Below are positions 1-64,000 of a stretch of DNA of 64,000 nt, in pieces (the stretch's first letter is position 1; each line of letters starts with the position of its first letter). The DNA lies in the NCBI GenBank assembly GCA_963804955.1, contig CAWDSQ010000016.1, positions 64,001 through 128,000 on the forward strand, in the 5' to 3' direction. This DNA comes from an uncultured delta proteobacterium (GTDB lineage: Bacteria; Desulfobacterota; WTBG01; CAIYCZ01; CAIRTM01). The notes under the pieces are model-generated. The model was not told where the DNA came from. It ran no database searches and saw only the letters and a list, made by a program, of their open reading frames with translations. Made by a program: the position numbers and the translations under genes.

Positions 1-611
1 TACCGCTGGTCAATGGAAAAACAATCAAGAAAATCTCCGCTCAAGTAGAGGGAGGGCAGAAGGACATGGGTGAAGACATAATCTCCGAAACTGTCTTTGC
101 CGTCAGGCAGAAGGCGGGCCTGCACCTGCCGGCCCGCTTCCTGGTCTTCCCGCAGTACGGCTAAACTTGCCGCAAGCTCCCGGTTGGTCGCCTCCAGCTT
201 TTCGCGGTAGTCTCTGTTTTCCTGCTCGAGCCTTGCCCGGTGCAGGCACTGGGTTACGGTATGCTCCACAACAGCGAGGCTGGGTAAAGGCTTGATCAGA
301 TACTCCCAGGCGCCCAGCCGTAAGGCTGCGACAACATCCTGTATAAACCCCGCACCTGAAATCATGATAACCGGCAGGCGGGGATATTTCTGCTTTACCT
401 CTTTTAGAACTTCCAGGCCATTGATACGAGGCATTTGCACGTCACACAAAAGCAGGTCGGGGAGTTGCTGACTCAAAGAGAGCAGCCCTTCTTCACCATC
501 CTGTGCTTGGCTGACCTCAAAACCCTTTGCTCTCAAACAGCAGCAGATAAGCTCCCGGAGCTGGGGATCATCATCAACAACCAGAATGTGTGCAGAACTC
601 CCGGTTTGCAT
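1..611 (-). CDS. Response regulator, REC domain plus coiled coil leading into a probable PP2C/SpoIIE-type phosphatase domain (RssB-like); runs off the window edge
   Basis: Manual translation from ATG at 611: MQTGSSAHILVVDDDPQLRELI...PDLLLCDVQMPRINGLEVL...PVIMISG...ALRLGAWEYLIKP...LREDQEAGRQVQARLLP. Not in the ORF track. Confidence 0.85.
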   Translation of the reverse strand, partial: MQTGSSAHILVVDDDPQLRELICCCLRAKGFEVSQAQDGEEGLLSLSQQLPDLLLCDVQMPRINGLEVLKEVKQKYPRLPVIMISGAGFIQDVVAALRLGAWEYLIKPLPSLAVVEHTVTQCLHRARLEQENRDYREKLEATNRELAASLAVLREDQEAGRQVQARLLPDGKDSFGDYVFTHVLLPSLYLSGDFLDCFSIDQR

Positions 612-1296
612 GCGCTGACTTTCGCATATAACAAATTTAGATCTTTATTTTGAAGTATACCTTTTATGATGAAACTTTTGCCAATAATTCTTGCCTCAAC
701 CGCTATAAAAAAGGAGGCTCACCTTCCAGGAAAGACCAACTCTCTCCTGGGCATGAAGCAGTTTCCCCTTTTTATTTTTCATAAAGTTTAGAGGTTTGAT
801 ACGATTCACCAGATGAAGCTCTTTTTTTTAAACTTTTATTGGTATTTGCAAAACCGGGCACGTTACCCCGCTCCCGGGTAGAAGTACCGGTTGCGGTCAG
901 AGTTTACAGCTCCGGGGGGAAATATGACAGCAATTTAATCACGCGTTGCTGATTACCAAATTCAGTTGCGCCTGCCTTATTATTATGGCAGGATTATCCT
1001 TTTATGGATAAACGATTCATTATCAGAAGTATCATAATAATCAAACCGACTACGTGTTGCTTCCGTAAGAGCTGCATAAACGGTTTATGTCGGCAGCTTA
1101 GCCTGTAATGCCTCACTAGCAGCGCTGTTTGTTTTGCCTGCATGTGTTCCACAAAGGGAGATACCCTTTACCGGTTTTGCAGTGTGCTGGTTGCGCACTG
1201 CGCACCGTTTTAAAATCAGGATATGTCGTAACGGACACTGACCGCTCTTCTCTGTGTAAAGCCATTGCGCACATAAACGTATCATTTGGATGCAGT

Positions 1297-1908
1297 ATGA
1301 CCACTGAAAAACAACGACCGGGGTTCGACCTGAAAATGACGGGTGAAGAAATCAATACGCTCCCCGTTGCAGCCTATGAAGGCACGGTGCATGTCGTGCG
1401 CACTGAGGACGCGCTTGAAAAAGCCGTGCATGCTTTGCGCCGGGAAACCGTCCTGGGTTTTGATACGGAGACGAAACCGAATTTTGCACGGGGCGAAAAC
1501 AATCCGCTTTCTCTCATCCAGTTTGCCGGCAGCAGGGCCGCCTACATCATTCAGCTGCGGCATCTGACGTCATGCGCTCCCCTGCTCAAGCTCTTCTCCG
1601 ATGAGCGCATCATAAAGGCCGGCGTGGACATACCGCAGGACATCGTTAAGCTCAAGGAGCGCATGGGGGGAGACTATAAAGGTTTTGTTGATGTCAGTCT
1701 GGCGGCAAAGCAGGCCGGGCTGAAAAATTTCAGCCTGCGGGGGCTCGCAGCCGTTCTGCTTGGCGTGCGCATAACAAAAGGGATGCGGGTATCAAACTGG
1801 GCGCGCGACACGCTGCTGCCGTCACAGATCAAATATGCCGCCACCGATGCCTGGATCAGCCGGGAACTCTACCTGCGGCTGCAGCAGCCGGAGGCCGGCA
1901 GAATATAA
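1297..1908 (+). CDS. 3'-5' exonuclease (DEDDy, WRN/RNase D-like)
   Basis: Motifs VLGFDTET, SLIQFA, IIKAGV and SNW...QIKYAATDAW; start placed at ATG 1297. Confidence 0.9.
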   Translation: MTTEKQRPGFDLKMTGEEINTLPVAAYEGTVHVVRTEDALEKAVHALRRETVLGFDTETKPNFARGENNPLSLIQFAGSRAAYIIQLRHLTSCAPLLKLFSDERIIKAGVDIPQDIVKLKERMGGDYKGFVDVSLAAKQAGLKNFSLRGLAAVLLGVRITKGMRVSNWARDTLLPSQIKYAATDAWISRELYLRLQQPEAGRI

Positions 1909-1974
1909 AAGGACCCTGTGCTGAACCGGATCCTTTTTCAACACTGGTTGCTCTTTATACTGAACGGCGCCGCG

Positions 1975-4537
1975 CTACTTTACCGTGAGCGTTCCCGTGC
2001 AGTTGTTAACGGTCACCGTATACTCGTCTCTTTTCAGCTTGAAGGGTCTCAATAGAACCAGCACTTTTATGGCATGCGGCTCTTTCGTTGTTCTTATCCG
2101 CAATGTGCGTATCGCGTCAGTGCCCCAGAGGATATCCCCCCGCTCCACAGAGGGGAAGGTCGTTGCCTCGTCAACTGACAGGGTAATGATCCTGAACGGA
2201 AAAATGAAGCTGAACAGTTTTCTGATCGGCGAAACAGTCAGCTTGCATTCGGTTTCATTGTCGACGCACTCGGTCTCGTCGATCTGCCCGTCGCAGTTAT
2301 TGTCGATGCCGTCGTCACAGATCTCTATGGCCCCGGGATGAACAGCGGAATTATTGTCATTGCAGTCGGTACCTTCAGAACACATCCCGGGGATGAACCC
2401 CGCATACCCGTCCCCATCGCTGTCAATGCAGCCATTGTACACAAGCCTGACGCTGGAGTTGCTTGTATCAGCTATATACATATCACCCGAGGCGGCAATC
2501 ATCACGCCATCTGGCCTGTTGATTTTCGCAGCCGGAGCCAGGCCCGCCGTCACCGCTATAGCCGGCAGTGCCGGTGCCGGCAAAAGTAGTTATGGTGCCG
2601 TTGTCTGCAACCCGGCGGATGCGATTGTTGGCGCCGTCCGCTATATAGAGAGCACCCTGGCTGTCGAGCGCAACAGCCCAGGGATTGTGTAACTTCGCCG
2701 CCGTTGCAGTCCCGCCGTCGCCTGAATACCCGAACTGTCCGGTACCGGCAAAGGTAGTGATGGTTCCGTTGTCGGACACTTTACGAATACAATTGTTCAT
2801 TGTATCGGCTATGTAGACGGTGCCGGAACCGTCAACCGCAACGCCGTAGGGGTTTCTCAGCTCTGCCGCTGTGGCCGTGCCATTGTCGCCTGAATAGCCG
2901 GGGGCGCCAGTCCCGGCAAAAGTGGTAATGGTGCCGTTATCGGCCACCCTGCGGATAACGTGATTGTCGGAATCGGCAATATAGACGATACCCGTGCCGG
3001 TAACCACCATACGCCGCGGGGCCGCCTGAGCTGTGCAGCTGTGGCAAGTCCACCATCACCGGAATACCCGCCTGTACCGGTGCCGGCAAAGGTGGTAATC
3101 GTGCCGTTGTCAACAACTTTACGGATGACGTGGTTAGTCATATCCGCGATATACATGCTCCCCAGGTCGTCAATCGTCACGCAGGCAGGATTATTCAACT
3201 CTGCTGCGTCAGCCGGTCCGCCGTCGCCGGAATACCCGTACTGGCCGTTACCTGCAAAGGTGGTGATCGTGCCTGACATATCGATTTTGCGGATTCGGCT
3301 GTTGCCAAAGTCTGCAATATAGAGGTTGCCGAGGCTGTCGAGAGCTGTCGAGGTCGGGTACCCCAGCGGGGCCTCTGCAGCCGGCCCGCCGTCGCCGCCA
3401 TAGCCCGCGGGTCCATTGCCGGCAACCGTGTCGATCGTGCCGCCGATATCCACCATGCGGATTCTGTTGTTTTCGGTATCGGAAACATACACGTTTCCGG
3501 AACTGCCGGCGTCGACACCGCCGGGAAAATAGAGCCTTGCTGCCGTGGCAGGCCCGCCATCACCGGCGAAGCTGTACCCCTGGCCGTTGCCGGCAAAGGT
3601 GGAAATGGTGCCGTTGTCAGACACTCTGCGGATGCGGTTATTTGTTCTGTCGGCAATGTAGAGATTGTTCATCCCGTCGGTTGCCACATCATAGGGATAA
3701 TTAAGCTGAGCTGCCTCTGCCGGGCCGCCGTCGCCGGAGTAACCTGCTGCGCCGGTGCCGGCGAAGGTGGAGATGGTGCCGTTGTCAGACACTCTGCGGA
3801 TGCGATTATTACTCGAGTCGGCGATATAGACAGCACCGCTGCCGTCAGTTGCAACTTTGAACGGATAATAAAGCCGGGCTGCCTCTGCCGGGCCGCCGTC
3901 GCCGGAGTAGCCGCCGGCTCCGGTACCGGCGAAGGTGGACATGGTACCGTTGTCAGACACTCTGCGGATGCGATTATTACTCGAGTCGGCGATATAGAAG
4001 CCTCCTGAGCCAGCGAAGAATGAGACCGTGCGGATTTTCCAGCTGGGCTGCCGTTGCAGGCCCGCCGTCGCCGGCATACCCTGCAGTGCCGGTGCCTGCC
4101 ACGGTGGTAATCGTGCCTGACGTATCTATCATGCGAATGCAGTGGTTGTATGTGTCAGCTATGTAGATACTGCCGGAGCCGGCCACCGCAATGTCGTACG
4201 GGCCATTCAGCCGGGCTGACGCGGCCGGCCCCCCATCGCCTGAATATCCCGGCTCGCCGGTGCCTGCCACCGTGGTGATCATGCCCGAGGTTTCGATCTT
4301 GCGCACGCGGTGATTGAATGTGTCTGCCAGATAGATATTCCCGGCGGCATCTACGGCAACAGCATTCGGCTTCAAAAGGGTAATCTGCGTTGCAGGGATG
4401 TTTTCAGCCTCAGTGGCGATCCCCGCAATCTTTTCTATAAGCCACTCTGCAGCCGCCTCCTGCTGCCACAGCAGAAGATACACCGAAAGTGTTACTACCG
4501 CTACGCCCAGCCACGGCCATATAATAGTTCGTTTCAT
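1975..4537 (-). CDS. Secreted NHL-repeat beta-propeller protein with a C-terminal Cys/Asp-rich putative metal-binding (MopE-related) motif; split by about 3 frameshifts
   Basis: N-terminal signal-like segment; about 11 repeats of 56 aa (IYIADxxNxRIRxV...[17 protein letters not shown]) across ORFs 3977-4537, 2857-4077, 2483-3010 and 1975-2583; DCNDNN...[20 protein letters not shown]. Confidence 0.85.
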
Positions 4538-4714
4538 GGCAAGCCCCCTTTTTAGATGGTTGATAGCATTAATTCAAAAACCTAACAATATTTTGGGGCA
4601 ATTGTAAAGGAATTTCCTGTATGCTTTCTATCTTTTTTTATACATTTTCGGGGGCCGGGTATGAGGAAAAATAGTACAGGTGATTTGTGATTTGCAGGGT
4701 GGAGCTATGCATTA

Positions 4715-5311
4715 TCAGCCGGCAACGAGTTTCCTGCCCAACAGCCGGGCTTTGTTCAATGTCCGCCCGTTTATGTCCTGCTTTTGAGCTCTTGCGGCAA
4801 TGCCGATAGTAAGGACGCCTATGGTCTCGGCGCCGAGCATACCGGCGGCTGTCTTCATAATGCCGGCAACACCCGTCCGCAGCCGGATCAGGAGCGATGG
4901 TGCAGCAGAGGAAATGACCACAACAGCACGCCTGCTTTTTTCTTGTGCACGCACCTTCGGGCTGAGCATACCCCACGGCCACCAGGCATAGCACACCAGC
5001 CGCTCGAGAAATTTTTTCATAACAGCCGTAACGGTATAAAAATTGACGGAAGTACCGAGCACAATGGCGTCCGAGCTTTCCAGCTCATCAAGAATGCTTT
5101 GCATATCGTCGGCAAGCGGGCAGGCGCCCCGACGGAGTCCCTTCTCCTGCGTGCAGGAGCGGCAGTTGGTGCAGAACTCAATGTGCCTGTCAATCAGGTA
5201 GATTTTTGCAGTTTCGGCTCCCGCCTGTTGTGCCGAAGAAAGTATGGCATCGATCACCGTATCAACGGTTCCCTGTTTGCGGTAGCTTCCGACTATGGCT
5301 GTTACTTTCAT
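4715..5311 (-). CDS. Flavodoxin-family / iron-sulfur flavoprotein (NADPH-dependent FMN reductase fold)
   Basis: GSYRKQGT, CTNCRSC...C, DDMQ and KKFLERL motifs. Confidence 0.85.
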   Translation of the reverse strand: MKVTAIVGSYRKQGTVDTVIDAILSSAQQAGAETAKIYLIDRHIEFCTNCRSCTQEKGLRRGACPLADDMQSILDELESSDAIVLGTSVNFYTVTAVMKKFLERLVCYAWWPWGMLSPKVRAQEKSRRAVVVISSAAPSLLIRLRTGVAGIMKTAAGMLGAETIGVLTIGIAARAQKQDINGRTLNKARLLGRKLVAG

Positions 5312-5591
5312 CTGTCAGCCCTATACGCGTATTGATAAAGTTCAGCGGATGCCCGACAGTACTGTTTTGCCCCTCATGATTGTCGGGTGCGCTGCGCACT
5401 CTCCCGGCTGTCTCATTTTTTCCCCACTCAACTGATTCAAAAACCTCCCTCTCGTTTACTCCCGGCCAGGTCCACTGTCAGGCATCAGAATGGCCTTTTA
5501 CCGGAACACTGCACTTTCATCCCCGCCGTGCAGGCGGGGAGCATCACTTCTAACTCTGCTCCACATTAGGCTTCATATATTCAGGACCGGA

Positions 5592-6200
5592 CTATGGGCG
5601 GACGGGCAGAAATCCGTATGTCTGCAGCAGGCCGGTGAGGAGCGGAACCGCCTGCTGTTTGTCCGTGACGTCAAGGGTGACAACCGGTGCGGTTTTATTG
5701 TACTGACTGACTGTGTTTGTAACTGCGGCCTCAGCGGCATCGAGGCCTGCGCGCACATTGTTTATGATGAGATCGGCCTTTGCAAGGGCCGCAGCGCGGC
5801 TGGGTTTGGGGGGCTTGTCAGCGCAGATGCGGCTGTCGCACATGAAAACGGCAACGGTGGGGGTGATGTGGGCAAGAACGCTGTTGCCCTCGATGAGCAG
5901 GCGCGGTTTTGCGCCGACCCGCCTGAGCGCTTCGGCCAGGGACTCCTGCAGATGCTCCTCCTGTGCCCGGACCCAGACCACCTGAGCCGCACCGCTTGTT
6001 TTTAAGCGCCAGGTGTCTTTGCCCGCAACCATGATTGAGGCTTTGTCGTCGAGCACCTCGGTGGTCTGATCGTTGATGGTGACTTTAATGGCGGCACAGC
6101 CGGGAAGCAGGGATACGATGCGGCAGCTCAGATCGGTTTTGCCGATGCCGGAATATAGGCCCGAAACGGTGATGATTTTTTGTTCAGCCGGTTGCTGCAT
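5592..6200 (-). CDS. MobB-like P-loop protein, probably co-transcribed with moaA
   Basis: SGLYSGIGKT P-loop, GKDTWRLKTSGA and LLIEGNS; lies directly downstream of moaA. Confidence 0.6.
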   Translation of the reverse strand: MQQPAEQKIITVSGLYSGIGKTDLSCRIVSLLPGCAAIKVTINDQTTEVLDDKASIMVAGKDTWRLKTSGAAQVVWVRAQEEHLQESLAEALRRVGAKPRLLIEGNSVLAHITPTVAVFMCDSRICADKPPKPSRAAALAKADLIINNVRAGLDAAEAAVTNTVSQYNKTAPVVTLDVTDKQQAVPLLTGLLQTYGFLPVRP

Positions 6201-6213
6201 GCGGGCCTGCCCT

Positions 6214-7203
6214 TTAGCCGCCTATTGCCGACATGGTTCTGCTGCATTTTTTATAGGTTGCTTCGCGGATTTCATGGCGCTGTGGCTTTGAGAGAATGGC
6301 CTGTTCGATGACGGCGCTCAGCTCGTCGTCGCAGCAGCCGCTCCGCAGCAGAGGCTTTAAGTCGATTTCATCATCGGAGAACAGGCATGCCCGGAGCTTG
6401 CCGTCGGCCGTGAGCCGCAGCCTGTTGCAGGTTTTGCAGAAATGGCTGCTCAGTGCCGTGATGAACCCGAGCTTGCCCTGCGCCCCTTCCAGCTGAAACA
6501 TTTTTGCCGGGCCGGCTTTTTCGTCGGCCTCAAGCGGGATGAGCGGCCCCAGCGCGCTGATTCTGTTCTGCAGTTCTTCGCTTGAAATGAACTGCGCTTC
6601 TTCCCACATGGTCTGGCCTGCTACGGGCATGAACTCGATGAAGCGGATATGCACCGGCCGGTCCAGGGTGAGCCGTGCAAATTCGACGGCCTCGTCGTCA
6701 TTGACATTGCGCATGGCAACCACGTTTATTTTGATGGGGGCAAAGCCTGCCTCGCGGGCTTTGCGGATGCCGGCAAACACGGCATTGATATCGCCGCCGC
6801 GGGTGATTGTTCTGTATTTCTCCGGGTCAAGGGTGTCGAGGCTGATATTGATTCGCCTCATGCCGGCCCGGTACAGCGCCTCAGCGCATGCTTCCAGCAG
6901 CACCCCGTTGGTGGTGAGGGAGAGCTCTGCTATGCCGGAAATCCCCTTCAGATCCCCGACAAAGTCGATGATGCCCTTGCGCACCAGGGGCTCGCCACCG
7001 GTGATCCTGATTTTGGTTATGCCTTTTTCAGCCGCGCTGCGGGCCACGCGCAGGATTTCCTCGTAACGCAGTATCGCGTCATGACCCATGGGCGAAATAC
7101 CCTCCTTGGGCATGCAGTAAATGCAGCGCAGGTTGCACCTGTCTGTCACCGAAATGCGCAGGTAGTTTATATGGCGGTTGAAGGTATCAAGCAGCTTCGG
7201 CAT
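6214..7203 (-). CDS. moaA: GTP 3',8-cyclase (molybdopterin biosynthesis)
   Basis: YLRISVTDRCNLRCIYCMP, ITGGEPL, FCKTCNRLRLTADGKLRACL and C-terminal MSAIGG. Confidence 0.97.
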   Translation of the reverse strand: MPKLLDTFNRHINYLRISVTDRCNLRCIYCMPKEGISPMGHDAILRYEEILRVARSAAEKGITKIRITGGEPLVRKGIIDFVGDLKGISGIAELSLTTNGVLLEACAEALYRAGMRRINISLDTLDPEKYRTITRGGDINAVFAGIRKAREAGFAPIKINVVAMRNVNDDEAVEFARLTLDRPVHIRFIEFMPVAGQTMWEEAQFISSEELQNRISALGPLIPLEADEKAGPAKMFQLEGAQGKLGFITALSSHFCKTCNRLRLTADGKLRACLFSDDEIDLKPLLRSGCCDDELSAVIEQAILSKPQRHEIREATYKKCSRTMSAIGG

Positions 7204-7216
7204 TGTTGTTTCCGCA

Positions 7217-7252
7217 AAAATTAAGCCCGGTACTTCCAGTGGAGTACCGGGC
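7217..7252 (-). terminator. Intrinsic terminator in the moaA leader (putative expression platform)
   Basis: Minus strand GCCCGGTACTCC-ACT-GGAAGTACCGGGC followed by TTAATTTTT, between the aptamer and the moaA ATG. Confidence 0.75.
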
Positions 7253-7281
7253 CTGCATGCGCATAGACAGCGGTCATACCC

Positions 7282-7378
7282 GTCTCCTTCCCAAATCCGG
7301 GAGGCGCGGCCGTCGCCGGCCGTACCCTGTCGGTTAGACCTCCTGCGCTACTGGCGCAGGCTGAATAACTCCAGAGAC
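7282..7378 (-). ncRNA. Moco/Tuco RNA motif (riboswitch candidate) lacking P3, i.e. tungsten-cofactor type
   Basis: Minus strand GTCTCT-GGAG[P2]TAACC-GAC-AGGGT[ACGGCCG-GCGA-CGGCCGC]GCCT-CC-CGGATTT-GG-GAAGGAGAC. Has the hallmark GCCTCCCG..TTTGG.AAGGAG and a GNRA-capped P4, and sits upstream of moaA. Confidence 0.88.
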
Positions 7379-7391
7379 TTTCTTCACTTAA

Positions 7392-7420
7392 CTAATACTG
7401 TATACACCGGAGCTTGTCAA
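7392..7420 (-). promoter_or_regulatory. Sigma70-type promoter for the moaA leader
   Basis: TTGACA at 7420-7415, 17-nt spacer, TATTAG. Confidence 0.5.
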
Positions 7421-7526
7421 GAAACGACACCGGTTGAGGCCGCGTGAAGAAGGTTGCGCCGGCGGCAAAACTTGTATGCTGACACTGCAGCTCTTCACGC
7501 ACCACGACAGGATCCCGGCCTATTTT

Positions 7527-7940
7527 ATGCCTTCATCCCCGACTTTCAGCCCCCCGCCGCACAGAGAGACATGATGATCGGCCATGCCCGGAGAGATGCG
7601 CCCAATGAATGCTGCGGGCGTGCTGCTGGGCAGAGACGCGGGTCATGGACCGCCGGTGCCCATGACAAGCGATCCGCCAAGCTCCTGATGCCTATTTTAT
7701 GGATCCCGAGCAGCAGGTAGAGGTGTTTACGGGGGTGGCAAAACGGGGCGAGCGGCTTCTGGGCATTTCTCACTTCGCACCCAAAGGCCCGCCGCAGCCC
7801 TCGGGGGCCGATCTGCAGCTGGCGTTTCATCCCGAGGTGTCTATTTCATTATCTCCCTTTCCGATGCAGCCCGTCCCGAAGTTCGGGCCTTCAATCTGCT
7901 TAGCGGCGAGTTTCATGAAATACCGTTCATCATCAGATAA
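7527..7940 (+). CDS. JAMM/MPN+ (Mov34, Mec-like) metallopeptidase; frameshifted
   Basis: Fragments MIGHARRDAPNECCG, YFMDPEQQ...GERLLGISH...PSGADLQLAFHP and RPEVRAF. Confidence 0.75.
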
Positions 7941-8026
7941 ATCTATTTTCGTCCCGTCGCTTCCACCCGCTAACCGAATTATGCAGTACGACTGATTTCT
8001 GCTGGAGCGGAGAATACGATTATCGC

Positions 8027-8155
8027 TTAACCTCTACAAACAGAAAAAAAAACGCCAGGCTTCATTGATTTATGCATGCCGCATTTCGGGCACTGATCGG
8101 GCGGCGCATCGCCGGTGTGAATATAGCCGCAGGTCGTACATCTCCATTTCTTCAT
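8027..8155 (-). CDS. Small rubredoxin-like protein (about 42 aa)
   Basis: Manual translation MKKWRCTTCGYIHTGDAPPDQCPKCGMHK...; strong AAGGAG RBS; below the ORF-track cutoff; C-terminus uncertain because of a T9 run. Confidence 0.85.
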   Translation of the reverse strand: MKKWRCTTCGYIHTGDAPPDQCPKCGMHKSMKPGVFFSVCRG

Positions 8156-8244
8156 AATGCTCTCCTTGCTGTTTTAGGTTCTAAGCTAAGCCCCTCGTGT
8201 GGTATCCGCCTGCACCCCTGTCGCCGCCCTGCAGGCAGACGGCA

Positions 8245-9305
8245 TCACGGACGGGCCTCAAATACAAGATTTATCGGGGTCTGCGCAACCCTGTCTGAAG
8301 CGGCTGAACCCGGCCCGCGTGATAATTTCTCGCAGGCGGCGCTCGCCGGCCTGGCCTCCCAGCGCAGATGCCATTCTCCTGGGCCAGCGCGCCCGGTACG
8401 CACAGCAGCACCGAAGCGCTGTAATACAGGCGCCCTACCGGTGTAAAATTGTCCTCGAGCCGGTCACCGGCAAGCGGTTCCACGATCATCCAGGTTCCGT
8501 CGGGCTTGAGCGCCTGCAGCGCTTTCCGGGCAGCTTTGCCGGGAGCGCCCATATCGTGCAGGCAGTCAAAGGTGGTAATAAAATCATATCCCGCAGGGGC
8601 CAGGTTCTTCCGAGGCGCATACTTCAAAGCGCGCATTGCCGCTAACGCCTGCTTCGGCTGCGGCTTTGCGCGCAGCGGCAATGGACGGGGATGTGAGTCA
8701 AAGCCGGTGAAGGTCGATCGGGAAATGCCTGCGCCATCAGGATGGTCGACGTGCCGAAACCGCAGCCGACATCGGCCACGTTTGCTCCTGCCGCCAAGTT
8801 TTTCAGCAACACCGTCAAGGGCCGGAATCCAGCTCGAAACAAGATTTGCCACATAGTTCGGCCGGTAGAAACGCTCGGCGCCGTGGTAAAACTCATCAGC
8901 ATGCTCATCCCAGCCCACGCCTTTGCCGCTTATGAAGGCCTGTGTTATTTTCGGCTCTGATTTCAGCGCCGCCGTTGCGGCCTGAAATGCGCCTGCCATG
9001 ATAGCAGGGGCTGTTTTGGCGGGCAAGCACCAGGGCCTGCGCTTCTGTCAGAAAAAAGCGCTCTGTGTGCGCATCATAGGAAACATACCCGCCGGCCGCC
9101 ATGGCGGCAAGCCACTCCTGCACATAGCGCTCTGCAACGCCGCATTTCGCGGCAAGCTCGGCCGGGGTCATCGGCTCGGCTCCATCCAGCGCGACAAACA
9201 ATCCCAGCTTATCCCCGATAAGCACAAGCGGCGCATGAAAGGTAGCGCCGATATCTTCAATGACTTTTTGCACAGTTGGTTCAGTTGCTTCTCATCAATT
9301 TCCAT
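8245..9305 (-). CDS. Class I SAM-dependent methyltransferase with N-terminal winged helix (Rv2258c-like); frameshifted
   Basis: IGDKLGLF...ERYVQEWL, VADVGCGFG, YDFITTFDCLHDM and ALKPDGTWMIVEP, spread across 3-4 frames. Confidence 0.85.
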
Positions 9306-9443
9306 CGCTTTTGTCTCCCCGTTCAACCATGTAGTGGTTTTAGCTGTATGCCCAACAATGCAGCGCAGATGTCCGCCTGTCAAGATAATAGCTTTTTTGA
9401 CCCCTAACTTCAAAGTCTGAAAAAACCTGGCGCATGCTCCGGG

Positions 9444-9872
9444 TCAGGGGGCTGCAAGGCTGCCGCAATAGACAGCCCCGAATTTTTTTAGAAACTCGAT
9501 AAGCACGAAACGGTGACACCTATCAGGGCCGCCGTTGCAGGAGCAGACGAGCACGATTCTGCCGCTTGCAAGAAGTATGTCCCAGTTGTGCATGTGCTCA
9601 ATAAAGCTGCCTTCCCAGAAACCGGCGGTATTCGGCCTGAAATTTTTCAAGGCTTACTCTGCCGAGGCGGTACTCGAACAGCATGGGCCGGGGCGGCGTG
9701 AACACGAAGCTGCCGCCGTTGAACGACACATCGACCCTGTCGTCTCCGGCATAGCCATACGGCGCTGTGTACATTTCGAGCCTGGTGCTGCTCTGCTGCC
9801 GCAGCCTGAAGGCTTTTTCCACATCAACTGGAACTGCTCCCGCTCCCATATCCTGCCTTTTTGTGGTTGCAA
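9444..9872 (-). CDS. DUF488-like hypothetical protein; frameshifted
   Basis: Joined fragments ...FTPPRPMLFEYRLGRVSLEKFQAEYRRFL / IVLVCSC...DRCHRFVLIEFL. Confidence 0.55.
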
Positions 9873-10052
9873 AAAAAAGTTTTTGCTTTATTTATATATG
9901 TACCAGAAAAAACACGGCTTATCATTGACATAAGTCAAAACAGCCGCGCCTCGAATATGGTATAACTAAAAACAGTGCTGCTGAAACAGAGCGCGTACTT
10001 CCCTGCAGCGCTAAACGTTTAATCAACACAACCATCATAAGGAGAGAAAAGT

Positions 10053-10268
10053 ATGTCACGAGCCGATATGTTTGTAAACCCCACCCGCGAAGACTGGATG
10101 ACCGAAGAGCTCATTCAGAAGCTGAAGGCCGTTTCAAAAGACGGCAAAATCACCTGCGCCGCTGCGCAGCAATTCGCCCGCGACAACGGCATCACGATGA
10201 ACAAAATGAAGGCCTTTGTCGATTTTGTCACCCTGAAGGTGCAAAGCTGCCAGCTGGGGTGCTTTTAA
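10053..10268 (+). CDS. Small conserved-looking Cys protein ending CQLGCF
   Basis: AAGGAGAG RBS; DGKITCAAA...KVQSCQLGCF. Confidence 0.75.
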   Translation: MSRADMFVNPTREDWMTEELIQKLKAVSKDGKITCAAAQQFARDNGITMNKMKAFVDFVTLKVQSCQLGCF

Positions 10269-10306
10269 TTTTTCGCGACACAGAACCATCATTTCGGAGA
10301 CAGCCC

Positions 10307-11332
10307 ATGGTAACCACGCTTCGAGAAGACCTGCGTGAGGCGATACTCTCCAGGCTCGCCAAGAAACAGAACCCCCTGGAGGGGTTTTACTGCGACGAGG
10401 CGACGCGGGAATCCATACTGGCGATCCTGATCGCCGGCCGGCACCTGCTGCTGGAAGGCCCGCCGGGCACGGGCAAAACCACGGTGGCGCGCATTATCGC
10501 CTCGCTTTTGCCGCCGATGGAAACCGTGGCGGATTGCCGCTACAACTGCTACCCCGCGTCCCCGTCGTGCCCTGACTGCACGGGCCGCAAGAGCCACAAA
10601 AAAATCAAGGTGGCCGGTGCGCAGCGCTTTATCCGCATCCAGGGCTCGCCCGAAATGATGCCCGAGGACCTCATGGGCGATCTTGACCCCGTGCTCGCCA
10701 TGAAGCTCGGCATTCAGGATGCCCGCGCGTTCACGCCCGGTAAAATCCAGAAGGCTAACCGCAAGATTCTTTTCATCGACGAGCTCAACCGCGTGCCCCA
10801 GCGAACGCAGAACACGCTGGTGCAGGTGCTCGAGGAGGGCATCACCACCATCGCCGGCTTTGACCTCACCTCAACGGTCGACACGCTGGTGGTGGCCACG
10901 GAAAACCCCGAGGAATACGCGGGCGCGGAGCGCGTGAGCGAAACCCTCTCGGACCGGTTCGAGCAGGTGCGCATCGGCTACCCCTGCGCCGAGGACGAAG
11001 AGGAGATTATCTCAGCGCTACGGCAAGCGCATCGAAGGCGTGAAGGCAGCCGATGATATTATCCGCCAGTCCGTGGCCATCAGCAATATTGCCCGCAGCA
11101 TGCCCGATGAGACTTGAGCGCCTCCCGAGCGTGCGCGCGACGCTTTCGATTTTCGAACAGTCCCAGTCTCTTGCTCGTCTCAAAGGCGCAAAGTCGGTGA
11201 GCAAAGCTGATGTCGAAACCGCGGCGCGGCGCGTACTGGAAGGCCGCCTTGCGGTGAGCAGCGAAAGCAAGTATTTTGAAAAGCAGGATTTGCTGATCGA
11301 GAAAAATCATCGATCAGTCGAAGAAGAATTAA
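10307..11332 (+). CDS. MoxR / Mg-chelatase I-like AAA+ ATPase; frameshifted near the C-terminus
   Basis: LLLEGPPGTGKTT, CRYNC...CPDC insert, LFIDELNR, LVVATENP and LSDRF. Confidence 0.88.
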
Positions 11333-11602
11333 TGCCCCTCTTCTGGAGCGGCAGGTTTCAAATCCCGTTTCTCCGGGGGTATGCTTCACATGGTGAGCAA
11401 TGCGATTACGCACCCTCAAGCGCTTCTTTGTTTTAAAGCAGGACGGGCTTAATAACCGCCCTCGTGAGGGGGATACCACCTAACAGCATGGAATATGTGC
11501 CGGGATACTAAATAATTTATCTGTTTGGATACATTCTCGTTGAATTCAGGGCGTTCCGCGCACCAAAATAAAATATGCAGCCATCAATAAACCTCACCAC
11601 AT

Positions 11603-14453
11603 ATGAATCTGCAGCAGGCGCTTCTACGGGGGGTCGGGCTGCAGGGAGCTTGACGCGCAGCTTTTGCGGCGCATGAAACTGCCTGCGCCTTCCGCACTGC
11701 AGCCGGGCCGCTTTTCTTTTGGAGCAGACATCGCGCCGAGCTTGCGGGGGTGGTCCGGCAGTGGATGCACGGCGCATGGCAGCCGCCGAAAAAACCGTTC
11801 CACAAACCCACCCGGGTATCTGGCCCCGCGAGCCCCCGCGGCATGGATGTTCCGTCCTATTCAAAGCGGCTCTGCCGGCTGCGCCACCTTCCGTCATCGC
11901 CGTTGACGCCGCACCTGCAGAGGTCGGCGCTGCACTGCATTACGGCTGCTCCCTGCAGTACGGGCTGCAGCTGCCCGTGCAAGTTGCCTCTGTGTATAAG
12001 CACCACCATCCCGGGGCAGGACATGGAATTCCATGCGGGCGATTTTCTCTGCGAGCTTGCCGTCTGGTGCCTGCAGAATAAAACGCCCCTCATCCCCCAT
12101 CGGCACGCAGCAGCGCATAGTGGCCTCGGAATTCCAGTTTATCTATAACCAGATGATTGCCCGTGCGCAGGATGATTTTGCCGGCCAATCGCGGCAAATC
12201 AAAAAACCCGAGCAGCTTGAAACCCTTGCTGTACAACTTGCGCAACAGGTTTTCAGCTCAGGCATGAGCATCGGGCGCCGAGCGCGAGGACATCATCAAC
12301 CGCGCCTGCTATCTCGGGAGCCGCCTGCTTGATTTGAGCAGGTATCTTTGCGCAACAGGCTACAGGCAGAAACCTGTTCTCCTGCTCTATAAAATGCAGC
12401 TTTCCCTTGATCTGCCGGCCCTGGCGCGCATGTTTTTCTCACCTCCCCTGCGGCGGTTGAAGAAATGTATCAGCCTCTTGACCCCCAGCATGCCTGCACA
12501 TACCGCATGCGCGCACTGCCCTGTGACCGGGAGGCGCCGCCCGTAAAAAAGCATTCAGCCCACAGCGCGAAAATGCAGGCAGCTATCGAAAAATTGCTTG
12601 CCGAACGCATGCAGGAGAAGCTTTCACTTTGCCGACATCGACAGGCTGTGCTCGCAGGTGGCCCTGGCCGTGCGGCAGCATCCGCTGGTGGAGCGGCCCG
12701 CAAGTGTGCGCGGCACCCTTGCCATGCGCGAAATAGCCCAGGGCCTCGGGCCTCATTCGCGGCGCCGTCACCCGCGAAACGCTTGCCAAGGCAGGCTTCT
12801 GTGGCCCTGGCCCACCGCATTCGCCTGGCCCAGGGCGACGACATCTGCATGGAAAGCCTGCTGAAAAGCATTTTCAGCAGCGCCATCTTCGGCATACCGC
12901 TTCCAAAGATGAAGAGCGCGCTGCCGAGCAGCGCCGTCCCCTGACACCCGAAGAGCTGGCACAAGCACTGCAGGGGCTTACTGATGCGGCATTCCGGCAG
13001 CTGGGCCCGGAAGAAGCCCTTCCCACGTCTGACCCCGGCTTTGCCCAGGATGCCATGAACCATCCGCTGGTGCAACAAGCACTGAAGGAGGCCATGGAAA
13101 AAGGGCTCCATGAATGACTCCTATAACGATTATAAAGACCTGCTGCGCGAGCTTGAAGACCGGGGCATGCTTGACATGGCGGATGCATCGAGCATGACCC
13201 TGAGCCAGGACGGGCAGGAGAACTTCAAAGAGAGCCTTGAGGATGCGCTGCGCCGCGGCGAGATTACCCCCGAAGAGCTGGCCGAAGCCCTTAGAAAAAC
13301 GCCCGCAGCATGCCTCCGCCTCCCGGACTGAACGGCGACAAAATGCGCCTGTCGCCGCAGGCGGAAACCGAGCTGATCGCCGAGATGATGGATTTTCAGC
13401 ATCAGGGCCGCTCGGAAAGCACCTCCCTTTGAAGACCTCTACGTGCACTATTCCGTTGGGGAAAATAAAGGCCTTGAGATCGACAAAGAAAAGGTCGATT
13501 ACGACCGCCTTAAAATCATGATCCACGAGCTTGAAAAAAAGGGCGTGCTTGCCATGTCGGGCGAAAAGAAACGGTTCACGCTGTCGCATCTCTCACTTGA
13601 GCGCCTGCTGAAGGGGCTCATCCAGCGGCAGAAGGGGCAAGTCCTGGAAAAACGCGCATTCAAAAAAGATCTCGAGTCGGATAAAACGGATGTGCGCCGC
13701 TACCAGCGGGGTGATGTTTTCAAAAACATATCCATACGCCATACCCTGCGGCGCGTGCTCCAGAAAGGGCAAGTCGTTCGAGGACGTTAATTATACCGAC
13801 CTGCGTGCTTTTGAAAAAAAACCGGCAAACCAGCTTGACATTGCCGTATGCGTCGACATTTCAGCCTCCATGAAGGAAAGCGGCAAGCTGCGGTATGCAA
13901 AAATGGCCATGGCCGAGCTTGCCCGGGCAGCCACTGCCAAAGGTGACCGCATGGGCATCATAGCTTTTTCCAACCTCGGGCAGGTCGTAGAGCCCCTGAC
14001 CGACAAAATAACGCCGCTTATGAATGCCGCCATGACGCTGCGCTCTGAGCAGTACACCAATATCGGCAACGGCCTGCGGGTGGCCCGCCAGATGCTGGAG
14101 AAAGACCGCAACAGCAATGCCAAATTTATTATACTTATTACCGATGGCGAGCCCAATGCCGCCCTGTCCGATGACAGCCGGGGCGACGGTTATTACGCCC
14201 GCGTGGCGGAGTTTTCCCACGGAACTTCTATGGAGGCCAAGCGCGCCATGGGAGCCCAGCATGCCCTGCTGGAGGCCGCAAGAACCCGGCGCAAGCATAT
14301 GAAAGTTGCGGTTGTCTATATATGCCCGGAAGACAAGGTCGATCCGGAAAGCGAGCGTGTGGCCGCGAAATCGCCCGCAGGGGCGGGGGCAAATTTCACA
14401 GAGTGCGGGCACTGGAACGCCTGCCGCTTGAAGCGCTGGAAACCGTGGCGTAA
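11603..14453 (+). CDS. Large vWA-domain protein, likely partner of the AAA+ ATPase; heavily frameshifted, N-terminal extent uncertain
   Basis: C-terminal MIDAS VCVDISASM, YTNIGNGL and ILITDGEPN; upstream RRYQRGD...ISIRHTLR linker; acidic helical fragments at 13110-13790. Confidence 0.65.
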
Positions 14454-14504
14454 ACCCCACTACGTGTGAAGCAGTCATATAAAATTGAAAGCATTAAATT
14501 TCCG

Positions 14505-14532
14505 CGTCATCCCGGCGAAAGCCGGTATCCAG
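14505..14532. repeat. REP-like palindromic element, copy A
   Basis: CGTCATCCCGGCGAAAGCCGGTATCCAG; near-identical inverted copy at 18882-18909. Confidence 0.7.
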
Positions 14533-14593
14533 TTCTCATGCAGGGGCAGGATGTATCGTGCTCCTACTCTGGATTAAGGTTACCAATATCTTC

Positions 14594-14633
14594 AAAAAAA
14601 CAAGGCCCGAAGCCATGCGGCTTCGGGCCTTGT
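14594..14633. terminator. Intrinsic terminator between the convergent vWA and AOR operons
   Basis: A7-CAAGGCCCGAAGCC-AT-GCGGCTTCGGGCCTTG; T-tail on the minus strand. Confidence 0.8.
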
Positions 14634-14658
14634 ACGTGTTTCTGCAGATTAACTAATA

Positions 14659-14901
14659 CTACTCGGCCAGAACGGGAAGCAGATAATTAAAACCGTTTTT
14701 GACGGCTTCTTTAGCCTGCTTGCCGCTGATGACCTTCTTCTTCTCAAGATAGTTGACAAGCTTTTCATATCCTTCCAGCAAAATGCGGCGGTGGGTCTTT
14801 TCGTCGACCACGTTCTTGTCTTTCAGATAATCCAGAACGTCGAGCGTCTTGTCGTCTAGGTCTATGAACTTCTTGGCCTGCGCCTGTGTCATGATTGCCA
14901 T
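14659..14901 (-). CDS. 80-aa hypothetical protein, last gene of the AOR operon
   Basis: AAAGGAGA RBS then ATG 14901: MAIMTQAQAKKFIDLDDKTLDVLDYL...; fused to AOR in the ORF track only through a frameshift. Confidence 0.75.
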   Translation of the reverse strand: MAIMTQAQAKKFIDLDDKTLDVLDYLKDKNVVDEKTHRRILLEGYEKLVNYLEKKKVISGKQAKEAVKNGFNYLLPVLAE

Positions 14902-14927
14902 AATATATCTCCTTTCGCTTATCAGAA

Positions 14928-16678
14928 TTAATAGTAGTATTTTTGTTTTTTCTTTCCAGCGTCGGACATATACTTCGGCTCTGAGCGGAGCGAGGTCTTT
15001 TGCAACGTAGTCAAGGCCGAGCATCTTCAGTCTCTTTTCCGAGGGGAAGCCGGTCTTGGCATCCCAGTCACGATACTTGTAGTACTTTTGCAGCATATCG
15101 TTGAGCGGGAAAACGACGCCGACGTTGGTCTGATAGTCCACGCCCTGGGGCATGGGCTCTTTGAGGAAACGCTCGGGAACCGTATCCTCGCGGGCGCCGG
15201 ACATGCAGCGCGTCCAGTACGCTCGTCCAAGCTGGAAAATACGCTCGCCGATCTCCTGGAACTCTTCCTCGGTGAAGTCAAGGCCGCGGTGCAGGCGTTC
15301 AGGTACTCTACCTGATCGGGGGTAAGCACGGCGTATGACCAGTGCGTGGTGAAACAGCACACCTGGGAACGGTGACTTTGTGTAGCCTTCTGGTTTTCTT
15401 CGTCGAGCAGTGCGGGCTTGTTGGCAGTCGTGGTGGGCTTTGCGCCGCGCTCGTAGCCGAGCAGCTTGGTGTTCAGGCCCGTGTACAGAGCGCCTGAAAG
15501 CTCGCAGCGAGCACAGTGAACGAAGATGATCGCAGCCGCCGCGGGTGCCCTGCGCAAATGACAGGCCGTAGCCGAAACCAAGGCCGCGGGGGTCATCGCC
15601 CGGCAGCGTCATGCCGCGGGTTGTGATGCTGTAATAGTGCGCATCTTGGGGCAGGCCCAGTTTGTCGGCAGCACGGTCTGCGCCTTCGGCAAGAATTGCG
15701 CCGAAGCCTTCTCTTTTTGCTATCATGGGGATAAGCTTATCCATAACCTCTTCATTACCCCATTCAAGCTCAAGACCAGCCAGTTCCTGGTGGTGATGAA
15801 GCCTCTCTGATACCATTCCATGGCAGTCGAGATAACACCGCCGCACTCGATGGCATCCATACCGTAATCATTGGTCAGCCGGGCATTGTGCCAGATATCG
15901 TTGGCGTCTTCGATGATACCGCAGCGAGCATGCGTGCTGGGGAACTGCATGCTCGTATTCGGGACCGCCGAACTCTTCACCTGCCCATTTGCCTTCCTGA
16001 TCTGCGTGAAACGGCCGCAACAGATGGGGCATGAAAAGCAGCCTTCGCGGTGCTTCAGCACGGTGGCGGCGATACCCTTCAGATTCTTGGAGCCGATAAC
16101 GCCGCCCGTGCCGGTACGGCCTGCAGCCCGCCAAACGTCATTGAAGGTACAGGCAAAACGCACCATGTTCTCACCTGCGGGGCCGATCAGCATGATGTGA
16201 ATGTCCTCGTCCCCGAGCTCTTCCTTAATCATCTGGTCCGCCTCGCGGGGGAACTTGCCCCAGAGGTGGCGGGCGTCGCGAATCTCGACCTTGTCGTCAT
16301 CGATCCAGATATACACGGGGTTCTTTGCCTTGCCCTGAACGATGATCTGGTCATAGCCGGCGAACTTTACTTCTGCGCCCCAGTGGCCGCCCATGTTGCC
16401 GAATCGCCGAAGCCGCCCGTGAGCGGGCTTTTGCAGGAAACGGTCACGCGGCCCGTTGAGGGGGCTGCGGTGCCGCTGATCGGGGCCCATGCCGAAGCAG
16501 ACGCGCGCTTCGGGATCATAGGGATCCAAGGTGCGCGGGCACCTCGTTATAGATTACGTCTGAATTGAAACCACGGCCGCCGATCCATTTGCGCCGGTAC
16601 TCATAGGAAAGGGGCTCTTTCTTGATTTCACCTGTGGTGAGATTAACTCTGAGTCTTTGTCCTGCCCCATCCGTACAT
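14928..16678 (-). CDS. Tungsten aldehyde:ferredoxin oxidoreductase-family (WOR) catalytic subunit 1; many frameshifts and an apparent internal deletion
   Basis: MYGW.G..LRVNLT, GGHWGAEVKFAGYD, IGPAGEN, AAGRTGTGGVIGSKNLKGIA, CFSCPICC, GGPEYE, DDPRG...TRGGCDH, DTVPERF and YYKYRDWD. Confidence 0.9.
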
Positions 16679-16680
16679 AA

Positions 16681-17187
16681 TTAGGCCTCCTCTCCAACAC
16701 TTAGCGGCTTTAAGTCGTTCTTCCAGTTTTTCTCTGCGCTTGGCCTTGAAGGCGACGGTCGGCGTCGTGTAGGTAGATGGCGCCGCTCGGGCACCAGTCG
16801 GCGCAGACAGGGGCCTTCGGCCCGGCCTTCGCACAGAGTCGCACTTGAAGGCTTTGCCGGTTTTATAGTGCATGTTGATGGCGCCGAAAGGGGCATGCCA
16901 TCGCGCACTCTTTGCAGCCGATGCACTTATTGGCATCGATTTTGGTGATTCCTGCCGCGGCGTCCATGGCGCAGGCGCCGGTGGGGCACACATTGGCGCA
17001 GCGGCGCGTCGGTGCAGGCGTCGCAGCCCACGACAAAGGACTCGCCGAATCTCTCGTTACGAACACATGCGATGCGGGAAACCACCTTGCCGCATTCGCC
17101 GTCATGATACAGGGAACACCCTACGACGCAGCTTCTACAGCCGCTGCATTTTTCCTGGTGGTACACCAAGACTTTTTCATTGCTCAT
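16681..17187 (-). CDS. 4x[4Fe-4S] small subunit (DmsB/WorS/AorA-like); frameshifted
   Basis: CSGCRSCVVGC, CDACTDAP.C..VCP, CIGCKECAMACPF and KAFKCD. Confidence 0.9.
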
Positions 17188-17324
17188 GTCAGTTACCCTC
17201 CTTTCAAAGGGATCAAAAAAAAGAAACTCTAGCCAGTATTGCCTTTAGTTTCCGGTTCCCCCACGGGAACCGTCGGTGAAAAAAAACACCTCCTTTCATT
17301 TTTTTTATTTTTTACAGAAACTCC

Positions 17325-17445
17325 AAAAAAAAGCCTGAAGGCACAGCTGTGCCTTCAGGCTTCCTTTGCAAAATTGGCGGGCCAAGCACACTGCTTGAGC
17401 CTTATCGAGTCCGCTTTAGAGCGGACTCGGAAGTCCTTAAAGTAT
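17325..17445 (-). ncRNA. Candidate variant Moco/Tuco-like riboswitch with overlapping terminator, copy 1 (AOR operon leader)
   Basis: AGGACTTCC-GAGTCCGC-TCTAAA-GCGGACTC-GAT-AAGGC-TCAAGCA-GTG-TGCTTG-GCCC-GC-CAATTTT-GC-AAAGGAAGCCT, continuing into GAAGGCACA-GC-TGTGCCTTCAGGC-T8. Confidence 0.7.
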
Positions 17446-17717
17446 GAGCATGTTTAATTACTTTTTTATGACGCAGAAGTCAATGGTTTTTTCACAACTT
17501 AGAAGGAGGTATATTTCAGCCTGATCAGCACCCATGCCTGTCCATCCAACCCGGGTATCGCACCCGCAAAAGCTCTGTTTGTCGTCATATGTTTTTTTGC
17601 TGCGCAGCTTACATCCTTTCTCTCTGTCCAGCCTTTCGGGAAACCTGCCACAGGCTGATAGCTGGCAGGCTTCATTAGAAGCGGCTTTTATGCAGTGTAT
17701 TTGTCTTTTTTTTCAGG

Positions 17718-18674
17718 TCACTGCTTTTCCTGCTGCAGTTTGCTGTCTGCCATTGAATCCAGGATGGCGACATCGGCTTTTTCGCGGAGCGCGTCGGTGA
17801 ACGTATGGAGAAGCGCCACTGAGCACATTTCATAGAGCCTGGCCTTCAGATCTTCTTCAATCAGCTCAAAGGGCCGCTTCCTGCCGCCCTCAATAATGGT
17901 CTTCACCATAAGAACATGCAGGCCTTCATCGGTTCGGATCACGCGGGAAATCTCGCCTTCCTTCATGCGGAAAGCAATGCCGTCAAGGATCGGATGAAAC
18001 TGGCCGGGCGTGACAAAGCCGAGGTTTGCGCCCTTGATCTCAGTGCCGTTCAGAGAGCCTTCGGCAGCGACTTTCTCGAAAGCCGCAGGGTCTGCAGCAA
18101 GCTTTTCAAGCTCCTGACGCACTTTTTTCTCTTCGGCGGGGTCGGCATAGCGGTCCAGCCTCTGCATGACGTGCAGCACGTTACGGACCTCGGGCCCCTG
18201 CATTTCATCAGGATGCTCATCATAATACCGCCGCGCCTCCTGCGAGGTCACGGGCTTTCGCTTGCCCTCCACGGCTGAAGCTGCGGTTTTATTTATTATG
18301 ATATCTTTCTGCACCTGGTCGCGGAACTCCGCCGGACTCAGCCCCGTCATCACGAGCATGGCCTTGAACTGCTGCTCGCTGTCGAATTCGGCAATCGAGC
18401 CGGCGGTCACCGTGGCAATTTCCTCATCCGTGGCGGCAATGCCCGTGCGGCAGCCTTCCTGGTACAGCAGCTCCCGCATAACAAGCTTATCGATCGCATG
18501 CTTGCGGGCAGCATACATTTCCTGCTGCGGCAGGCGCACTTTGCCCTTGCTGTCCTTGTACGGATCAAGCAGGGTCTGCAGGGCCGCTGCCACCTGGTAT
18601 TCGCTGATAACAACGCCATTGACCCGTGCGACAGGGGTCTTTTTTTGAGCTGGATTAATTGTATTTTGTTCCAT
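17718..18674 (-). CDS. SurA/PpiC-type peptidylprolyl isomerase, no obvious signal peptide
   Basis: VARVNGVVI, SurA-N helices, NLGFVTPGQF and ISRVIRTDEGLHVL. Confidence 0.8.
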   Translation of the reverse strand: MEQNTINPAQKKTPVARVNGVVISEYQVAAALQTLLDPYKDSKGKVRLPQQEMYAARKHAIDKLVMRELLYQEGCRTGIAATDEEIATVTAGSIAEFDSEQQFKAMLVMTGLSPAEFRDQVQKDIIINKTAASAVEGKRKPVTSQEARRYYDEHPDEMQGPEVRNVLHVMQRLDRYADPAEEKKVRQELEKLAADPAAFEKVAAEGSLNGTEIKGANLGFVTPGQFHPILDGIAFRMKEGEISRVIRTDEGLHVLMVKTIIEGGRKRPFELIEEDLKARLYEMCSVALLHTFTDALREKADVAILDSMADSKLQQEKQ

Positions 18675-18820
18675 ATGTTTTACCTGCGCAATTATTATTT
18701 ATGTGCCGCTCACACTTCATACAGTAACATATGTCTCAAATACTCCAGCATGTCCACAAAAAATTGTTCTCCTCGACGCGCTGGGGCAACACGTGAAAAG
18801 TGTACAAGATTCATAGTCCA

Positions 18821-18909
18821 GTAGGGGCAGACCTGCGTGTCTGCCAGAGGTCCGCACACCGGTCTGCCCCTACATAAAATTCTGGATGCCGGCTTTCGCC
18901 GGTATGACG
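18821..18909. repeat. GTAG-type REP doublet plus REP-like element copy B
   Basis: GTAGGGGCAGACC...GGTCTGCCCCTAC (18821-18873) and CTGGATGCCGGCTTTCGCCGGTATGACG (18882-18909). Confidence 0.7.
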
Positions 18910-18997
18910 ATCTTGTTGGATTTTCGACTTTTTACGAGGGCAGCAAACCTGCTTTTTAATTTATTGAACCTTGAACACAAGACCCTGTAGTGAAGTA

Positions 18998-20296
18998 TCA
19001 GGCGCCTGTCCTTGACACAAACCCGCTCAACTGGTTAACCACAGGGAGAAGCTGCGTCTGAGGCTTTTTGATAAATTCTTTCCACGGCGTCTTTCCGACA
19101 ATAGCACCCCGGACAATGCCTGCTCCGTCCACATTGCCGACAGCCATAAAAGAAACAGGGATGCCGTCTTTCAGCTTTACCTTCTGGTAGATGCTATGAC
19201 TCTTAAAGGTGACTTCTTCAATGTCATCACCCTCTGTCTGAACATCGCCGATAGCAGTTATCCACATCTCGTAGAAGTCAACGCTGTTCATGGGGATATT
19301 GCCCTCATAGGTCCTCTGCTGCCCGGACATGTTGCACGCTGCGATTCTTCCCTGCGCTGCCGCCACTGGCCAGATGGCATTGTATATCCATTCCTTGCTG
19401 ACTATATGACGCGAGCGGCATACATCTCCTGCAGCATAGACATCCTCAACCGTGGTACGCTGGCAATCATCAACAGAGATTATCCGGTCCACCTTAACAT
19501 CTGTGCCTTCAAGAAAGTCCGTGTTTGCTTTAACACCAACAGAGGCAACAATAAAATCAGCTTCTTCTTCTCCGCCGTTTTTATACGTCACAACATACTT
19601 ATTTCCCTGTTTCCGCGTGTCAATAACAGAATTGTGAAGCTCAATATCAAGCAGTTCATGCCGGGTCATCCGTTCCCGAACCCGGGCGCTTGCCTCAAGA
19701 TCAGTCATGCGGCCAAGCACTGTTGGCAGCAGCTCGACTACCTTGACCTGCACTCCCTGCTTCACAAGACCATATGCTGTTTTCAGCCCGACAAATCCTG
19801 CGCCGATAATAATTGCTTTTTTACCCTTCTTTGCCCAGCCTTTCAGTTTGTTTGAATCATCATAATTCCTCATCCCTATAATACCTTCCGGGTCATAGGG
19901 GAAGCTTTTGAGAAAAATGGGTGATGAGCCTGTTGCTACAAGCAGGGTATCATAAGAAATCTTTTTCGTTCTTCCATTCTGTTTTGCATAGACAATCCGG
20001 TTTTTAGCATCGACTTTCTCAGCCCGGGTAGAAAGGTTCAGGTCTATATCACGACCAGTGTACCATTTTTCAGAATGTGACAGAAGGTGGCTCCGGGTAA
20101 CCATACCGCCAAGATAATAGGTAATAAGGCACCGTGAATAAGAGGGCACCGCCTCTTCACCAAGAATAACAATTTTATCTTCAGGATTCAGTGTCCGCAG
20201 AGTATCTGCCGCGGTAACAGCTGCAATGCAGTTACCGATAATAACATGCTGCCGCGCACTTTTTTTTACTTTGGTTTTATTGGCCTGTATTTTCAT
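18998..20296 (-). CDS. FAD-dependent NAD(P)H oxidoreductase (NirB N-terminal / AorC-like)
   Basis: VIIGNCIAA, LLVATGS, IIGAGFVGL and VYAAGDV. Confidence 0.9.
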   Translation of the reverse strand: MKIQANKTKVKKSARQHVIIGNCIAAVTAADTLRTLNPEDKIVILGEEAVPSYSRCLITYYLGGMVTRSHLLSHSEKWYTGRDIDLNLSTRAEKVDAKNRIVYAKQNGRTKKISYDTLLVATGSSPIFLKSFPYDPEGIIGMRNYDDSNKLKGWAKKGKKAIIIGAGFVGLKTAYGLVKQGVQVKVVELLPTVLGRMTDLEASARVRERMTRHELLDIELHNSVIDTRKQGNKYVVTYKNGGEEEADFIVASVGVKANTDFLEGTDVKVDRIISVDDCQRTTVEDVYAAGDVCRSRHIVSKEWIYNAIWPVAAAQGRIAACNMSGQQRTYEGNIPMNSVDFYEMWITAIGDVQTEGDDIEEVTFKSHSIYQKVKLKDGIPVSFMAVGNVDGAGIVRGAIVGKTPWKEFIKKPQTQLLPVVNQLSGFVSRTGA

Positions 20297-20772
20297 CTTC
20301 GTGTTATCCCCCGTATCTCTTTTATTTTTCTATTTCTTCTTTTTTTCACTGTCGTGCTAAAATCATCAAAAAACAGAGCTTCCCTGTCGCATACGGCAAC
20401 GCAGGGAGGATTATCTTTTTCTCCGCAAATCAGCGTGCACTTAAAAGCTTTTTCAAGGCTCATAACCGTCTTTATTGCTCCATGGGGACATACCATGTTG
20501 CACATAAAGCACCCAATGCACCTTTTTTCATCCTGAATAATAATTCCATCGTTGCCGCACTTCAGTGATTCACCAATGCAGGCATCCACGCAGGGTGTGT
20601 CTTCGCAGTGCTTGCACAGGCGAAGGAAAGGCCCCTGCGGGCTCTGGTACACTTTGATAAATGGTGCATACCCGGCAGAGTCGCTGCTTGATTTGCTGCA
20701 TTGTGCAGAGCAGGCGACTTCGCACTGGCGGCACACATCGCACTTATCAGGTCTAAAAACAAATGCTTTCAT
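20293..20772 (-). CDS. 4x[4Fe-4S] protein (CooF/AorA-like)
   Basis: CDVCRQCEVAC, CKHCEDTPCVDAC, CIGCFMCNMVCP and KCTLIC...PPCVAVC. Confidence 0.9.
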   Translation of the reverse strand: MKAFVFRPDKCDVCRQCEVACSAQCSKSSSDSAGYAPFIKVYQSPQGPFLRLCKHCEDTPCVDACIGESLKCGNDGIIIQDEKRCIGCFMCNMVCPHGAIKTVMSLEKAFKCTLICGEKDNPPCVAVCDREALFFDDFSTTVKKRRNRKIKEIRGITRR

Positions 20773-21415
20773 ATGTGTCTCCTCTACTTCAAATTATATT
20801 AATATCCTCTATGGCCATAAGAATACCATAGCTGTAAATTATTAAATGGCTGTCGTACAACTGATTCAAAAGGCGCTACTGTAATTGTACTAACTAAGAT
20901 TTAATCAGGCTTTTTGCGTGGAATACAGCGGGCAGGCTTTTTATCCCAATACCTCGACATTATCCACTTCCAATAAAACTAAGGGCAAGCACATTTGCCA
21001 TGCAGACATCTTTTGGCGCTTACTTAGCATACTAATAGTTTACCATGGCATCGAATATTGTGTCAACACGTAAAATTGTACGGGAACCGCTTACGCGATA
21101 TAAAATATTGATATTACTTGTTTAATATTTAAAAATACCTTCCGGCAAATATTGCAAAGGCCTTATTGTTCCCCAACTTTACCGGAGCGTGTTACAATGA
21201 AATAATGGTTATTCCGGGGAGCTGAAGGCGACGAAGAATCTCGTTCTTTAATCGACACAGCCTCTGAGGGAGAGGAGTAAGGTAAGGGTGTGAAAAAGTT
21301 TATTTTTAATAATTCATGAGCACCCTCTCTTCAAGAGAGGGAAATAATTTTATACATACACATCAGCGGACAACATGCCTCGTAATAGTACGTTTACTCT
21401 GCCGGGCTTTTATGT

Positions 21416-22207
21416 TTATTTCGCCATATCCCTATGGGAAAACTTTTGAGTGAGGTTGCGCCTTCGGCATTTCACGCACACATCTTTAAAGTCATCGGAT
21501 AAGTCTTTCAGCTTTCTGTGCACCTCATTTATGAGTGGCTCGGGTGCGACAACCTCTCCGCATATTCTGCACGTATGAAGCTCCACCGAAGTCTGCGACC
21601 AGGTTTCAACTGTCCGTGTGCCTTTCCTGTCGGAAATTTTTATTAATTTTGTCGGGCATACATCCGCGCATGCCGTACAGCCAAAGCATGTATCGGAAGG
21701 CTCCTGGTAGGCAGTGTTAACCCTTGTTTCCGGGCCGCGAGAGATAAAGTTTATAACCCCGGCCCCCACCGCCTCATTACAGACACGCACACACAAGCCG
21801 CAGAGCACGCACTTTTCTTCGGGTGCGCCCTTCTTTTTCTCCTCTTTGCGGGCAAAGCGGGACTCGGTGATACCGTATTTTGCCGCCATTTCCCTGATAT
21901 GATCAGAGTCAGGCGCCTCAGCAAGATAGAGCTCCATGAGGCCTTTCCTGATACCCCTGATTTCCGCAGTATCCGTTTTTACCTCAAGGCCCTCACTTGC
22001 TGCAAGGGTGCATGACGTAGTCATGCCCTTTCTGCCGCCAGCCACAACCTCTACCATGCACAGCCTGCATGCGCCAAAGGCGGCAAGCGCCTCATGATAG
22101 CAGAGGGCCGGAATGTCAATGCCTCCGCTTTTTGCAGCTTTAAGCACCGAGTCACCCTGCTCGGCCTGAATTTTTTTTCCATCAATAATAATTGTTACAT
22201 TCTTCAT
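21416..22207 (-). CDS. [2Fe-2S]/[4Fe-4S] subunit (NuoG/HydA N-terminal-like, no catalytic domain)
   Basis: IPALCYH, GACRLCMVE, TSC, CVLCGLCVRVC, CFGCTACADVCP and a C-terminal CxxC...CxxC. Confidence 0.88.
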   Translation of the reverse strand: MKNVTIIIDGKKIQAEQGDSVLKAAKSGGIDIPALCYHEALAAFGACRLCMVEVVAGGRKGMTTSCTLAASEGLEVKTDTAEIRGIRKGLMELYLAEAPDSDHIREMAAKYGITESRFARKEEKKKGAPEEKCVLCGLCVRVCNEAVGAGVINFISRGPETRVNTAYQEPSDTCFGCTACADVCPTKLIKISDRKGTRTVETWSQTSVELHTCRICGEVVAPEPLINEVHRKLKDLSDDFKDVCVKCRRRNLTQKFSHRDMAK

Positions 22208-22214
22208 AACGGTA

Positions 22215-25200
22215 TCAACCTTCTTTCACATCACATCGTAAGCATCGGGTAACTTCCACCCTGGCTACATCAGGGGGATAGCACAGGGTAACTTCATCAA
22301 AGCTGCATCGTCGTGCTTCAGGGGAAACCATGGGCATGGGATTACGGTTTCCTCCCTGGGGCTCAACTGAAACCTCATTGTTGTACCTTACTTTCTTCAA
22401 CAACTCGCTTAGCCGGTCTTTGCCGGTAAGCTTTTTGTCAACAGCCATGGCAAACCTCTTGCCCTGTCCCATGGCGCCGCTCACCGTTAAAGGACCGGTC
22501 ACAAGATCGCCCCCGGCATACACACCGGAGATATTTGTTTCAAGGGTGAATGGGTCTACGGCAATAGTGCCGTTGCGGTTCAGTGTGACACCAATCCTGC
22601 CGATAAAATCAGAATCACACACCTGGCCGATGGCGGCAATTACCGTGTCACAGTCATAGGTGATTGTCTCATTATCGGACACCGGCACCCTCCTGCCTGC
22701 AAGGTCATAGTCACCGGGCCGCATCCTTGTGACAATAATGCCTTTTACCCTGCCGCTGCGTGCGAGTATTTTATGCGGACCAACAAGGGTCACAATCTTA
22801 ATTCCTTCTTCCTCTGCCTGGCTGATTTCTTCTTCTTCTGCAGGCATATCAGCCTTTTCGCGGCGGTAGAGAATGGTTACATCAGCGCCGAGGCGCTTTG
22901 CTACACGTGCTGAATCCATTGCCACGTTTCCACCGCCGATGACCACGGTTTTAGCCCCTACGGCAACATCTTTGCCAAGATTGACATCGCGGAGAAACTC
23001 AACGCCGCTCAGCACGCCCAGTGCTTCCTCGCCCTGAACCCGAAGCGGACTTTCTTTCTGGGCGCCGATGGCAAGAAAGATCGCATCATGCTCCTTTTTA
23101 AGCGTCCGCAGGTTCTTATCCCTGCCAACGGTTGTATTAAATTTAAAGGTAACTCCAAGCTTCTTAATCAGCTCAACTTCCTGATTCACCACCTTCTTGG
23201 GAAGTCGGAATTCCGGAATACCCCAGGTCAGCATGCCGCCGGCTGATGGACAGGCATCATACACCGTGACTTTATGGCCAAGCCGGGCAAGGTAGTATGC
23301 AGCGGTTAGGCCTGCAGGTCCTGCACCCACGATACCTATCTTTTTACGGGTTGGTTTTAACTTCCGCGGCTCAACCTTCCGCAGTTTCTTTGCCTTTCCG
23401 TTGTTAAACATGTAATCAGCAACAAACCGGTGAACTTCCCGCGTGGAAACCGTATCATCAACCTCATTGCGTCTGCACCTGCCCTGGCAGGGATGATGGC
23501 ATACGCGACCCGTGCTTGCCGGAAGGGGATTATCCTGAAGGATGAATTCATAGGCATCGGCAATCCTCCCTTCCTTGAGAAGGGTCAAATACCCGGGAAT
23601 GTTCATGTTGATCGGGCAGGCATTTTCACAAGGCGCAACAAACAGGCTTGCGCATGCTCCTGCCTGGCACCGGTTGTTCCTGATATGGTTTTCATATTCA
23701 TTCTTAAAATATCTAAGTGTCGTAAGAACCGGGTTTGGTGCGCTCTGGCCCAGACCGCACAGGGACGTTTTTTTAATAAGATTGCCGAGCTCCTCAAGTA
23801 CGGACAGATCCTCCATCTTCCCTTTGCCGTTGCAGATGTCAGTAAGAAGGGCAAGCATATGCTTGAGGCCTTCCCGGCAGGGTGCGCACTTGCCGCAAGA
23901 CTCTTCCTTGGTAAAATCAACAAAGTAGCGTGCCGTGTCAACCATGCAGGTGTCTTCATCCACCACAACCACACCGCCGGATCCCATAATGGAGCCAAGC
24001 TTTGTCAGGCTTTCATAATCAATTGGTGACTCAAAGTATGGCGCGGGAATACAGCCGCCAGATGGGCCTCCTGTCTGCACTGCTTTAATCTGCCGGCCCT
24101 CTACGCCGCCGCCGCCGATGTCATACACAAGGGTCTTCAATGACGTGCCGAAAGCAATTTCAGCAAGCCCTGCCTGGCTTATTTTGCCGACAAGGGAGAG
24201 CACCTTGGTGCCCTTGCTTGTCTCGGTACCGGTCTGGCTGAACCATGCCCCGCCCCGGGATATAATAACGGGGATATTGCACCAAGTCTCAACATTGTTG
24301 ATGTTTGTTGGTTTACCCCAGAGGCCTTTTTCTGCGGGAAACGGTGGGCGGCTACGGGAGCGGCCGGCAAAGCCCTCTATGGAGGATATCAGGGCTGTTT
24401 CCTCGCCGCACACAAATGCGCCGGCGCCTTTCACCATAATAATATCAAAAGAGAAGCCTGAACCGAGTATGTTTTTCCCCAGGAACCCATATGCCCGCAG
24501 CTGCTTAAGCGCATTCTGCAGCCGCTTGATTGCCAGCGGATATTCTTCGCGAATATAAATGATGCCTTCACTTGCCCCGATTGCATATGCGCCGATGATC
24601 ATACCCTCTAGCAGCATGCACGGGTCGCTTTCCATTTCATTGCGGTTCATATAGGCGCCGGGATCGCCTTCATCAGCATTGCAGATGATATATTTCTTTT
24701 CCCCTGCGGCATTGCGGGCAAACTTCCATTTCTGGCCCGTCGGGAAGCCTGCGCCGCCTCGTCCGCGAAGCCCTGCTTTAAGCACTTCATCAATAATCGC
24801 TTCAGGGGTCATAGCCGTGAGTGCTGTGTGCAGGGCTGAGAATCCGCCAACACCAATATACTCATCAATATCTTCAGGGTTGATAAACCCCGTATTTCTC
24901 AAAATAATCTTTGTCTGCTTTGAGAAAAACGGCACGTCGGCATAGGCCGTGATGTCGGCAAAACCTTTGCCATACTCAAGGACTGCGCCTTTTGTAATGT
25001 GATCCCATCTCTCAACCCGGCAGAGGGCTTTTTCCCGGCAGACATCATTTTTGACAAGCTTGTCAAGTATGGCCTTTGCATCTTCGGGCACAACACCTGA
25101 ATAAATAATCATCGGCATATCAGGAATGCTTACATTTACCAGGGGCTCCCTGGTGCAGTAGCCGATGCAGCCAACCTTGGTAAGCACCACATCAAGCTTT

Positions 25201-25373
25201 CTGCTCTTGATCTCTTCTTCCAGCGCGCGCATCACTTTATCTGCGCCTGCGGCAATTCCGCAGCTGGCGTAGCCCACTGCAATTCGGGGCTTTCCAGGGA
25301 AAATCTTCTTTAACCCTTCGTCTTTAATCTGCTTTAGATATGCTTGATGATGTAGTTTCACTTTTCTTCCCAC
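22215..25373 (-). CDS. NuoF/HydB-like FMN-NADH subunit fused to a GltD-like FAD/NADPH domain
   Basis: LRGRGGAGFPTG, CNADEGDPGA, GAGAFVCGEET and ESCGKCAPCREG, then PCENACP, GAGPAG, GGGNVAMD..YRR and RCLRCD. Confidence 0.93.
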   Translation of the reverse strand: MGRKVKLHHQAYLKQIKDEGLKKIFPGKPRIAVGYASCGIAAGADKVMRALEEEIKSRKLDVVLTKVGCIGYCTREPLVNVSIPDMPMIIYSGVVPEDAKAILDKLVKNDVCREKALCRVERWDHITKGAVLEYGKGFADITAYADVPFFSKQTKIILRNTGFINPEDIDEYIGVGGFSALHTALTAMTPEAIIDEVLKAGLRGRGGAGFPTGQKWKFARNAAGEKKYIICNADEGDPGAYMNRNEMESDPCMLLEGMIIGAYAIGASEGIIYIREEYPLAIKRLQNALKQLRAYGFLGKNILGSGFSFDIIMVKGAGAFVCGEETALISSIEGFAGRSRSRPPFPAEKGLWGKPTNINNVETWCNIPVIISRGGAWFSQTGTETSKGTKVLSLVGKISQAGLAEIAFGTSLKTLVYDIGGGGVEGRQIKAVQTGGPSGGCIPAPYFESPIDYESLTKLGSIMGSGGVVVVDEDTCMVDTARYFVDFTKEESCGKCAPCREGLKHMLALLTDICNGKGKMEDLSVLEELGNLIKKTSLCGLGQSAPNPVLTTLRYFKNEYENHIRNNRCQAGACASLFVAPCENACPINMNIPGYLTLLKEGRIADAYEFILQDNPLPASTGRVCHHPCQGRCRRNEVDDTVSTREVHRFVADYMFNNGKAKKLRKVEPRKLKPTRKKIGIVGAGPAGLTAAYYLARLGHKVTVYDACPSAGGMLTWGIPEFRLPKKVVNQEVELIKKLGVTFKFNTTVGRDKNLRTLKKEHDAIFLAIGAQKESPLRVQGEEALGVLSGVEFLRDVNLGKDVAVGAKTVVIGGGNVAMDSARVAKRLGADVTILYRREKADMPAEEEEISQAEEEGIKIVTLVGPHKILARSGRVKGIIVTRMRPGDYDLAGRRVPVSDNETITYDCDTVIAAIGQVCDSDFIGRIGVTLNRNGTIAVDPFTLETNISGVYAGGDLVTGPLTVSGAMGQGKRFAMAVDKKLTGKDRLSELLKKVRYNNEVSVEPQGGNRNPMPMVSPEARRCSFDEVTLCYPPDVARVEVTRCLRCDVKEG

Positions 25374-25840
25374 TCATATTGTTTCAGAATTTCAGGTAGT
25401 TTTTTAGGCGTTAAATAGCCATAAATAGTGCCGTCAACCATCATCACCGGCGCAAGACTGCAACACCCGAGACAGCGGGTGCTTTCAATCGTAAACAGCT
25501 TGTCATCGGTTGTGATTGACTTTTCATTTCTTTCTTCATGCCTAATCTTTAAAAGATCAAGCATGGCAGCCTTAAGCCTTGGCCCGCCTCGAACATGGCA
25601 ACTTGTACCTTCACAAACGGTGATTATGTGCTTACCCCGGGGTTTCAGGCTGAAGGCAGCATAAAACGTGCAGACGCTGAAGAGCTGAGAAAACGGAACC
25701 CCCATCTTCTCCCCCACATACTGCATTGCTTCTTTTGGCACATACCCTTCCTCTTCCTGAATTGCCTCCAGTGTGGACAAAACCTGCCCGGGCATATCCA
25801 CATACTGCTCAATAATTTTATCCAGTTTTCTTGCATCCAT
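25358..25840 (-). CDS. NuoE/HydC-like [2Fe-2S] subunit
   Basis: VCEGTSCHVRG and RCLGCCSLAPV. Confidence 0.93.
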   Translation of the reverse strand: MDARKLDKIIEQYVDMPGQVLSTLEAIQEEEGYVPKEAMQYVGEKMGVPFSQLFSVCTFYAAFSLKPRGKHIITVCEGTSCHVRGGPRLKAAMLDLLKIRHEERNEKSITTDDKLFTIESTRCLGCCSLAPVMMVDGTIYGYLTPKKLPEILKQYEWEEK

Positions 25841-26078
25841 GGCTTACGTCTCTACTTTTGAATTAATACATTGATAAGACGAACAAATCAAAAAATCAGC
25901 TTTCCATTTATTTGTTCACACCACTCTACAAAGAACACCAGGGGGAATACGCCGGCATTCAAAAATCAGGCTGTCAATGTCTGATATCCTGCGGGTAAGC
26001 GGGGGCGACGAGAACTACCTCTTGTCCGTCACCAGTCCGATCCACCACCCGACAACAAACCATCGCAAAAAACTGTCG

Positions 26079-26197
26079 AAAAAAGCCTGAAGACACATCC
26101 CGATAATCTTCAGGCTTCCTTTGCACTATGGCGGGCCGGATATCTATCCGGCCTTTTCGGCCCACACCTAAAGGAACTCAGAAATCCCTATAAAGTA
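26079..26197 (-). ncRNA. Candidate variant Moco/Tuco-like riboswitch with overlapping terminator, copy 2 (nuoE-like operon leader)
   Basis: AGGGATTTCT-GAG[P2]CC-GAA-AAGGC-CGGATA-GA-TATCCG-GCCC-GC-CATAGT-GC-AAAGGAAGCCT, continuing into GAAGA...TCTTCAGGC-T6. Confidence 0.7.
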
Positions 26198-26229
26198 AGG
26201 TTTTTGTATATTTCAAAATATTAATCGTT

Positions 26230-26258
26230 TGTATATAAAACCAGCGTAACGCTGTCAA
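26230..26258 (-). promoter_or_regulatory. Sigma70-type promoter upstream of leader copy 2
   Basis: TTGACA-N17-TATACA. Confidence 0.6.
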
Positions 26259-26290
26259 CTTTTTTTATCATATTTCTTCCCTAGTCACCA

Positions 26291-26319
26291 TTGACGCATA
26301 GGCGTTTTTATTTTATACT
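26291..26319 (+). promoter_or_regulatory. Sigma70-type promoter for the rubrerythrin-like gene
   Basis: TTGACG-N17-TATACT. Confidence 0.55.
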
Positions 26320-26376
26320 GCGACAGTTCAAAAACCGAACGATCATTAACTTTATTAAATAGAAGGAACAGGCACC

Positions 26377-26829
26377 ATGGAGCAAAAAAAATTTAACGAA
26401 GTAATTGATTTTGCCATTGCAAGAGAAAAGGAAGCCGTAAAATTTTACCACGACCTGCAGGGCATAGTCCATTTTAAGGCAAGGCAGGAAATGCTTCGTG
26501 AGCTGGAAGATATGGAAAAAGGGCATGTGAAAACCCTTGAAGGTATCCGCAAGGGCTCCACCAAGATAACCGAAAGCCCAAAAGTTCAAGACATGAAAAT
26601 AAGCGACTATCTGGTTGAAGCACAACCCGCAGCTGATATGAGCTACCAGGACATTATAATTACCGCCATGAAGCGTGAGCAGGCAGCTGTCCAGCTGTAT
26701 ACAGACCTTGCCAACCGTTCCGCAGATGCCACCGTCAAGCAGCTGTTTTTAAATTTGACCGCCGAAGAGGCAAAACACAAGCTCAAATTTGAAAAAATTT
26801 ACAATGATGAAATATTAAAAGATAACTGA
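26377..26829 (+). CDS. Ferritin-like / rubrerythrin family diiron protein
   Basis: Two E..A..FY...E..H repeats (AREKEAVKFY..EKGH and KREQAAVQLY..EAKH). Confidence 0.88.
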   Translation: MEQKKFNEVIDFAIAREKEAVKFYHDLQGIVHFKARQEMLRELEDMEKGHVKTLEGIRKGSTKITESPKVQDMKISDYLVEAQPAADMSYQDIIITAMKREQAAVQLYTDLANRSADATVKQLFLNLTAEEAKHKLKFEKIYNDEILKDN

Positions 26830-26846
26830 GATCAAAGATTCAAGAT

Positions 26847-26886
26847 GCAAACACAAAGGGGCTCAAATGAGCCCCTTTGTGTTTGC
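26847..26886. terminator. Probable bidirectional terminator between convergent genes
   Basis: GCAAACACAAAGGGGCTCA-AA-TGAGCCCCTTTGTGTTTGC perfect inverted repeat. Confidence 0.85.
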
Positions 26887-26900
26887 TGTTGAACAACCAA

Positions 26901-28073
26901 TTACTTCTTCATGCTGACAATGATCTCGGTCGTCTTGGCGCCCTTGGCGATATGCGACTTAATCTTGAAGGATGCCTTCTTGTCGGTCCTAGTTGCCTTC
27001 AGAACGTTGGCAATAAAATCTTCGTCCATGGCGGCGAGATCCGCCTTGTAGGCAGGGGGCGCCTGCAGCATGTCTCCGACCTGCACAAAGGGGTCAGCCG
27101 CAGCGGTCAGGGTAACGGTGCCATCGGCATTTTGGGTCTGCGTGAAGGCAATGTATTTCTTCTTTTCGCAGTACGCGATAATGGAAGCGATGTCTTCGGC
27201 GGTCTTGATCTTGCCGATTTCCAGATCAAGCTTGGCGTCCTTCACCCACATTTTGGGGAAGGTCTGCCACAGCTTCAGGTAGATTTCCTTTGCCTTGGGC
27301 TTTACGTTCAGGAACAGCTGCAGCCAGGCAAGAAAATCGACAGCGAAAAAGCCCAGAAATGAGCCCGGGCCCTGCTCTTCGAAGGTGCGCTTCTGTTTTT
27401 TCAGAATATAGGCCACCGGCTCCTGTGTGCCCATTTCAAGATCGATGAACCGGCTTTCGACTTCGGGCAGGGGCAGATCGGGATTTGCGGCGCGGGTGCG
27501 CAGAATGATCTGACAGGCGCAGGCTGCGCCGTCGCGGCAGCGGCCGGAGGGCAGCTCGACAAGGATTTCTTCTTTGAGGCCGGCCTTCTTGGCTTTCTCA
27601 ATGAGCTCCCAGATATACACATAGGTAAGGTACACTTCCTGCCGGTAATAGTCGTGGCGGCAATAGGTGCAGTCTGCCGGGCCGTAGGCCGGATTTGCGC
27701 ACCACTGCACATGGCCCACATGCTCGGTTTCCGTATTGCGGCGGGTAATGTACAGCGCGGGCACGCCGGTAAAGCAGTCCTCGACAATGCGGCCCAGGGT
27801 GGGCAGGTCTTTTACTTCCTTCAAGCCGAACTTTGCCATGGCGCCGTCAAACGACATATCCGCCAGAGCGCCCCAGACATTGCCGTAATATTTCAGGCCG
27901 TCCTTCTCGCCAAGGGCGGGCTTGAAAGTGTTCCAGATATAATAGACATGCCCGAACAGAGACTTGAGTGCCTCTACCGTCAGGTCCTTCAGGCTCATTT
28001 TCAGGGCCTTGGCATGGGCATCCATGAACGGAAGAAACGGTGAGGGTGCTGATTTTGCTGCTTTGGTTGCCAT
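26901..28073 (-). CDS. 390-aa hypothetical protein with two tandem ATC-hydrolase/V4R-like domains
   Basis: Intact ORF with GAAGGAGA RBS; internal duplication; first half carries WCANP...CTYC...CRDGAACAC. Confidence 0.7.
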   Translation of the reverse strand: MATKAAKSAPSPFLPFMDAHAKALKMSLKDLTVEALKSLFGHVYYIWNTFKPALGEKDGLKYYGNVWGALADMSFDGAMAKFGLKEVKDLPTLGRIVEDCFTGVPALYITRRNTETEHVGHVQWCANPAYGPADCTYCRHDYYRQEVYLTYVYIWELIEKAKKAGLKEEILVELPSGRCRDGAACACQIILRTRAANPDLPLPEVESRFIDLEMGTQEPVAYILKKQKRTFEEQGPGSFLGFFAVDFLAWLQLFLNVKPKAKEIYLKLWQTFPKMWVKDAKLDLEIGKIKTAEDIASIIAYCEKKKYIAFTQTQNADGTVTLTAAADPFVQVGDMLQAPPAYKADLAAMDEDFIANVLKATRTDKKASFKIKSHIAKGAKTTEIIVSMKK

Positions 28074-28156
28074 GAAACTCTCCTTCAGTAAATAAGGTTT
28101 ATAGGGTTATATGCTGTAGTACGCGGCCAGGCAAAAAGCCTGTGCATCACCCTATC

Positions 28157-28186
28157 ATTATATAAATCTCAGCTTGCTATTGTCAA
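28157..28186 (-). promoter_or_regulatory. Consensus sigma70 promoter for the 390-aa gene
   Basis: TTGACA-N18-TATAAT. Confidence 0.7.
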
Positions 28187-28393
28187 ACAAAAATGAGCTT
28201 TAAAAGGACCGCGGCAGCTAGGGTTCGCCGGGGCGGCCGTTTCCAGGCGCCGTACTGCGCAAAGCGGCGCCCCTGCTGCGGTAGGCCGGTTTGCGTTTGC
28301 CTGCATGCAAAGGGTTGACTTTTGCTTTAAATCCGCCTATTAAAAATCACGTGCTTAAAAATTCTGAAAATCCGTACGCTGGATGACCGCCCC

Positions 28394-29137
28394 ATGCATT
28401 TAAGCCAACAGGAACAAGACCGCTACTGCCGTCAGATGCTCATGCCGGGGTGGGGCCAGGAAGCTCAACTCCGAATAAAGCAGTCCCGGGTTTTTATCGC
28501 CGGCGCAGGCGGGCTTGGCAGCCCCGTATCTATTTATCTCGCGGTTGCCGGCATAGGCACACTGCGCATCTGCGACTGCGGCGAGTTGGAGCTGTCAAAC
28601 CTGAACCGGCAAATACTGCATGACGACAGCCGCATCGGGTGGAACAAGGCCCTCTCTGCCAAAGCAACGCTTGAGAGGATGAATCCCGATATAACCGTCG
28701 AGGCTCTGCAGGAACAAATCACTGCCGACAGCGTTGCCGGGCTTATCGGCAACGCTGATTTGATACTGGACTGCCTGGATAATTTCCCGACCCGGCACAT
28801 TATCAATGCATACGCCGTGAACAAAGGCATCCCGGTCATTCATGCCGGGGTATACGGCATGCAGGGCCAGATAACCTTTATAAAGGCGCCGGAAACGCCC
28901 TGCCTGTGGTGCATCAGCGCGGGCACGCCTGCTGCCGTATTTCCGATTGTGGGAGCTACGGCAGGCGTCATCGGTTGCATGGAAGCGCTTGAGGCGATAA
29001 AGTATCTCGGCGGCGTCGGCACAAATCTTAAGGACCGGCTCCTGATCTGGGATGGAGAAAAAATTGAGTTCATGGAGCTGCCCCAGAAAAAAATCGCCGA
29101 CTGCCCCGTTTGCGGACATCTCAATACCACGGGCTGA
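28394..29137 (+). CDS. ThiF/MoeB family adenylyltransferase
   Basis: RYCRQ, GAGGLGSP, SNLNRQ, DCLDN, PCLWC and CPVC. Confidence 0.93.
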   Translation: MHLSQQEQDRYCRQMLMPGWGQEAQLRIKQSRVFIAGAGGLGSPVSIYLAVAGIGTLRICDCGELELSNLNRQILHDDSRIGWNKALSAKATLERMNPDITVEALQEQITADSVAGLIGNADLILDCLDNFPTRHIINAYAVNKGIPVIHAGVYGMQGQITFIKAPETPCLWCISAGTPAAVFPIVGATAGVIGCMEALEAIKYLGGVGTNLKDRLLIWDGEKIEFMELPQKKIADCPVCGHLNTTG

Positions 29138-29192
29138 GTGAACAGCCACACGACAACAGAACTTATAAAAATCAACCGGAGTTTAAAAATGT

Positions 29193-29501
29193 ATGGCAAA
29201 AATTTCCTGCAAGTATTTTGTTAATGTGCTGGGGGCTACGAAAAAAGACGGTGAAATCGTCGAGGTCCCGGACGGGATGATCGTTGAGCAGTTTTTGGAT
29301 TTCATGTCGGAGAAGTACGGCGCCGAGTTTGCCAGGCATGTGTATGCAACCGGCACCCTGTCGGGCGAGCCTTTCAAAACGCCCAATATCTACCTGAACA
29401 AGCGGCGCATTCAGTGGGTGCAGGATTTCCCCGAAGGGATAAAAACAAAAATCAAAGACGGCGATGAGTTCTGGTTCGGCCTCATCGTAGGCGGGGGCTG
29501 A
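29193..29501 (+). CDS. MoaD/ThiS-family sulfur carrier
   Basis: Beta-grasp-sized protein with IKDGDEF and C-terminal VGGG; follows ThiF/MoeB. Confidence 0.85.
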   Translation: MAKISCKYFVNVLGATKKDGEIVEVPDGMIVEQFLDFMSEKYGAEFARHVYATGTLSGEPFKTPNIYLNKRRIQWVQDFPEGIKTKIKDGDEFWFGLIVGGG

Positions 29502-29550
29502 TGGGGCTGCTGCGTGCCGAACCGCCGGTTACTTCCCGCGCTCTGGCTGG

Positions 29551-30447
29551 TCAGGCCCTGAGCTTCAGCACATAATCCCGGAAAGCCTTTCCAAGGGGCG
29601 ACAGCGAGCGCTTGCGGTCGGTCACCACGTAAAACACCCGGGCGAAGGTATGCCCGGCCACCGTGATGATGCGCAGTAGACCGTGGCCGACCTCATCCAC
29701 GACAGCCCGGCGGGAAATGAAAGCGACCCCCACCCCCGAGCGCACGGCATGCTTGAGAGCCGCTGTGCTGCCCATCTCGGCGCTGACCAGCAGCTGGCCG
29801 GGATTGATGCCCGCCTCCCGCAGATTGATCTCCATGCTCATGCGCGATCCAGACCCCTGCTCGCGCATCACCAGCGGCTCACGGGCAAGCTCCTCCAGGG
29901 ACACTTCTTTTTTTGCCCACCACCGGTGCCTGCGCGGAACGATCAGCACCTGCTCGTCATCGGCAAATTTTGCATACTGCAGATGCTCGTCCTTAATGCG
30001 GCCGCCCACAATGCCCAGCTCAAGATTTCTGCTCAGCAGCTCCTGCACAATGACTGCCGTGTCGGCTATGCGCATAGTGATCTGAATAGCGGGATACAGG
30101 CCTTTAAAATCACCCAGCAGCGGCGGCAGAATATATTCTCCCGGTATGGTGCTTGCCCCGATCACGAGATGGCCGGACTTCCTGCCCTTAAAATGATCAA
30201 GCGCCTGAACGGCTTCATCCTGCAAAATTATGATCTGGCGGGCATAGGTATACAGCAGCTCGCCGGCTTTGGTAAGGGTTATGTCGCGGTCGGCGCGGTC
30301 AAACAGCGGCAGGCCCACAAACTGCTCGAGGGCGGCAATATGCTGGCTTACCGTGGGCTGCGTGAGATACAGCTCATGGGCTGCACGCGAAAAACTTTTC
30401 AGCTCGGCAATTTTTAAAAAAATTTTCAGGCGGTGGGTATCAAGCAT
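29551..30447 (-). CDS. LysR-family regulator (CysL-like, resembles the selenium-metabolism-associated type)
   Basis: SFSRAAHELYLTQPTVSQHI HTH; GASTIPGEYILP; REQGSGSR. Confidence 0.9.
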   Translation of the reverse strand: MLDTHRLKIFLKIAELKSFSRAAHELYLTQPTVSQHIAALEQFVGLPLFDRADRDITLTKAGELLYTYARQIIILQDEAVQALDHFKGRKSGHLVIGASTIPGEYILPPLLGDFKGLYPAIQITMRIADTAVIVQELLSRNLELGIVGGRIKDEHLQYAKFADDEQVLIVPRRHRWWAKKEVSLEELAREPLVMREQGSGSRMSMEINLREAGINPGQLLVSAEMGSTAALKHAVRSGVGVAFISRRAVVDEVGHGLLRIITVAGHTFARVFYVVTDRKRSLSPLGKAFRDYVLKLRA

Positions 30448-30794
30448 CTTCAACTCCTGTATTATGATAGTGCGTGCAGCTGTTATAGCCCAGAGCTCCT
30501 CTTCTGCCAAGCTCCCTTTTTGCTCGAGCGCTGCCGGCTGGCTTGTATGGAAAGTTGGGGCTGCGGGACAGAAGAAGCTGCTCAGCCCCCTGCCAGAAGG
30601 GCTGCCGCGGCGGCGGGAAACAGGGATACAGAAAAAGTTTGCTTGCTTGAAAAATCCGGTGGTCAACTGGGGCGTGTCCGCCGTTAGCGGGCAGACAAAA
30701 AAGAGGTCTTATTACGATTTCATCGCTTTTTATGCTCGTACCACCTGCAGAAGAACTCTTTTCTTCGTGTTCTCTGCGCTTCGGCTGTGCGCTT

Positions 30795-31442
30795 TTAATA
30801 CAAAAACCTCCCGATGCCCACATAGTGGCAGCCAGCGCCCAAAAACACAAACAGGTGCCAGATCATGTGATGATAGCGCACCGATTGCATGGCATAGAAA
30901 ACGGCGCCAAGGGAGTAGCAGATGCCGCCGGCGAAAATCAGCCAGAACAGGGCAGGGCTGGCATTGCGATAGAAGCTCGGCAGGATCAGCACCACGGTCC
31001 AGCCCATGACCAAATACAGGGTTAAGGATATTTTCGGCCTGGGTGTTCGCGCCAGCGATTTATACAAAATGCCCACCAGCACCATAAACCACTGCACGGA
31101 TAGGATCGCCACAGCCTCCCATCCGCCGATCACCCGCAGCGCAATGGGCGTATAGGAGCCCGCAATGGCAAAATAAATGAAAATGTGATCCAGTATTTTG
31201 AATATTTTCTTGTGGCGCGACTCATGCTCCATGGCATGGTACAGCGTCGACATGAGGAACATCAGGAAAATAGAACTGCAGAAAACAGAAATGCCCGCCA
31301 CATCTGCCGTGGTGCCGTTGCGGTGGGCTGTGATGACCATGGCGGGCATAGAACACAGCACCAGCAAAGCCGCGACGCCATGGGTGACTGCATTGGCGAG
31401 CTCCTCGCCGAAGCTCTGTTTGCGGGCAAGCCACAAATGCAT
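30795..31442 (-). CDS. Hemolysin III / PAQR family membrane protein
   Basis: EELANAVTHG, STLYH, LDHIFIY..IAGSYTP and HMIWHLFV. Confidence 0.92.
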   Translation of the reverse strand: MHLWLARKQSFGEELANAVTHGVAALLVLCSMPAMVITAHRNGTTADVAGISVFCSSIFLMFLMSTLYHAMEHESRHKKIFKILDHIFIYFAIAGSYTPIALRVIGGWEAVAILSVQWFMVLVGILYKSLARTPRPKISLTLYLVMGWTVVLILPSFYRNASPALFWLIFAGGICYSLGAVFYAMQSVRYHHMIWHLFVFLGAGCHYVGIGRFLY

Positions 31443-31621
31443 GGTGCACTCCGGTATGCTGCATGCGGATACGGCCAGAGATCAATCCCGGCGGATCGCT
31501 TCATCGCATTTAAAAGTCTTTTTCGGGCTGCCGTTTTTATCAAACGGCTCACATGAGAGCATAGCGCCCATGTCCGAAGGCCTTGCTGAACACGAAGGGC
31601 CTTTTTAAAAATCAGGCCCGC

Positions 31622-33353
31622 TTAAAAATCAAACAGACTGTCCATATCCTCATTCTTCACAAGAAACGGCTTATTGTGCGGGGGCAGGGCCTCCGTGTAA
31701 AAAAACGCCGGCAGACGGTCAGCCTCTTTGGCGAGGCCCGCTCTCAGATTAAAATCCCGTTCCGTGAGAAGCACTCTTTTGCCGAGCGCTGCCATGTACT
31801 GCGGGCCGAAGCTTGCGCCGTATTTGGCCTGCAGCATTTCATGCAGCCCTTGCCCCCCCGACGGGATATCATTGAGCGGAAAACCCGCGAACTGGCACAT
31901 GCCCGTGCAGTCTGCCGCGGCAGTATGAATCTGAATGTCGCGCGAGCAGGCCACCTGGCCATCGGGTGACAGGGGGTCGAGCTTGCCGCCCATTGCTTCA
32001 AGGCTGGCTCCTACTGTCCAGCCGGCCGTGTGATCGGCGCCCATGGGGCACATGGCATAGGTCACGCCCATACCCTGCACGGCGCGGGGATCATAGCCGG
32101 CAATCGACTGATTTTTAACAACCGGCACGCGCGCAATGCCGTACCGTGCGCCAACAGCCGCAGGGCCATGGCCGATCAGCTTGCCGATCTCCGAGCCTTT
32201 GCCGATTTCCGCTACAAGCTCAAGAGCGCCGGCGGCATCGCCGAATTTTTTTATGCCAGCCTCCATTGCCACGGCAATGGCGCAGCCCGTGTTCATGGTG
32301 TCCACTCCCAGATCATCACAAAGATAGTCAAACCGCGCAATGGCATCCAGATCGGGCACATCGCACATGCCCCCGAGCGCCCAGATGGTCTCGTATTCAA
32401 GGCCCGAGGTTACATACTTTTTGTTTGCGTCGACAAAAACATTCGAGCACCGGATAATGCAGGTGCTGCAGCCCGCATGGGCTGTTTTGCCGCCGCGCGA
32501 TCCGATAAGCTCGGCCATCTTCTCGCCGCTTATCTGCTCCCACTTTTCATAGACGCCTACCCGCGCATTGAGCGCCGGGAATCCTCCGACGGCATTCATA
32601 ACAGCCACGATCATTGCCGTACCGAGGGCCGGCATGCCCTGGCCGGTAAACGGATGGGCAAGGATTGCGTCGGCAACCTTCTTCTGGCCTGTTTTGAACA
32701 ACCCGGCATCAAGCACTGAGGGGGCGGCACCGTCGGTATCATCGACTATAATAGCCTTGAGCCCCTTTGAGCCCATGAGCGCGCCCAGGCCACCTCTACC
32801 GGCTGCCCTGCACGGAAACCCGTCAGGATCGGTAACCTGAATCGAGGCCGATTGCAGCTGCATCTCACCTGCCGGCCCAATGCAGAACACAGCATGCCGG
32901 GCGCCAAACCGGGAGGCGATTGCCTGTACCGCTGCATAGGTGCCCTGGCCTTTTAAATCATCGGCCGGAAGAATCTCTGCTGCTCCTTTTTTGATGCTGA
33001 GCACATGCAGGCCGCCCCCTGAGGGCATGCCTTCAATAATAATCACCGCAAGCCCGACGCGCGCTATTTTGAACGCGCCATTGCCACCGACATTGCTTTC
33101 CTTTATCCCGCCGGTGAGCGGACTTTTGCCGCCAAGAGACACCCTGCCCGAATTGGGGCAGGCTGTGCCGGAGAGCATGCCCGGAGCTATAACAAGCTTG
33201 TTCTCCGGACCCAGCGCATCGCACTTCGGTGGCACCTCAAGCCCCACCAGCGACGAAGTAAGGCCGCGTCCGCCAAGCCCCTGCAAGTTGTTCCGGAAGA
33301 GTTTCATAGGTGCAGCTCATATCTGTCATATTAACGCGAAGCACGGTATTCAT
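31622..33353 (-). CDS. Tungsten aldehyde:ferredoxin oxidoreductase-family catalytic subunit 2; one frameshift near the 5' end
   Basis: MNTVLRVNM / LGGRG, KSPLTGGIKESN, AAGRGGLGA, CSTCIIRCS, EYET, YDPRA, GADHTAG and DRLP. Confidence 0.93.
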
Positions 33354-33591
33354 GGCATATCTCCTTCAAGTGTGGTCGGTCTAGTAAAATAAGTCTTTTT
33401 CAGCCGGCGGGAATCCTGCAGCTGCGCCCACAACAAAACTATGATCGCCGGCTGGATATTTGTCAAGATGCTGCCGGGCTCTCCAGCGTGTGCCTGCCGA
33501 CCGACTCAGAAAGCGGGAAAATGAGAAAACAGGTCACCTGTTACGTACTGTACCATATCGATTATAGGCATAACAAGGGGGCATTTATTTT

Positions 33592-33939
33592 CTAGTGCTT
33601 CACCCCAAGAACATCGAAAACTTTTAAAATTTCCGGCAAATGCGCAAACGCAGGGCCGCCGCCCATGAGCACGCCGACGGATGCGGCTTCAAGAATTTCC
33701 TGGGCCCCTGCGCCTGCCTGCACGGCAGTCTGTGTATGAAGATATATACATGCTGAGCAATGCGTTGCAACGGCGATACCTACGGCAATAAGCTCTTTGT
33801 GTTTTTTATCAAGAGCGCCGGGCGCCGTTATTTTTTCATGCATCGCCATAAAGGTTTTGACAGTTTCGGGTATGTGTTTGGCGATTTTTTGATTTGTCTT
33901 CATGAAATCTTTAAAAAAACCCTGAACATCATTTTCCAT
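33592..33939 (-). CDS. Carboxymuconolactone decarboxylase / AhpD-like protein
   Basis: GALDKKHKELIAVG, HCSACIYLH and MGGGPA. Confidence 0.9.
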   Translation of the reverse strand: MENDVQGFFKDFMKTNQKIAKHIPETVKTFMAMHEKITAPGALDKKHKELIAVGIAVATHCSACIYLHTQTAVQAGAGAQEILEAASVGVLMGGGPAFAHLPEILKVFDVLGVKH

Positions 33940-33974
33940 TGCAAACCTCCTTCTCAATTATATTTTTCAATCTT

Positions 33975-34817
33975 TTATGAAAGATCCACAACGCTCCCCG
34001 CATTTGCAAAAAAGAACTTTTTTCCGAAAGCCTGCATGAGTTTCATGGCAGGCGCAAGGCCGGTACAGTGGGAAGCACCAAAGCGCTTTAGGTCAAACTG
34101 TTTCAGCTGCTCGATTGTTTTTTTAAGCTGCGCCCCGCTGAGAAAACCAATATGCGTACCGCCGATAACGGTATGAATGGGTTTGCCCGGCAGCTGTGCG
34201 GTGATGTGGTTCAGGGTATTAATGACGCCGGAGTGAGCGCAGCCGAGTATGACTGCAAGTCCGCCTGCTGATTCAATGACCAGCGACTGATCATCGAGAA
34301 TAATATCCTGCGCAGAGCGCCCATCTTGTTGAATCACCAGGCGGCGATCATTTTTTTCAAAAACGGTTATACGCGGCACTTCACCGGTCAAATATATTCC
34401 CGTATCAATTTCCGTAAAGGACGTATTAAAAACAAACCGGGCTCCCAAAGCTTCAAGCCCGGCCTGCTCAACAGCTATGCCGACATTTCGGTATGCCGTT
34501 TCAGTATCTTTTTTAATAGCCGCAAACCTCTCGGTAAAAATGGCGGGATGGGCGTAAACATTAACCGGTCCGGTTAACTGCAGCACATGCTTCAGTCCGC
34601 CCGTATGGTCATAGTGCCCATGGCTTAAAGCTACCCTGCCGGTCCGGCTGAGATCCTTTTTCAAGCAGGCAGCGTTATGAACGATGGTGTGGCCCTGGCC
34701 GGTGTCAAACAGAATGCTTTCGCTTCCCCGCTCGATCAGCACGGCAAAACCGTGTTCGCCCAGTACGCCCAAAGCCGGCCCGGCGGTGTTTTCACATAAA
34801 ACAATTACTCGTTCCAT
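33975..34817 (-). CDS. MBL-fold metallo-hydrolase
   Basis: EHGF, FDTG, SHGHYDHTGG, DDQ, GCAHSG, GGTH and SHCTG. Confidence 0.9.
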   Translation of the reverse strand: MERVIVLCENTAGPALGVLGEHGFAVLIERGSESILFDTGQGHTIVHNAACLKKDLSRTGRVALSHGHYDHTGGLKHVLQLTGPVNVYAHPAIFTERFAAIKKDTETAYRNVGIAVEQAGLEALGARFVFNTSFTEIDTGIYLTGEVPRITVFEKNDRRLVIQQDGRSAQDIILDDQSLVIESAGGLAVILGCAHSGVINTLNHITAQLPGKPIHTVIGGTHIGFLSGAQLKKTIEQLKQFDLKRFGASHCTGLAPAMKLMQAFGKKFFFANAGSVVDLS

Positions 34818-34853
34818 GATCTCTTCGCTTTGTTCGCTTGCCAATAAGGCCTT

Positions 34854-35612
34854 TTATTGTGCCCGTGCAGTCACGATAATAACCGGCTCGGGGCAGGCAA
34901 AACCCTCAGCAGTGATATAATCGCTCAGTTCTGACTCCATATCCATGCAGACTTGCTCAAACATTTCCCCCGTAAGCCCCGCAACAGCTTTGCTCCAGTC
35001 CTTCATCAATTCAACAGACTGTCTGAGGGATGCATAGCGGGACGGTGTGGATTCTTTTTTCAGGCTGCTGATCTCGAACCCTGCTTGCTCAACGAGTGTG
35101 CGGAGCCAATCCGGATTACCCCAGCCCCAGATGGCAAAATCTTTTTCATCAGGCTCAATGTGTCTGCTCAGAGCCTTCCTCAAGGCCAGGTCATACGGCC
35201 CGGGGGCAAACACGCTTAAACCAAGTCTGCCCCCGGGGGCTACTACACGCCTCATTTCATGCACGGCCGCAGATTTGTCTGCCATGAACATCAACGCGAA
35301 CTGACAAAGAACCACCTCGAATTGTGCGTTTTCAAAAGGCATTCCAGCTGCATTAGCCTCCACCCAGTCAACGGTTATTCCCGGAGGCATAGACACCAAA
35401 CGCGCTACCTCAAGCATTTCAGGGCTCATATCAAGGCCGACAATGCTGCCGCCCGCCCCGACGATTTCGGCAGCGCGTCGGGAAACGGCGCCGGTGCCGC
35501 AGCCAATATCCAGGACGCGATCCCCGGGCTCGACGAGCTGCACCATTTTTTTTGCCCAATGATCCATAATTATGGGAACAAGATACTTTTCGTAATTTTC
35601 CGCCAGGCCCAT
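34854..35612 (-). CDS. Class I SAM-dependent methyltransferase (UbiE-like)
   Basis: VLDIGCGTG, GLDMSPEML and EMRRVVAPGG. Confidence 0.88.
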   Translation of the reverse strand: MGLAENYEKYLVPIIMDHWAKKMVQLVEPGDRVLDIGCGTGAVSRRAAEIVGAGGSIVGLDMSPEMLEVARLVSMPPGITVDWVEANAAGMPFENAQFEVVLCQFALMFMADKSAAVHEMRRVVAPGGRLGLSVFAPGPYDLALRKALSRHIEPDEKDFAIWGWGNPDWLRTLVEQAGFEISSLKKESTPSRYASLRQSVELMKDWSKAVAGLTGEMFEQVCMDMESELSDYITAEGFACPEPVIIVTARAQ

Positions 35613-35813
35613 AACTGCTTTTCCCCTATGTGTGTGTTAAGTTGCTGTGCCCGGGAGGGCATGCAGGTTTCAGCCTATCAACAGCTTGCCGTCAAGCTAT
35701 TATTCCATGCCAGGCATGTTCATCATGTACGTTCGGCCGGAGCTTTCTCTGCCAAAAACTCTTCTACTGCGTGCGTCGGCACGGCAAGAGGGTGCAACTG
35801 CCTGGCATGCTAT

Positions 35814-36974
35814 TCACAGGCTTGATACCTCCCGCAGTTTTTTAACAATGCCGGCAAGGGCTTCTCCCGCCGCATCGATCTCTGCCTGCGTGGTGGTTCT
35901 GCCGAAAGAAAAACGCACCGCGCCCTGGGCCTGCACGCTTGAAAGGCCCAGGGCCCGAAGCACATGAGAGGGCTCGGGCTCGCCCGTGGTGCAGGCCGAG
36001 CCTGCCGAAGCGCAGATCCCGAGCAGATCAAGATGCAGCAGTACCGATTCGCTTTCAATGCCGGCAAAGCAGATGCTCGACGTATTTGGCGCCCGCGGCG
36101 CGCCGCGGCTGTTAATGGATACACTGGGTATGCTCTGTAGCAGCGTTTGCTCAAAACGGTCGCGAAGCGCAGCGATGCGGTCAGCCTCGCTGCCAAGCTT
36201 TGCCACAGCCTGCTCTGCCGCTGCGGCAAAACCGGCAATTGCGGCGGTATTTTCCGTGCCGGGCCGCAGCCCTTGCTCATGATGCCCGCCCGTCATAATC
36301 GGCGCAAGGTGCGTGCCCCGCCGGACCAGCAAGGCTCCGGCGCCCCGGGGGCCATATGCTTTGTGCGCTGTCACCGTCACCATATCGGCATAATCAAAAA
36401 CTGCGCCCAGCGTTATTTTTCCGAAGGCCTGCACGGCATCAATATGAAAAAGTATCCTTCGCTGCCGGGCTATGCTCCCGATTTCCTCCACGGGCTGCAG
36501 CGCGCCCGTCTCATTGTTGGCGTGCATAACGCTTATAAGAATTGTATCGGGCCGGATGGCCTCTGCCACCGACTGCGGATCGACCACGCCCTGGCTGTCA
36601 ACGGGCAAAAAGGTTATGTCAAAGCCATCGCGGCCAAGCGCTTCGGCAGTCTTCAAAACGCTGTGATGCTCAATGGCCGAAGTGATGATATGGCGGCCCC
36701 GCTCCTTCAGAGCGGCGGCTGCGCCGCGCAGGGCCAGATTATTGGCCTCGGTTCCGCCGGCTGTGAAAACGACTTCAGCCGGGCTGCAGTCGAAAATATC
36801 TGCAATGGTACGGCGCGCCGTTTCCACGGCGCTGCGGGCCTGCCTTCCGAGCCGGTGGTAGGAAGACGGATTGCCATACGAGCCGTCAAGAAACGGCAGC
36901 ATGGCCTCGCGCGCCTCCGGGCACAGAGGGGTCGTTGCATTATGATCAAAATAGATAAGCGGCTGCTGGCTCAT
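35814..36974 (-). CDS. iscS: Cysteine desulfurase (IscS/NifS type)
   Basis: YFDHNATT, GNPSS, GGTEANN, HKAYGP, RPGTEN and SAGSACT. Confidence 0.9.
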   Translation of the reverse strand: MSQQPLIYFDHNATTPLCPEAREAMLPFLDGSYGNPSSYHRLGRQARSAVETARRTIADIFDCSPAEVVFTAGGTEANNLALRGAAAALKERGRHIITSAIEHHSVLKTAEALGRDGFDITFLPVDSQGVVDPQSVAEAIRPDTILISVMHANNETGALQPVEEIGSIARQRRILFHIDAVQAFGKITLGAVFDYADMVTVTAHKAYGPRGAGALLVRRGTHLAPIMTGGHHEQGLRPGTENTAAIAGFAAAAEQAVAKLGSEADRIAALRDRFEQTLLQSIPSVSINSRGAPRAPNTSSICFAGIESESVLLHLDLLGICASAGSACTTGEPEPSHVLRALGLSSVQAQGAVRFSFGRTTTQAEIDAAGEALAGIVKKLREVSSL

Positions 36975-37441
36975 AGCTTCTGCGAGGCCCGGTGTTCATA
37001 GTCTTTGATCGCTGCCAGCAGCGCGCCGACGCCCATGAGCGAGCAATGCTCTTTATTTACGGGAATGCCGCCCAGTGCACGGATGATATCGTCATCGGTC
37101 AGCTGTTTTGCATCCTCAAGGTGCATACCCATGGCAAGGGTTGTCGCCATGCTGCTGGTGGCGATAGCGCCGGGGCAGCCAAAGGATTTGAACTTGATAT
37201 CGATAATATGGCCTGCTACCACCTTGATCCAGAGCTTCATCTGGTCGCCACAGGAGGGGTCCCCGACCAGAGCAAAGCCGTCGGCGTCGTCTATCTCGCC
37301 CACATTGCGCGGATTGGTGAAATGATCAATGACGGTTTCATTGTAAAACAGAACAGGCTCTTCCGGGTTTTTTTCAACAGGCTCAGCTGTTTTTTTGTAG
37401 AGTTCCTTCCAGGCGTCATCATCCGGGATACCGGGCTTCAT
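36971..37441 (-). CDS. iscU: IscU / NifU-N Fe-S scaffold protein
   Basis: DHFTNPRNVG, PSCGD, FGC and KEHCS. Confidence 0.88.
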   Translation of the reverse strand: MKPGIPDDDAWKELYKKTAEPVEKNPEEPVLFYNETVIDHFTNPRNVGEIDDADGFALVGDPSCGDQMKLWIKVVAGHIIDIKFKSFGCPGAIATSSMATTLAMGMHLEDAKQLTDDDIIRALGGIPVNKEHCSLMGVGALLAAIKDYEHRASQKL

Positions 37442-38388
37442 AGTCTTTCCTTTCCTGTATCAACTAAAAAAACGGGACGGGCCTGCGGGCGCGTCCCACT
37501 CTGCTTCGATAAACATCCGGCGGCAGTCTGTACGCTGGCGCCTCGGCTCTTTTCCGTCTGCTCCCGGTCGTCGCGGGGATTTGAGCCAGACTCGGCCCAG
37601 AACAGGTTGGCCCCGGCAAGGGCGCCCGCGACATTGGGCTCATGCGTGCAATTGCCCGGAACGCCAAAGCCCATGGCCAGCCGCACCGCGGCAAGAATAT
37701 GCGCCATTCTTGCCTCGGAAACAATGCCGTACGCAGCAAGCTTTGTCCCGGCAATGGGAATGCGGCGGGCTGCGCCGCAGTAGACAGGAGCGGCGTCACG
37801 GGCGATCAGGGTCTTTTCAACCAGTTCGGCAACCGTGTGCTCGGGCCCGACAGGCTCCAGGCAAGTGCCGAGCAGAAGACCTTCCTCCCGCGCCGGCTGA
37901 AAGGTTTGCAGCCGACGCTCAGGGGCAATGACGCGTGTCGCGGCCTGTGAGCACATGATCTCAAACTGCGGCGAAAGAGCTGCAATTAGCTCCAGCACTG
38001 CCCGGCGAAGTTCGCCATCTGACGCAGCGGTGCGGTTAAAGTCGAGCACAAGATAGACGGCATTAGCGCCGTCTTTTTCAAAGCCGGTACAGCGGGCTAT
38101 GACATCCTCAAGCGCGGTTTCCGTTTGCTGCGAAAATACGCCGTTCACACGCGCAAACGAGCAGAACAGACAGTCATTAAAGCAGGGTGCTATGTTAAGC
38201 CCGACCTGCGCATGCACTTCGGCCCTGCCCTGCGAAACCTGGTCGCTTATTGACCTCCCGGCCCACTGAATATAAAAGCTTTCTTCTTTTTTGAGAGGAA
38301 CCGACAGCAGCATGCCGATCTCATCTCCGGTCAGAAGCCTGCCGTCCAGTGCTTTTGCCACAATGTCTGAAATATGTCCGTATTTCAT
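37438..38388 (-). CDS. Radical SAM protein (biotin-synthase-like); central segment anomalous
   Basis: CFNDCLFC motif; GTCLEPVGPEH; AGANLFWAE.GSNPRD. Confidence 0.75.
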   Translation of the reverse strand: MKYGHISDIVAKALDGRLLTGDEIGMLLSVPLKKEESFYIQWAGRSISDQVSQGRAEVHAQVGLNIAPCFNDCLFCSFARVNGVFSQQTETALEDVIARCTGFEKDGANAVYLVLDFNRTAASDGELRRAVLELIAALSPQFEIMCSQAATRVIAPERRLQTFQPAREEGLLLGTCLEPVGPEHTVAELVEKTLIARDAAPVYCGAARRIPIAGTKLAAYGIVSEARMAHILAAVRLAMGFGVPGNCTHEPNVAGALAGANLFWAESGSNPRDDREQTEKSRGASVQTAAGCLSKQSGTRPQARPVFLVDTGKERL

Positions 38389-38466
38389 TCTTGTCCAGTT
38401 CCCGCTGGTATGTTTACAGAACGGCGCTTCAGGAGCGCCGCTTGTTCATGCCAGCCGAGTTGCTGT

Positions 38467-38694
38467 TTATCTGCCGCAGCAGGAAGGGCCGCCGCCGCAT
38501 TTTTCATCCCTGCCGCAGCAGGTTTTGCCTGCAGGCCGCGCAGGCATTTTGGGCAGAGCGGCGGCGGACATTTTTTTCTCAAGCTTCGTGCCGCCACAGT
38601 TTTTACACACCACTTCATTACCAGAGGAACTTCCCACGGTTATGGATTCCGTTGTTTCTCCGCAGGAAATGCAATGGTATTCATAAATCGGCAT
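38467..38694 (-). CDS. FmdB-family zinc-ribbon protein
   Basis: MPIYEYHCISCG...CKNCG with a Cys-rich tail. Confidence 0.9.
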   Translation of the reverse strand: MPIYEYHCISCGETTESITVGSSSGNEVVCKNCGGTKLEKKMSAAALPKMPARPAGKTCCGRDEKCGGGPSCCGR

Positions 38695-38776
38695 ACGCTG
38701 TCCTTTCTACTTTATTATGGCTCAATGCAAACCATTCATCACCTGTTTGCCAGGCCCGACCCTGATGATTCTTTTT

Positions 38777-39616
38777 TTAGGGCAGATACACGACCGTCTC
38801 GCATGTTTCCCCGAAGTCTTTCACCCGCTGAGCAAGCCCTGCCGCCATCGAAGTGAAATCAGCCTGCAGAGCCTGCTCGGGGCAGGCTCGCAGGCAATTA
38901 TAGCAGGCAATGCAGCAGTCTTTAAACACCGGGCCGTCGGCAAGCTCGACAGCCTCAGCCGGGCAGGCCATGACGCAGTCGCCGCATAAGGTGCACAGAT
39001 CGCGCTTAACACTGATCTGCGGCAAATTCTTCCGCACGGCGCTTAGCACCAGGCCGGCCATGACTTTCTGTAAAGCCTCGGGCTGATAGTTTAATGCGGC
39101 AGCCGGGAGGGGCTGTGCCGTACCGGCGTCAACAGCGGCAACAACCTTTTTCACCATATCCCGTATTCTGCGATCATCATCGGCATCGGGCCTGCCTTTT
39201 CCCAAAGGCTTGTCGGACTGCCACAGCAGAGAATGCTCGGCAACTATTTTTGCCGCTGCTATCGCAGCATAGCCTTTTGCCGCAAGCGCTCCGGCCATAT
39301 CCGCAAGCGCCATGCCGCTGGTAACCGCGCCCCAGGTTGCAAAGGGTACGCTGCAGCAGCCGGTACCGGCGGGCAGGCTTGTGATAAAATCCATGACCGC
39401 TGGAACAGGATGGCTGGCATAGACCGGCGAGCCGATAAACAGGCATGAATCACGGGCTCCCGCGGCCAGAACTGTCTTGAGTGTAGCCCTGCACGCGCTG
39501 CCCCCCAGATCAAGGGCGCTGCACTGCTGGCCGAGGGCGGTAAGCTCCTCGCCTATCACCTGCGCAGCATGCCGCGTAGTTCCTGCCGGAGAGATATACA
39601 CAACAAAAAATTTCAT
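38777..39616 (-). CDS. EFR1-family flavodoxin-ferredoxin protein
   Basis: YISPAGTT, GRPD, CTLCGDCVMACP and CIACYNCLRACP. Confidence 0.85.
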   Translation of the reverse strand: MKFFVVYISPAGTTRHAAQVIGEELTALGQQCSALDLGGSACRATLKTVLAAGARDSCLFIGSPVYASHPVPAVMDFITSLPAGTGCCSVPFATWGAVTSGMALADMAGALAAKGYAAIAAAKIVAEHSLLWQSDKPLGKGRPDADDDRRIRDMVKKVVAAVDAGTAQPLPAAALNYQPEALQKVMAGLVLSAVRKNLPQISVKRDLCTLCGDCVMACPAEAVELADGPVFKDCCIACYNCLRACPEQALQADFTSMAAGLAQRVKDFGETCETVVYLP

Positions 39617-39627
39617 GGGGGCCTCCT

Positions 39628-40398
39628 TTAATTGCTGAGAATAAGATTTATCTTTTTCGACCATTTCATAAAAAACCGGGTGCCCCCGGCCTCGCTGACC
39701 ACGCGAAGAATCGCCGCCGTATCGGCACCGATGACGCCGGAGAGGTGCGTTACCCCGTAGTCTTTGAAAACGCCAGGCGCCATCGGGGTGGACGGCCCCA
39801 GCACAGCCTTGATACGGCAATTGACTGCTGCGGCCGCGATATGCTCGAAGCTGTTATTAATAATAGAGGTTGCCGTTATTATGACGACCGAGCATGACGG
39901 CAGGAGCCCGGCTTCCCTGCTTCCCGGGCAGAGGCCGGCGGCGCGGGCCATGTTCTCCTCGAAGATAACCAACTCCCCTGCTCGCTGCTTAATGACAGGC
40001 ACCAGGGGCCCGAAAAACCCCACCATGCCGACCTTATCGTCTTTTGTCAGCGCAAGCACATCCAAAAGATCGCCTTCGGTGCGGCTGCATCCCGGCAGGC
40101 TGTCAGTTGCATCAGGGGTATTGAACAGGGCATTTGCCGCTGCCAGGCCGAGCGTGCGCTCCAGTAGCTCCCCTGAGGATAGGTACTGCAGTACATCCCG
40201 CACCGGCGATCCCGCAAGGGGTCTTTTACCCTGAAAAACCGAACAGCCCGAGTCAGCCTTATCGCGAAAAGTGTAGGCAAGGCCAACTGAACCCGTGTCA
40301 AGCTGCACAGCCGTATATCCCAACCCGATCCTGACATCGGTTACTTTTATATCCTCAGCCCTTTCAAGAGCTGCTTTTTTTAAAGCTTCAGGAAGCAT
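39628..40398 (-). CDS. DUF364 (putative metal-chelation) protein
   Basis: RIGLGYTAV, GLAAANA, VGMVGFF.P, ITATSIIN and LGPSTP. Confidence 0.85.
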   Translation of the reverse strand: MLPEALKKAALERAEDIKVTDVRIGLGYTAVQLDTGSVGLAYTFRDKADSGCSVFQGKRPLAGSPVRDVLQYLSSGELLERTLGLAAANALFNTPDATDSLPGCSRTEGDLLDVLALTKDDKVGMVGFFGPLVPVIKQRAGELVIFEENMARAAGLCPGSREAGLLPSCSVVIITATSIINNSFEHIAAAAVNCRIKAVLGPSTPMAPGVFKDYGVTHLSGVIGADTAAILRVVSEAGGTRFFMKWSKKINLILSN

Positions 40399-40413
40399 GG
40401 CTTTGTTCTCCTC

Positions 40414-40908
40414 TCATTTTTTTTCCTCATTATTAACAAAACGGTCATCTGCAACCGTTTGCTGTTTATTGCCCGCATGCTCATACCAGCCTGTTTTGAC
40501 CTGCTGCCGCTCATCAAAATCCGGGACATAGGGCTTGATGTCTAAAAGGGGCGCGCCGTCGACGATATCAACGCCGCCTATGGTCAGAGTGCAGCCGTCA
40601 ATACCCAGAAGCTTCACCACTGACAAGCCTATGGGGTTTGGCCGCCGGGGCGCCCGTGTTGCAAAAATACCGCGGTCATGCACATCAAGAAAAGGCCGGC
40701 ACATGAGAGAATAGCCCTGCACCCGATGAAAACGGTACAACAGAATTATATGGGAAAAGCCGTCAAGATCGGTGAGCCCCTCGGCAAATTCCGGGAACAC
40801 CTCAACCGTGCCGACAGCGCCGTTTGCGAAAACACCCTGAATGGGAACCCCGGCGGGTTCAGCATAGGGTGAGTGGATAATACCAATGGGAGAAAATTCA
40901 ATCTTCAT
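40414..40908 (-). CDS. tsaA: TsaA/TrmO-like SAM-binding protein
   Basis: IGIIHSPY, GIFATRAPRRPNPIGLSVV and LLDIKPY. Confidence 0.88.
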   Translation of the reverse strand: MKIEFSPIGIIHSPYAEPAGVPIQGVFANGAVGTVEVFPEFAEGLTDLDGFSHIILLYRFHRVQGYSLMCRPFLDVHDRGIFATRAPRRPNPIGLSVVKLLGIDGCTLTIGGVDIVDGAPLLDIKPYVPDFDERQQVKTGWYEHAGNKQQTVADDRFVNNEEKK

Positions 40909-40926
40909 GGTAGCGCCTGAGCAATC

Positions 40927-41472
40927 CTATAAAATGAATACCGCAGCAGCAAGCACGGTCGTATAGCCTCTCGTTGACACAATGGCTGACTGGGTTATTT
41001 CCGTTGTTTTGTAAATTTTATTGCTGATCCGGTACACCTCTTTTTTTTCATCCCAGCTTGTATTCTCATCAAATTCAATGCCGAGCGTGGAAGCGAGCAT
41101 GGCTGCTGCCATATCCTCGGCATGATCGCCTGCCTGCTTTTCCGTCATGCCGAAGGCATGAAATTCAGACAGATAGCCATACCCCTTTTTGTCCGCCGGC
41201 ACGGCGAAGCCCACCGATGCAACAATCAGCCGCCGCGGCTCATTGCTTGCGCACCGGCTGATAACAGTGAAGGTGATTTCGCCGTCGCTGAGCTTTTTAA
41301 GCCCCTGGACCCGGGGTATTATTTTGCAGCCCGGCGGCAGAATGCTGGAAACCGGCACCAGGTTCTGCTTCTCGATGCCTGCATCCCGCAGTGCAAGCTC
41401 AAAGGAGCGCAGCTCATCCTTGTGCGTGCCAGCTCCTTTTGTAAAAAAAACCTGCCGTGGTGTAATGTTCAT
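40927..41472 (-). CDS. Pyruvoyl-dependent arginine decarboxylase
   Basis: SFELALRDAGI, NLVPVSSILP (SS cleavage site) and GYLSE. Confidence 0.9.
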   Translation of the reverse strand: MNITPRQVFFTKGAGTHKDELRSFELALRDAGIEKQNLVPVSSILPPGCKIIPRVQGLKKLSDGEITFTVISRCASNEPRRLIVASVGFAVPADKKGYGYLSEFHAFGMTEKQAGDHAEDMAAAMLASTLGIEFDENTSWDEKKEVYRISNKIYKTTEITQSAIVSTRGYTTVLAAAVFIL

Positions 41473-41490
41473 CCTGTTCGCCTGCGCGTG

Positions 41491-42447
41491 TTAATGATCT
41501 TTCTGCAGCTTGAATCTGCAGTCCTGGCTTGCGCTGTAAAAGGTGCGGTTGTGCCGTGGCGCTGCACTGATGCGGCCTGACGCGAGAAGATGGTCAATCT
41601 GCTTGACCGCGAGGTTCCAGTTGATGCCGAGACCCCCAACGATATCGCTCAGCGTACAGGGCCTCCGCCGCAGCAGAACAAGAATATCTTCCTGCGTGCC
41701 GGATAAAAGATGCTGCTTCCCCGCAGGGGAAAACCCGGCAATCACTTCTGCGTTCTTTCCGAGCAGAGCCGCCAGTTTTTTCAACTGCGCCGGCGGAACC
41801 ATATAGGCAAAATCCTCCGACGGCGGCCTGACAACGGTATTGACCTGCACTTTATCTGGCCGTATGTCGCTGATTATTTTCGCTATCTTCTTTACTTCCG
41901 TCATAATGCCCGTCGAGCCTCCGACCAGAAGCACTTCAAGCCATACTTTGTTTTTAAAAACCGTGCGGAACTCAACCAGCCCCTTCACCATCAGCTCAAA
42001 AGAAATAGCGGAATGGGGCCTGTTCACATGCTGAAACAGCCCTGCATCACCGGCATCAAGCGACGGGATAACAAGATCGGCGTTTTTCAGCTCTGTCTGA
42101 ACCGCCGTATCCCATAACAAAGAGCCATTGGTTATAACCGCTATGGGCGTACGGCTCTTTTCTTTTATAGCGGCTATGAGTTCGCCAAGGCGAGAATAGA
42201 GCGTTGGTTCGCCAGAGCCGGCTATGGTAATATAGTCGGCAGCATCCAGCAGATCCCGCTTGCGAGCCAGTTCATCAACAATTTGACTGAACGGCGCATA
42301 CTCTTTTCGTTCCAGCGTTTTGACCGTCGTGCGGCCCAGATGACAGTAGATACAGTCATACGTGCATGTTTTGTAGGGAACCACATCTATGCCCAGCGAT
42401 CTGCCCAGCCGGCGTGAGGGCACCGGTCCATAAAGAAAATTTTTCAT
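41491..42447 (-). CDS. Radical SAM protein with C-terminal winged helix
   Basis: YGPVPSRRLGRSLG, CTYDCIYC and GSGEPTL. Confidence 0.88.
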   Translation of the reverse strand: MKNFLYGPVPSRRLGRSLGIDVVPYKTCTYDCIYCHLGRTTVKTLERKEYAPFSQIVDELARKRDLLDAADYITIAGSGEPTLYSRLGELIAAIKEKSRTPIAVITNGSLLWDTAVQTELKNADLVIPSLDAGDAGLFQHVNRPHSAISFELMVKGLVEFRTVFKNKVWLEVLLVGGSTGIMTEVKKIAKIISDIRPDKVQVNTVVRPPSEDFAYMVPPAQLKKLAALLGKNAEVIAGFSPAGKQHLLSGTQEDILVLLRRRPCTLSDIVGGLGINWNLAVKQIDHLLASGRISAAPRHNRTFYSASQDCRFKLQKDH

Positions 42448-42538
42448 GTCCGCCGCTCCCACAGGCTGCACCCTGTAATGCCCCACACCAAAAAATCAGC
42501 AGGGCCTGCGGCACCACCTGTTCTGCAACCAAGGAGCT

Positions 42539-42888
42539 TCATCGTTTTCGCAGTATCTCCTGCCATATCCCCATGCCCCCGCAGCCGCCGCGACCCATGC
42601 CCCGGCCTCTTCCTCTGCAGCCGCCGAACGGCCTGCCCTGCTGTGCTGTCTGTCCGTGGGGTTGCCCGCGGGGCACGGTTCCGTACAGATCATAGAGCTG
42701 TCTTTGCTCCGGATCAGCCAATACGGAATAAGCCTGATTCAGGTTTTTAATATGTTCTTCCGCTGCTTCCTCCGGATTAATATCCGGATGATACTGCAGC
42801 GCCAGTGCGCGGTATGCTTTTTTTATTTCATCCGGGGTTGCGCTTTTTTCAATCTGCAGGAGCTCATAATAATCGTCGTCGCGTTCAT
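42539..42888 (-). CDS. Short DnaJ-domain protein with a Gly/Arg/Cys tail; 5' frameshift
   Basis: DYYELL...[15 protein letters not shown]...YD. Confidence 0.85.
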
Positions 42889-42935
42889 GCTGCAGCCTGT
42901 GCCTTTTAATAAGGATGATCTGGGAAAATGCCTTA

Positions 42936-43836
42936 TTAATGTGTCCAGTCCAGTATTTTGACGCCCTGGGGAATTTTTTGCCCGAGCATGCCGCGGAAGG
43001 CATCCCACATCCGGCTGATTTCCGCCGACACCTCGCCGCAGGGATGCTCGAACACCGTGTTTTTTTGCATCAGCGCAGCGACAACGCTTCGGTCATAGGG
43101 TACTTTGCCCACAACCCGTACCGATTGCTGTCGCGCAAAAATCTTCTATGATTTGAGTATTCTCGGGATTAATGTCGAACTTATTGACGCACACAGCCGC
43201 AGGTATATTGAAATGCCCGGCTGTTGCCAGCACTCGCTTGAGATCATGCAGGCCCGACAGCGTGGGCTCGGTCACTACCAGCACCAGGTCGACGCCGGTG
43301 ATCGACGCGATTACCGGGCAGCCGATGCCCGGAGGGCCGTCGATAATGACATATTCAAGACTTTTTTCTTCGGCGACCCGCCGCGCCTCCTGCCGCACGA
43401 CGCTGACCAGCTTGCCGGAATTATCTTCGGCAATGCCCAGCCGGGCATGCACCATGGGCCCGTTACGGGTCTCTGAGACAAACCAGTGGCCGGAAAGCTT
43501 ATTCACCATGGTAATGGCTTTCTCCGGACACAGGGCCGCGCAGACCCCGCAGCCCTCGCAGGAAACCGGGTCGATTTCAAGGCCGTGAATTGCGCCGAAC
43601 CGGCACAGCTCCCGGCAGGCGCCGCACTGCGTGCACAGAGATTTCTGAATAACCGCTGTTTTACCGCCGGAGAACTCTTCCGTACGCTGCACCGCCGGAT
43701 CAAGAAGAATATGCAGATCAGCGGCGTCAACATCGCAGTCGGCAAGCACCGCCTTTTCCGCAAGAGAGGACAGTGCCGCCGTGATAGTTGTTTTACCGGT
43801 TCCGCCTTTACCGCTGATAATGGTAATTTGTTTCAT
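42936..43836 (-). CDS. MinD-superfamily P-loop ATPase with inserted ferredoxin (ORP ATPase type); 3' frameshift
   Basis: [18 protein letters not shown], two CxxCxxCxxxC motifs, [14 protein letters not shown] and VTEPT. Confidence 0.9.
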
Positions 43837-44473
43837 CAGGCCTCCGCCGCAGTCTTTGTCCAGATATTTTTCTCGGTGCCTTCGGTTGGGTGAATTCTGA
43901 GATACACGATTTCATCGGGCTCGATTCTAATAAGGTTAAAGCGCCTGAGCGCCTTCACTAACTCTTCCTGCAGTTTGTCGGCCGGCTTCCCCCGGCGGCG
44001 AACATTTCTCCCATGACCTTCAGGGATGCGTCGTACACGCCCATGTGTTTGAGACGGTCCATAAACTCCTGCTCATGGCCGGCATAGGGCAGAAGCGTTG
44101 CCGTACCGCTTATCTGGAGGCTGCGGTTGAGCACGCTGTGATCGATGGGATGATACATGCCGACCGCCACTTTGGGATTGGAACGGATATTGCGGATTTT
44201 CAGGCCCGGTTCTCCGGCATGCCACAAAGTGAGCCCATCGGCAAAAAAATCTATGGGCGTGGCCCGCGGCAGGCCCTCGTGCACCGTGCACAGCACGCAG
44301 GCAAGGCCGTGCTTCAGGCAGCAGCCGGGCTTGTCGGTCGTGCCGGGCCTGCTGCGCGCCTCGTCGAGAAATGCGAGAATCTGCTTTTCCAGCTCCTGCC
44401 GCGGCATCGTGTTTTTATTGATATGATTGGCCAGCAGCGATTTTTCCTTCTGTGCGCTTTCGTTCATGCTCAA
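43836..44473 (-). CDS. Pyridoxamine 5'-phosphate oxidase-like flavin-binding protein; 3' frameshift
   Basis: VLCT...PRATPIDF...KIRNIRSNPKV...SLQISG. Confidence 0.75.
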
Positions 44474-45327
44474 GTCTCCCGGGAAGATGATGTTGGGCCG
44501 CAGGCGGCGGTAATTGTTGCATGCAGTTTCAAAAATTCCTGTTTCAGCTCCGGCATGACTGCCATGACCGGCTCGCCCCGGGAATAGCCCTCGGCAATGC
44601 GGCGGTCCCAGGGAATTTTCATCAACAGGGGTATGCCCTCCTGACTGCAGTAGTTCTCCACCGCATCATCGCCGATGCCCGCGCTGTTGACGATCACGCC
44701 GAAAGGAACTTTCAGCTCGCGCACGGTTTCAACCGCCAGCTGCAAATCGTGCAGGCCAAACGGCGTGGGCTCGGTGACCAGTATGCAGTAATCGCTACCA
44801 CGAACGGTTTCGATCACCGGGCAGGAGGTTCCGGGCGGCGAGTCGAGAATAACGGTTTTAGTGCGGTCAAGGCGGCTGTGCAGCTGCCGGATAATCGGCG
44901 TTGCCATGGGATCGCCCACATTCAGAATGCCCTGCATGAAGGCCATTGACTGCGCCATGCCGCTTTCGATAACGCCGATATCCCGGGGCTTTTCCGTAAT
45001 GGCCCGCTCGGGGCAGATAATCGTGCAGCCGCCACAGCCATGGCACATGTTAGGAAACACCAGCACCCGCGTGCCGATCACAACCAGAGCATTGTAGGCG
45101 CACAGGTCGGAGCATTTGCCGCAGCCGCTGCATTTTGTTTCGTCTACTTCAGGCACCAGCATGGTCACCGGTGTTTTTTCAGCGATCGCGGGACGCAGAA
45201 AAATAGCGGCATTGGGCTCCTCGACATCGCAGTCGGCAAACTGAACCCCGTCAAGCGAAAGAGCAAGGCTGACCGCCACGGTCGTTTTGCCCGTTCCGCC
45301 CTTGCCGCTGGCAACTGCAATAATCAT
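44470..45327 (-). CDS. MinD-superfamily P-loop ATPase with inserted ferredoxin (second ORP ATPase)
   Basis: [41 protein letters not shown] and VTEPTPFGLHDL. Confidence 0.92.
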   Translation of the reverse strand: MIIAVASGKGGTGKTTVAVSLALSLDGVQFADCDVEEPNAAIFLRPAIAEKTPVTMLVPEVDETKCSGCGKCSDLCAYNALVVIGTRVLVFPNMCHGCGGCTIICPERAITEKPRDIGVIESGMAQSMAFMQGILNVGDPMATPIIRQLHSRLDRTKTVILDSPPGTSCPVIETVRGSDYCILVTEPTPFGLHDLQLAVETVRELKVPFGVIVNSAGIGDDAVENYCSQEGIPLLMKIPWDRRIAEGYSRGEPVMAVMPELKQEFLKLHATITAACGPTSSSRET

Positions 45328-45722
45328 GCACAGCCCCCCTTGCCGCTGCAGGAGCCGGAGCTGCTGCCGGCATGGGCCTCTGCCGTTGGCGCGCCCACTG
45401 CCTGAAGTTTTCCGCCCTTGAACAGATCGACAGCATTCTGAGCGGTTCCGGAAATACCGGTATATATTTTAATGCCTGCGGCATTAAGTACGGCAAAAGC
45501 ATTAGGACCGATATTTCCGGTCAAAACAGCCTGCACCCCCTTGTTAATGACAAGCTGCGCCGCTTTGGTGCCGGCGCCGCCCCCGGCTGTTGCCGCCGGA
45601 TTCACGGCGCACTCAAAAGCACCGGTATCGCTGTCGATAATAATATAGTTCGTCGCCCTGCCGAACCGCGGATCAATATCCGCGTTAAGGTTCTGTCCAG
45701 TTGAAGAAATGCACAGTTTCAT
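45324..45722 (-). CDS. NifB/NifX (MTH1175, orange-protein) family protein
   Basis: DPRFGRA, GAG..AAQ and TGNIGPNAF. Confidence 0.9.
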   Translation of the reverse strand: MKLCISSTGQNLNADIDPRFGRATNYIIIDSDTGAFECAVNPAATAGGGAGTKAAQLVINKGVQAVLTGNIGPNAFAVLNAAGIKIYTGISGTAQNAVDLFKGGKLQAVGAPTAEAHAGSSSGSCSGKGGCA

Positions 45723-45747
45723 AGCCTACCACCTTTCAGTTTGTGCC

Positions 45748-46328
45748 CTATATATTCCATTCGTAGCTGCGCATGGAAAAATCAGGCAGATATTCTTTAA
45801 GGATTATTTTATCCGGGATAATTTTTATAAAGCTGCAGGCATGAGTGTTTTTGACGATAAACTGCTCGGCAGCCTCTGCCCGCAAATTCTGCTCGCGTAC
45901 CAGCGGAGTGAGCAGGCTTCGCATAACAGTATCGAGGTTCCACTTTTTCAGCTTGGCCCTGAACAGGCGCGGATCGGAGCGCATGGTGATCAGCTCTGCC
46001 TCGCCGAATATCTGAAGGCTGGGCTGCGTTTTGCGGTGATCAAGGGGCTGCTCATAGATGAATGCCGACACGCGGGGGTTGCGCTTGATATTGGCGATCT
46101 TGGCGCCCGGGCCGCCCAGAATATAGAGCGTGAGCCCTTCGTTAAAAAATTCCAGGGCAGTGGCTCGCGGCATGTCCTTATAGGAGGTTGCCAGCACCAG
46201 GGCGTTGCGGTGAATCATGCCGCAACCGTGTTTGCCCGGCTTCGGGTCAGGCAGGCCCGAGGTAGCTTCAGCACGTCAAGAATCTTTTTTTTCACCAAAG
46301 CCTTCGACGGCTGTTTTTGATTTTTCAT
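45748..46328 (-). CDS. Pyridoxamine 5'-phosphate oxidase-like protein (paralogue of 43836-44473); frameshifted
   Basis: LVLATS...PRATALEF...KIANIKRNPRV...SLQIFG. Confidence 0.75.
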
Positions 46329-46390
46329 ACGTGGTTGTCTCCTTCAATTGTTGTAAGGTGTGCGTTCGCCCCAAGGGCGTCCCCTGCGCC

Positions 46391-47472
46391 TTATTCCGAA
46401 AAAAAATGCATCTGATCGCTGCAGATTTGAACATGGCGCAATATATCGTCCAGACTTTCCGTGTAATATTGCAGCGCATCGCCTCCTTCACGCAGCGCGC
46501 GCGCTATTGCCGCACCACAGCGGTAGCCTGAATCCATCGCAACGTCGATAGATGCATCGTTGAGGTATCTGAAACCACCTGCTTCGCCCGCCAGCAGCAC
46601 CCTGCCGCTGCCTGGATTCGGCGGCCACATCTTGATGATGCACCCCTCCACGCGCTCCTGAGGCCCGAGCTACACCTTGAAGTTTTCCCGGAGAAAACCC
46701 TTGAAGGCCTCCATGCGGCCGCGCACATCATCGCCCCTGAAGCCTCCGACGCAGGGCACAAGCCAAGCATCCTTGCGGTGCACGCAGCAGAGCAGTCGGC
46801 AACGCTTTTTTCAAAAAACACATGCCAGCAGCCGTCGCGCAGGTCGCCACTATCGACAATCGGACAATACTCCTGATAGTAACTCACCTCGGGCGTTGCC
46901 TCCCACACCTCCGGCGCGAGCGCCCTGCGCACTGCTGAGGCGCTGCCGTCGGCGCCGACCAGATAGTCACACTGTATCGTCCGGTTCGGATCACCCTTTC
47001 CGCCGGGGTTCAGTAGCTTGGGATCGCGCAGAAAAAGGTCGACATTGACCTGTTCCCTGTCGGCAGCACAGCCGCGAAACACGCTGTTTTCCCTGAGCGC
47101 GGCTCCGGACTGCTTCACCAGCCAGTGGTCAAATGTGCTGCGCCAGGCATTAAGATAGGTCTGCGGGAATGCATGGCCGTCTTTGGGTATCTCCCAGAAA
47201 TATTGAACAAAGCCTTTATCATGCTTCCATTCGATAATCTGCGACGCATGGATTATTTTCGGCTCACAGTAAACATCCTCCGGCGGCATTGCACCGAAGT
47301 ATTTCGGCAGCAGCTCCTGGGTTTGCCCGAACAAAACACCCGAACAGTTTTTATGCCGCGGCAGCGATTCCTTTTCGATAAGAAGCGCCTGAATACCCGC
47401 GTCATGCAAAGCCTTTGCGCACGATGCGCCTGCAGGCCCGGCGCCGATAATGACAACCTGCTGCTTTTCCAT
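46391..47472 (-). CDS. Geranylgeranyl-reductase-like FAD-dependent oxidoreductase; frameshifted
   Basis: GAGPAG, RHKNCSG, FDHWL, VGADG and VLLAGEAGG. Confidence 0.8.
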
Positions 47473-47538
47473 AGAGCCTCCTTTATGGCCTACTTCCGGT
47501 AATGTCCAATCTGCATTTTTAGACTGAAGAAAGATGCC

Positions 47539-47582
47539 AGATCATATTCCCCCCGTAACCGGAGTCCGGGGGAATATGATCT
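47539..47582. terminator. Stem-loop inside the operon (terminator or processing site)
   Basis: AGATCATATTCCCCC...GGGGGAATATGATCT inverted repeat. Confidence 0.55.
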
Positions 47583-47596
47583 CCCGGCATGCTTTT

Positions 47597-47945
47597 TCAA
47601 AATCTTCGCACTTCGTTTTTTGGAAGGCTGCCTGCCTTGAATTTTTCAAGGGCCTCCTGCACTGAAAGACCTGGAGGAGCACTGTACATTGTAACTCCGG
47701 CTGCCTTCAGCACTTCATAGGCATTCGGGCCCACCTTGCCGCTTATCACAGCCTTGACCCCATGATTAAACAGGGCCTGCGCGCAGGCCGTGCCGGCGCC
47801 GGTGGCAGCCTCAGCCGAGTCATTTTTTATGGCAGACGCTTTCGCCCGTTTCCGTATCAACAAGAACAAAATAATCGCATCTGCCGAAAAGCCCGTGGGT
47901 CTGCGCAGCCAGGCTGTCGCCGCATGCTGAAATTGCAATTTTCAT
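47597..47945 (-). CDS. NifB/NifX family protein; frameshifted
   Basis: MKIAISA...LFGRCDYF / GAGTACAQ...GKVGPNAYEVL. Confidence 0.85.
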
Positions 47946-47958
47946 AGAGCCGCCTTTC

Positions 47959-48339
47959 TCAGTGTCCGCCGCAGCTGTCGCCATGGTCATGGGCGCAGGC
48001 AGAGGTTCCGCTGACTTTTCCCGCAAGATAGGCTTTCAGAACATTGCCAACCTGGCCGCCGACACCCGTTGCAACCTCGATACCAAAGCCATTGAACATA
48101 TCGATAGCCTTGGGTCCCATGCCGCCGGCTATCATGACATTGACATTCTGTTTTTTAATAAACTCGGGAACTGCACCGGGCACATGGCCGTTGAAAAACG
48201 GATTGGCAACCGGGTCGACCTTCTTCACTTCCGTGCCCTCGACATCCACCATCATAAAATACGGGCAGCGGCCAAAGTGCCCGCTCATTTCAGACTCAAG
48301 ACCCTTGTTTTCTTCGCAGGCAAAAGCTATTTTTTTCAT
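47959..48339 (-). CDS. NifB/NifX family protein
   Basis: SGHFGRCPYF, AGGMGPKA and a C-terminal CAHDHGDSCGGH. Confidence 0.9.
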   Translation of the reverse strand: MKKIAFACEENKGLESEMSGHFGRCPYFMMVDVEGTEVKKVDPVANPFFNGHVPGAVPEFIKKQNVNVMIAGGMGPKAIDMFNGFGIEVATGVGGQVGNVLKAYLAGKVSGTSACAHDHGDSCGGH

Positions 48340-48381
48340 GTTCCAGTTCTCCTTCATGATTAAATAAGTGTGTATCTTGTT

Positions 48382-49269
48382 TTATTGCTTATTAATAATT
48401 TCCAGCCACGCATCGGTAATGCCGTTAAATGCTGCTGTGGCCGGCGACTCGGGATGAGCAGAGACAAAAGGCTTGCCCTCGTCTCCGCACAGAACCATGG
48501 CCGGGTCAAGCGGAACGCGCCCCAGAAACGGCACTTTCATCTTTTTTGCTATCTTCTCGCCGCCGCCGGTTTTAAATAAATCTATGGTCTTGCCGCAGTG
48601 CGGGCACAGCATGCCGCTCATGTTTTCCACAACGCCGATTGTGGGAATTTTAAGCTCCTTGCAGAATGAGATGCTCTTTTTCGAATCAAGCAGGGCTACG
48701 TCCTGCGGCGTAGTGACAATGACCGCTCCGTCGACCTTGCCGATCAGGTGGGAAATGCTCAGCGCCTCATCGCCCGTGCCCGGCGGCAGATCAATAATAA
48801 GATAATCAAGAGCGCCCCAGTGCACTTCGCCCAGAAACTGCTTCATCACGCCATGCTTCATGGGGCCCCGCCAGATGACGGCGTGATCTTCATTCTGCAG
48901 AAAAAAACCGATCGACATAACATGTAGATTTTCCGCTGCGGCGATGGGCAGGATGCCGTCAACCGGGCCCGGCGCTGACTCAGGCCGCTCAGCATCAATG
49001 CCAAGCATCTTGGGGATATTCGGCCCGTGGATGTCGGCATCAAGAATTCCCACTTTTTTGCCCCTCAGGGCAAGAATTGCCGCGAGGTTCACCGCTACCG
49101 AGCTTTTGCCCACGCCGCCCTTGCCGCTTAAAACCATAAACTTTTTACCGATGGACCCCATGGCCGTGTCGATCAGACGCTGTGCGCGGCGTTCTTTTTC
49201 ATCCTGCGAGCAGGTGGCTGCCGTATCGCAGGACTGGCATCCGGTAGTGCTTGTGCATTCTGTACTCAT
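48382..49269 (-). CDS. Mrp/NBP35 (ApbC) Fe-S carrier ATPase
   Basis: N-terminal Cys cluster, SGKGGVGKS, DADIHGP, WRGP, DLPPGTGD and ENMS...CPHC. Confidence 0.92.
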   Translation of the reverse strand: MSTECTSTTGCQSCDTAATCSQDEKERRAQRLIDTAMGSIGKKFMVLSGKGGVGKSSVAVNLAAILALRGKKVGILDADIHGPNIPKMLGIDAERPESAPGPVDGILPIAAAENLHVMSIGFFLQNEDHAVIWRGPMKHGVMKQFLGEVHWGALDYLIIDLPPGTGDEALSISHLIGKVDGAVIVTTPQDVALLDSKKSISFCKELKIPTIGVVENMSGMLCPHCGKTIDLFKTGGGEKIAKKMKVPFLGRVPLDPAMVLCGDEGKPFVSAHPESPATAAFNGITDAWLEIINKQ

Positions 49270-49285
49270 TCCTTCGTTCTCCATT

Positions 49286-49900
49286 CTATTTGGTATTGTG
49301 TGAAACAGATTTTTCCATTTCAGAAAAATTTCTTTTAATGATGCTTTTTGTTTCATCGACTATTTCAGCCTCCGTTCTGCCGCGCGTGAGCACGGCGCCA
49401 TATCCTTTAAGGTGCATGCCCTGAGCCGCCAGAAAGTGCCTGACGGCCTGCTCGTCTTTTTCGCCGTAGTTGCCCTGATGCGTTACGATTGCATAGACAT
49501 CCTTTCCCGCCAGGCGCCGGTGATCCAGAAATGTGCGCATGGGCGAGGCCAGCCGGTGTATCCAGATAGGGCTGGCTATGATAATCGGGTTATACTGCGA
49601 GGCATCAAGCGTTCACCGGCCCGGGCAGGTCATCGCGGTCAAACAGCTGATCGATGACGCAGTTGACTTTCCAGAGGCCCGTGCGCTCCCGTCTTCGACG
49701 TGAGTTCCAGCCGCTCGCAGCCAAAAGCGCTGCCAAGCTCCGCAGCAACAATGCTGGTGTTGCCCGTGAGGGAATAAAAAATAATCAGCGGACGCCAGGT
49801 CGCTTCCGGATCTGCCCCTGCGCCAATGCTGGAGCCGGGCCAACACATATACGCGAGAAGTGCCGTAAAAAACAGAAGCAGGATACAGCTGTTTTTTCAT
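49286..49900 (-). CDS. Flavodoxin-like protein with N-terminal hydrophobic segment; frameshifted
   Basis: IFYSLTGNT...; PMRTFL; hydrophobic N-terminus. Confidence 0.6.
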
Positions 49901-50936
49901 GCAGCGTCTCTCTTGATATGCGGTCGCGGTTCAAACGGAATCTCGCCCAGGGCCATCCGGGCAAGATCAGTAATAAAAATCGGCGCAAGACCTGCGGCCA
50001 TGCACGCCTGGCTCATGAAAGCATAGCAGCTCGGGCATCCAAAAACCATGGCTTCGGCGCCATGCTGCAGCGCATCGGCAATATTTTCAGCGACCATGTC
50101 GGTGCTTGTTTCGGGAAATTTTTCCGTAAGGCCGATACCGCAGCACAAAGCGTTCATGCCGTCATAGCGCCGTTGCACCCGTTCTGACTCCTGCCAGCCT
50201 GAAAAAACATCTTACAAACCGCATCGGTCCAGGGCGCAAGCCTGGAGATGCACGGCCGCTGAAAGGCGATTTTTTTGCCGAGCCTTTTAAGTGAAGCTCT
50301 TTTCTCGCCAGCAGCACGGCCAAGCCAGTCGGCAAGGTGCACCGCGCGTGAAGGGCACCTCAATGCCATAGCCGGGAGCGAGCACCGCGGCCATGACATA
50401 GCAGTCGTCATGGGCAAAAACTATCTCCTGCCTGCCAAGGCCGGCAAGGTTTTCGATAAAACCAGCGGCATGCTTCCCGTGTCAGCGACGGCATGCCCGT
50501 ATGCAGATGCACGACGCGGGAATAATACGGACTGCCGCTTATAATAGTGAGGTTTTCAAAGAGCTGGCTGGCGGCCATATTCGGCGGCAGCGCATGTTCC
50601 ATGACACAGAGCGACAGCGGCAGGCAGTGCTGTGTCACCGACGACAATGCGCTTAGGCACACTGTCAAGCATGGCTTCGATCATTTCGGCCCGGCCTCGG
50701 ACAGCAACTCTGACGCCGTAACGCTCCTGCAGGCGGCTGATCAGATCGAAAGGGTCTGCCTCGTTGGGGCAGTATTCATTGCAGGCCATGCAGGTAATGC
50801 AGACCGACAGAATATCGGCGTTATCGCCCTGTTTCAGCGCCCTGATTTCAGCAATCGCCTTTTCCGACGTATACTGAACAGTCGGGCACTGCGTAAGGCA
50901 TACGCCGCATTCCGTACAGCTGTCCGTATCAAACAT
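49897..50936 (-). CDS. HdrD/GlpC-like (Fe-S)-binding protein with CCG domain; frameshifted
   Basis: CTECGVCLTQCP, CITCMACNEYCP, FQRPCISR and ALCCG...GCPSC. Confidence 0.75.
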
Positions 50937-51014
50937 GAGCAATCCCGTTTCTTTAATGACGCAGCCTGCTCCATGCGGCCTTTACCAAACCCGTGACCTT
51001 CGCCACCTGTTCCA

Positions 51015-51212
51015 TCACGCACATCGGGCTGTATCACAAAAGCAAACAAAAAATAAAATGCACAGCACCAAAAAAATGACTGCGGTAATTTGTGCTCTTC
51101 TATCCGTGATCATGGTGCGGGCCATGTTTAAAATCCAGCCCAGATGAAGCACATAGGCACCGCCAGCAGCACAATCAGCGCAAAGGCAACCCACAGATGC
51201 AGCGTTCTCCAT
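51015..51212 (-). CDS. Small membrane protein; frame uncertain
   Basis: Hydrophobic stretches in an operon-like position. Confidence 0.35.
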   Translation of the reverse strand: MENAASVGCLCADCAAGGAYVLHLGWILNMARTMITDRRAQITAVIFLVLCILFFVCFCDTARCA

Positions 51213-51539
51213 TCGTGCCGTTCAAGGCCAAGAAAAAACAGATCATCATTTCTGCCCATTAAACGGCAAAGCTATCCTTGCCGGGGAGAGCACAAATTTC
51301 ATCAAGAGATGCCTGTTCCGGCGAACCGCCAGCATCAGGCGTCAACAATGCAATTGGTTTGCGCTTTTCCCGCCATGATCGCCTCCACAAAAAAAAGGAT
51401 TGGGGAGCCTGCAACCGGCTACCAGCAGGGTGGGCAATGAAATCAATATTGTTGAAACATGGAGGATGTTCAAATCCCGATTAATCTCATTGTATATGCG
51501 CCGCTAATCTAAATGCAGGCTCCCCGGGTGAGGGAATCG

Positions 51540-51827
51540 TCAGCCGTTTTTCGCGATGCATGCCTCAATGCGGTTGCGCACCTCGGCAAGCTCCTGCTCA
51601 AGAGCAGCGGCTCTGTTTTTCAGGTTCTGCTCTGTGGCGTTCTTCACCGGCCCACGGCCGCCACCGAACGCACGGCCTCTGCCGCCGCCCCGGGGCGCAT
51701 AGCCGCGGCCTGCGCCGCGCACGTCATCTGCACTGCCCGCTGGTGTCGCGCCGGTAAAGCACGGTCCTCTGCGTCCGCCTGTTCCCGGGCCTGCGCCCTG
51801 TGGTCCTTTTCCATCTCTTCCCGGCAT
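51540..51827 (-). CDS. DUF5320-like Gly/Arg-rich protein
   Basis: MPGRDGKGPQGAGPGTG.RRGPC and C-terminal coiled coil LKNRAAALEQEL. Confidence 0.85.
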   Translation of the reverse strand: MPGRDGKGPQGAGPGTGGRRGPCFTGATPAGSADDVRGAGRGYAPRGGGRGRAFGGGRGPVKNATEQNLKNRAAALEQELAEVRNRIEACIAKNG

Positions 51828-51840
51828 AGTATGCCTCCTT

Positions 51841-52231
51841 TCAGGAATAGGTGACTGTTTTTTTGCTTTTGCCCGGCCCGCGGCGGCAGCGATGCCGCTT
51901 GGGGCACAGCCAGGTGCCCGGCGCCAGTCGTTTGCTTAAAAACTGCTCCAGCGCGTCACGGGCCTCTCCCGTCACCCAGGAGATGACATTGACTGCCTGC
52001 TCGGCAAGCATGCGCTCGGCAATATTTGATATGCCGCCGCAGATGAGCGTATCGATCTCAAGGGATTTGAGATACTGTATGCGCTGCAGCTCATCGGTCT
52101 GCCCCAGCGCTATTTCCCGCGACTGAGCAACTTCGCCGTTTTCAATTTCAACCAGCAGCGCCATAGTCGGCATATGTGAAATGCGGCGATATACGCGTTC
52201 CGAACAGGGGAATAGCGATCTTTCTTTTCAT
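51841..52231 (-). CDS. NifB/NifX family protein; frameshifted
   Basis: MKRKIAIPLFGTRISPHF / DTLICGGIS. Confidence 0.82.
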
Positions 52232-52244
52232 GCTATTCAATAAT

Positions 52245-52261
52245 TGCAATAGGCGTGCCAA
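52245..52261 (-). promoter_or_regulatory. Sigma54 (-24/-12) promoter of the ORP-like operon
   Basis: TTGGCACGCCTATTGCA = TGGCAC-N5-TTGCA, immediately upstream of the first NifX-family gene. Confidence 0.85.
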
Positions 52262-52335
52262 GAGACTTTCAGTGAAAATGATGTGGATTTGTAGAAGGTT
52301 GGAAAAAGGGACTTGCAAAAGTCAGGCTTGAGACT

Positions 52336-52382
52336 ATTGCATTAGTGCATTATTGCAATGCAATGTATTGCAATAATGCAAT
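52336..52382. promoter_or_regulatory. Tandem palindromic upstream activator sites
   Basis: ATTGCA-TTAG-TGCATT (52336) and ATTGCA-ATAA-TGCAAT (52367), 31 bp apart, 75-120 bp upstream of the sigma54 promoter. Confidence 0.7.
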
Positions 52383-53728
52383 TATGGCGCCGGTATCCCG
52401 AGCCGCTTCATTTTGCGCCACAGCGTTGCCTTGTCGATGCCCAGTTCACGGGCCGTATTGCCACGGTGATTATCATGTTTCTTGAGAGTATCAAGAATCA
52501 CCTGTGCTTCGGCTTTTTTAAAGCATGGAGGCATCTTCAGAGCCGGGAGCGGCCGCCGGAGAAACGCTTTTTTCCAGTATGTCGGCAGGCAGGTGTTCAA
52601 TAGTGATGATCGTGTCGCGGCAAAGCACAAAGGCATGCTCAATGATGTTTTCAAGCTCTCTGATATTGCCCGGGAAACTCATACCGCATGAACAGGCGCA
52701 AGCACCTCTGGCGAAACGCCGGTTATACGCCTGCCGGTGCGCACATTGAACCGGTTGATAAAATGCTCGACCAATAAGAGGTATGTCTTCGCGCCGCTCA
52801 GCCAGGCGGCGGCAGGGTCAATTTTATGACATTAATGCGGTAGTACAGATCTTCGCGAAATTTTCCTTCGGCCATAAGGGCGGCAAGATCGCTATTGGTT
52901 GCGGCAATAATTCGCGCATCGGATTTAATGGGTTTAGTTGACCCCAGAGGCTCATATTCTCCCTCCTGCAGCACGCGCAGCAGCTTTACCTGCAGGGGCA
53001 GGGGCAGGTCTCCGATTTCATCCAGAAACAGGGTGCCGCCTTGAGCTCGGGCAAACCTTCCCAGCTTATCCGCCTTTGCATCGGTGAAGGCGCCCTTGCA
53101 GTAGCCGAACAGCTCAGATTCAAGCAGCGTACCGGGCAGAGCGCCGCAGTTGACCGCCACATACGGGCCTGCGGCCCGGCTGCTGCAGTTATGAATGGCA
53201 CGCGCAAACAGCTCTTTGCCCGTGCCGCTGGCGCCCCTGTATGAGGACGGTGCTTGAGCTTTGGGCGATATCGGGCAGCACGCCGAACAGCTTTACGATC
53301 TCATGGTTTTTGCTGATGATATCGCCGAAGCAATACTGGCGGCTCAGTTCCCGGCGCATATCCTCGATGGCCGACAGGTCGCGGAATGTTTCCACGCCGC
53401 CCACGATATCGCCCGCGATCGTTTTTCAGCACGGCCGTGCTCACGCTTATGGGCACGGTTTTCCCCTTTGATGTTCAAAATAGAAACCGGCAGATCGATC
53501 ATCGATTTGCCGGTTTTGAGGGTCTTCTCCATGGCGCAGCGGCCCTGGCAGATATTGGCGTGAAACACGTCAAAGCATTTCCGCCCGATGGCCTGCTCGC
53601 GTTTGACGCCCGTGATCTGCTCTGCGGCACGGTTGAACGAGGTGATATCACGGTCAAGGTTTATGGTAAAAACACCATCCGCGATACTGTTGAGAATCGT
53701 TTCAAGCTGCGGGTTTTTTCGTGCGCAT
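52382..53728 (-). CDS. PAS-domain sigma54-dependent Fis-family activator (OrpR-like); frameshifted
   Basis: PAS with [20 protein letters not shown]...[22 protein letters not shown] and [12 protein letters not shown]. Confidence 0.9.
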
Positions 53729-53734
53729 AGTCTT

Positions 53735-54101
53735 TTAATGGCAACCGTGCGACGCGCAGGCATTGTTTACGGTCAGCTCTTCAAGGTCCTGTGCGCCGAA
53801 GGTGCTGATGATATTATCAACCGTGCCGGGCACGGCTCTGAACACCTTGATGCCTGTAGGCATTGAGCATCATGACGGCCCGAGCGCCCATGCCGCCGGT
53901 GACAACGACATCGACGGCTCTGCCCTGCAGGGCGGCAATGGGATTGCAAGCTGCCATGCTCATGGTGGCTGTTGGCGTTATCGACGATTTCGAGGGCCTG
54001 CGCGTCGGTATCGTAAATCGTAAAATACGGCGCGCTGCCGAAATGGCCGTACACCTGGCGGTTTTTCCTTCGCCTGTTTCCGTGGGAATACAAATTTTCA
54101 T
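53735..54101 (-). CDS. NifB/NifX family protein; frameshifted
   Basis: MKICIPT / YGHFGSAPYF...HHEHG / CNP...TGGMGARA. Confidence 0.85.
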
Positions 54102-54425
54102 GCTCTGTTCCTTTCCTGGGTTTGATTATTGTTTCTTGTTTTCGGGGAAGCCCCCATGATTTTCAATGCTTTGCCATGCACCAGCGCATCGGCTACTTTA
54201 CGGCGCGCTTCATGCACGATATTGGCAAATGTCTGGCGCGAAATGCCCATGCGCCCGGCTGCATCTTCCTGATACAGACCCTTCAAGGTCAGCCAGCCGC
54301 AGGGCTTCAAATTCATCCAGGCTGAGCGCTGTTTCCTCAAGCTCGCACAGGGGCACGGCCCGCGGTTTGAAATACCTGATTGCGGGTGTGCTTTCAATAT
54401 GTCTGCATTTACAGGGTCGGGACAT
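54098..54425 (-). CDS. DUF134 putative DNA-binding protein; frameshifted
   Basis: MSRPCKCR...FKP...[13 protein letters not shown] / [13 protein letters not shown]...[13 protein letters not shown]. Confidence 0.88.
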
Positions 54426-54515
54426 GACTCTTCATTCGATTTATTAGCATATGCTAATAATATAAACCGTTACGCTCTGTTTGTCAAGAGCAATGCGGGA
54501 AGTTCCCTTGGCGGG

Positions 54516-55117
54516 CTATTTTTTCATAACGGCCCACAGGCCGCCTTCCTGGGTCAGGTCTGCAGAGAGCGCAGTGCGCGCAATAAGGGACTGAAACTTC
54601 TGCGGGGACACTACGCGTTTGCCGAGCGCGTAATTGAGCCTTCGTGACTCTTCAGCTATTCGTTCGATCACCGAGGCCGGCGTGTGGCTGCCGAACCCTC
54701 CGCCGGCAAAGCAGACGCCGCCGGCGCCAGAACCCGGTTCATTTCCGCAAGCAGCTTTCCCTGTTCATCGAGGAAAAAGAAAACACCGCGGCAGACTATC
54801 AGATCAAGGAGGTCATCGGGCAGGGCGAGCGGAACAAGAGGGGTCGGAAATATTTCAATCGGGGTAGATCGGCGCGTTCGATCCGCCAGTCATCAAAAAA
54901 GGTGCGCGCAAGCTCGGGTATGTCAAGGGCGATCGTTAAGGTGCTGTGTCGGAAATATTTTTAACAGTTCAAGGCCGGTGCCGCCGGAAAAACAGCCGAC
55001 CTCGAGTATCCTGCGGCAGGGCTGTTGCGGGGCGCATGCTCTGCCACCTGCCGCGCAAGGCCGGGATAGACGCGGACCCCAGAGGCGGTTGATGGCGCGG
55101 ATGACGTCTGTATCCAT
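54516..55117 (-). CDS. SAM-dependent methyltransferase-like protein; frameshifted
   Basis: INRLW...ILEVGCFSGG; downstream fragment with GGG. Confidence 0.5.
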
Positions 55118-55135
55118 ACGGCTTCTCCTCCGCTC

Positions 55136-55681
55136 TCAGTCGATCCTGATCGCTTCACCGCAATTGAGCGTCTTTTTCGGGCTGCCGTTTTCATCAAACT
55201 GCTCGTAGGAGAGCATGCGGCCCTCTTTAAAATCGGCTTTAATTTCAATCTTGCCGTTCAGGTGATAGGTAATGCCGACACCTTCGCGCACATTATTCAC
55301 GAAATTTACCTCTTCCCGGATGCCGCCCTCTTCATAATAGACTTTATACGGGCCTTCAAGCCTGCCCTGTTTGTACACCGCCTCGGTCTGTTTGATGCCC
55401 TCTTCATAATAGGCTGTAAAGCTGGCCTTCGCGGATATTGGCTACATAGAAAAATTCCGCTTTCAGGTTGCCGTTTTCATGAAAGTGGCGCGTGGGGCCG
55501 TCAGCAGTTTGTCGTCTTTGTACGTCATTTCGGCGGAGATAGTTCCGTTTGGGTAAAATGTTTTTGTTACGCCGTTCTGCTTGCCGTCATAGGTGTAGCT
55601 GAGCTCGGCCCGCAGGGTTCCGTCGGGGTAATTTTCGCGGCGTATTGCATACTTCGTTCTTCCATCAGCGTTTCCTTTCAC
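55136..55681 (-). CDS. MORN-variant repeat (YwqK-like) protein; frameshifted
   Basis: Repeats GVTKTFYPNG, GPYKVYYEEG and GVGITYHLNG. Confidence 0.75.
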
Positions 55682-56254
55682 GAGTATGAGTCTTCATATT
55701 CTTCCGGTGTGTCAATATCAATGCCGGCATCCGCGTCTGGCATGTCGATGCAGCGCACCATCTCCGGCGCCTGCTCGATGACGGCCCGTCCGCCTGTGTC
55801 GCCTTCCAGGGCAAGCAGGTGCTCCCGGAAACGGGCGGGGAAAACAACCGGGCTGCCGCGCCTGCCGCCATAGACCGGGATGATAATATGTCTCTTATGG
55901 GTCCTGCCAGGCATCGATAAGCAAATTAATTGCCGCGGCATCGAGTCCGGGGTTGATCGCCGGTTAAAAACATATAGGCCTGCGGTCTGCGGCAGGCTGC
56001 TGCACGCACGCCGCTTTTACCGACGCGCTCTGACCAAGGGCTGCATCGGGATTATAGACCGCCGGATGCGGTAGCGCTCCGGCAAGCTAGCGCACGGCAG
56101 GATTTTGATAGCAAGAATAATATCATCAAGCCGCGAGGCGTCGGCCGCCTGCATGACGCGCTCGACAAGGGCGATGCCGTCCACGGGCAGCAGCAGCTTG
56201 TCTGCTGCCCATGCGGCGGGAAAGGCCTGAAGCCAGTATAATACCGGTGATCAT
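55678..56254 (-). CDS. mocA: Molybdenum cofactor cytidylyltransferase (MocA/YgfJ family); frameshifted
   Basis: MITGIILASG.SRRMG..DKLLLP, GSPVVFP, GDTGGR and DIDTPEEY. Confidence 0.8.
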
Positions 56255-56468
56255 TGGTGCAAGATTTCTCCCTGCGATCGCAATGACAACGTTTTACGTG
56301 CGCCCAATATGATCGAGACTTACTACGTGAAGAAACATCCTTCTTGCATTGAGGGGAGAAGCCAGGATGAGGGGTTTGAAAACTTAGCAAAACATGCCCC
56401 CTCACCTCAATGCCTCTGCCCCTGCAGGGGGCGAGGAAGTGATTTACTTAATTCAAAAGCTGCCAGCT

Positions 56469-57229
56469 TTAAACCTGCCCCGACAAAACGCATATAGCTG
56501 CCCTGCTGCAACGAAGCGCGATGCAACCGACGGTTGTCTGTTGCGGGCAAGCTCCCGGGCGATCAGCTCGGCCTGCAGTCTGCAGTTCTGCGGTATCAGC
56601 TTTGTTGAGCAGAACAATTTTCCGGCTTGCTGCAGGGGCGCTTTTAAAAAGACCGTTTTCAGCCATAATAAGCCGAATAATGCTTTCCCGGTCAATCATC
56701 TCGCCGGGCTTTCTGCCGGTGCAGGCGCAGAAAAGTCCGCAGCGGTGAATGTTTTCTTCTGAAACGGCTTTCCCGAGACAGTCAAGACCGATAACGCCAA
56801 TGACCGCGGTCGTTGATTTCGGAATGACCGGCTCATAGTCGGCCGGAGCTTTGATAGGCTTGCGCTTTGCGCCGTCGGCTTCGACCAGGATGCAATCAAA
56901 CCAGCCGCTGGCGTACAGCTCGTCGATAAAGGCCGGCTCAACGCTCTTGCACCTTGCAGATTTCGCCGTGCACCAGGCCGCCTCCCAGGCACACAATCGT
57001 ACCGGGCGTGACATGCGGCAAACACCGCCGGATCCGTGCAGCCTTCAAGCATAGCAATATCGCACTGCCCCGGCTCGGGCACGCCGATATTGGTCGTGGT
57101 GGTGACCAGCACCTTTTTCCCGAGCGCTTTGAGTTCATGGGCGAGCAGGAACATGGCCGTGGTCTTGCCTCCGCCGCCGACAAAGGCAATGACTGCGGGC
57201 TTATGCAGGCGATAGATCCAGAGCCTCAT
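56469..57229 (-). CDS. yqeC: Selenium cofactor biosynthesis protein YqeC; frameshifted
   Basis: FVGGGGKTT, VTTTT, LVEADGAKRKPIKAP..EPVIP and LLNKAD. Confidence 0.88.
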
Positions 57230-57235
57230 GCAGCA

Positions 57236-58047
57236 TCACGCAAACCTCAGGTGCGCGGGTTGCAGCCATGCTGCGCCTGCTGTGGCCTCAGCGCCGGCGG
57301 AACTGCGCACCTGAATGATTTCGGCAAGAATCGAAATGGCGATTTCCGCCGGCGTATTTGCGCCGATCTTTATGCCCACGGGCGAATGAATCTGCGCAAT
57401 GATCTCCTCTGCTACGCCATTGTCCCGCAGCTGCTGAAGCACCTTGGCGACTTTTGCCTTGCTGCCGATCATGCCCAGATAGCGGTTTTTTTATCAGGCA
57501 CTTTTCAAGCACTTCGAAGTCATGGACATGCTTATGGGTAAGAATGACGACGTAGGTCCTTTCATTGAAAGCAACCTTGTCAATGGCCGTTGCATACTCC
57601 TCGGCAATGACCGTATCAGCCCAGGGCAGGCGATCGGCATTGGCAAACTCAGGCCGGCTGTCAACAACCGTCACATTGAACTCAAGCATTTTGCCTATCT
57701 GGGCAAGGCAGGCGCCGATATGGCCGGCGCCGAAGATGACCAGCTGCGGGGCCGGCACCAGGGGCTCGATAAAAACGCTCATGCCGCCGCCGCAGGTCAT
57801 GCCGATGTCCTTCAGGTCATGGGTAGATCAGGCGCGCTGTGCCGCCGCCATGAGCTTCATCGCTTCATCGATTATTATCTTCTCAATAGCTCCGCCGCCG
57901 ACAGTGCCGGCTATCGTAGCCGTCAGCCCGCACGAGCATGCGGGCACCTTCCTCGCGGGGGGCAGAGCCTCGCGATTCAATGACGGTGGCAAGCACCACG
58001 GGCTGATTGCTTTTTCTGGCCGCAACGATTTCTTCAAAAATATCCAT
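57236..58047 (-). CDS. xdhC: XdhC/CoxF family molybdoenzyme maturation factor; frameshifted
   Basis: GSAPREEGARM, GTVGGG, MTCGG, FGAGHI, MIGSK and TPAEIAISILAE. Confidence 0.9.
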
Positions 58048-58260
58048 GATGATTCTCCTGTAAATCTGTTTGTTGCAGGGCATAACCTGTTTTGCCCCAT
58101 GCAAGCACTTAACTTTAGCACAGTAGAAGCCAGAATCTCAGGAGCCATGCAATCCAGGAATAAAAATTTTGACTTTCTATGTCACGATACTCACTTGTTA
58201 GCGATGCACAATTGTGTGTTCATCTTCATGGCGGCATGAAGCCTGTTCTGGAATCTGCCC

Positions 58261-58709
58261 CTACTTCTTCTCATAATCCTCAATCGCCATCTGCAGGGCC
58301 CTGATGCCCGCCAAGGGGGCAGCCGGTCTGCAGCTCAATGCCGCCCTCAAAAGCTTTTTCTATATCAGCATTGCTGAGCAGCTTTGCCTCGGCAACGGTT
58401 TTCCCGAGGGCAAGCTCCGTGAGCATGCTGTTCACCGCAATGGTTGATGGCGCAGCCGTTTGATTTAAAGCGGATATCAAAAACGCGGCCGTCTTCAATC
58501 ATAATCCACAGCTCGATTTTATCGCCGCAGGCAGGATCATCAAGCAGGGCATACCCATCGGCAAGCCCGTCGCTCATCTCGCCGAAATTGCGGGGCTGCA
58601 CAGCATGCTCGCGCACCAGCGCCGGGCAGTCTTCACCCGGATCGTCTAATTTCGGAGCGCCTTCTGCGCCTCCCCAGGCGCATGAATCTTCATAAAACGG
58701 ATCATCCAT
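58261..58709 (-). CDS. IscU-like protein with acidic N-terminal extension; frameshifted
   Basis: PRNFG, PACGD, KSNGC, GKTVAEA and terminal LQTGCP. Confidence 0.8.
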
Positions 58710-59955
58710 TTGAAAATTCCTTTCAAATATTTTTTACGCAGCTCTATAAACTGCTCAAGTGTTTTCAGATTATGGCAGGGCAGAAAATGATCTACATACG
58801 GCATGGCTGTTGACATGCCCAGGCACAAAGGCTCATACCGGTCATATTTCAGGTTCGGATTAAGCCAGATAATTTTGCGGAATCCGCGCTTGAAAAGAAC
58901 CATCTGTTTTTTTAGCAGATCCGCATCGCCCTTGTCCCAGCCATCGCTCAAAACGACCAGTATGCGGTTGCGCTTGCGGAGCTTGCCGCCGTACAGTTTA
59001 TTGAATTCTGCAAAGCAGCCGCCGATATCCGTGCCGCCCGACCAGAACTGCACTTTTTTCGACAGAATCGTCATGGCCGATTCAAGCGTACGGTTGCTGA
59101 GTATATCGCTGATGCACATGAGCTGTGTGCCGAAGACAAATGTTTCAGTATCGCGCAAATATTTCTGCAGGCTGTAGATGAATTTTATGAGAAAGCGGCT
59201 GTAGATATCCATGGAGCCGCTCACGTCGGCAAGCAGCACGAGCTTTGACTCCCGGGGCTTGCGCTGTTTGGTCAGTATCTGCATAATTTCGCCGCCCCGC
59301 TGCGTCGACTGGCGGATCGAGCGGCGCAGATCGATCATTTTGCCCTTATTGCTGGGTTTGAACCGGCGGCCGAGCTTTTCTTTCACCTTAATCCTGAAGT
59401 TGCGAAAAATTTCATCAAACAGGGCAATCTCATAGGGCGCGATCAGCTCAAAATCCTTCTCCCGCAGGGACTGGCCGAGCGAATAGGTCGGAACATTAAC
59501 CTCATCATACTGGTTGCAGAGCTTTTTAGAATCTTTTTTCGGATTTCCCTCTTCATCCTCGGGAGATTTGCTCTGTCTTATTGACGGATGAGTCCTTATC
59601 ATCGGGCTCTTCATTGCTGCCGCCCTGGCTCTTGGGAATAGTGACCCCGGTGCGCCAGAACTGCAGAAACAGGATATCAAAAGCCGCCCGGTATTTCTGG
59701 CTCATGATCATATTGGTCCGCAGAGCCAGATAGAACTCAAAGCGGCTGTTGATATCGATATGGGCAAGGGCTGCAGATGGCATCCCGCTCATTTGAGGTA
59801 TGCACGGGGATTTTATTTACGCGCAGCAGCTTGGCAAACCGGATAATGCGCTGGATAAGGGACGCCGTGCGCTGCTCAAGGGTTACGCTGTCCTGCTTCT
59901 TTTTCTGCTCTTCGAGCTTTTTCTGCGCTTCAACCGGGACAAGAAGAACTTTCAT
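58646..59955 (-). CDS. CoxE-like vWA-domain protein; frameshifted, 3' end uncertain
   Basis: FAKLLR, IDLRRSIR, DVSGSMD.YS, WSGGTDIG, LSDGWD and IIWLNP. Confidence 0.88.
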
Positions 59956-60836
59956 TCGATCTTAGCCTCTGCATGCACCAGCACCGTGGTTGACAAGTCC
60001 TTGAATTTTTTCACATCTTCCTTGAATTTGAACAGGCAGCCCGCGGTCATATCCATGGTGGTCTCATCTATCTCGTCTTTATCAAGAATGGTGAGCGCCT
60101 GCGACCAGTCAAGCGTTTCAGCAACGCCGGGCCGCTTGTAAAATTCCTGATCCCTGAGCGATGCCATGATGCGGGAGATTTTTTTGGCAAGGGTTGCTTC
60201 GATATTGGGCACCTTTGCGAGTATTATTTCCATCTCGCGCTCGGGCGTCGGGTAGTCGATAAAATGGTACAGGCAGCGCCGCTTGAGCGCGTCGTGCAGC
60301 TCCCGGACGCGGTTTGAGGTAATGATAACCAGCGGCTTGTGCTTGGCCTTCACCGTGCCCATTTCAGGAATGGTGACCTGGAAATCAGAGAGTATCTCAA
60401 GCAGAAAAGCCTCGAATTCCTCATCTGCCCGGTCGACCTCGTCAATGAGCAGAACTGCCTTATCCTGACCCCGCACGGCCTGGAGAAGGGGCCTGGGGAT
60501 GAGAAACTCCTCGGTAAAAACATTTTCAACATGCCCGGCAGCGCCTGCGCTGTCAAGGGCTTTAATTTTTAAAAGCTGCTTGGCATAGTTCCACTCATAA
60601 ATCGCTGAAGTTGCATCAAGGCCTTCATAGCACTGCAGGCGAATAAGCTTTCTGCCCAGAACATTTGCCAGCACTTTGGCAACCTCTGTTTTCCCCACGC
60701 CCGGCTCGCCTTCCAGCAGCAGCGGCTTTTCCATTTGCATCGACAGATACAGCGTAAATGCAAGGGGATCATCGCAGATATAATTCTCCTTTTTCATGGA
60801 TTCCTTGATTTTGTCAACCGAGTCGAGCTTTTTCAT
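59952..60836 (-). CDS. CoxD-like MoxR AAA+ ATPase
   Basis: LLEGEPGVGKT, RLQCYEGLD, LLIDEVD, RELHDALKRRC and PGVAETLDW. Confidence 0.92.
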   Translation of the reverse strand: MKKLDSVDKIKESMKKENYICDDPLAFTLYLSMQMEKPLLLEGEPGVGKTEVAKVLANVLGRKLIRLQCYEGLDATSAIYEWNYAKQLLKIKALDSAGAAGHVENVFTEEFLIPRPLLQAVRGQDKAVLLIDEVDRADEEFEAFLLEILSDFQVTIPEMGTVKAKHKPLVIITSNRVRELHDALKRRCLYHFIDYPTPEREMEIILAKVPNIEATLAKKISRIMASLRDQEFYKRPGVAETLDWSQALTILDKDEIDETTMDMTAGCLFKFKEDVKKFKDLSTTVLVHAEAKIE

Positions 60837-60955
60837 GGCAGCCTCATAATTATCTTGAAGTATATAACCTTTATCAGTAAAAGAAAAGGAACCTGGCAAT
60901 AGGGAAAGGAGGGTAACAGATCAGGAAACACTTCCAGAACCTACTGCCAGGCTTT

Positions 60956-61776
60956 TTATTTAAGCTGTTTGATTGTTCCAGTATAAAATCGCTTCGAGCA
61001 CCGAACCGCCTAGAGCGCGGGCCTTGTCGGAAATCGTGTAGCAGTGCTCGCGGACCGGTCGCGGATCGACATCGCCGATCTTGAGCCCCTTGCGGCACCT
61101 CGCGGCCGTTCATGATAAGGCCCCGCACCACGCCGTCAAACTGGGCACGCACGGGCTTGTCCTCAACATAGCAAATTATGTCGTCCTTTTTTACCGGGCG
61201 CCGATATCAAGCACATGCCTGACCGCTGCCTGCGCAGGGCGAGCGCAGCACCCGCTCGGCAGCATAGCCCATCACCGGATCGGGCGTGCCCGTGTCGGGC
61301 TCTGCCGCAGCCCTTGAAAAACAGCCGGCCCAGATCATGGCCGCGGCATTGTCTCAATGACCACATGCACCTGTTTGCCCGCTTCAAAGCCCGGACCCAG
61401 GGCAATTGTAAGCGGCGCCATGTCCATGCGCATGCCCGTATCGCGCTTGGCAAGGGTGGCATCAACGACGACATCTGCCTTATAGTCTTTCAGAACAGCA
61501 GCCGCAGGATCGACCAGCACCGGGATTTGACCCGCTGCCAGGCTCTCTTGAATTTCATGATATTGAGTGCGCATTTCGTGCGCGGTACATCTCTTCAACC
61601 AGCAGTTTCCCCGTCGATAACCGCCTGGGCAAAAGACACGGTCCGCCGCACGACCAGCGGCTGGCAACTTCAAGCAGCAGCACCTTAAACCCGCTGCGGA
61701 ACAGACGGTGCGCAACACCGGTGGCCAGATCGCCACCGCCGCGAATAATGACGCACATGTCTTTAATCTCTTTCAT
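60956..61776 (-). CDS. yqeB: Selenium-dependent molybdenum cofactor biosynthesis protein YqeB; frameshifted
   Basis: IIRGGGDLATG, DATLAKR, IALGPGF, RGHDLGR, GVVRGL and KIGDVD. Confidence 0.85.
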
Positions 61777-62010
61777 AAAAAGCCTTTATGATGAGGCTTT
61801 TAGAGCACCTTTGCCGAAGTGCATTCCAAGACCTCCGGCAAAAGCGCTTAAAGGGTATTTGAGGAAACGAACCGAACGAAGTCGTTCGGGTTCGATGAAC
61901 AGCCTGAGCGGTCAAACTGTTCGGTCATGGCAGGACGCTTCTATCTGCCATCACCGGAAAGCTGGACAGTGTCTGAACCAACAAGGCGGATTAACATCCC
62001 GAAACTTAAT

Positions 62011-62044
62011 AAAAGCAGGCGCCCCTTTCGGGGCGCCTGCTTTT
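62011..62044. terminator. Intrinsic terminator after the molybdoenzyme gene
   Basis: AAAAGCAGGCGCCCC-TTTC-GGGGCGCCTGCTTTT. Confidence 0.85.
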
Positions 62045-62055
62045 GTACAGCACTT

Positions 62056-64000
62056 TTACTTAATACCCTGTTCCTTGATAGCCTTCAGCACCTTCTCAGC
62101 GGTGATGGGGGCTTCGTTAAACTGGATGCCGATGGCGTCGTAAATTGCATTTGCAACCGAGCCGATCGGACCCATGAGTGCCGATTCACCGCAGCTCTTT
62201 GCTCCCATCGGGCCGATGGGATCAGGAGCGCTTTCAACCAGAATGATTGTAGCATCGGGCATATCAGACGGTCCGAGCATCTTGTAGTCGGTAAAGTCAG
62301 TGTTCAGCACGCGGCCCTGCTTGTCATAGGCGTACTCTTCCGTGAGCACAAACCCGAGACCCTGGTGCGCGCCGCCTTCCAGCTGACCTTCGACTGAAGG
62401 CGGATGGATGGCTTTGCCGATATCGTGAGCATTCACCAGCTTAAGCACTTTCACCTCGCCGGTCTCGGTGTCCACTTCGACTTCGGAGATGCAGGCGCCG
62501 AAGGGCGGTGAGCAGTGCTTGGCAAAGTAGCTTGAATAGCCCTGGATCTGGCCCGGGATACCAATGGTCTTGCCGGTGGCTGCATCAATGTAGTTATAGA
62601 CGCCTTCCTTGGCGATCTTCACGGCGCTGATCGACTTCTGGGGATTGCCCTTAACGCTTATGATCTTGTCTTTCATTTCAAGATCTTTCACATTGGCTTC
62701 CAGAAGCTGGGCAGCCCGCTCAAGCAGCTGCTTCTTGACGCTTTCGCAGGCTTCGATGGTGGCAGGTCCTGCGCAGTATACGGTACGGCTTGCATGAGCG
62801 CCGATGTCAAAACCGCACATATCGGAGTCGCCGGACCGCAGATGGATATCCTCCATCGGGAAACCCAGCGTTTCAGCCGCCATCTGCGTTATGGCGGTAT
62901 GGCCGCCGGTGCCGAGATCGGATATCTGCTGAATCAGCTCGACCGTGCAGTCTTCATTGAGCTTGGCCGTGCAGACGGAATGCTCAAGCAGCATGGGAAA
63001 AGCGCCTGAGGTGTGCTGCATGACGGCAACGCCCAGACCGCGGCGCTTGATGCCGGTCTGCTTGGCATACTTTTTCTTCTTTTCATACCAGCCGATCTCT
63101 TTGGCTGCAAGATCGATGCAGTCATTGAGACCGTCGGAGGCGTAGGTCACGCCCTTCAGCCATGTCTCATCGCCGATACGACTTGTGCCACTTCTTGCGC
63201 CACTCGAGCTCGTCCAGACCGAGCTCCTTGCACATCCGCGTGATCATCTGCTCGCCGGCAGAAGGTCAGCTGCGGGTTGCCGTAGCCGCGGTAGGCGCCG
63301 GTGGGCACTTCATTGGTGAAGTAGCCTTCGGTCTGGCAGCCCATGGCCTGCCATTTGTACATGCCGTGAAGAAAAGCGGCGCGCAGAATGGCGGCCCGGA
63401 GCCATGGGTATAGTAGCCGCCTTTGCGGGCCATGATACATGGCATCGAGTGCGACGGGGGTGCCGTCTTTTTTGAAGCCGCATCTTGAACCAGCAATGGC
63501 CGGGATAGCGGGTTTCAGAGGCTACCCAGTCTTCCTCGCGCAGGAACTCCATGCGCACGGGGTGGCCGGGCACTGCCATGGCCATGGCGCAGGCATGGGG
63601 CTCGCCGATCATGCCCAGGCGAACGCCGAAACCGCCGCCCACAATGGTCTGCACCAGGCGAACGCGGGTCAGGGGCAGCTCGAACAGCTCGGCAATCAGC
63701 ACCTGCACGGGCTTGGGCATCTGGGTTGATGTCCAGATGTTCAGGCGGCCGCGCTCATCATAATGGGCCACATAGGAGTGGTTTTCCATCTGGCACTGCT
63801 TCTGCTTGGGAACATAAAAGCGTGTCTTCGATTACATAATCGCACTTGTCAAACAGCTGGACCGCGCGTTTTGCCGTTCTTGTCGTTCCAGCCATAGCGC
63901 TTGCCCGGGAAGAACGATTCGGGCAGATCAAAAGCCATGTTGCCGGGCTTGAGCGGGCGTGAACAGATAGCCGTTCTTCTTGTCGCCTTCGGCCTTTGAT
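62056..64000 (-). CDS. Xanthine dehydrogenase-family molybdopterin-binding subunit; 5' end outside the window, frameshifted
   Basis: STQ, GGGFG, AYRGYGNPQ, HASR, EVEVDTETG, EGQLEGG..QG and GAKSCGE. Confidence 0.92.

Follow-up and report, generated by a model that had tools for sequence, protein, structure and literature searches.

The minus strand at 17325-17445 of the window (the whole 64,000-nucleotide stretch of DNA analysed) carries a structured leader ahead of genes for a tungsten-type aldehyde:ferredoxin oxidoreductase (AOR). The first-pass annotation, made from the letters of the sequence, read this leader as a Moco/Tuco-type aptamer wired as an ON switch and did not recognise it as a described family. 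The locus raises the question of which riboswitch class the RNA belongs to, and whether its structure would permit or prevent expression of the genes behind it when a ligand is bound.

The leader and its operon

Every element listed in the first-pass annotation is present in the minus strand at 17325-17445, which holds a four-helix RNA (P1, P2, P4, and P5) with a strong terminator behind it (Table 1). P4 closes with an A.C pair and two G-C pairs, and its loop agrees with the loss of the GNRA loop that had been claimed. The arms of the terminator hairpin, AAGCCUGAAGGCACAG/CUGUGCCUUCAGGCUU, pair perfectly and are followed by U8, and the 5′ arm shares AAGCCU with the 3′ strand of P1. The folding energy of the whole leader is -61.2 kcal/mol (z -7.4). 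When truncated ahead of the terminator, the aptamer forms P1/P2/P4/P5 alone at -38.0 kcal/mol (z -4.8), and the terminator by itself reaches -30 kcal/mol (z -6.6). The fold z-scores, the score of 63.4 bits with the covariance model R1 described below, and the covariation measured against shuffles place the structure of the leader beyond chance. A consensus terminator scan did not list the minus-strand terminator of the leader, and folding was used instead. As for the promoter proposed upstream, the TTGACT-N17-TAATTA element exists, and the arrangement TTGAC(T/G)-N17-TAAT.. is kept in homologous leaders (L005, L029, and L018-type), but the consensus promoter scan calls no promoter-like site here, TAATTA failing its -10 rule. 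A promoter at this position is plausible.

Table 1. Positions of the leader elements, the comparison RNAs, and the neighbouring genes in the window.
Feature	Position	Strand	Basis
Canonical P3-less Moco RNA, comparison copy, before moaA (6214-7203)	7268..7388	-	RF01055 38.5 bits
AOR-family (tungsten-type aldehyde:ferredoxin oxidoreductase) gene, at least 2 frames here	14659..16676, ends approximate	-	AFOR_N, AFOR_C
4Fe-4S protein gene, 167 aa in orthologs, several frames here	16660..17187, low end approximate	-	Pfam Fer4 families
Intrinsic terminator: 14-16 bp hairpin (17362-17333) and U8 (17332-17325)	17325..17362	-	Sequence and fold
Aptamer, P3-less swapped-P5 subtype of the Moco/Tuco class	17356..17437	-	R1 63.4 bits, fold, covariation, siblings
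AAA, then GGAAG (P1 3′ strand)	AAA 17367-17365	-	Read from sequence
P5, GC-CAAUUUU-GC	17378-17368	-	Read from sequence
P4, loop AGUGU (not GNRA)	17402-17379	-	Read from sequence
J2/4 junction, (U)CGAUA	17408-17403	-	Read from sequence
P2 hairpin, GAG just 5′	17426-17409	-	Read from sequence
P1, AGGACUUCC with GGAAGCCU	17437-17429 with 17364-17357	-	Read from sequence
Three single extra letters inside the aptamer	17421, 17408, 17399	-	Ortholog and contigs of other runs
Promoter-like TTGACT (17483-17478), 17-nt spacer, TAATTA (17460-17455)	17455..17483	-	Read; recurs in homologous leaders
FAD-oxidoreductase gene, after second copy	18998-20296	-	Pfam
Fe-S genes, after second copy	21416-22207, 20293-20772	-	Pfam
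NuoF/GltD-like gene, after second copy	22215-25373	-	Pfam
NuoE-like gene, after second copy	25358-25840	-	Pfam
Second variant copy with its own overlapping terminator	26079..26188	-	R1 66.4 bits, fold, Pfam

The downstream operon contains genes for a 4Fe-4S protein and an AOR-family enzyme, in agreement with the tungsten AOR operon first proposed. AFOR_N and AFOR_C are found on ORFs 15723-16529 and 14659-15846, and the AOR ortholog, which begins MYGWAGQRLR.., is intact over the 290 aa covered. The operon of the second variant copy, the RNA of which is also delimited as 26111-26188, extends to the AOR operon on the same strand. Its NuoE/NuoF partner genes may form an electron-bifurcating WOR-type complex similar to that of E. 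limosum (PMC11725836, legend of its Figure 1).

Both genes of the AOR operon are broken in the window. In comparison with L005, an ortholog from a genome of the same genus, in which the 4Fe-4S gene is intact (Fer4_11), the window contains about 16 single-letter insertions from 17455 to 16399. Three of these lie inside the aptamer, and the remainder, outside it, split the 4Fe-4S gene and disrupt the AOR reading frame. Such damage, along with the failure of the window copy to match the Rfam model RF01055 (see below), could be taken to mean that the copy and its operon have genuinely decayed in this strain, leaving a pseudo-riboswitch before pseudogenes. This is unlikely, as all changes in the interval are insertions, which is unusual for natural decay, and other genes of the same assembly, encoding a ModA-like protein and an FAD-binding subunit (L001, L002), are likewise split while their orthologs are intact. 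In addition, contigs from four other public runs were compared over 16600-17520. All covering contigs lack the letters at 17399, 17408, and 17421 (2/2 in X1 and 1/1 in X3), those at 17002 and 16665 are left out in every run with cover, and those at 16887, 16809, 16774, and 16696 are lacking in at least one covering contig and kept in some contigs. Related contigs from other runs thus lack nine of the insertions, three in the aptamer and six in the operon. Contigs of X2, an RNA run, cover 16623-16773 and 16962-17208 and not the leader, and are uninformative on RNA ends. No public run contains more than 0.16 of the sampled words of the stretch, as would be expected if the assembled letters were wrong. 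The extra letters of the aptamer and the frameshifts of the operon are, by these comparisons, most likely assembly errors.

Class membership and the swapped-P5 subtype

At gathering thresholds, the only Rfam match in the window is to the Moco/Tuco class (RF01055, gathering cut-off 36 bits), at 7268-7388. The ORF behind this copy is MoaA-like, and Radical_SAM and Mob_synth_C are found on its ortholog in L078. The Rfam search recommended in the first-pass annotation gave a divided answer for the leader. A 451-nt scan at E up to 10 did not match the window copy to RF01055, and a scan of the genome with RF01055 produced three matches elsewhere and none at the window copy (150 of 310 candidates scored). 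The siblings of the window copy did match: in a scan of 20 sibling loci, seven variant copies were found by RF01055 at 37.2, 32.2, 31.9, 28.6, 23.4, 22.9, and 20.2 bits, one of them above the cut-off and six at 20.2-32.2 bits, and the other variant copies in these loci gave no match at E up to 10. The window copy probably goes unmatched because of the three extra letters in its aptamer.

The Infernal alignment of the best-scoring sibling, L009 (37.2 bits), to RF01055 supports the element-by-element mapping to the RNA at 7268-7388 on which the claim of a Moco/Tuco-type aptamer was based. In this alignment, UUCCGAG, CCGA.AAGG, CCCGCC..UUUGC, and AAAGGAA are paired with the RF01055 consensus, and the junction consensus (..CCGAG.., ..CCGA.AGGG.., and ..CCUCCC-loop-UUUGG AAAGGAG..) is matched column by column. 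The RF01055 helices P1, P2, P4, and P5 are all present round one junction and are backed by covariation. P3 is absent, with CCGAUAAGG directly after P2, and AOR or formate dehydrogenase (FDH) genes lie downstream. The steady departures of the variant from RF01055 are AAGG for AGGG, CCCGCC for CCUCCC, UGC for UGG, and GGAA for GGAG. The contact of a P4 GNRA tetraloop with a P2 receptor is likewise absent from the copies of the order to which the variant belongs, in which P4 loops vary without any being GNRA and P2 is a short hairpin lacking the CCUAA-type bulge. These alignments make the leader a genuine if divergent member of the known Moco/Tuco class and not a new family. The suggestion of an undescribed family does not hold, given the sibling matches at 20.2-37.2 bits and the presence of the same signature in a supplementary alignment of 2008.

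Several other candidates were rejected. The terminator hairpin accounts for all the weak Rfam matches of the leader, which are to NrrF, psm_mec, and microRNA families, and Moco-II (RF01713) has no match in the window or in the 20 sibling loci. The A.C at the base of P4 does not define the variant, as canonical copies elsewhere have AAGG..CCCCCC (L139, L141, L143). The possibility of a P3 in long canonical copies was also dismissed, since their extra length lies in P2.

Within the GTDB family, 14 of 17 genomes gave matches in a DNA search, with several in each. A plain MAFFT alignment of 26 copies (A1), from which R1 was built, has the consensus GGUUUCCGAG-P2-CCGAUAAGG-P4-CCCGCC-NUNUUUGC-AAAGGAAGCCUG. 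In A1, pairing is seen in 86.2% of cells, and 11 pairs have both of their positions changed (5 of 6 pairs in P2 and 5 of 9 in P4), values that none of 500 shuffles reach, and pairing falls to at most 49% when partners are slid by one column. A second alignment of 39 distinct copies (A2) is fitted to the model and leans to structure by construction; it shows 87.9% pairing, 15 pairs changed on both sides, and at most 48% pairing with slid partners. The outer P5 pair is G-C instead of C-G in all 39 copies of A2, so that the P5 change described at first pass as compensatory is a true and fixed pair swap, and the base of P4 is A.C in 38 copies and A-U in one. The subtype is marked by P1 in the form UUCC/GGAA, the swapped outer P5 pair, the absence of P3, and the absence of the tetraloop-receptor contact.

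Searches with R1 returned 38 matches of 51.7-82.3 bits in 18 of the 21 genomes of one uncultured Thermodesulfobacteriota order, a count that overstates support because copies in related genomes are non-independent. These matches span both families of the order and are followed by a gap and then eight matches at or below 42.6 bits. Together with the covariation of P2 and P4, they supply the homologues that the annotation had made a check on its reading. Matches as strong as those of the order were seen only within it, among 42 genomes of the class and 151 sampled from one phylum; Firmicutes are represented through published leaders. An exact-pattern scan of 185,579 species, with one genome each, found 45 loci, of which 23 (24 matches) are full copies, and every one of these comes from a MAG labelled Thermodesulfobacteriota, “delta proteobacterium,” or “Proteobacteria.” The remaining 22 loci, in which neither the terminator nor the 5′ half of the motif is present and which are apparently coding (Streptomyces, Saprospiraceae, Clostridia, and others), were dropped by eye as chance matches. 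By sequence, the subtype is distinct and recurring, and genome annotation misses it because most copies fall under the Rfam cut-off.

The genes behind the 39 variant copies encode the 167-aa 4Fe-4S protein with an AOR-family enzyme (23), AOR alone (4), a Tat-signal, Sec-type formate dehydrogenase (6), an Fe-S protein with an FAD/NAD oxidoreductase (2), or NuoE-like and NuoF/GltD-like proteins (2), and the contig ends behind the last two. AOR-family or FDH genes thus stand directly behind 33 of 39 distinct copies, in line with the tungsten-enzyme association that a table of downstream genes was to examine. The FDH genes checked (L018, with L006, L010, and L011) contain an in-frame TGA under weak SECIS_3 matches. 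RF01055 itself has 81 matches in the family, distributed over 17/17 genomes, of which at least five are variant copies; the canonical copies score 38-82 bits and are also without P3. Thirty-two canonical copies were examined, ten by Pfam and the rest classed by N-terminal likeness. They precede genes for xanthine-dehydrogenase-type subunits (9), moaA (6), ModA/TupA-like binding proteins (5), Porin_O_P (4), MoCF_biosynth proteins (4), a NiFe-hydrogenase small subunit (1), and a different AOR clade, the latter without a terminator (3).

Outside the order, 58 RF01055 or R1 matches were collected from the phylum sample. Ten carry the swapped P5 (YGCC..GCAAAGGA) with UUCC/GGAA or a close form, and all ten stand before tungsten-enzyme genes, seven before AOR and three before FDH. 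Another 46 are canonical. Four of these precede AOR or FDH genes, and the rest stand before unknown genes or genes for MoeA, MoaA, MoaC, MoaE, binding proteins, a porin, NiFe-hydrogenase small subunits, NAD-dependent aldehyde dehydrogenases, or a TonB-plug protein. Because of tandem copies and the relatedness of the genomes, the counts outside the order are non-independent. Two further matches (L197 and L198) have low scores and were set aside as doubtful. Since canonical RNAs also occur before AOR or FDH genes (3/32 in the family and 4/46 elsewhere), tungsten-enzyme genes do not require the variant.

Competition of P1 with the terminator and the proposed mechanism

When the full leader is folded to minimum energy, the terminator takes up at least four of the eight nucleotides of the P1 3′ strand in 38 of 39 copies, as the claim of competing structures had predicted, and the P1 3′ strand is also inside the terminator in 10/10 folds of the swapped-P5 copies outside the order. 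P1 and the terminator share letters and therefore cannot form together. A terminator exclusive with an aptamer helix, which is the mark of a transcriptional ON switch, is accordingly found in 38/39 copies of the order and 10/10 outside it. Canonical copies of this family are arranged otherwise: the terminator comes after P1, and 9 of 20 folds contain both helices. In some of the other 11 (L001 and L002), the P5 segment CCCGUGG pairs with the terminator 3′ arm CCACGG, which in these predicted folds is the usual antiterminator arrangement of an OFF switch. The wiring of the variant should then correspond to a putative ON logic and the detached terminators of canonical copies to a putative OFF logic. 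One property of the helices counts against the ON reading: P1 is of 8 bp, including G-U pairs and one mismatch, and the terminator is far stabler (-27 to -30 kcal/mol), so P1 would have to win kinetically.

A terminator of this strength could also belong to a relic or passive RNA that senses no ligand, the terminator being either constitutive, as an attenuator or the end of an upstream transcript, or controlled by a protein. The nearly identical GCCUGAAGG..CCUUCAGGC in many copies, which could reflect recent duplication, would fit such an RNA, as would L032, the single exception in the fold tally, whose core is degraded and which nevertheless stands before an AOR gene. However, the junction nucleotides are kept in two families and in more distant lineages even as the helices covary, and position and gene context are consistent in 37/37 assessable copies. 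The terminators of the outside copies also differ in sequence from those of the order (AAAGGAAGAG../..CUCUUCCUUU), yet are still built on the P1 3′ strand. A passive RNA is highly improbable on this evidence.

The leader is instead probably a transcriptional ON riboswitch of the Moco/Tuco class, belonging to a P3-less, swapped-P5 subtype without the receptor contact, a reading in which we place considerable though not full confidence. Its structure, its conservation and covariation, the competition of P1 with the terminator, and the association with tungsten-enzyme genes are observed. From these, we infer what the ligand is, that it binds directly, and in which direction regulation runs in vivo. 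Transcription would start a few nucleotides 5′ of P1. With no ligand, GGAAGCCU would pair downstream, and the resulting 14-16 bp hairpin and U8 would stop transcription. Binding of a metal-pterin cofactor would hold the junction and the 8-bp P1, such that the base of the terminator could not form and RNA polymerase would read into the Fe-S/AOR operon. The ligand would most likely be the tungsten form of the cofactor, or a pterin form common to the maturation of AOR and FDH. As a result, apo-enzymes would be made only with the cofactor at hand. A single signal, the availability of tungsten cofactor, acting with opposite outputs appears to fit the regulon best: tungsten enzymes would be turned ON, while cofactor synthesis, uptake, and alternative enzymes would be turned OFF.

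The same architecture would also be compatible with a difference in specificity, in which the swapped-P5 subtype recognises a ligand other than that of the canonical P3-less copies of the same genomes. For example, the variant might be selective for the tungsten cofactor and the canonical form might sense Moco or a shared precursor, or the two might respond to different maturation states. In 18 genomes, two sharply separated subtypes occur side by side and front gene sets that barely overlap, and the swap, located in the conserved core beside the AAA junction and fixed in 39/39 copies, is accompanied by loss of the tetraloop-receptor contact. Other Thermodesulfobacteriota families, and Firmicutes too, have it ahead of AOR/WOR or FDH genes. 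On the other side, the variant fronts genes both for AOR, whose cofactor is a W-bis-pterin without nucleotide, and for FDH, whose cofactor is a bis-MGD. The swap keeps the base pair, so the geometry of the pocket may be unchanged; swapped-P5 copies in Thermus precede modA; targeted literature searches found no ligand-bound structure of the class; and a single ligand with opposite outputs accounts for the regulon just as well. A different ligand for the swapped-P5 subtype is rather unlikely.

It is likewise conceivable, if rather doubtful, that the swapped-P5 receptor-less RNAs constitute a separate specificity class within RF01055, a true tungsten-cofactor-selective ON riboswitch. If so, they would form an enzyme-swap regulon with the canonical OFF copies, in which the tungsten cofactor would turn AOR/WOR and FDH ON and would turn OFF cofactor synthesis and uptake, xanthine-dehydrogenase-type molybdenum enzymes, NAD-dependent aldehyde dehydrogenases, and a NiFe-hydrogenase subunit. 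The subtype occurs in at least two phyla and has been filed with the canonical form since 2008. The Moco/Tuco class rests on genetics and comparative genomics, and the presence or absence of P3 is the sole proposal for how it discriminates molybdenum from tungsten. Genomes with P3-less RNAs alone hold two clean subtypes of opposite wiring and nearly disjoint gene sets, which provide a testable pair of aptamers differing in few core positions. Under the preferred ON reading, the switch would explain how strict anaerobes couple costly tungsten enzymes (AOR/WOR and FDH) to cofactor supply.

Comparison with known systems

In the original description of the class, 176 Moco RNAs were split by P3, and the 58 without it were proposed to be Tuco sensors; P3-less RNAs before tungsten-enzyme genes were already among them (Regulski et al., 2008; PMC2408646). 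Most members dock a GNRA tetraloop on P4 into a P2 receptor, and rare ones are without the receptor (PMC2408646). Direct ligand binding is undemonstrated for the class because Moco and Tuco are unstable (PMC2408646), which is counted against the ON reading. The supplement of the same article contains two swapped-P5 RNAs, Mth-1-1 of Moorella, followed by HybA, COG2414 (AOR), MoaD, and NirB, and Dre-1-1 of D. reducens, followed by COG2414. Both show CUUCCGA.., CCUGC..GCAAAGGAAG, and a terminator immediately behind (PMC2408646, supplement). The only other true G..C swaps in the available supplement are two Thermus copies before modA, and these are counted against the reading of the subtype as an ON switch for tungsten enzymes.

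The variant shares with the P3-lacking form of RF01055 the P1-P2-P4-P5 junction, the CCGAG, CCGA.A.GG, and AAAGGA segments, the absence of P3, and the link to tungsten genes (PMC2408646). It differs in its outer P5 G-C, its UUCC/GGAA P1, a P4 base that is A.C (A-U once) and not G.U, a short P2 without receptor, and, in this order, the lack of a GNRA loop on P4. It differs also in a terminator that uses the P1 3′ strand (putatively ON logic) and in that most copies score below the cut-off. The 2008 sorting was by P3 alone, and repression is described and ON switches are not discussed in the available text of that work (PMC2408646).

Five P3-less RF01055 copies of E. limosum have been called “Tuco riboswitches” (PMC11725836), and, like the variant, members of this group stand before WOR (AOR-family) operons. 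The swapped P5 is seen in three WOR1 leaders (E. limosum, M. thermoacetica, and Faecalicatena) and is absent from five tupABC, fetABC, and focA leaders (PMC11725836, SI Fig. S10A). In the same figure, the Moorella leader is labelled “WOR1 M. thermoacetica (transcriptional),” and the E. limosum WOR1 leader, also with swapped P5, has been proposed to act translationally (PMC11725836). Tungsten limitation left WOR1 transcript levels unchanged in E. limosum (PMC11725836), which argues against the ON reading. Unlike the copies of this order, these leaders come from Firmicutes and keep a GNRA-type loop (GCAA) on P4. The E. limosum copies are all treated as one class, with no P5 subtype or ON logic named in the accessible parts of the report (PMC11725836). 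The Moco-II motif (RF01713), listed by Weinberg et al. (2010; PMC2864571) in a table, is a candidate cis-regulatory RNA called after its link to Moco genes, and it has no match in the window or in the 20 sibling loci. In the available text of PMC2408646 and PMC11725836, the P5 swap is not named and the ON logic is not described, and neither an ON-type switch nor a P5 subtype is discussed in the parts of Sun et al. (2013; PMC3766115) available. The literature searched, which lay outside subscription journals, likewise describes no ON-type Moco/Tuco riboswitch and no P5 subtype.

A close parallel in wiring is provided by the adenine riboswitch of B. subtilis pbuE/ydhL, a transcriptional ON switch in which the terminator overlaps the 3′ strand of P1. 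As in pbuE/ydhL, a ligand-stabilised P1 and the 5′ arm of the terminator would be mutually exclusive in the variant. The variant differs from pbuE/ydhL in its aptamer class and presumed ligand, in that the overlap consists of GGAAGCCU, and in that the junction AAA can pair with the U-tract.

Variant copies in the window and at other loci

The window holds one more copy of the variant riboswitch, likewise overlapped by a terminator of its own, ahead of genes for NuoE-like, NuoF/GltD-like (1052 aa), 2Fe-2S/4Fe-4S, Fe-S, and FAD-oxidoreductase proteins. This redox series extends down to the aldehyde ferredoxin oxidoreductase (AOR) operon and may encode the part of a WOR complex that carries out electron bifurcation. 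Between these redox-partner genes and the leader of the AOR operon, on the same strand, is a gene for a SurA-like peptidyl-prolyl isomerase.

At other loci, the variant occurs in tandem pairs, with one terminator per copy, upstream of a single AOR operon. One copy (L032) is degraded in the segments UUACCAG, GACCGCG, and GGAAGUAUG, and is the only variant copy whose P1 was not placed in the terminator by the fold; the AOR gene downstream is apparently intact.

Variant riboswitch copies and a neighbouring gene (R1, covariance model built from 26 variant copies)
Feature	Position	Strand	R1 score
Second variant riboswitch and terminator	window 26079-26188	-	
SurA-like peptidyl-prolyl isomerase gene	window 17718-18674	-	
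Tandem pair	L118 1361-1434 and 1501-1575		
Tandem pair	L145/L148 (G053:C49)		
Tandem pair	L195 30-141 and 238-331		
Degraded variant copy	L032 1448-1529 (G000:C5:146291-146372)		51.7 bits

Probable assembly errors and metatranscriptome coverage

Many single-letter insertions split genes in this assembly, both at window 16399-17455 and at loci L001 and L002 (G000:C16, ~130-134 kb), breaking the Fe-S, AOR, ModA-like, and FAD-binding subunit genes. Sequence comparison found the inserted letters to be absent from orthologs and from contigs of other runs. Caution is advisable with every frameshift or "pseudogene" call in this genome. Contigs from the public metatranscriptome run X2 match the Fe-S/AOR operon at 16623-16773 and 16962-17208 with 90-99% similarity, leaving its leader uncovered, which is compatible with, though not proof of, environmental expression of the operon.

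Genes behind variant and canonical RNAs

Formate dehydrogenases behind the variant are probably selenocysteine enzymes. In the L018 gene, a single in-frame TGA coincides with a low-scoring SECIS_3 hit (2199-2257; 33.3 bits against a cut-off of 63), and the genes at L010, L011, and L006 likewise carry an in-frame TGA at a weak SECIS_3 hit. Canonical P3-less Moco RNAs, which retain the C-G outer P5 pair, precede Porin_O_P-family outer-membrane genes (L079, L090, L092, L100, L187) that may encode molybdate/tungstate porins. They also precede genes for NAD-dependent aldehyde dehydrogenase (Aldedh; L158, L163, L164, L179) and the NiFe-hydrogenase small subunit (L161, L178, L181, L088). In genomes with the latter two arrangements, swapped-P5 copies precede AOR and formate dehydrogenase genes, a division that resembles a cofactor-dependent exchange of one alternative enzyme for another.

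Follow-up and report, generated by a model that had tools for sequence, protein, structure and literature searches.

The RNA element that precedes a NuoE/NuoF/NuoG-like operon in the window (the whole 64,000-nucleotide stretch of DNA that was analysed) belongs to a compact subfamily of Moco/Tuco riboswitches and probably acts as the cofactor-ON leader of a BfuCBA-like operon, a reading to which, as a whole, we assign a probability of about 0.6. The element, referred to here as copy 2, is one of four copies of this compact RNA in the source genome, and the compact aptamer measures about 85 nt.

Position and conserved blocks of copy 2

Two covariance models were used in the searches, R1, which was built from copies 1 and 3 only, and R2, which was built from 35 related RNAs with copy 2 itself among them. 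Copy 2 scored 56.2 bits against R1 (E 1.6e-14, genome-wide) and 82.1 bits against R2 (E 1.2e-21, search of the window). All the blocks that the preliminary description had named as shared by copies 1 and 2 were found on the minus strand (Table 1), and the TTGACA-N17-TATACA that it had placed ahead of copy 2 is literally there as a putative promoter, near-identical at the orthologous locus of the relative G020. A promoter scan made no call at this site, since its rule demands a T at position 6 of the -10 hexamer. At the other end, the ATG of the first gene (25840) follows 238 nt past the U tract, whereas the corresponding gap is 39–182 nt in most other copies and reaches 323 nt where the copy is the upstream member of a tandem pair. 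The idea that these 238 nt encode a small ORF was rejected, as the differences from G020 were by eye unlike coding conservation. The spacer could also contain a second promoter.

Table 1. Features of copy 2, of the operon behind it and of copy 1 (positions in the window).
Feature	Coordinates	Strand	Basis or remark
Whole RNA element, copy 2	26074..26202	-	compact flipped-P5 Moco/Tuco-type aptamer + terminator
Promoter-like TTGACA (26258-26253), 17-nt spacer, TATACA (26235-26230)	26230..26258	-	predicted from sequence
Block UACUUUA..AGGG	26196-26186	-	read from sequence
Block GAG	26179-26177	-	read from sequence
Block GAAAAGGC	26158-26151	-	read from sequence
Block GCCCGCCA	26136-26129	-	read from sequence
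Block UGCAAAGGAAGCCUGAAG	26125-26108	-	read from sequence
Block CUUCAGGCUUUUUU	26092-26079	-	read from sequence
P1 5' strand UUUCU (26184-26180), GGG (26188-26186) before it	26180..26188	-	model alignment
P2 region GUUCCUUUAGGUGUGGG, degenerate in copy 2	26160..26176	-	non-standard pairs in R2 alignment
P4 hairpin GGCCGGAUA-GA-UAUCCGGCC	26134..26153	-	-13.9 kcal/mol
Core: C, P5 GC (26132-26131)..GC (26124-26123), AAA, P1 3' strand GGAAG (26119-26115)	26115..26133	-	
Intrinsic terminator, stem AAGGAAGCCUGAAGAU to GUCUUCAGGCUUUUUU, core stem GCC..GGC, six-U tract (26084-26079)	26079..26121	-	
Spacer from U tract to start codon, 238 nt	25841..26078	-	first ~60 nt kept relative to G020
NuoE/BfuC-like [2Fe-2S] subunit	25358..25840	-	PF01257, E 1.5e-45
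NuoF/BfuB-like FMN subunit + GltD/NfnB-like FAD domain, 1052 aa	22215..25373	-	Pfam, PDB
Short NuoG/BfuA-like WorA-type subunit, C-terminal 4-Cys motif	21416..22207	-	9mqx_A
Copy 1, same RNA	17322..17451	-	ahead of WorS-like ferredoxin + AOR (14659-17187)

Spread and covariation of the compact RNA

The compact RNA was found in 18 of the 20 genomes of one order of uncultured Thermodesulfobacteriota, with matches in 14/16 genomes of family f1 and 4/4 of family f2, and in 0/8 and 0/11 genomes of two sister families. The preliminary description had read the P4 stem, differing between the copies yet still pairing, as a sign of selection on RNA structure and not of a plain DNA repeat, and had proposed a structural alignment as the check. 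P4 does differ while keeping its pairs (CCGGAUA/UAUCCGG in copy 2, CAAGCA/UGCUUG in copy 1), and the family alignment (n=35) shows strong covariation in P2, P4 and the terminator, so that selection on structure was upheld by both alignment tests. Paired cells over the 35 aligned RNAs amounted to 91.6%, compared to 75.9% in shuffles and 26–53% in slid controls. Changes on both sides were seen in 23 of 34 pairs, a level reached in 0/500 shuffles, and covarying pairs made up 6/9 of P4 and 9/11 of the terminator across the family. An independent run of MAFFT and RNAalifold again gave the helices P2 and P4 and the terminator, and compensation was seen in 18 of its 27 pairs. P1, P2, P4 and P5 are supported across the 35 RNAs, P2 being marginal in copy 2 itself, and the GC..GC of P5 is invariant (35/35).

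In a tree of the copies, these cluster by downstream gene and not by genome; copy 2 groups with the copy of G020, not with copy 1. Tandem units occur at loci L028, L227 and L229. A pattern scan of contigs yielded 107 stretches, and 65 of the 80 that were examined were discarded as chance matches in GC-rich genomes, the remaining 15 being real by R1. Matches of R1 or R2 in G051, G052, G150, G183 and part of L162 were likewise rejected as terminator-only or spurious.

Relationship to RF01055

As judged by sequence, the element derives from the Moco/Tuco riboswitch RF01055, of which it is a compact form lacking P3. It has the helices P1, P2, P4 and P5 in common with the P3-less class of that family, P3 being absent in 58 of the 176 original Moco members (available part of PMC2408646). 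RF01055 and the compact RNAs also share the segments CCGAG, CGAuA(A/G)GG and AAAGGA, and both lie ahead of genes connected with the pterin cofactor. In copy 2, CUGAG stands for CCGAG and GGAAG for GGAG, while AAAGGA is kept. With regard to match strength, copy 1 aligned end to end with RF01055 at 21.1 bits (gathering threshold, 36 bits), and 7 of 20 variant loci scored 23–37 bits, one of the 20 reaching at least 36, whereas a scan of 181 nt around copy 2 gave no RF01055 match at E<=10. Other Rfam families gave no meaningful match at curated or permissive thresholds, the sRNA and miRNA matches being to terminator hairpins, and the Moco-II motif (available part of PMC2864571) was not matched in any of the Rfam scans.

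It is also evident that the compact RNAs differ from RF01055. The first pair of P5 is flipped, G-C in place of C-G, so P5 reads GC..GC where the consensus has CC..GG, with CCCGCC for CCUCCC. P1 is CUUCC/GGAAG instead of CUCC/GGAG, and AAGG replaces the AGGG of the consensus. P2 is a plain hairpin of 5–8 bp without the internal loop of RF01055, and P4 lacks the GAAA loop, its loops being variable in the 35 RNAs; docking of a GNRA tetraloop of P4 into a receptor in P2 is described for most, not all, members (PMC2408646, in part). Moreover, P1 is directly adjoined by the terminator, an arrangement that would suit an ON switch. Ordinary-core RNAs from the same genomes carry CC..GG without exception (32/32) and precede MoaA, ModA/TupA-type binding proteins, porins and MoCF_biosynth proteins, as well as xanthine-dehydrogenase-family subunits and two AORs. 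Their terminator is separate, lying 20–35 nt further downstream, and the aptamer's CCCGUG is repeated in the manner of an antiterminator.

The flipped core is not confined to the compact RNAs. Long-form RNAs in other families of the same phylum (L224, L227, L228, L229, L238, L239 and L245) have the same core, YGCC N5-6 UUGCAAAGGAAG, and the same P1, and resemble the compact RNAs in their AOR and FDH-Sec targets, their P1-overlapping terminator and their tandem copies. Unlike the compact RNAs they retain a long P2 and a structured P4 loop, which explains why six of nine pass the RF01055 cut-off; the scores of the long forms run from 35.6 to 54.6 bits. The Tuco riboswitches associated with WOR1 in E. 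limosum, M. thermoacetica and Faecalicatena (available part of PMC11725836) show the same flip, reading ..CUGCC..GCAAAGGAG or ..CUGCU..GCAAAGGAAG, and that of M. thermoacetica has CUUCC/GGAAG as in the compact RNAs. The operons behind them encode tungsten aldehyde oxidoreductases along with BfuABC-type subunits. These RNAs, unlike the compact ones, still have the long P2 and the P4 tetraloop and are recognised by RF01055. In the Firmicute alignment of that source (PMC11725836 SI file 1, in part), the three WOR1 RNAs have GC..GC and the tup, fet and focA RNAs UC..GA. The P5 flip is also present in published RNAs accepted as RF01055 family members. No description of a flipped-core subtype was found in the literature covered, that is, papers outside subscription access.

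Genes behind the RNAs

The compact RNAs precede a WorS-like ferredoxin with an AOR (21 of 35), FDH (five), an AOR alone (three), a ferredoxin with an AorC-like protein (two) or a NuoE-like gene (two), and two have no downstream DNA. All copies with readable downstream DNA thus stand ahead of AOR, FDH or pterin-free redox modules and none of them ahead of genes for cofactor synthesis or for transport, where the same genomes have the ordinary core. The nine long-form RNAs precede AOR (six RNAs, four operons) or FDH (three). Other copies of the compact RNA in the source genome head a WorS-AOR operon (copy 1), a second AOR and an operon for FDH. In the present assembly about 11 apparent frameshifts interrupt the AOR operon behind copy 1, and the ferredoxin of this operon type has its greatest similarity to WorS (9mqx_E, E 8e-34).

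Copy 2 stands before a pterin-free module that would be a partner, and not before a cofactor enzyme; in the relatives G003 and G018 the same RNA precedes an AorA/AorC-like pterin-free partner of another kind. Searches with R1 and R2 for a riboswitch ahead of the AorA/AorC-like genes, in the gap of 644 nt at 20773-21415, found none. That the operon has no pterin-binding subunit, as had been claimed, agrees with its make-up as a NuoE/NuoF/NuoG-like module of Bfu type. A search of the PDB matched residues 30-578 of the NuoF-GltD protein to 9n5u_B, 7t2r_B and 9mqx_B, and residues 579-1050 to 9bov_A, 8oh5_C and 9n5u_A. The 263-aa A subunit is closest to WorA (9mqx_A, E 1.1e-40, residues 4-256 to 5-242 of 247), and its four C-terminal zinc-finger cysteines align with those of 9mqx_A and are invariant in five orthologues. 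One operon thus holds the set that characterises BfuABC/WorABC: a NuoE-like C subunit, a NuoF-like B subunit (FMN, NADH_4Fe-4S) and an A subunit like the N-terminal part of NuoG.

These similarities suggest that the operon encodes a BfuCBA-type electron module, likely serving tungsten AORs, with a WorA-like subunit that might dock on WorS through a C-terminal zinc finger and helix. The C-, B- and A-type subunits are as in WorABCSL (PDB 9MQX; available part of PMC12318220), whose WorA aligns full length with the short A subunit. In contrast to WorABCSL, the B subunit bears an extra GltD/NfnB-like FAD domain, and WorS and WorL lie outside the operon, the WorS-type ferredoxin being found beside the AOR behind RNAs of the copy 1 type. 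A precedent exists in E. limosum, where wor1SLXABC stands behind an RF01055 riboswitch (PMC11725836, in part). There, the WorSL and WorABC genes lie together in a single operon, and the switch has been interpreted as a translational one that represses, whereas here the Bfu-type and WorS-AOR operons are separate, each with its own RNA and terminator.

The preliminary description had gone further and named the operon as the electron-transfer partner of the AOR. The Bfu-type module and its WorA-like A subunit favour such a role, but the genome holds 24 AOR-domain matches, so there is no single AOR to which the claim could refer. The RNA class shared by the operons behind copies 1 and 2 suggests that the two are co-regulated.

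Overlap of P1 and the terminator

Folding of the 3' part of copy 2 with RNAfold gave a terminator stem of 16 bp followed by six U. A terminator scan made no call on it, as the 11-nt loop exceeds the limit of 3–8. The terminator overlaps the 3' strand of P1, and the terminator stem, when folded alone, takes in GGAAG in all 35 RNAs; P1 and terminator directly adjoin in the compact RNAs, with 0 spacer. Of the part of the terminator that adjoins the U tract, P1 overlaps about 5 nt (AAGCC) and no more, while in the long-form RNAs the 3' arm of the terminator repeats the whole P1 5' strand.

Since the P1 3' strand is common to the base of the terminator, we infer a cofactor-ON antitermination switch. 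GGAAGCC, i.e. the P1 3' strand with a 2-bp extension, would double as the terminator base. Without ligand, the terminator would form and transcription would stop. When the pterin cofactor is bound, most likely in its tungsten form, P1 would keep AAGCC, leaving the terminator without its pairs beside the U tract, and the operon would be read through. AOR, FDH and the pterin-free electron-transfer modules would by this logic be made only when cofactor is available. The Moco/Tuco ligand is unstable.

Integrity of copy 2

P2 had been described as weakly paired in copy 2, and this is clearly so: at -0.9 kcal/mol it is the weakest of the 35, the other members ranging from -2.0 to -14.5 kcal/mol. The orthologue L046 has UUCCG/CGGAG, and a related contig (X2) has an intermediate P2 (UUCCGU/GUGGAG), indicating that P2 varies among close strains. 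Another contig (X4) agrees with 26079-26157 and ends before P2. Constrained folding also sets copy 2 apart. Forcing P1 costs 11.1 kcal/mol here (median of the other 34, 4.0; highest value, 8.8), since UUCCUUU pairs with AAAGGAA in a fold that leaves the terminator intact. Folded without the terminator, the aptamer part is no more stable than shuffled sequences (z -1.1). The GGG upstream of P1 is able to pair with the CC after GGAAG, and 29 of the 35 RNAs have a GG no more than 4 nt upstream of P1. With its degenerate P2 and the predicted competing fold, copy 2 may switch weakly or be partly locked.

The weak P2 and the costly P1, together with a competing fold that keeps the terminator, would also suit a decaying relic, that is, a ligand-blind constitutive terminator or attenuator whose operon is transcribed from a start in the spacer or by leaky read-through. 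We consider this possible but rather unlikely. Loss has occurred elsewhere, as the orthologous operon of G007 has a degraded relic without P1 and no such RNA was found at those of G006 and G009, and the spacer of copy 2 is long and partly conserved. However, all invariant core positions of copy 2 are intact except for one C-to-U change, which gives a U-G pair in P1, and the pairing of P4 and the terminator is perfect in a locus only 84% identical to its G020 orthologue, which argues for continuing constraint. The G020 copy shows compensatory changes in both helices; it also departs from the family at positions that are invariant elsewhere (GAU, GCCAGGG), and its U tract is poor. Furthermore, the promoter scan called no sigma-70-like site on the minus strand of the spacer, and the P2 defect, besides being variable among close strains, could be exaggerated by assembly errors in the source genome.

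Direction of the switch

A working riboswitch of the same class could also act in the OFF direction, the bound aptamer stacking on the terminator or blocking an unrecognised antiterminator. Most described Moco/Tuco riboswitches repress (PMC2408646, in part), the authors of the E. limosum study read their WOR1 RNA as repressing (PMC11725836 SI, in part), and in the folds in which P1 was forced, a P1 of the minimal 5 bp can stand beside the GCC..GGC stem. Nevertheless, we regard this direction as improbable. The 35 sequences contain no conserved antiterminator partner of either terminator arm outside P1, and in the long-form RNAs the terminator 3' arm CUCUUCC copies the P1 5' strand, which makes P1 and terminator mutually exclusive there. 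The OFF-type ordinary-core RNAs of the same genomes have a different, spaced layout, and repressing tungsten enzymes when cofactor is plentiful would seem to make little physiological sense. That the element senses no ligand, being a protein-bound repeated leader or a mobile or duplicated DNA segment with a terminator, is very hard to credit: ligand binding is taken from homology and different genera show unusually strong conservation of the terminator arm GCCUG..CAGGC, but the end-to-end homology to RF01055 with the same helices, the extensive covariation, the constant sense-upstream position at cofactor-dependent enzymes or their partners, the clustering by downstream gene and the riboswitch-like tandem arrangements all speak against it.

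Implications

The cofactor-ON reading of the compact RNAs leads to a broader, tentative proposal that we hold more doubtful than the reading of copy 2 itself: the flipped P5 (GC..GC) and the GGAAG P1 might mark a separate, cofactor-ON class of aptamers reserved for tungsten enzymes (AOR/WOR, FDH) and the pterin-free electron modules that go with them, probably recognising another state of the ligand (W or mature form) than the P3-less RNAs with the ordinary core. If so, the P5/P1 core, and not P3, would be the discriminator sought since 2008, the compact form would be the minimal version of the flipped-core class, and the ordinary-core RNAs of the same genomes would switch off pterin synthesis, Mo/W uptake and Mo-hydroxylases. 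The split between the cores is clean in our sample (32 ordinary against 35 compact and nine long flipped-core RNAs), and the same split is seen in the available part of the Firmicute alignment. It would provide a testable handle on the old question of how molybdenum and tungsten cofactors are told apart and why some of these riboswitches should activate. As RF01055 at its threshold misses the compact RNAs, tungsten-enzyme regulons are under-annotated in a whole order of uncultured anaerobes. Finally, a cofactor riboswitch ahead of an operon without a cofactor-binding subunit constitutes a link at the level of the regulon, which may be used for assigning electron-transfer partners to orphan tungsten enzymes.

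Structure and locus of copy 2

All the conserved blocks named in the preliminary description for copy 2, the RNA element ahead of the NuoE / NuoF-GltD / WorA-like operon, were found by reading the sequence, as was the promoter TTGACA-N17-TATACA. The promoter scan omits this site as its rule demands T at the last -10 position, and it omits the terminator of copy 2 because the 11-nt loop exceeds its loop limit. From the promoter-like site to the RNA start, the sequence is near-identical in the orthologous locus of a relative, G020 (84% identity over the whole 450-nt alignment), and 238 nt separate the U tract from the ATG of the first gene. The first ~60–100 nt past the terminator (25980–26078, minus strand; CAG.UUUUU...AUGGUUUGUUGU.GG.UGGUGGAU) are well conserved in comparison with G020 and have no evident function.

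Coordinates of the compact RNAs, the promoter-like site and the neighbouring genes
Feature	Position	Strand	Remarks
Copy 1 RNA	17451–17322	-	same blocks as copy 2; precedes WorS-like ferredoxin and AOR
Copy 2 RNA	26202–26074	-	all blocks named beforehand; R1 56.2 bits, E 1.6e-14
Copy 3 RNA	contig C13		precedes selenocysteine formate dehydrogenase
Copy 4 RNA, divergent	L018 1501–1634 = G000:C5:146277–146410		precedes lone AOR
Promoter-like TTGACA-N17-TATACA	26258–26230	-	sequence reading
NuoE-like protein	ATG 25840	-	first gene; PF01257
NuoF-like + GltD-like fusion, 1052 aa	22215–25373	-	Pfam
NuoG-N-terminal-like protein, 263 aa			third operon protein; Pfam
Polyferredoxin	20293–20772	-	just downstream of NuoE operon
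AorC-like flavoprotein	18998–20296	-	best PDB match 8c0z_E, E 1.5e-41

P4 and the terminator loop differ between copies yet still pair (CCGGAUA/UAUCCGG in copy 2, CAAGCA/UGCUUG in copy 1), which had been taken as a mark of selection on RNA structure rather than of a plain repeat. This reading was borne out by an alignment of 35 full matches to R1, a covariance model for which copies 1 and 3 were the sole source: 91.6% of cells paired as against 75.9% in shuffles, and 23 of 34 pairs had changed on both sides, a number reached by none of 500 shuffles. Sliding the partners by 1–3 columns brought pairing down to 26–53%. Covarying pairs among the 35 RNAs made up 7/7 of P2, 6/9 of P4 and 9/11 of the terminator, and the 2-bp P5 (GC..GC) was invariant. 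As the alignment was fitted to the model, plain MAFFT with RNAalifold served as a control; P2, P4 and the terminator were recovered there too, and compensated changes were present in 18 of 27 pairs. These results confirm the observation, and the element is real.

Relation to the Moco/Tuco riboswitch

At Rfam curated thresholds, the sole match in the whole window was an ordinary Moco RNA at 7268–7388, before moaA. Scanned alone, copy 1 aligned end-to-end with RF01055, the Moco/Tuco riboswitch, at 21.1 bits (cut-off 36 bits), with P1, P2, P4 and P5 in register and P3 absent, and copy 2 gave no match at E<=10. Seven of 20 family loci scored 23–37 bits, one above the cut-off. By the alignment of copy 1 and these scores, the compact family is homologous to the Moco/Tuco riboswitch, yet at or below the detection edge of RF01055. 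Compared with the RF01055 consensus as printed by cmscan, the compact RNAs have CUUCC/GGAAG instead of CUCC/GGAG in P1, CGA(U/A)AAGG instead of ..AGGG, and CCCGCC..GC instead of CCUCCC..GG at P5, so that the first P5 pair is flipped; their P2 is plain and short, and P4 lacks the GAAA loop. The copy 2 element belongs to a known kind of riboswitch, of which it represents a new, compact form.

The RNA at 7268–7388 (minus strand, 38.5 bits) is itself P3-less with an ordinary core and lies 64 nt upstream of moaA. Just past the window's end, the same contig has two more ordinary Moco RNAs, before modA-like and xanthine-dehydrogenase-family genes.

Distribution and relationships of the copies

BLAST and R1 together revealed four copies of the compact RNA in the window's genome. 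Across 61 genomes, R1 matched 14/16 of the same family and 4/4 of the sister family, and none in the next two families (0/8 and 0/11). On inspection, the few more distant matches were either ordinary Moco RNAs or matched in the terminator alone. The genomes of 185,579 species, scanned for the exact pattern, contained 107 stretches; R1 confirmed 15 of the 80 fetched, and every one of these came from a MAG with delta-proteobacterium, Deltaproteobacteria, Thermodesulfobacteriota or Proteobacteria in its title. With R2, a richer 35-sequence model that includes copy 2 (82.1 bits), a 151-genome phylum sample also gave weaker matches, split by inspection into long flipped-core and ordinary-core RNAs. 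The nine long-form RNAs, from two other families, share the flipped core and P1 of the compact RNAs and retain a long P2 and a structured P4 loop; against RF01055, six scored above the cut-off, one reached 35.6 bits and two had no match.

In a tree of the 35 RNAs, built from a short alignment and without support values, copy 2 grouped with the nuoE copy of G020, copy 1 with the WorS-AOR copy of the relative G002, and copy 3 with the FDH (formate dehydrogenase) copies of the genus. With this grouping by downstream gene across genomes, the copies are long-standing paralogues that have stayed with their genes and did not arise as recent repeats. Copy 4 has strongly diverged (37 bits with R2, A-A mismatch in P1); its counterpart in G003 (L156) fits the family well, with 60 bits. 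Tandem units of full aptamer plus terminator precede single AOR (aldehyde oxidoreductase) operons at L028 (1360–1483 / 1501–1624, G013) and at L227 and L229 (two genomes of another family).

Compared with their G002 orthologue (88% identity), the WorS-AOR genes behind copy 1 (14659–17187, minus strand) have ~11 single-base insertions in the space of ~800 nt; beyond these, near 16060–15870, the sequence is rearranged or deleted. The 3.2-kb nuoF-gltD gene nearby is free of frameshifts. Either a local assembly error or decay to a pseudogene would account for the damage to the WorS-AOR genes. At L009 (G000:C16:132528–135649), a ModA-like gene behind an ordinary Moco RNA is also split into overlapping frames, a second sign of indel errors in the assembly.

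Proposed switch design

The terminator abuts P1 without a spacer in all 35 compact RNAs, and the 3' part folded alone forms a stem that absorbs GGAAG (35/35). In 29/35, the P1 5' strand is preceded, at a distance of at most 4 nt, by a GG with a possible partner in the CC after GGAAG, which also forms the base of the terminator. Given this extension, the shared CC and the abutting terminator, extended P1 and terminator would contest AAGCC, the pairs adjoining the U tract. The long-form relatives show the classic ON layout, comparable to that of the adenine pbuE switch: their terminator 3' arm, CUCUUCC, repeats the P1 5' strand. The ordinary-core RNAs of the same genomes differ: their terminator lies 20–35 nt further on, with a 3' arm (CACGGAAC) that by eye can pair with the aptamer CCCGUG, the usual OFF layout. 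Against an ON switch, the overlap of P1 and terminator is short, the 5-bp P1 and the GCC..GGC stem coexist in constrained folds, and the WOR1 switch of E. limosum is read as repressing by the authors of PMC11725836. From the competition and the two layouts we infer that the compact RNA is most likely a cofactor-ON antiterminator, in which cofactor binding would stabilise P1 and let transcription continue past the terminator.

Copy 2 as an outlier

Copy 2 keeps all invariant core positions bar one C-to-U change, which leaves a U-G pair in P1, and its P4 (-13.9 kcal/mol) and terminator are among the family's best. Its P2, already described as weakly pairing, is the weakest of the 35 (-0.9 kcal/mol). 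In constrained folding, forcing P1 costs 11.1 kcal/mol (others: median 4.0, maximum 8.8), and UUCCUUU, the altered P2 strand, takes AAAGGAA as its partner, which leaves the terminator intact. In the G020 orthologue, P2 is sound (UUCCG/CGGAG), but positions that are invariant elsewhere have changed and the U tract is poor; a related environmental contig has an intermediate P2. Even with filters off, no such RNA was found at the orthologous operons of G006 and G009 (73–82% protein identity), a relic without P1 precedes that of G007, and same-genus genomes (76–90% complete) have no such operon at >42% identity. The tie of the RNA to this operon is therefore of long standing without being kept everywhere, and copy 2 may be a weak, possibly impaired switch. 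In the relic (L186 226–367, upstream of the nuoE operon; 18–23 bits), P2 and the GCC block are recognisable and GCAAAGGAAG is gone.

The downstream operon and putative AOR partner modules

The 263-aa protein is closest to WorA of A. mobile WorABCSL (9mqx_A, E 1.1e-40, residues 4–256 vs 5–242 of 247), and its four C-terminal Cys align with WorA and are invariant in five orthologues. In WorABCSL, according to PMC12318220, the zinc finger and terminal helix of WorA plug the bifurcating module onto the WorS/WorL 'nanowire'. The 167-aa ferredoxin before AOR behind copy-1-type RNAs is closest to WorS (9mqx_E, E 8e-34), and BfuB proteins, WorB among them (E 1e-170), match the B subunit. The extra domain of the B subunit matches the GltD-like domain that other, solved complexes (9bov, 8oh5, 9n5u) have on the A subunit. 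This fusion of a BfuB-type subunit to a GltD/NfnB-like FAD domain (22215–25373, minus strand) hints at a Wor/Nfn-like hybrid in which there would be one more NADPH site.

The polyferredoxin and AorC-like pair has its own compact RNA in G003 (L040) and G018 (L034). With this pair and the NuoE-type operon both behind compact RNAs, the class appears to control two kinds of putative pterin-free AOR partner module. In the window's genome, the 644-nt gap before the pair (20773–21415) has its own promoter-like site, and no riboswitch was found in it. The preliminary description had proposed co-regulation of the NuoE operon with the AOR and, from this, a role as its electron-transfer partner. The two pterin-free modules fit such a role, which is plausible and has a structural precedent in the WorA and WorS likenesses; the putative co-regulation and pairing with that AOR are less secure, as the genome has 24 AOR-domain matches and only two AOR genes carrying the RNA. 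Three WorS-like genes lie beside AORs in this genome.

Two cores, two gene sets

Among the window's genome and those of 20 relatives, 20 of the 21 have ordinary RF01055 RNAs, as many as 10 in one genome, and the CC..GG core was present in 32/32 examined (26 by pattern, 6 by eye). The first genes behind 29 of the relatives' ordinary RNAs encode MoaA (6), ModA-type binding protein (4), PBP_like_2 (2), porin (4), MoCF_biosynth (2), xanthine-dehydrogenase-family subunits (6), AOR (2) and NiFe hydrogenase small subunit (1), with two lacking a Pfam match. By reading, the three in the window's genome precede ModA-like, XDH-FAD-like and MoaA genes, and the five ordinary-core RNAs among the weaker R2 matches (60–77 bits) stand before genes for MoaA, binding proteins of the tungstate/molybdate type and the like. 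Among the 35 compact RNAs, 21 (20 operons) lie ahead of a WorS-like ferredoxin plus AOR, 5 ahead of FDH, 3 ahead of AOR alone, 2 ahead of a ferredoxin with an AorC-like flavoprotein and 2 ahead of NuoE-like genes, the downstream DNA of two being missing; no synthesis or transport gene was found behind the 33 others. The nine long-form RNAs precede AOR (6 RNAs, 4 operons, two tandem) and FDH (3). These counts come from related genomes and are not independent events.

A published alignment lends independent support to this split. In SI file 1 of PMC11725836, the WOR1 RNAs of E. limosum, M. thermoacetica and Faecalicatena (..CUGCC/CUGCU..GC(A/G)AAGGA..) have the flipped form, as in the compact RNAs, and those of tupABC, fetABC1/2 and focA (..UUCC..UUUGA(A/G)AAG..) are unflipped; the SI passages concerned carry no remark by the authors on the difference.

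Three further observations concern these loci. At L042, two tandem ordinary-core Moco RNAs (896–1302, minus; 70.7 and 65.9 bits) face the opposite way from a compact RNA (1501–1625, plus) and its AOR, 200 nt off on the other strand, and both classes therefore share one intergenic region. At L013, L020, L022, L045 and L239, sub-threshold SECIS_3 matches (32–33 bits) coincide exactly with the in-frame TGA of the FDH genes behind the RNA, consistent with selenocysteine FDH. At L195, L196, L212, L213, L216 and L010, operons of the xanthine-dehydrogenase family (Mo-hydroxylases) lie behind ordinary-core RNAs whose terminators are of the OFF type; it would be odd for a molybdoenzyme to be repressed by its own cofactor class.

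The most interesting lead is the association of the flipped P5 core with tungsten enzymes, as against that of the ordinary core with synthesis and uptake.
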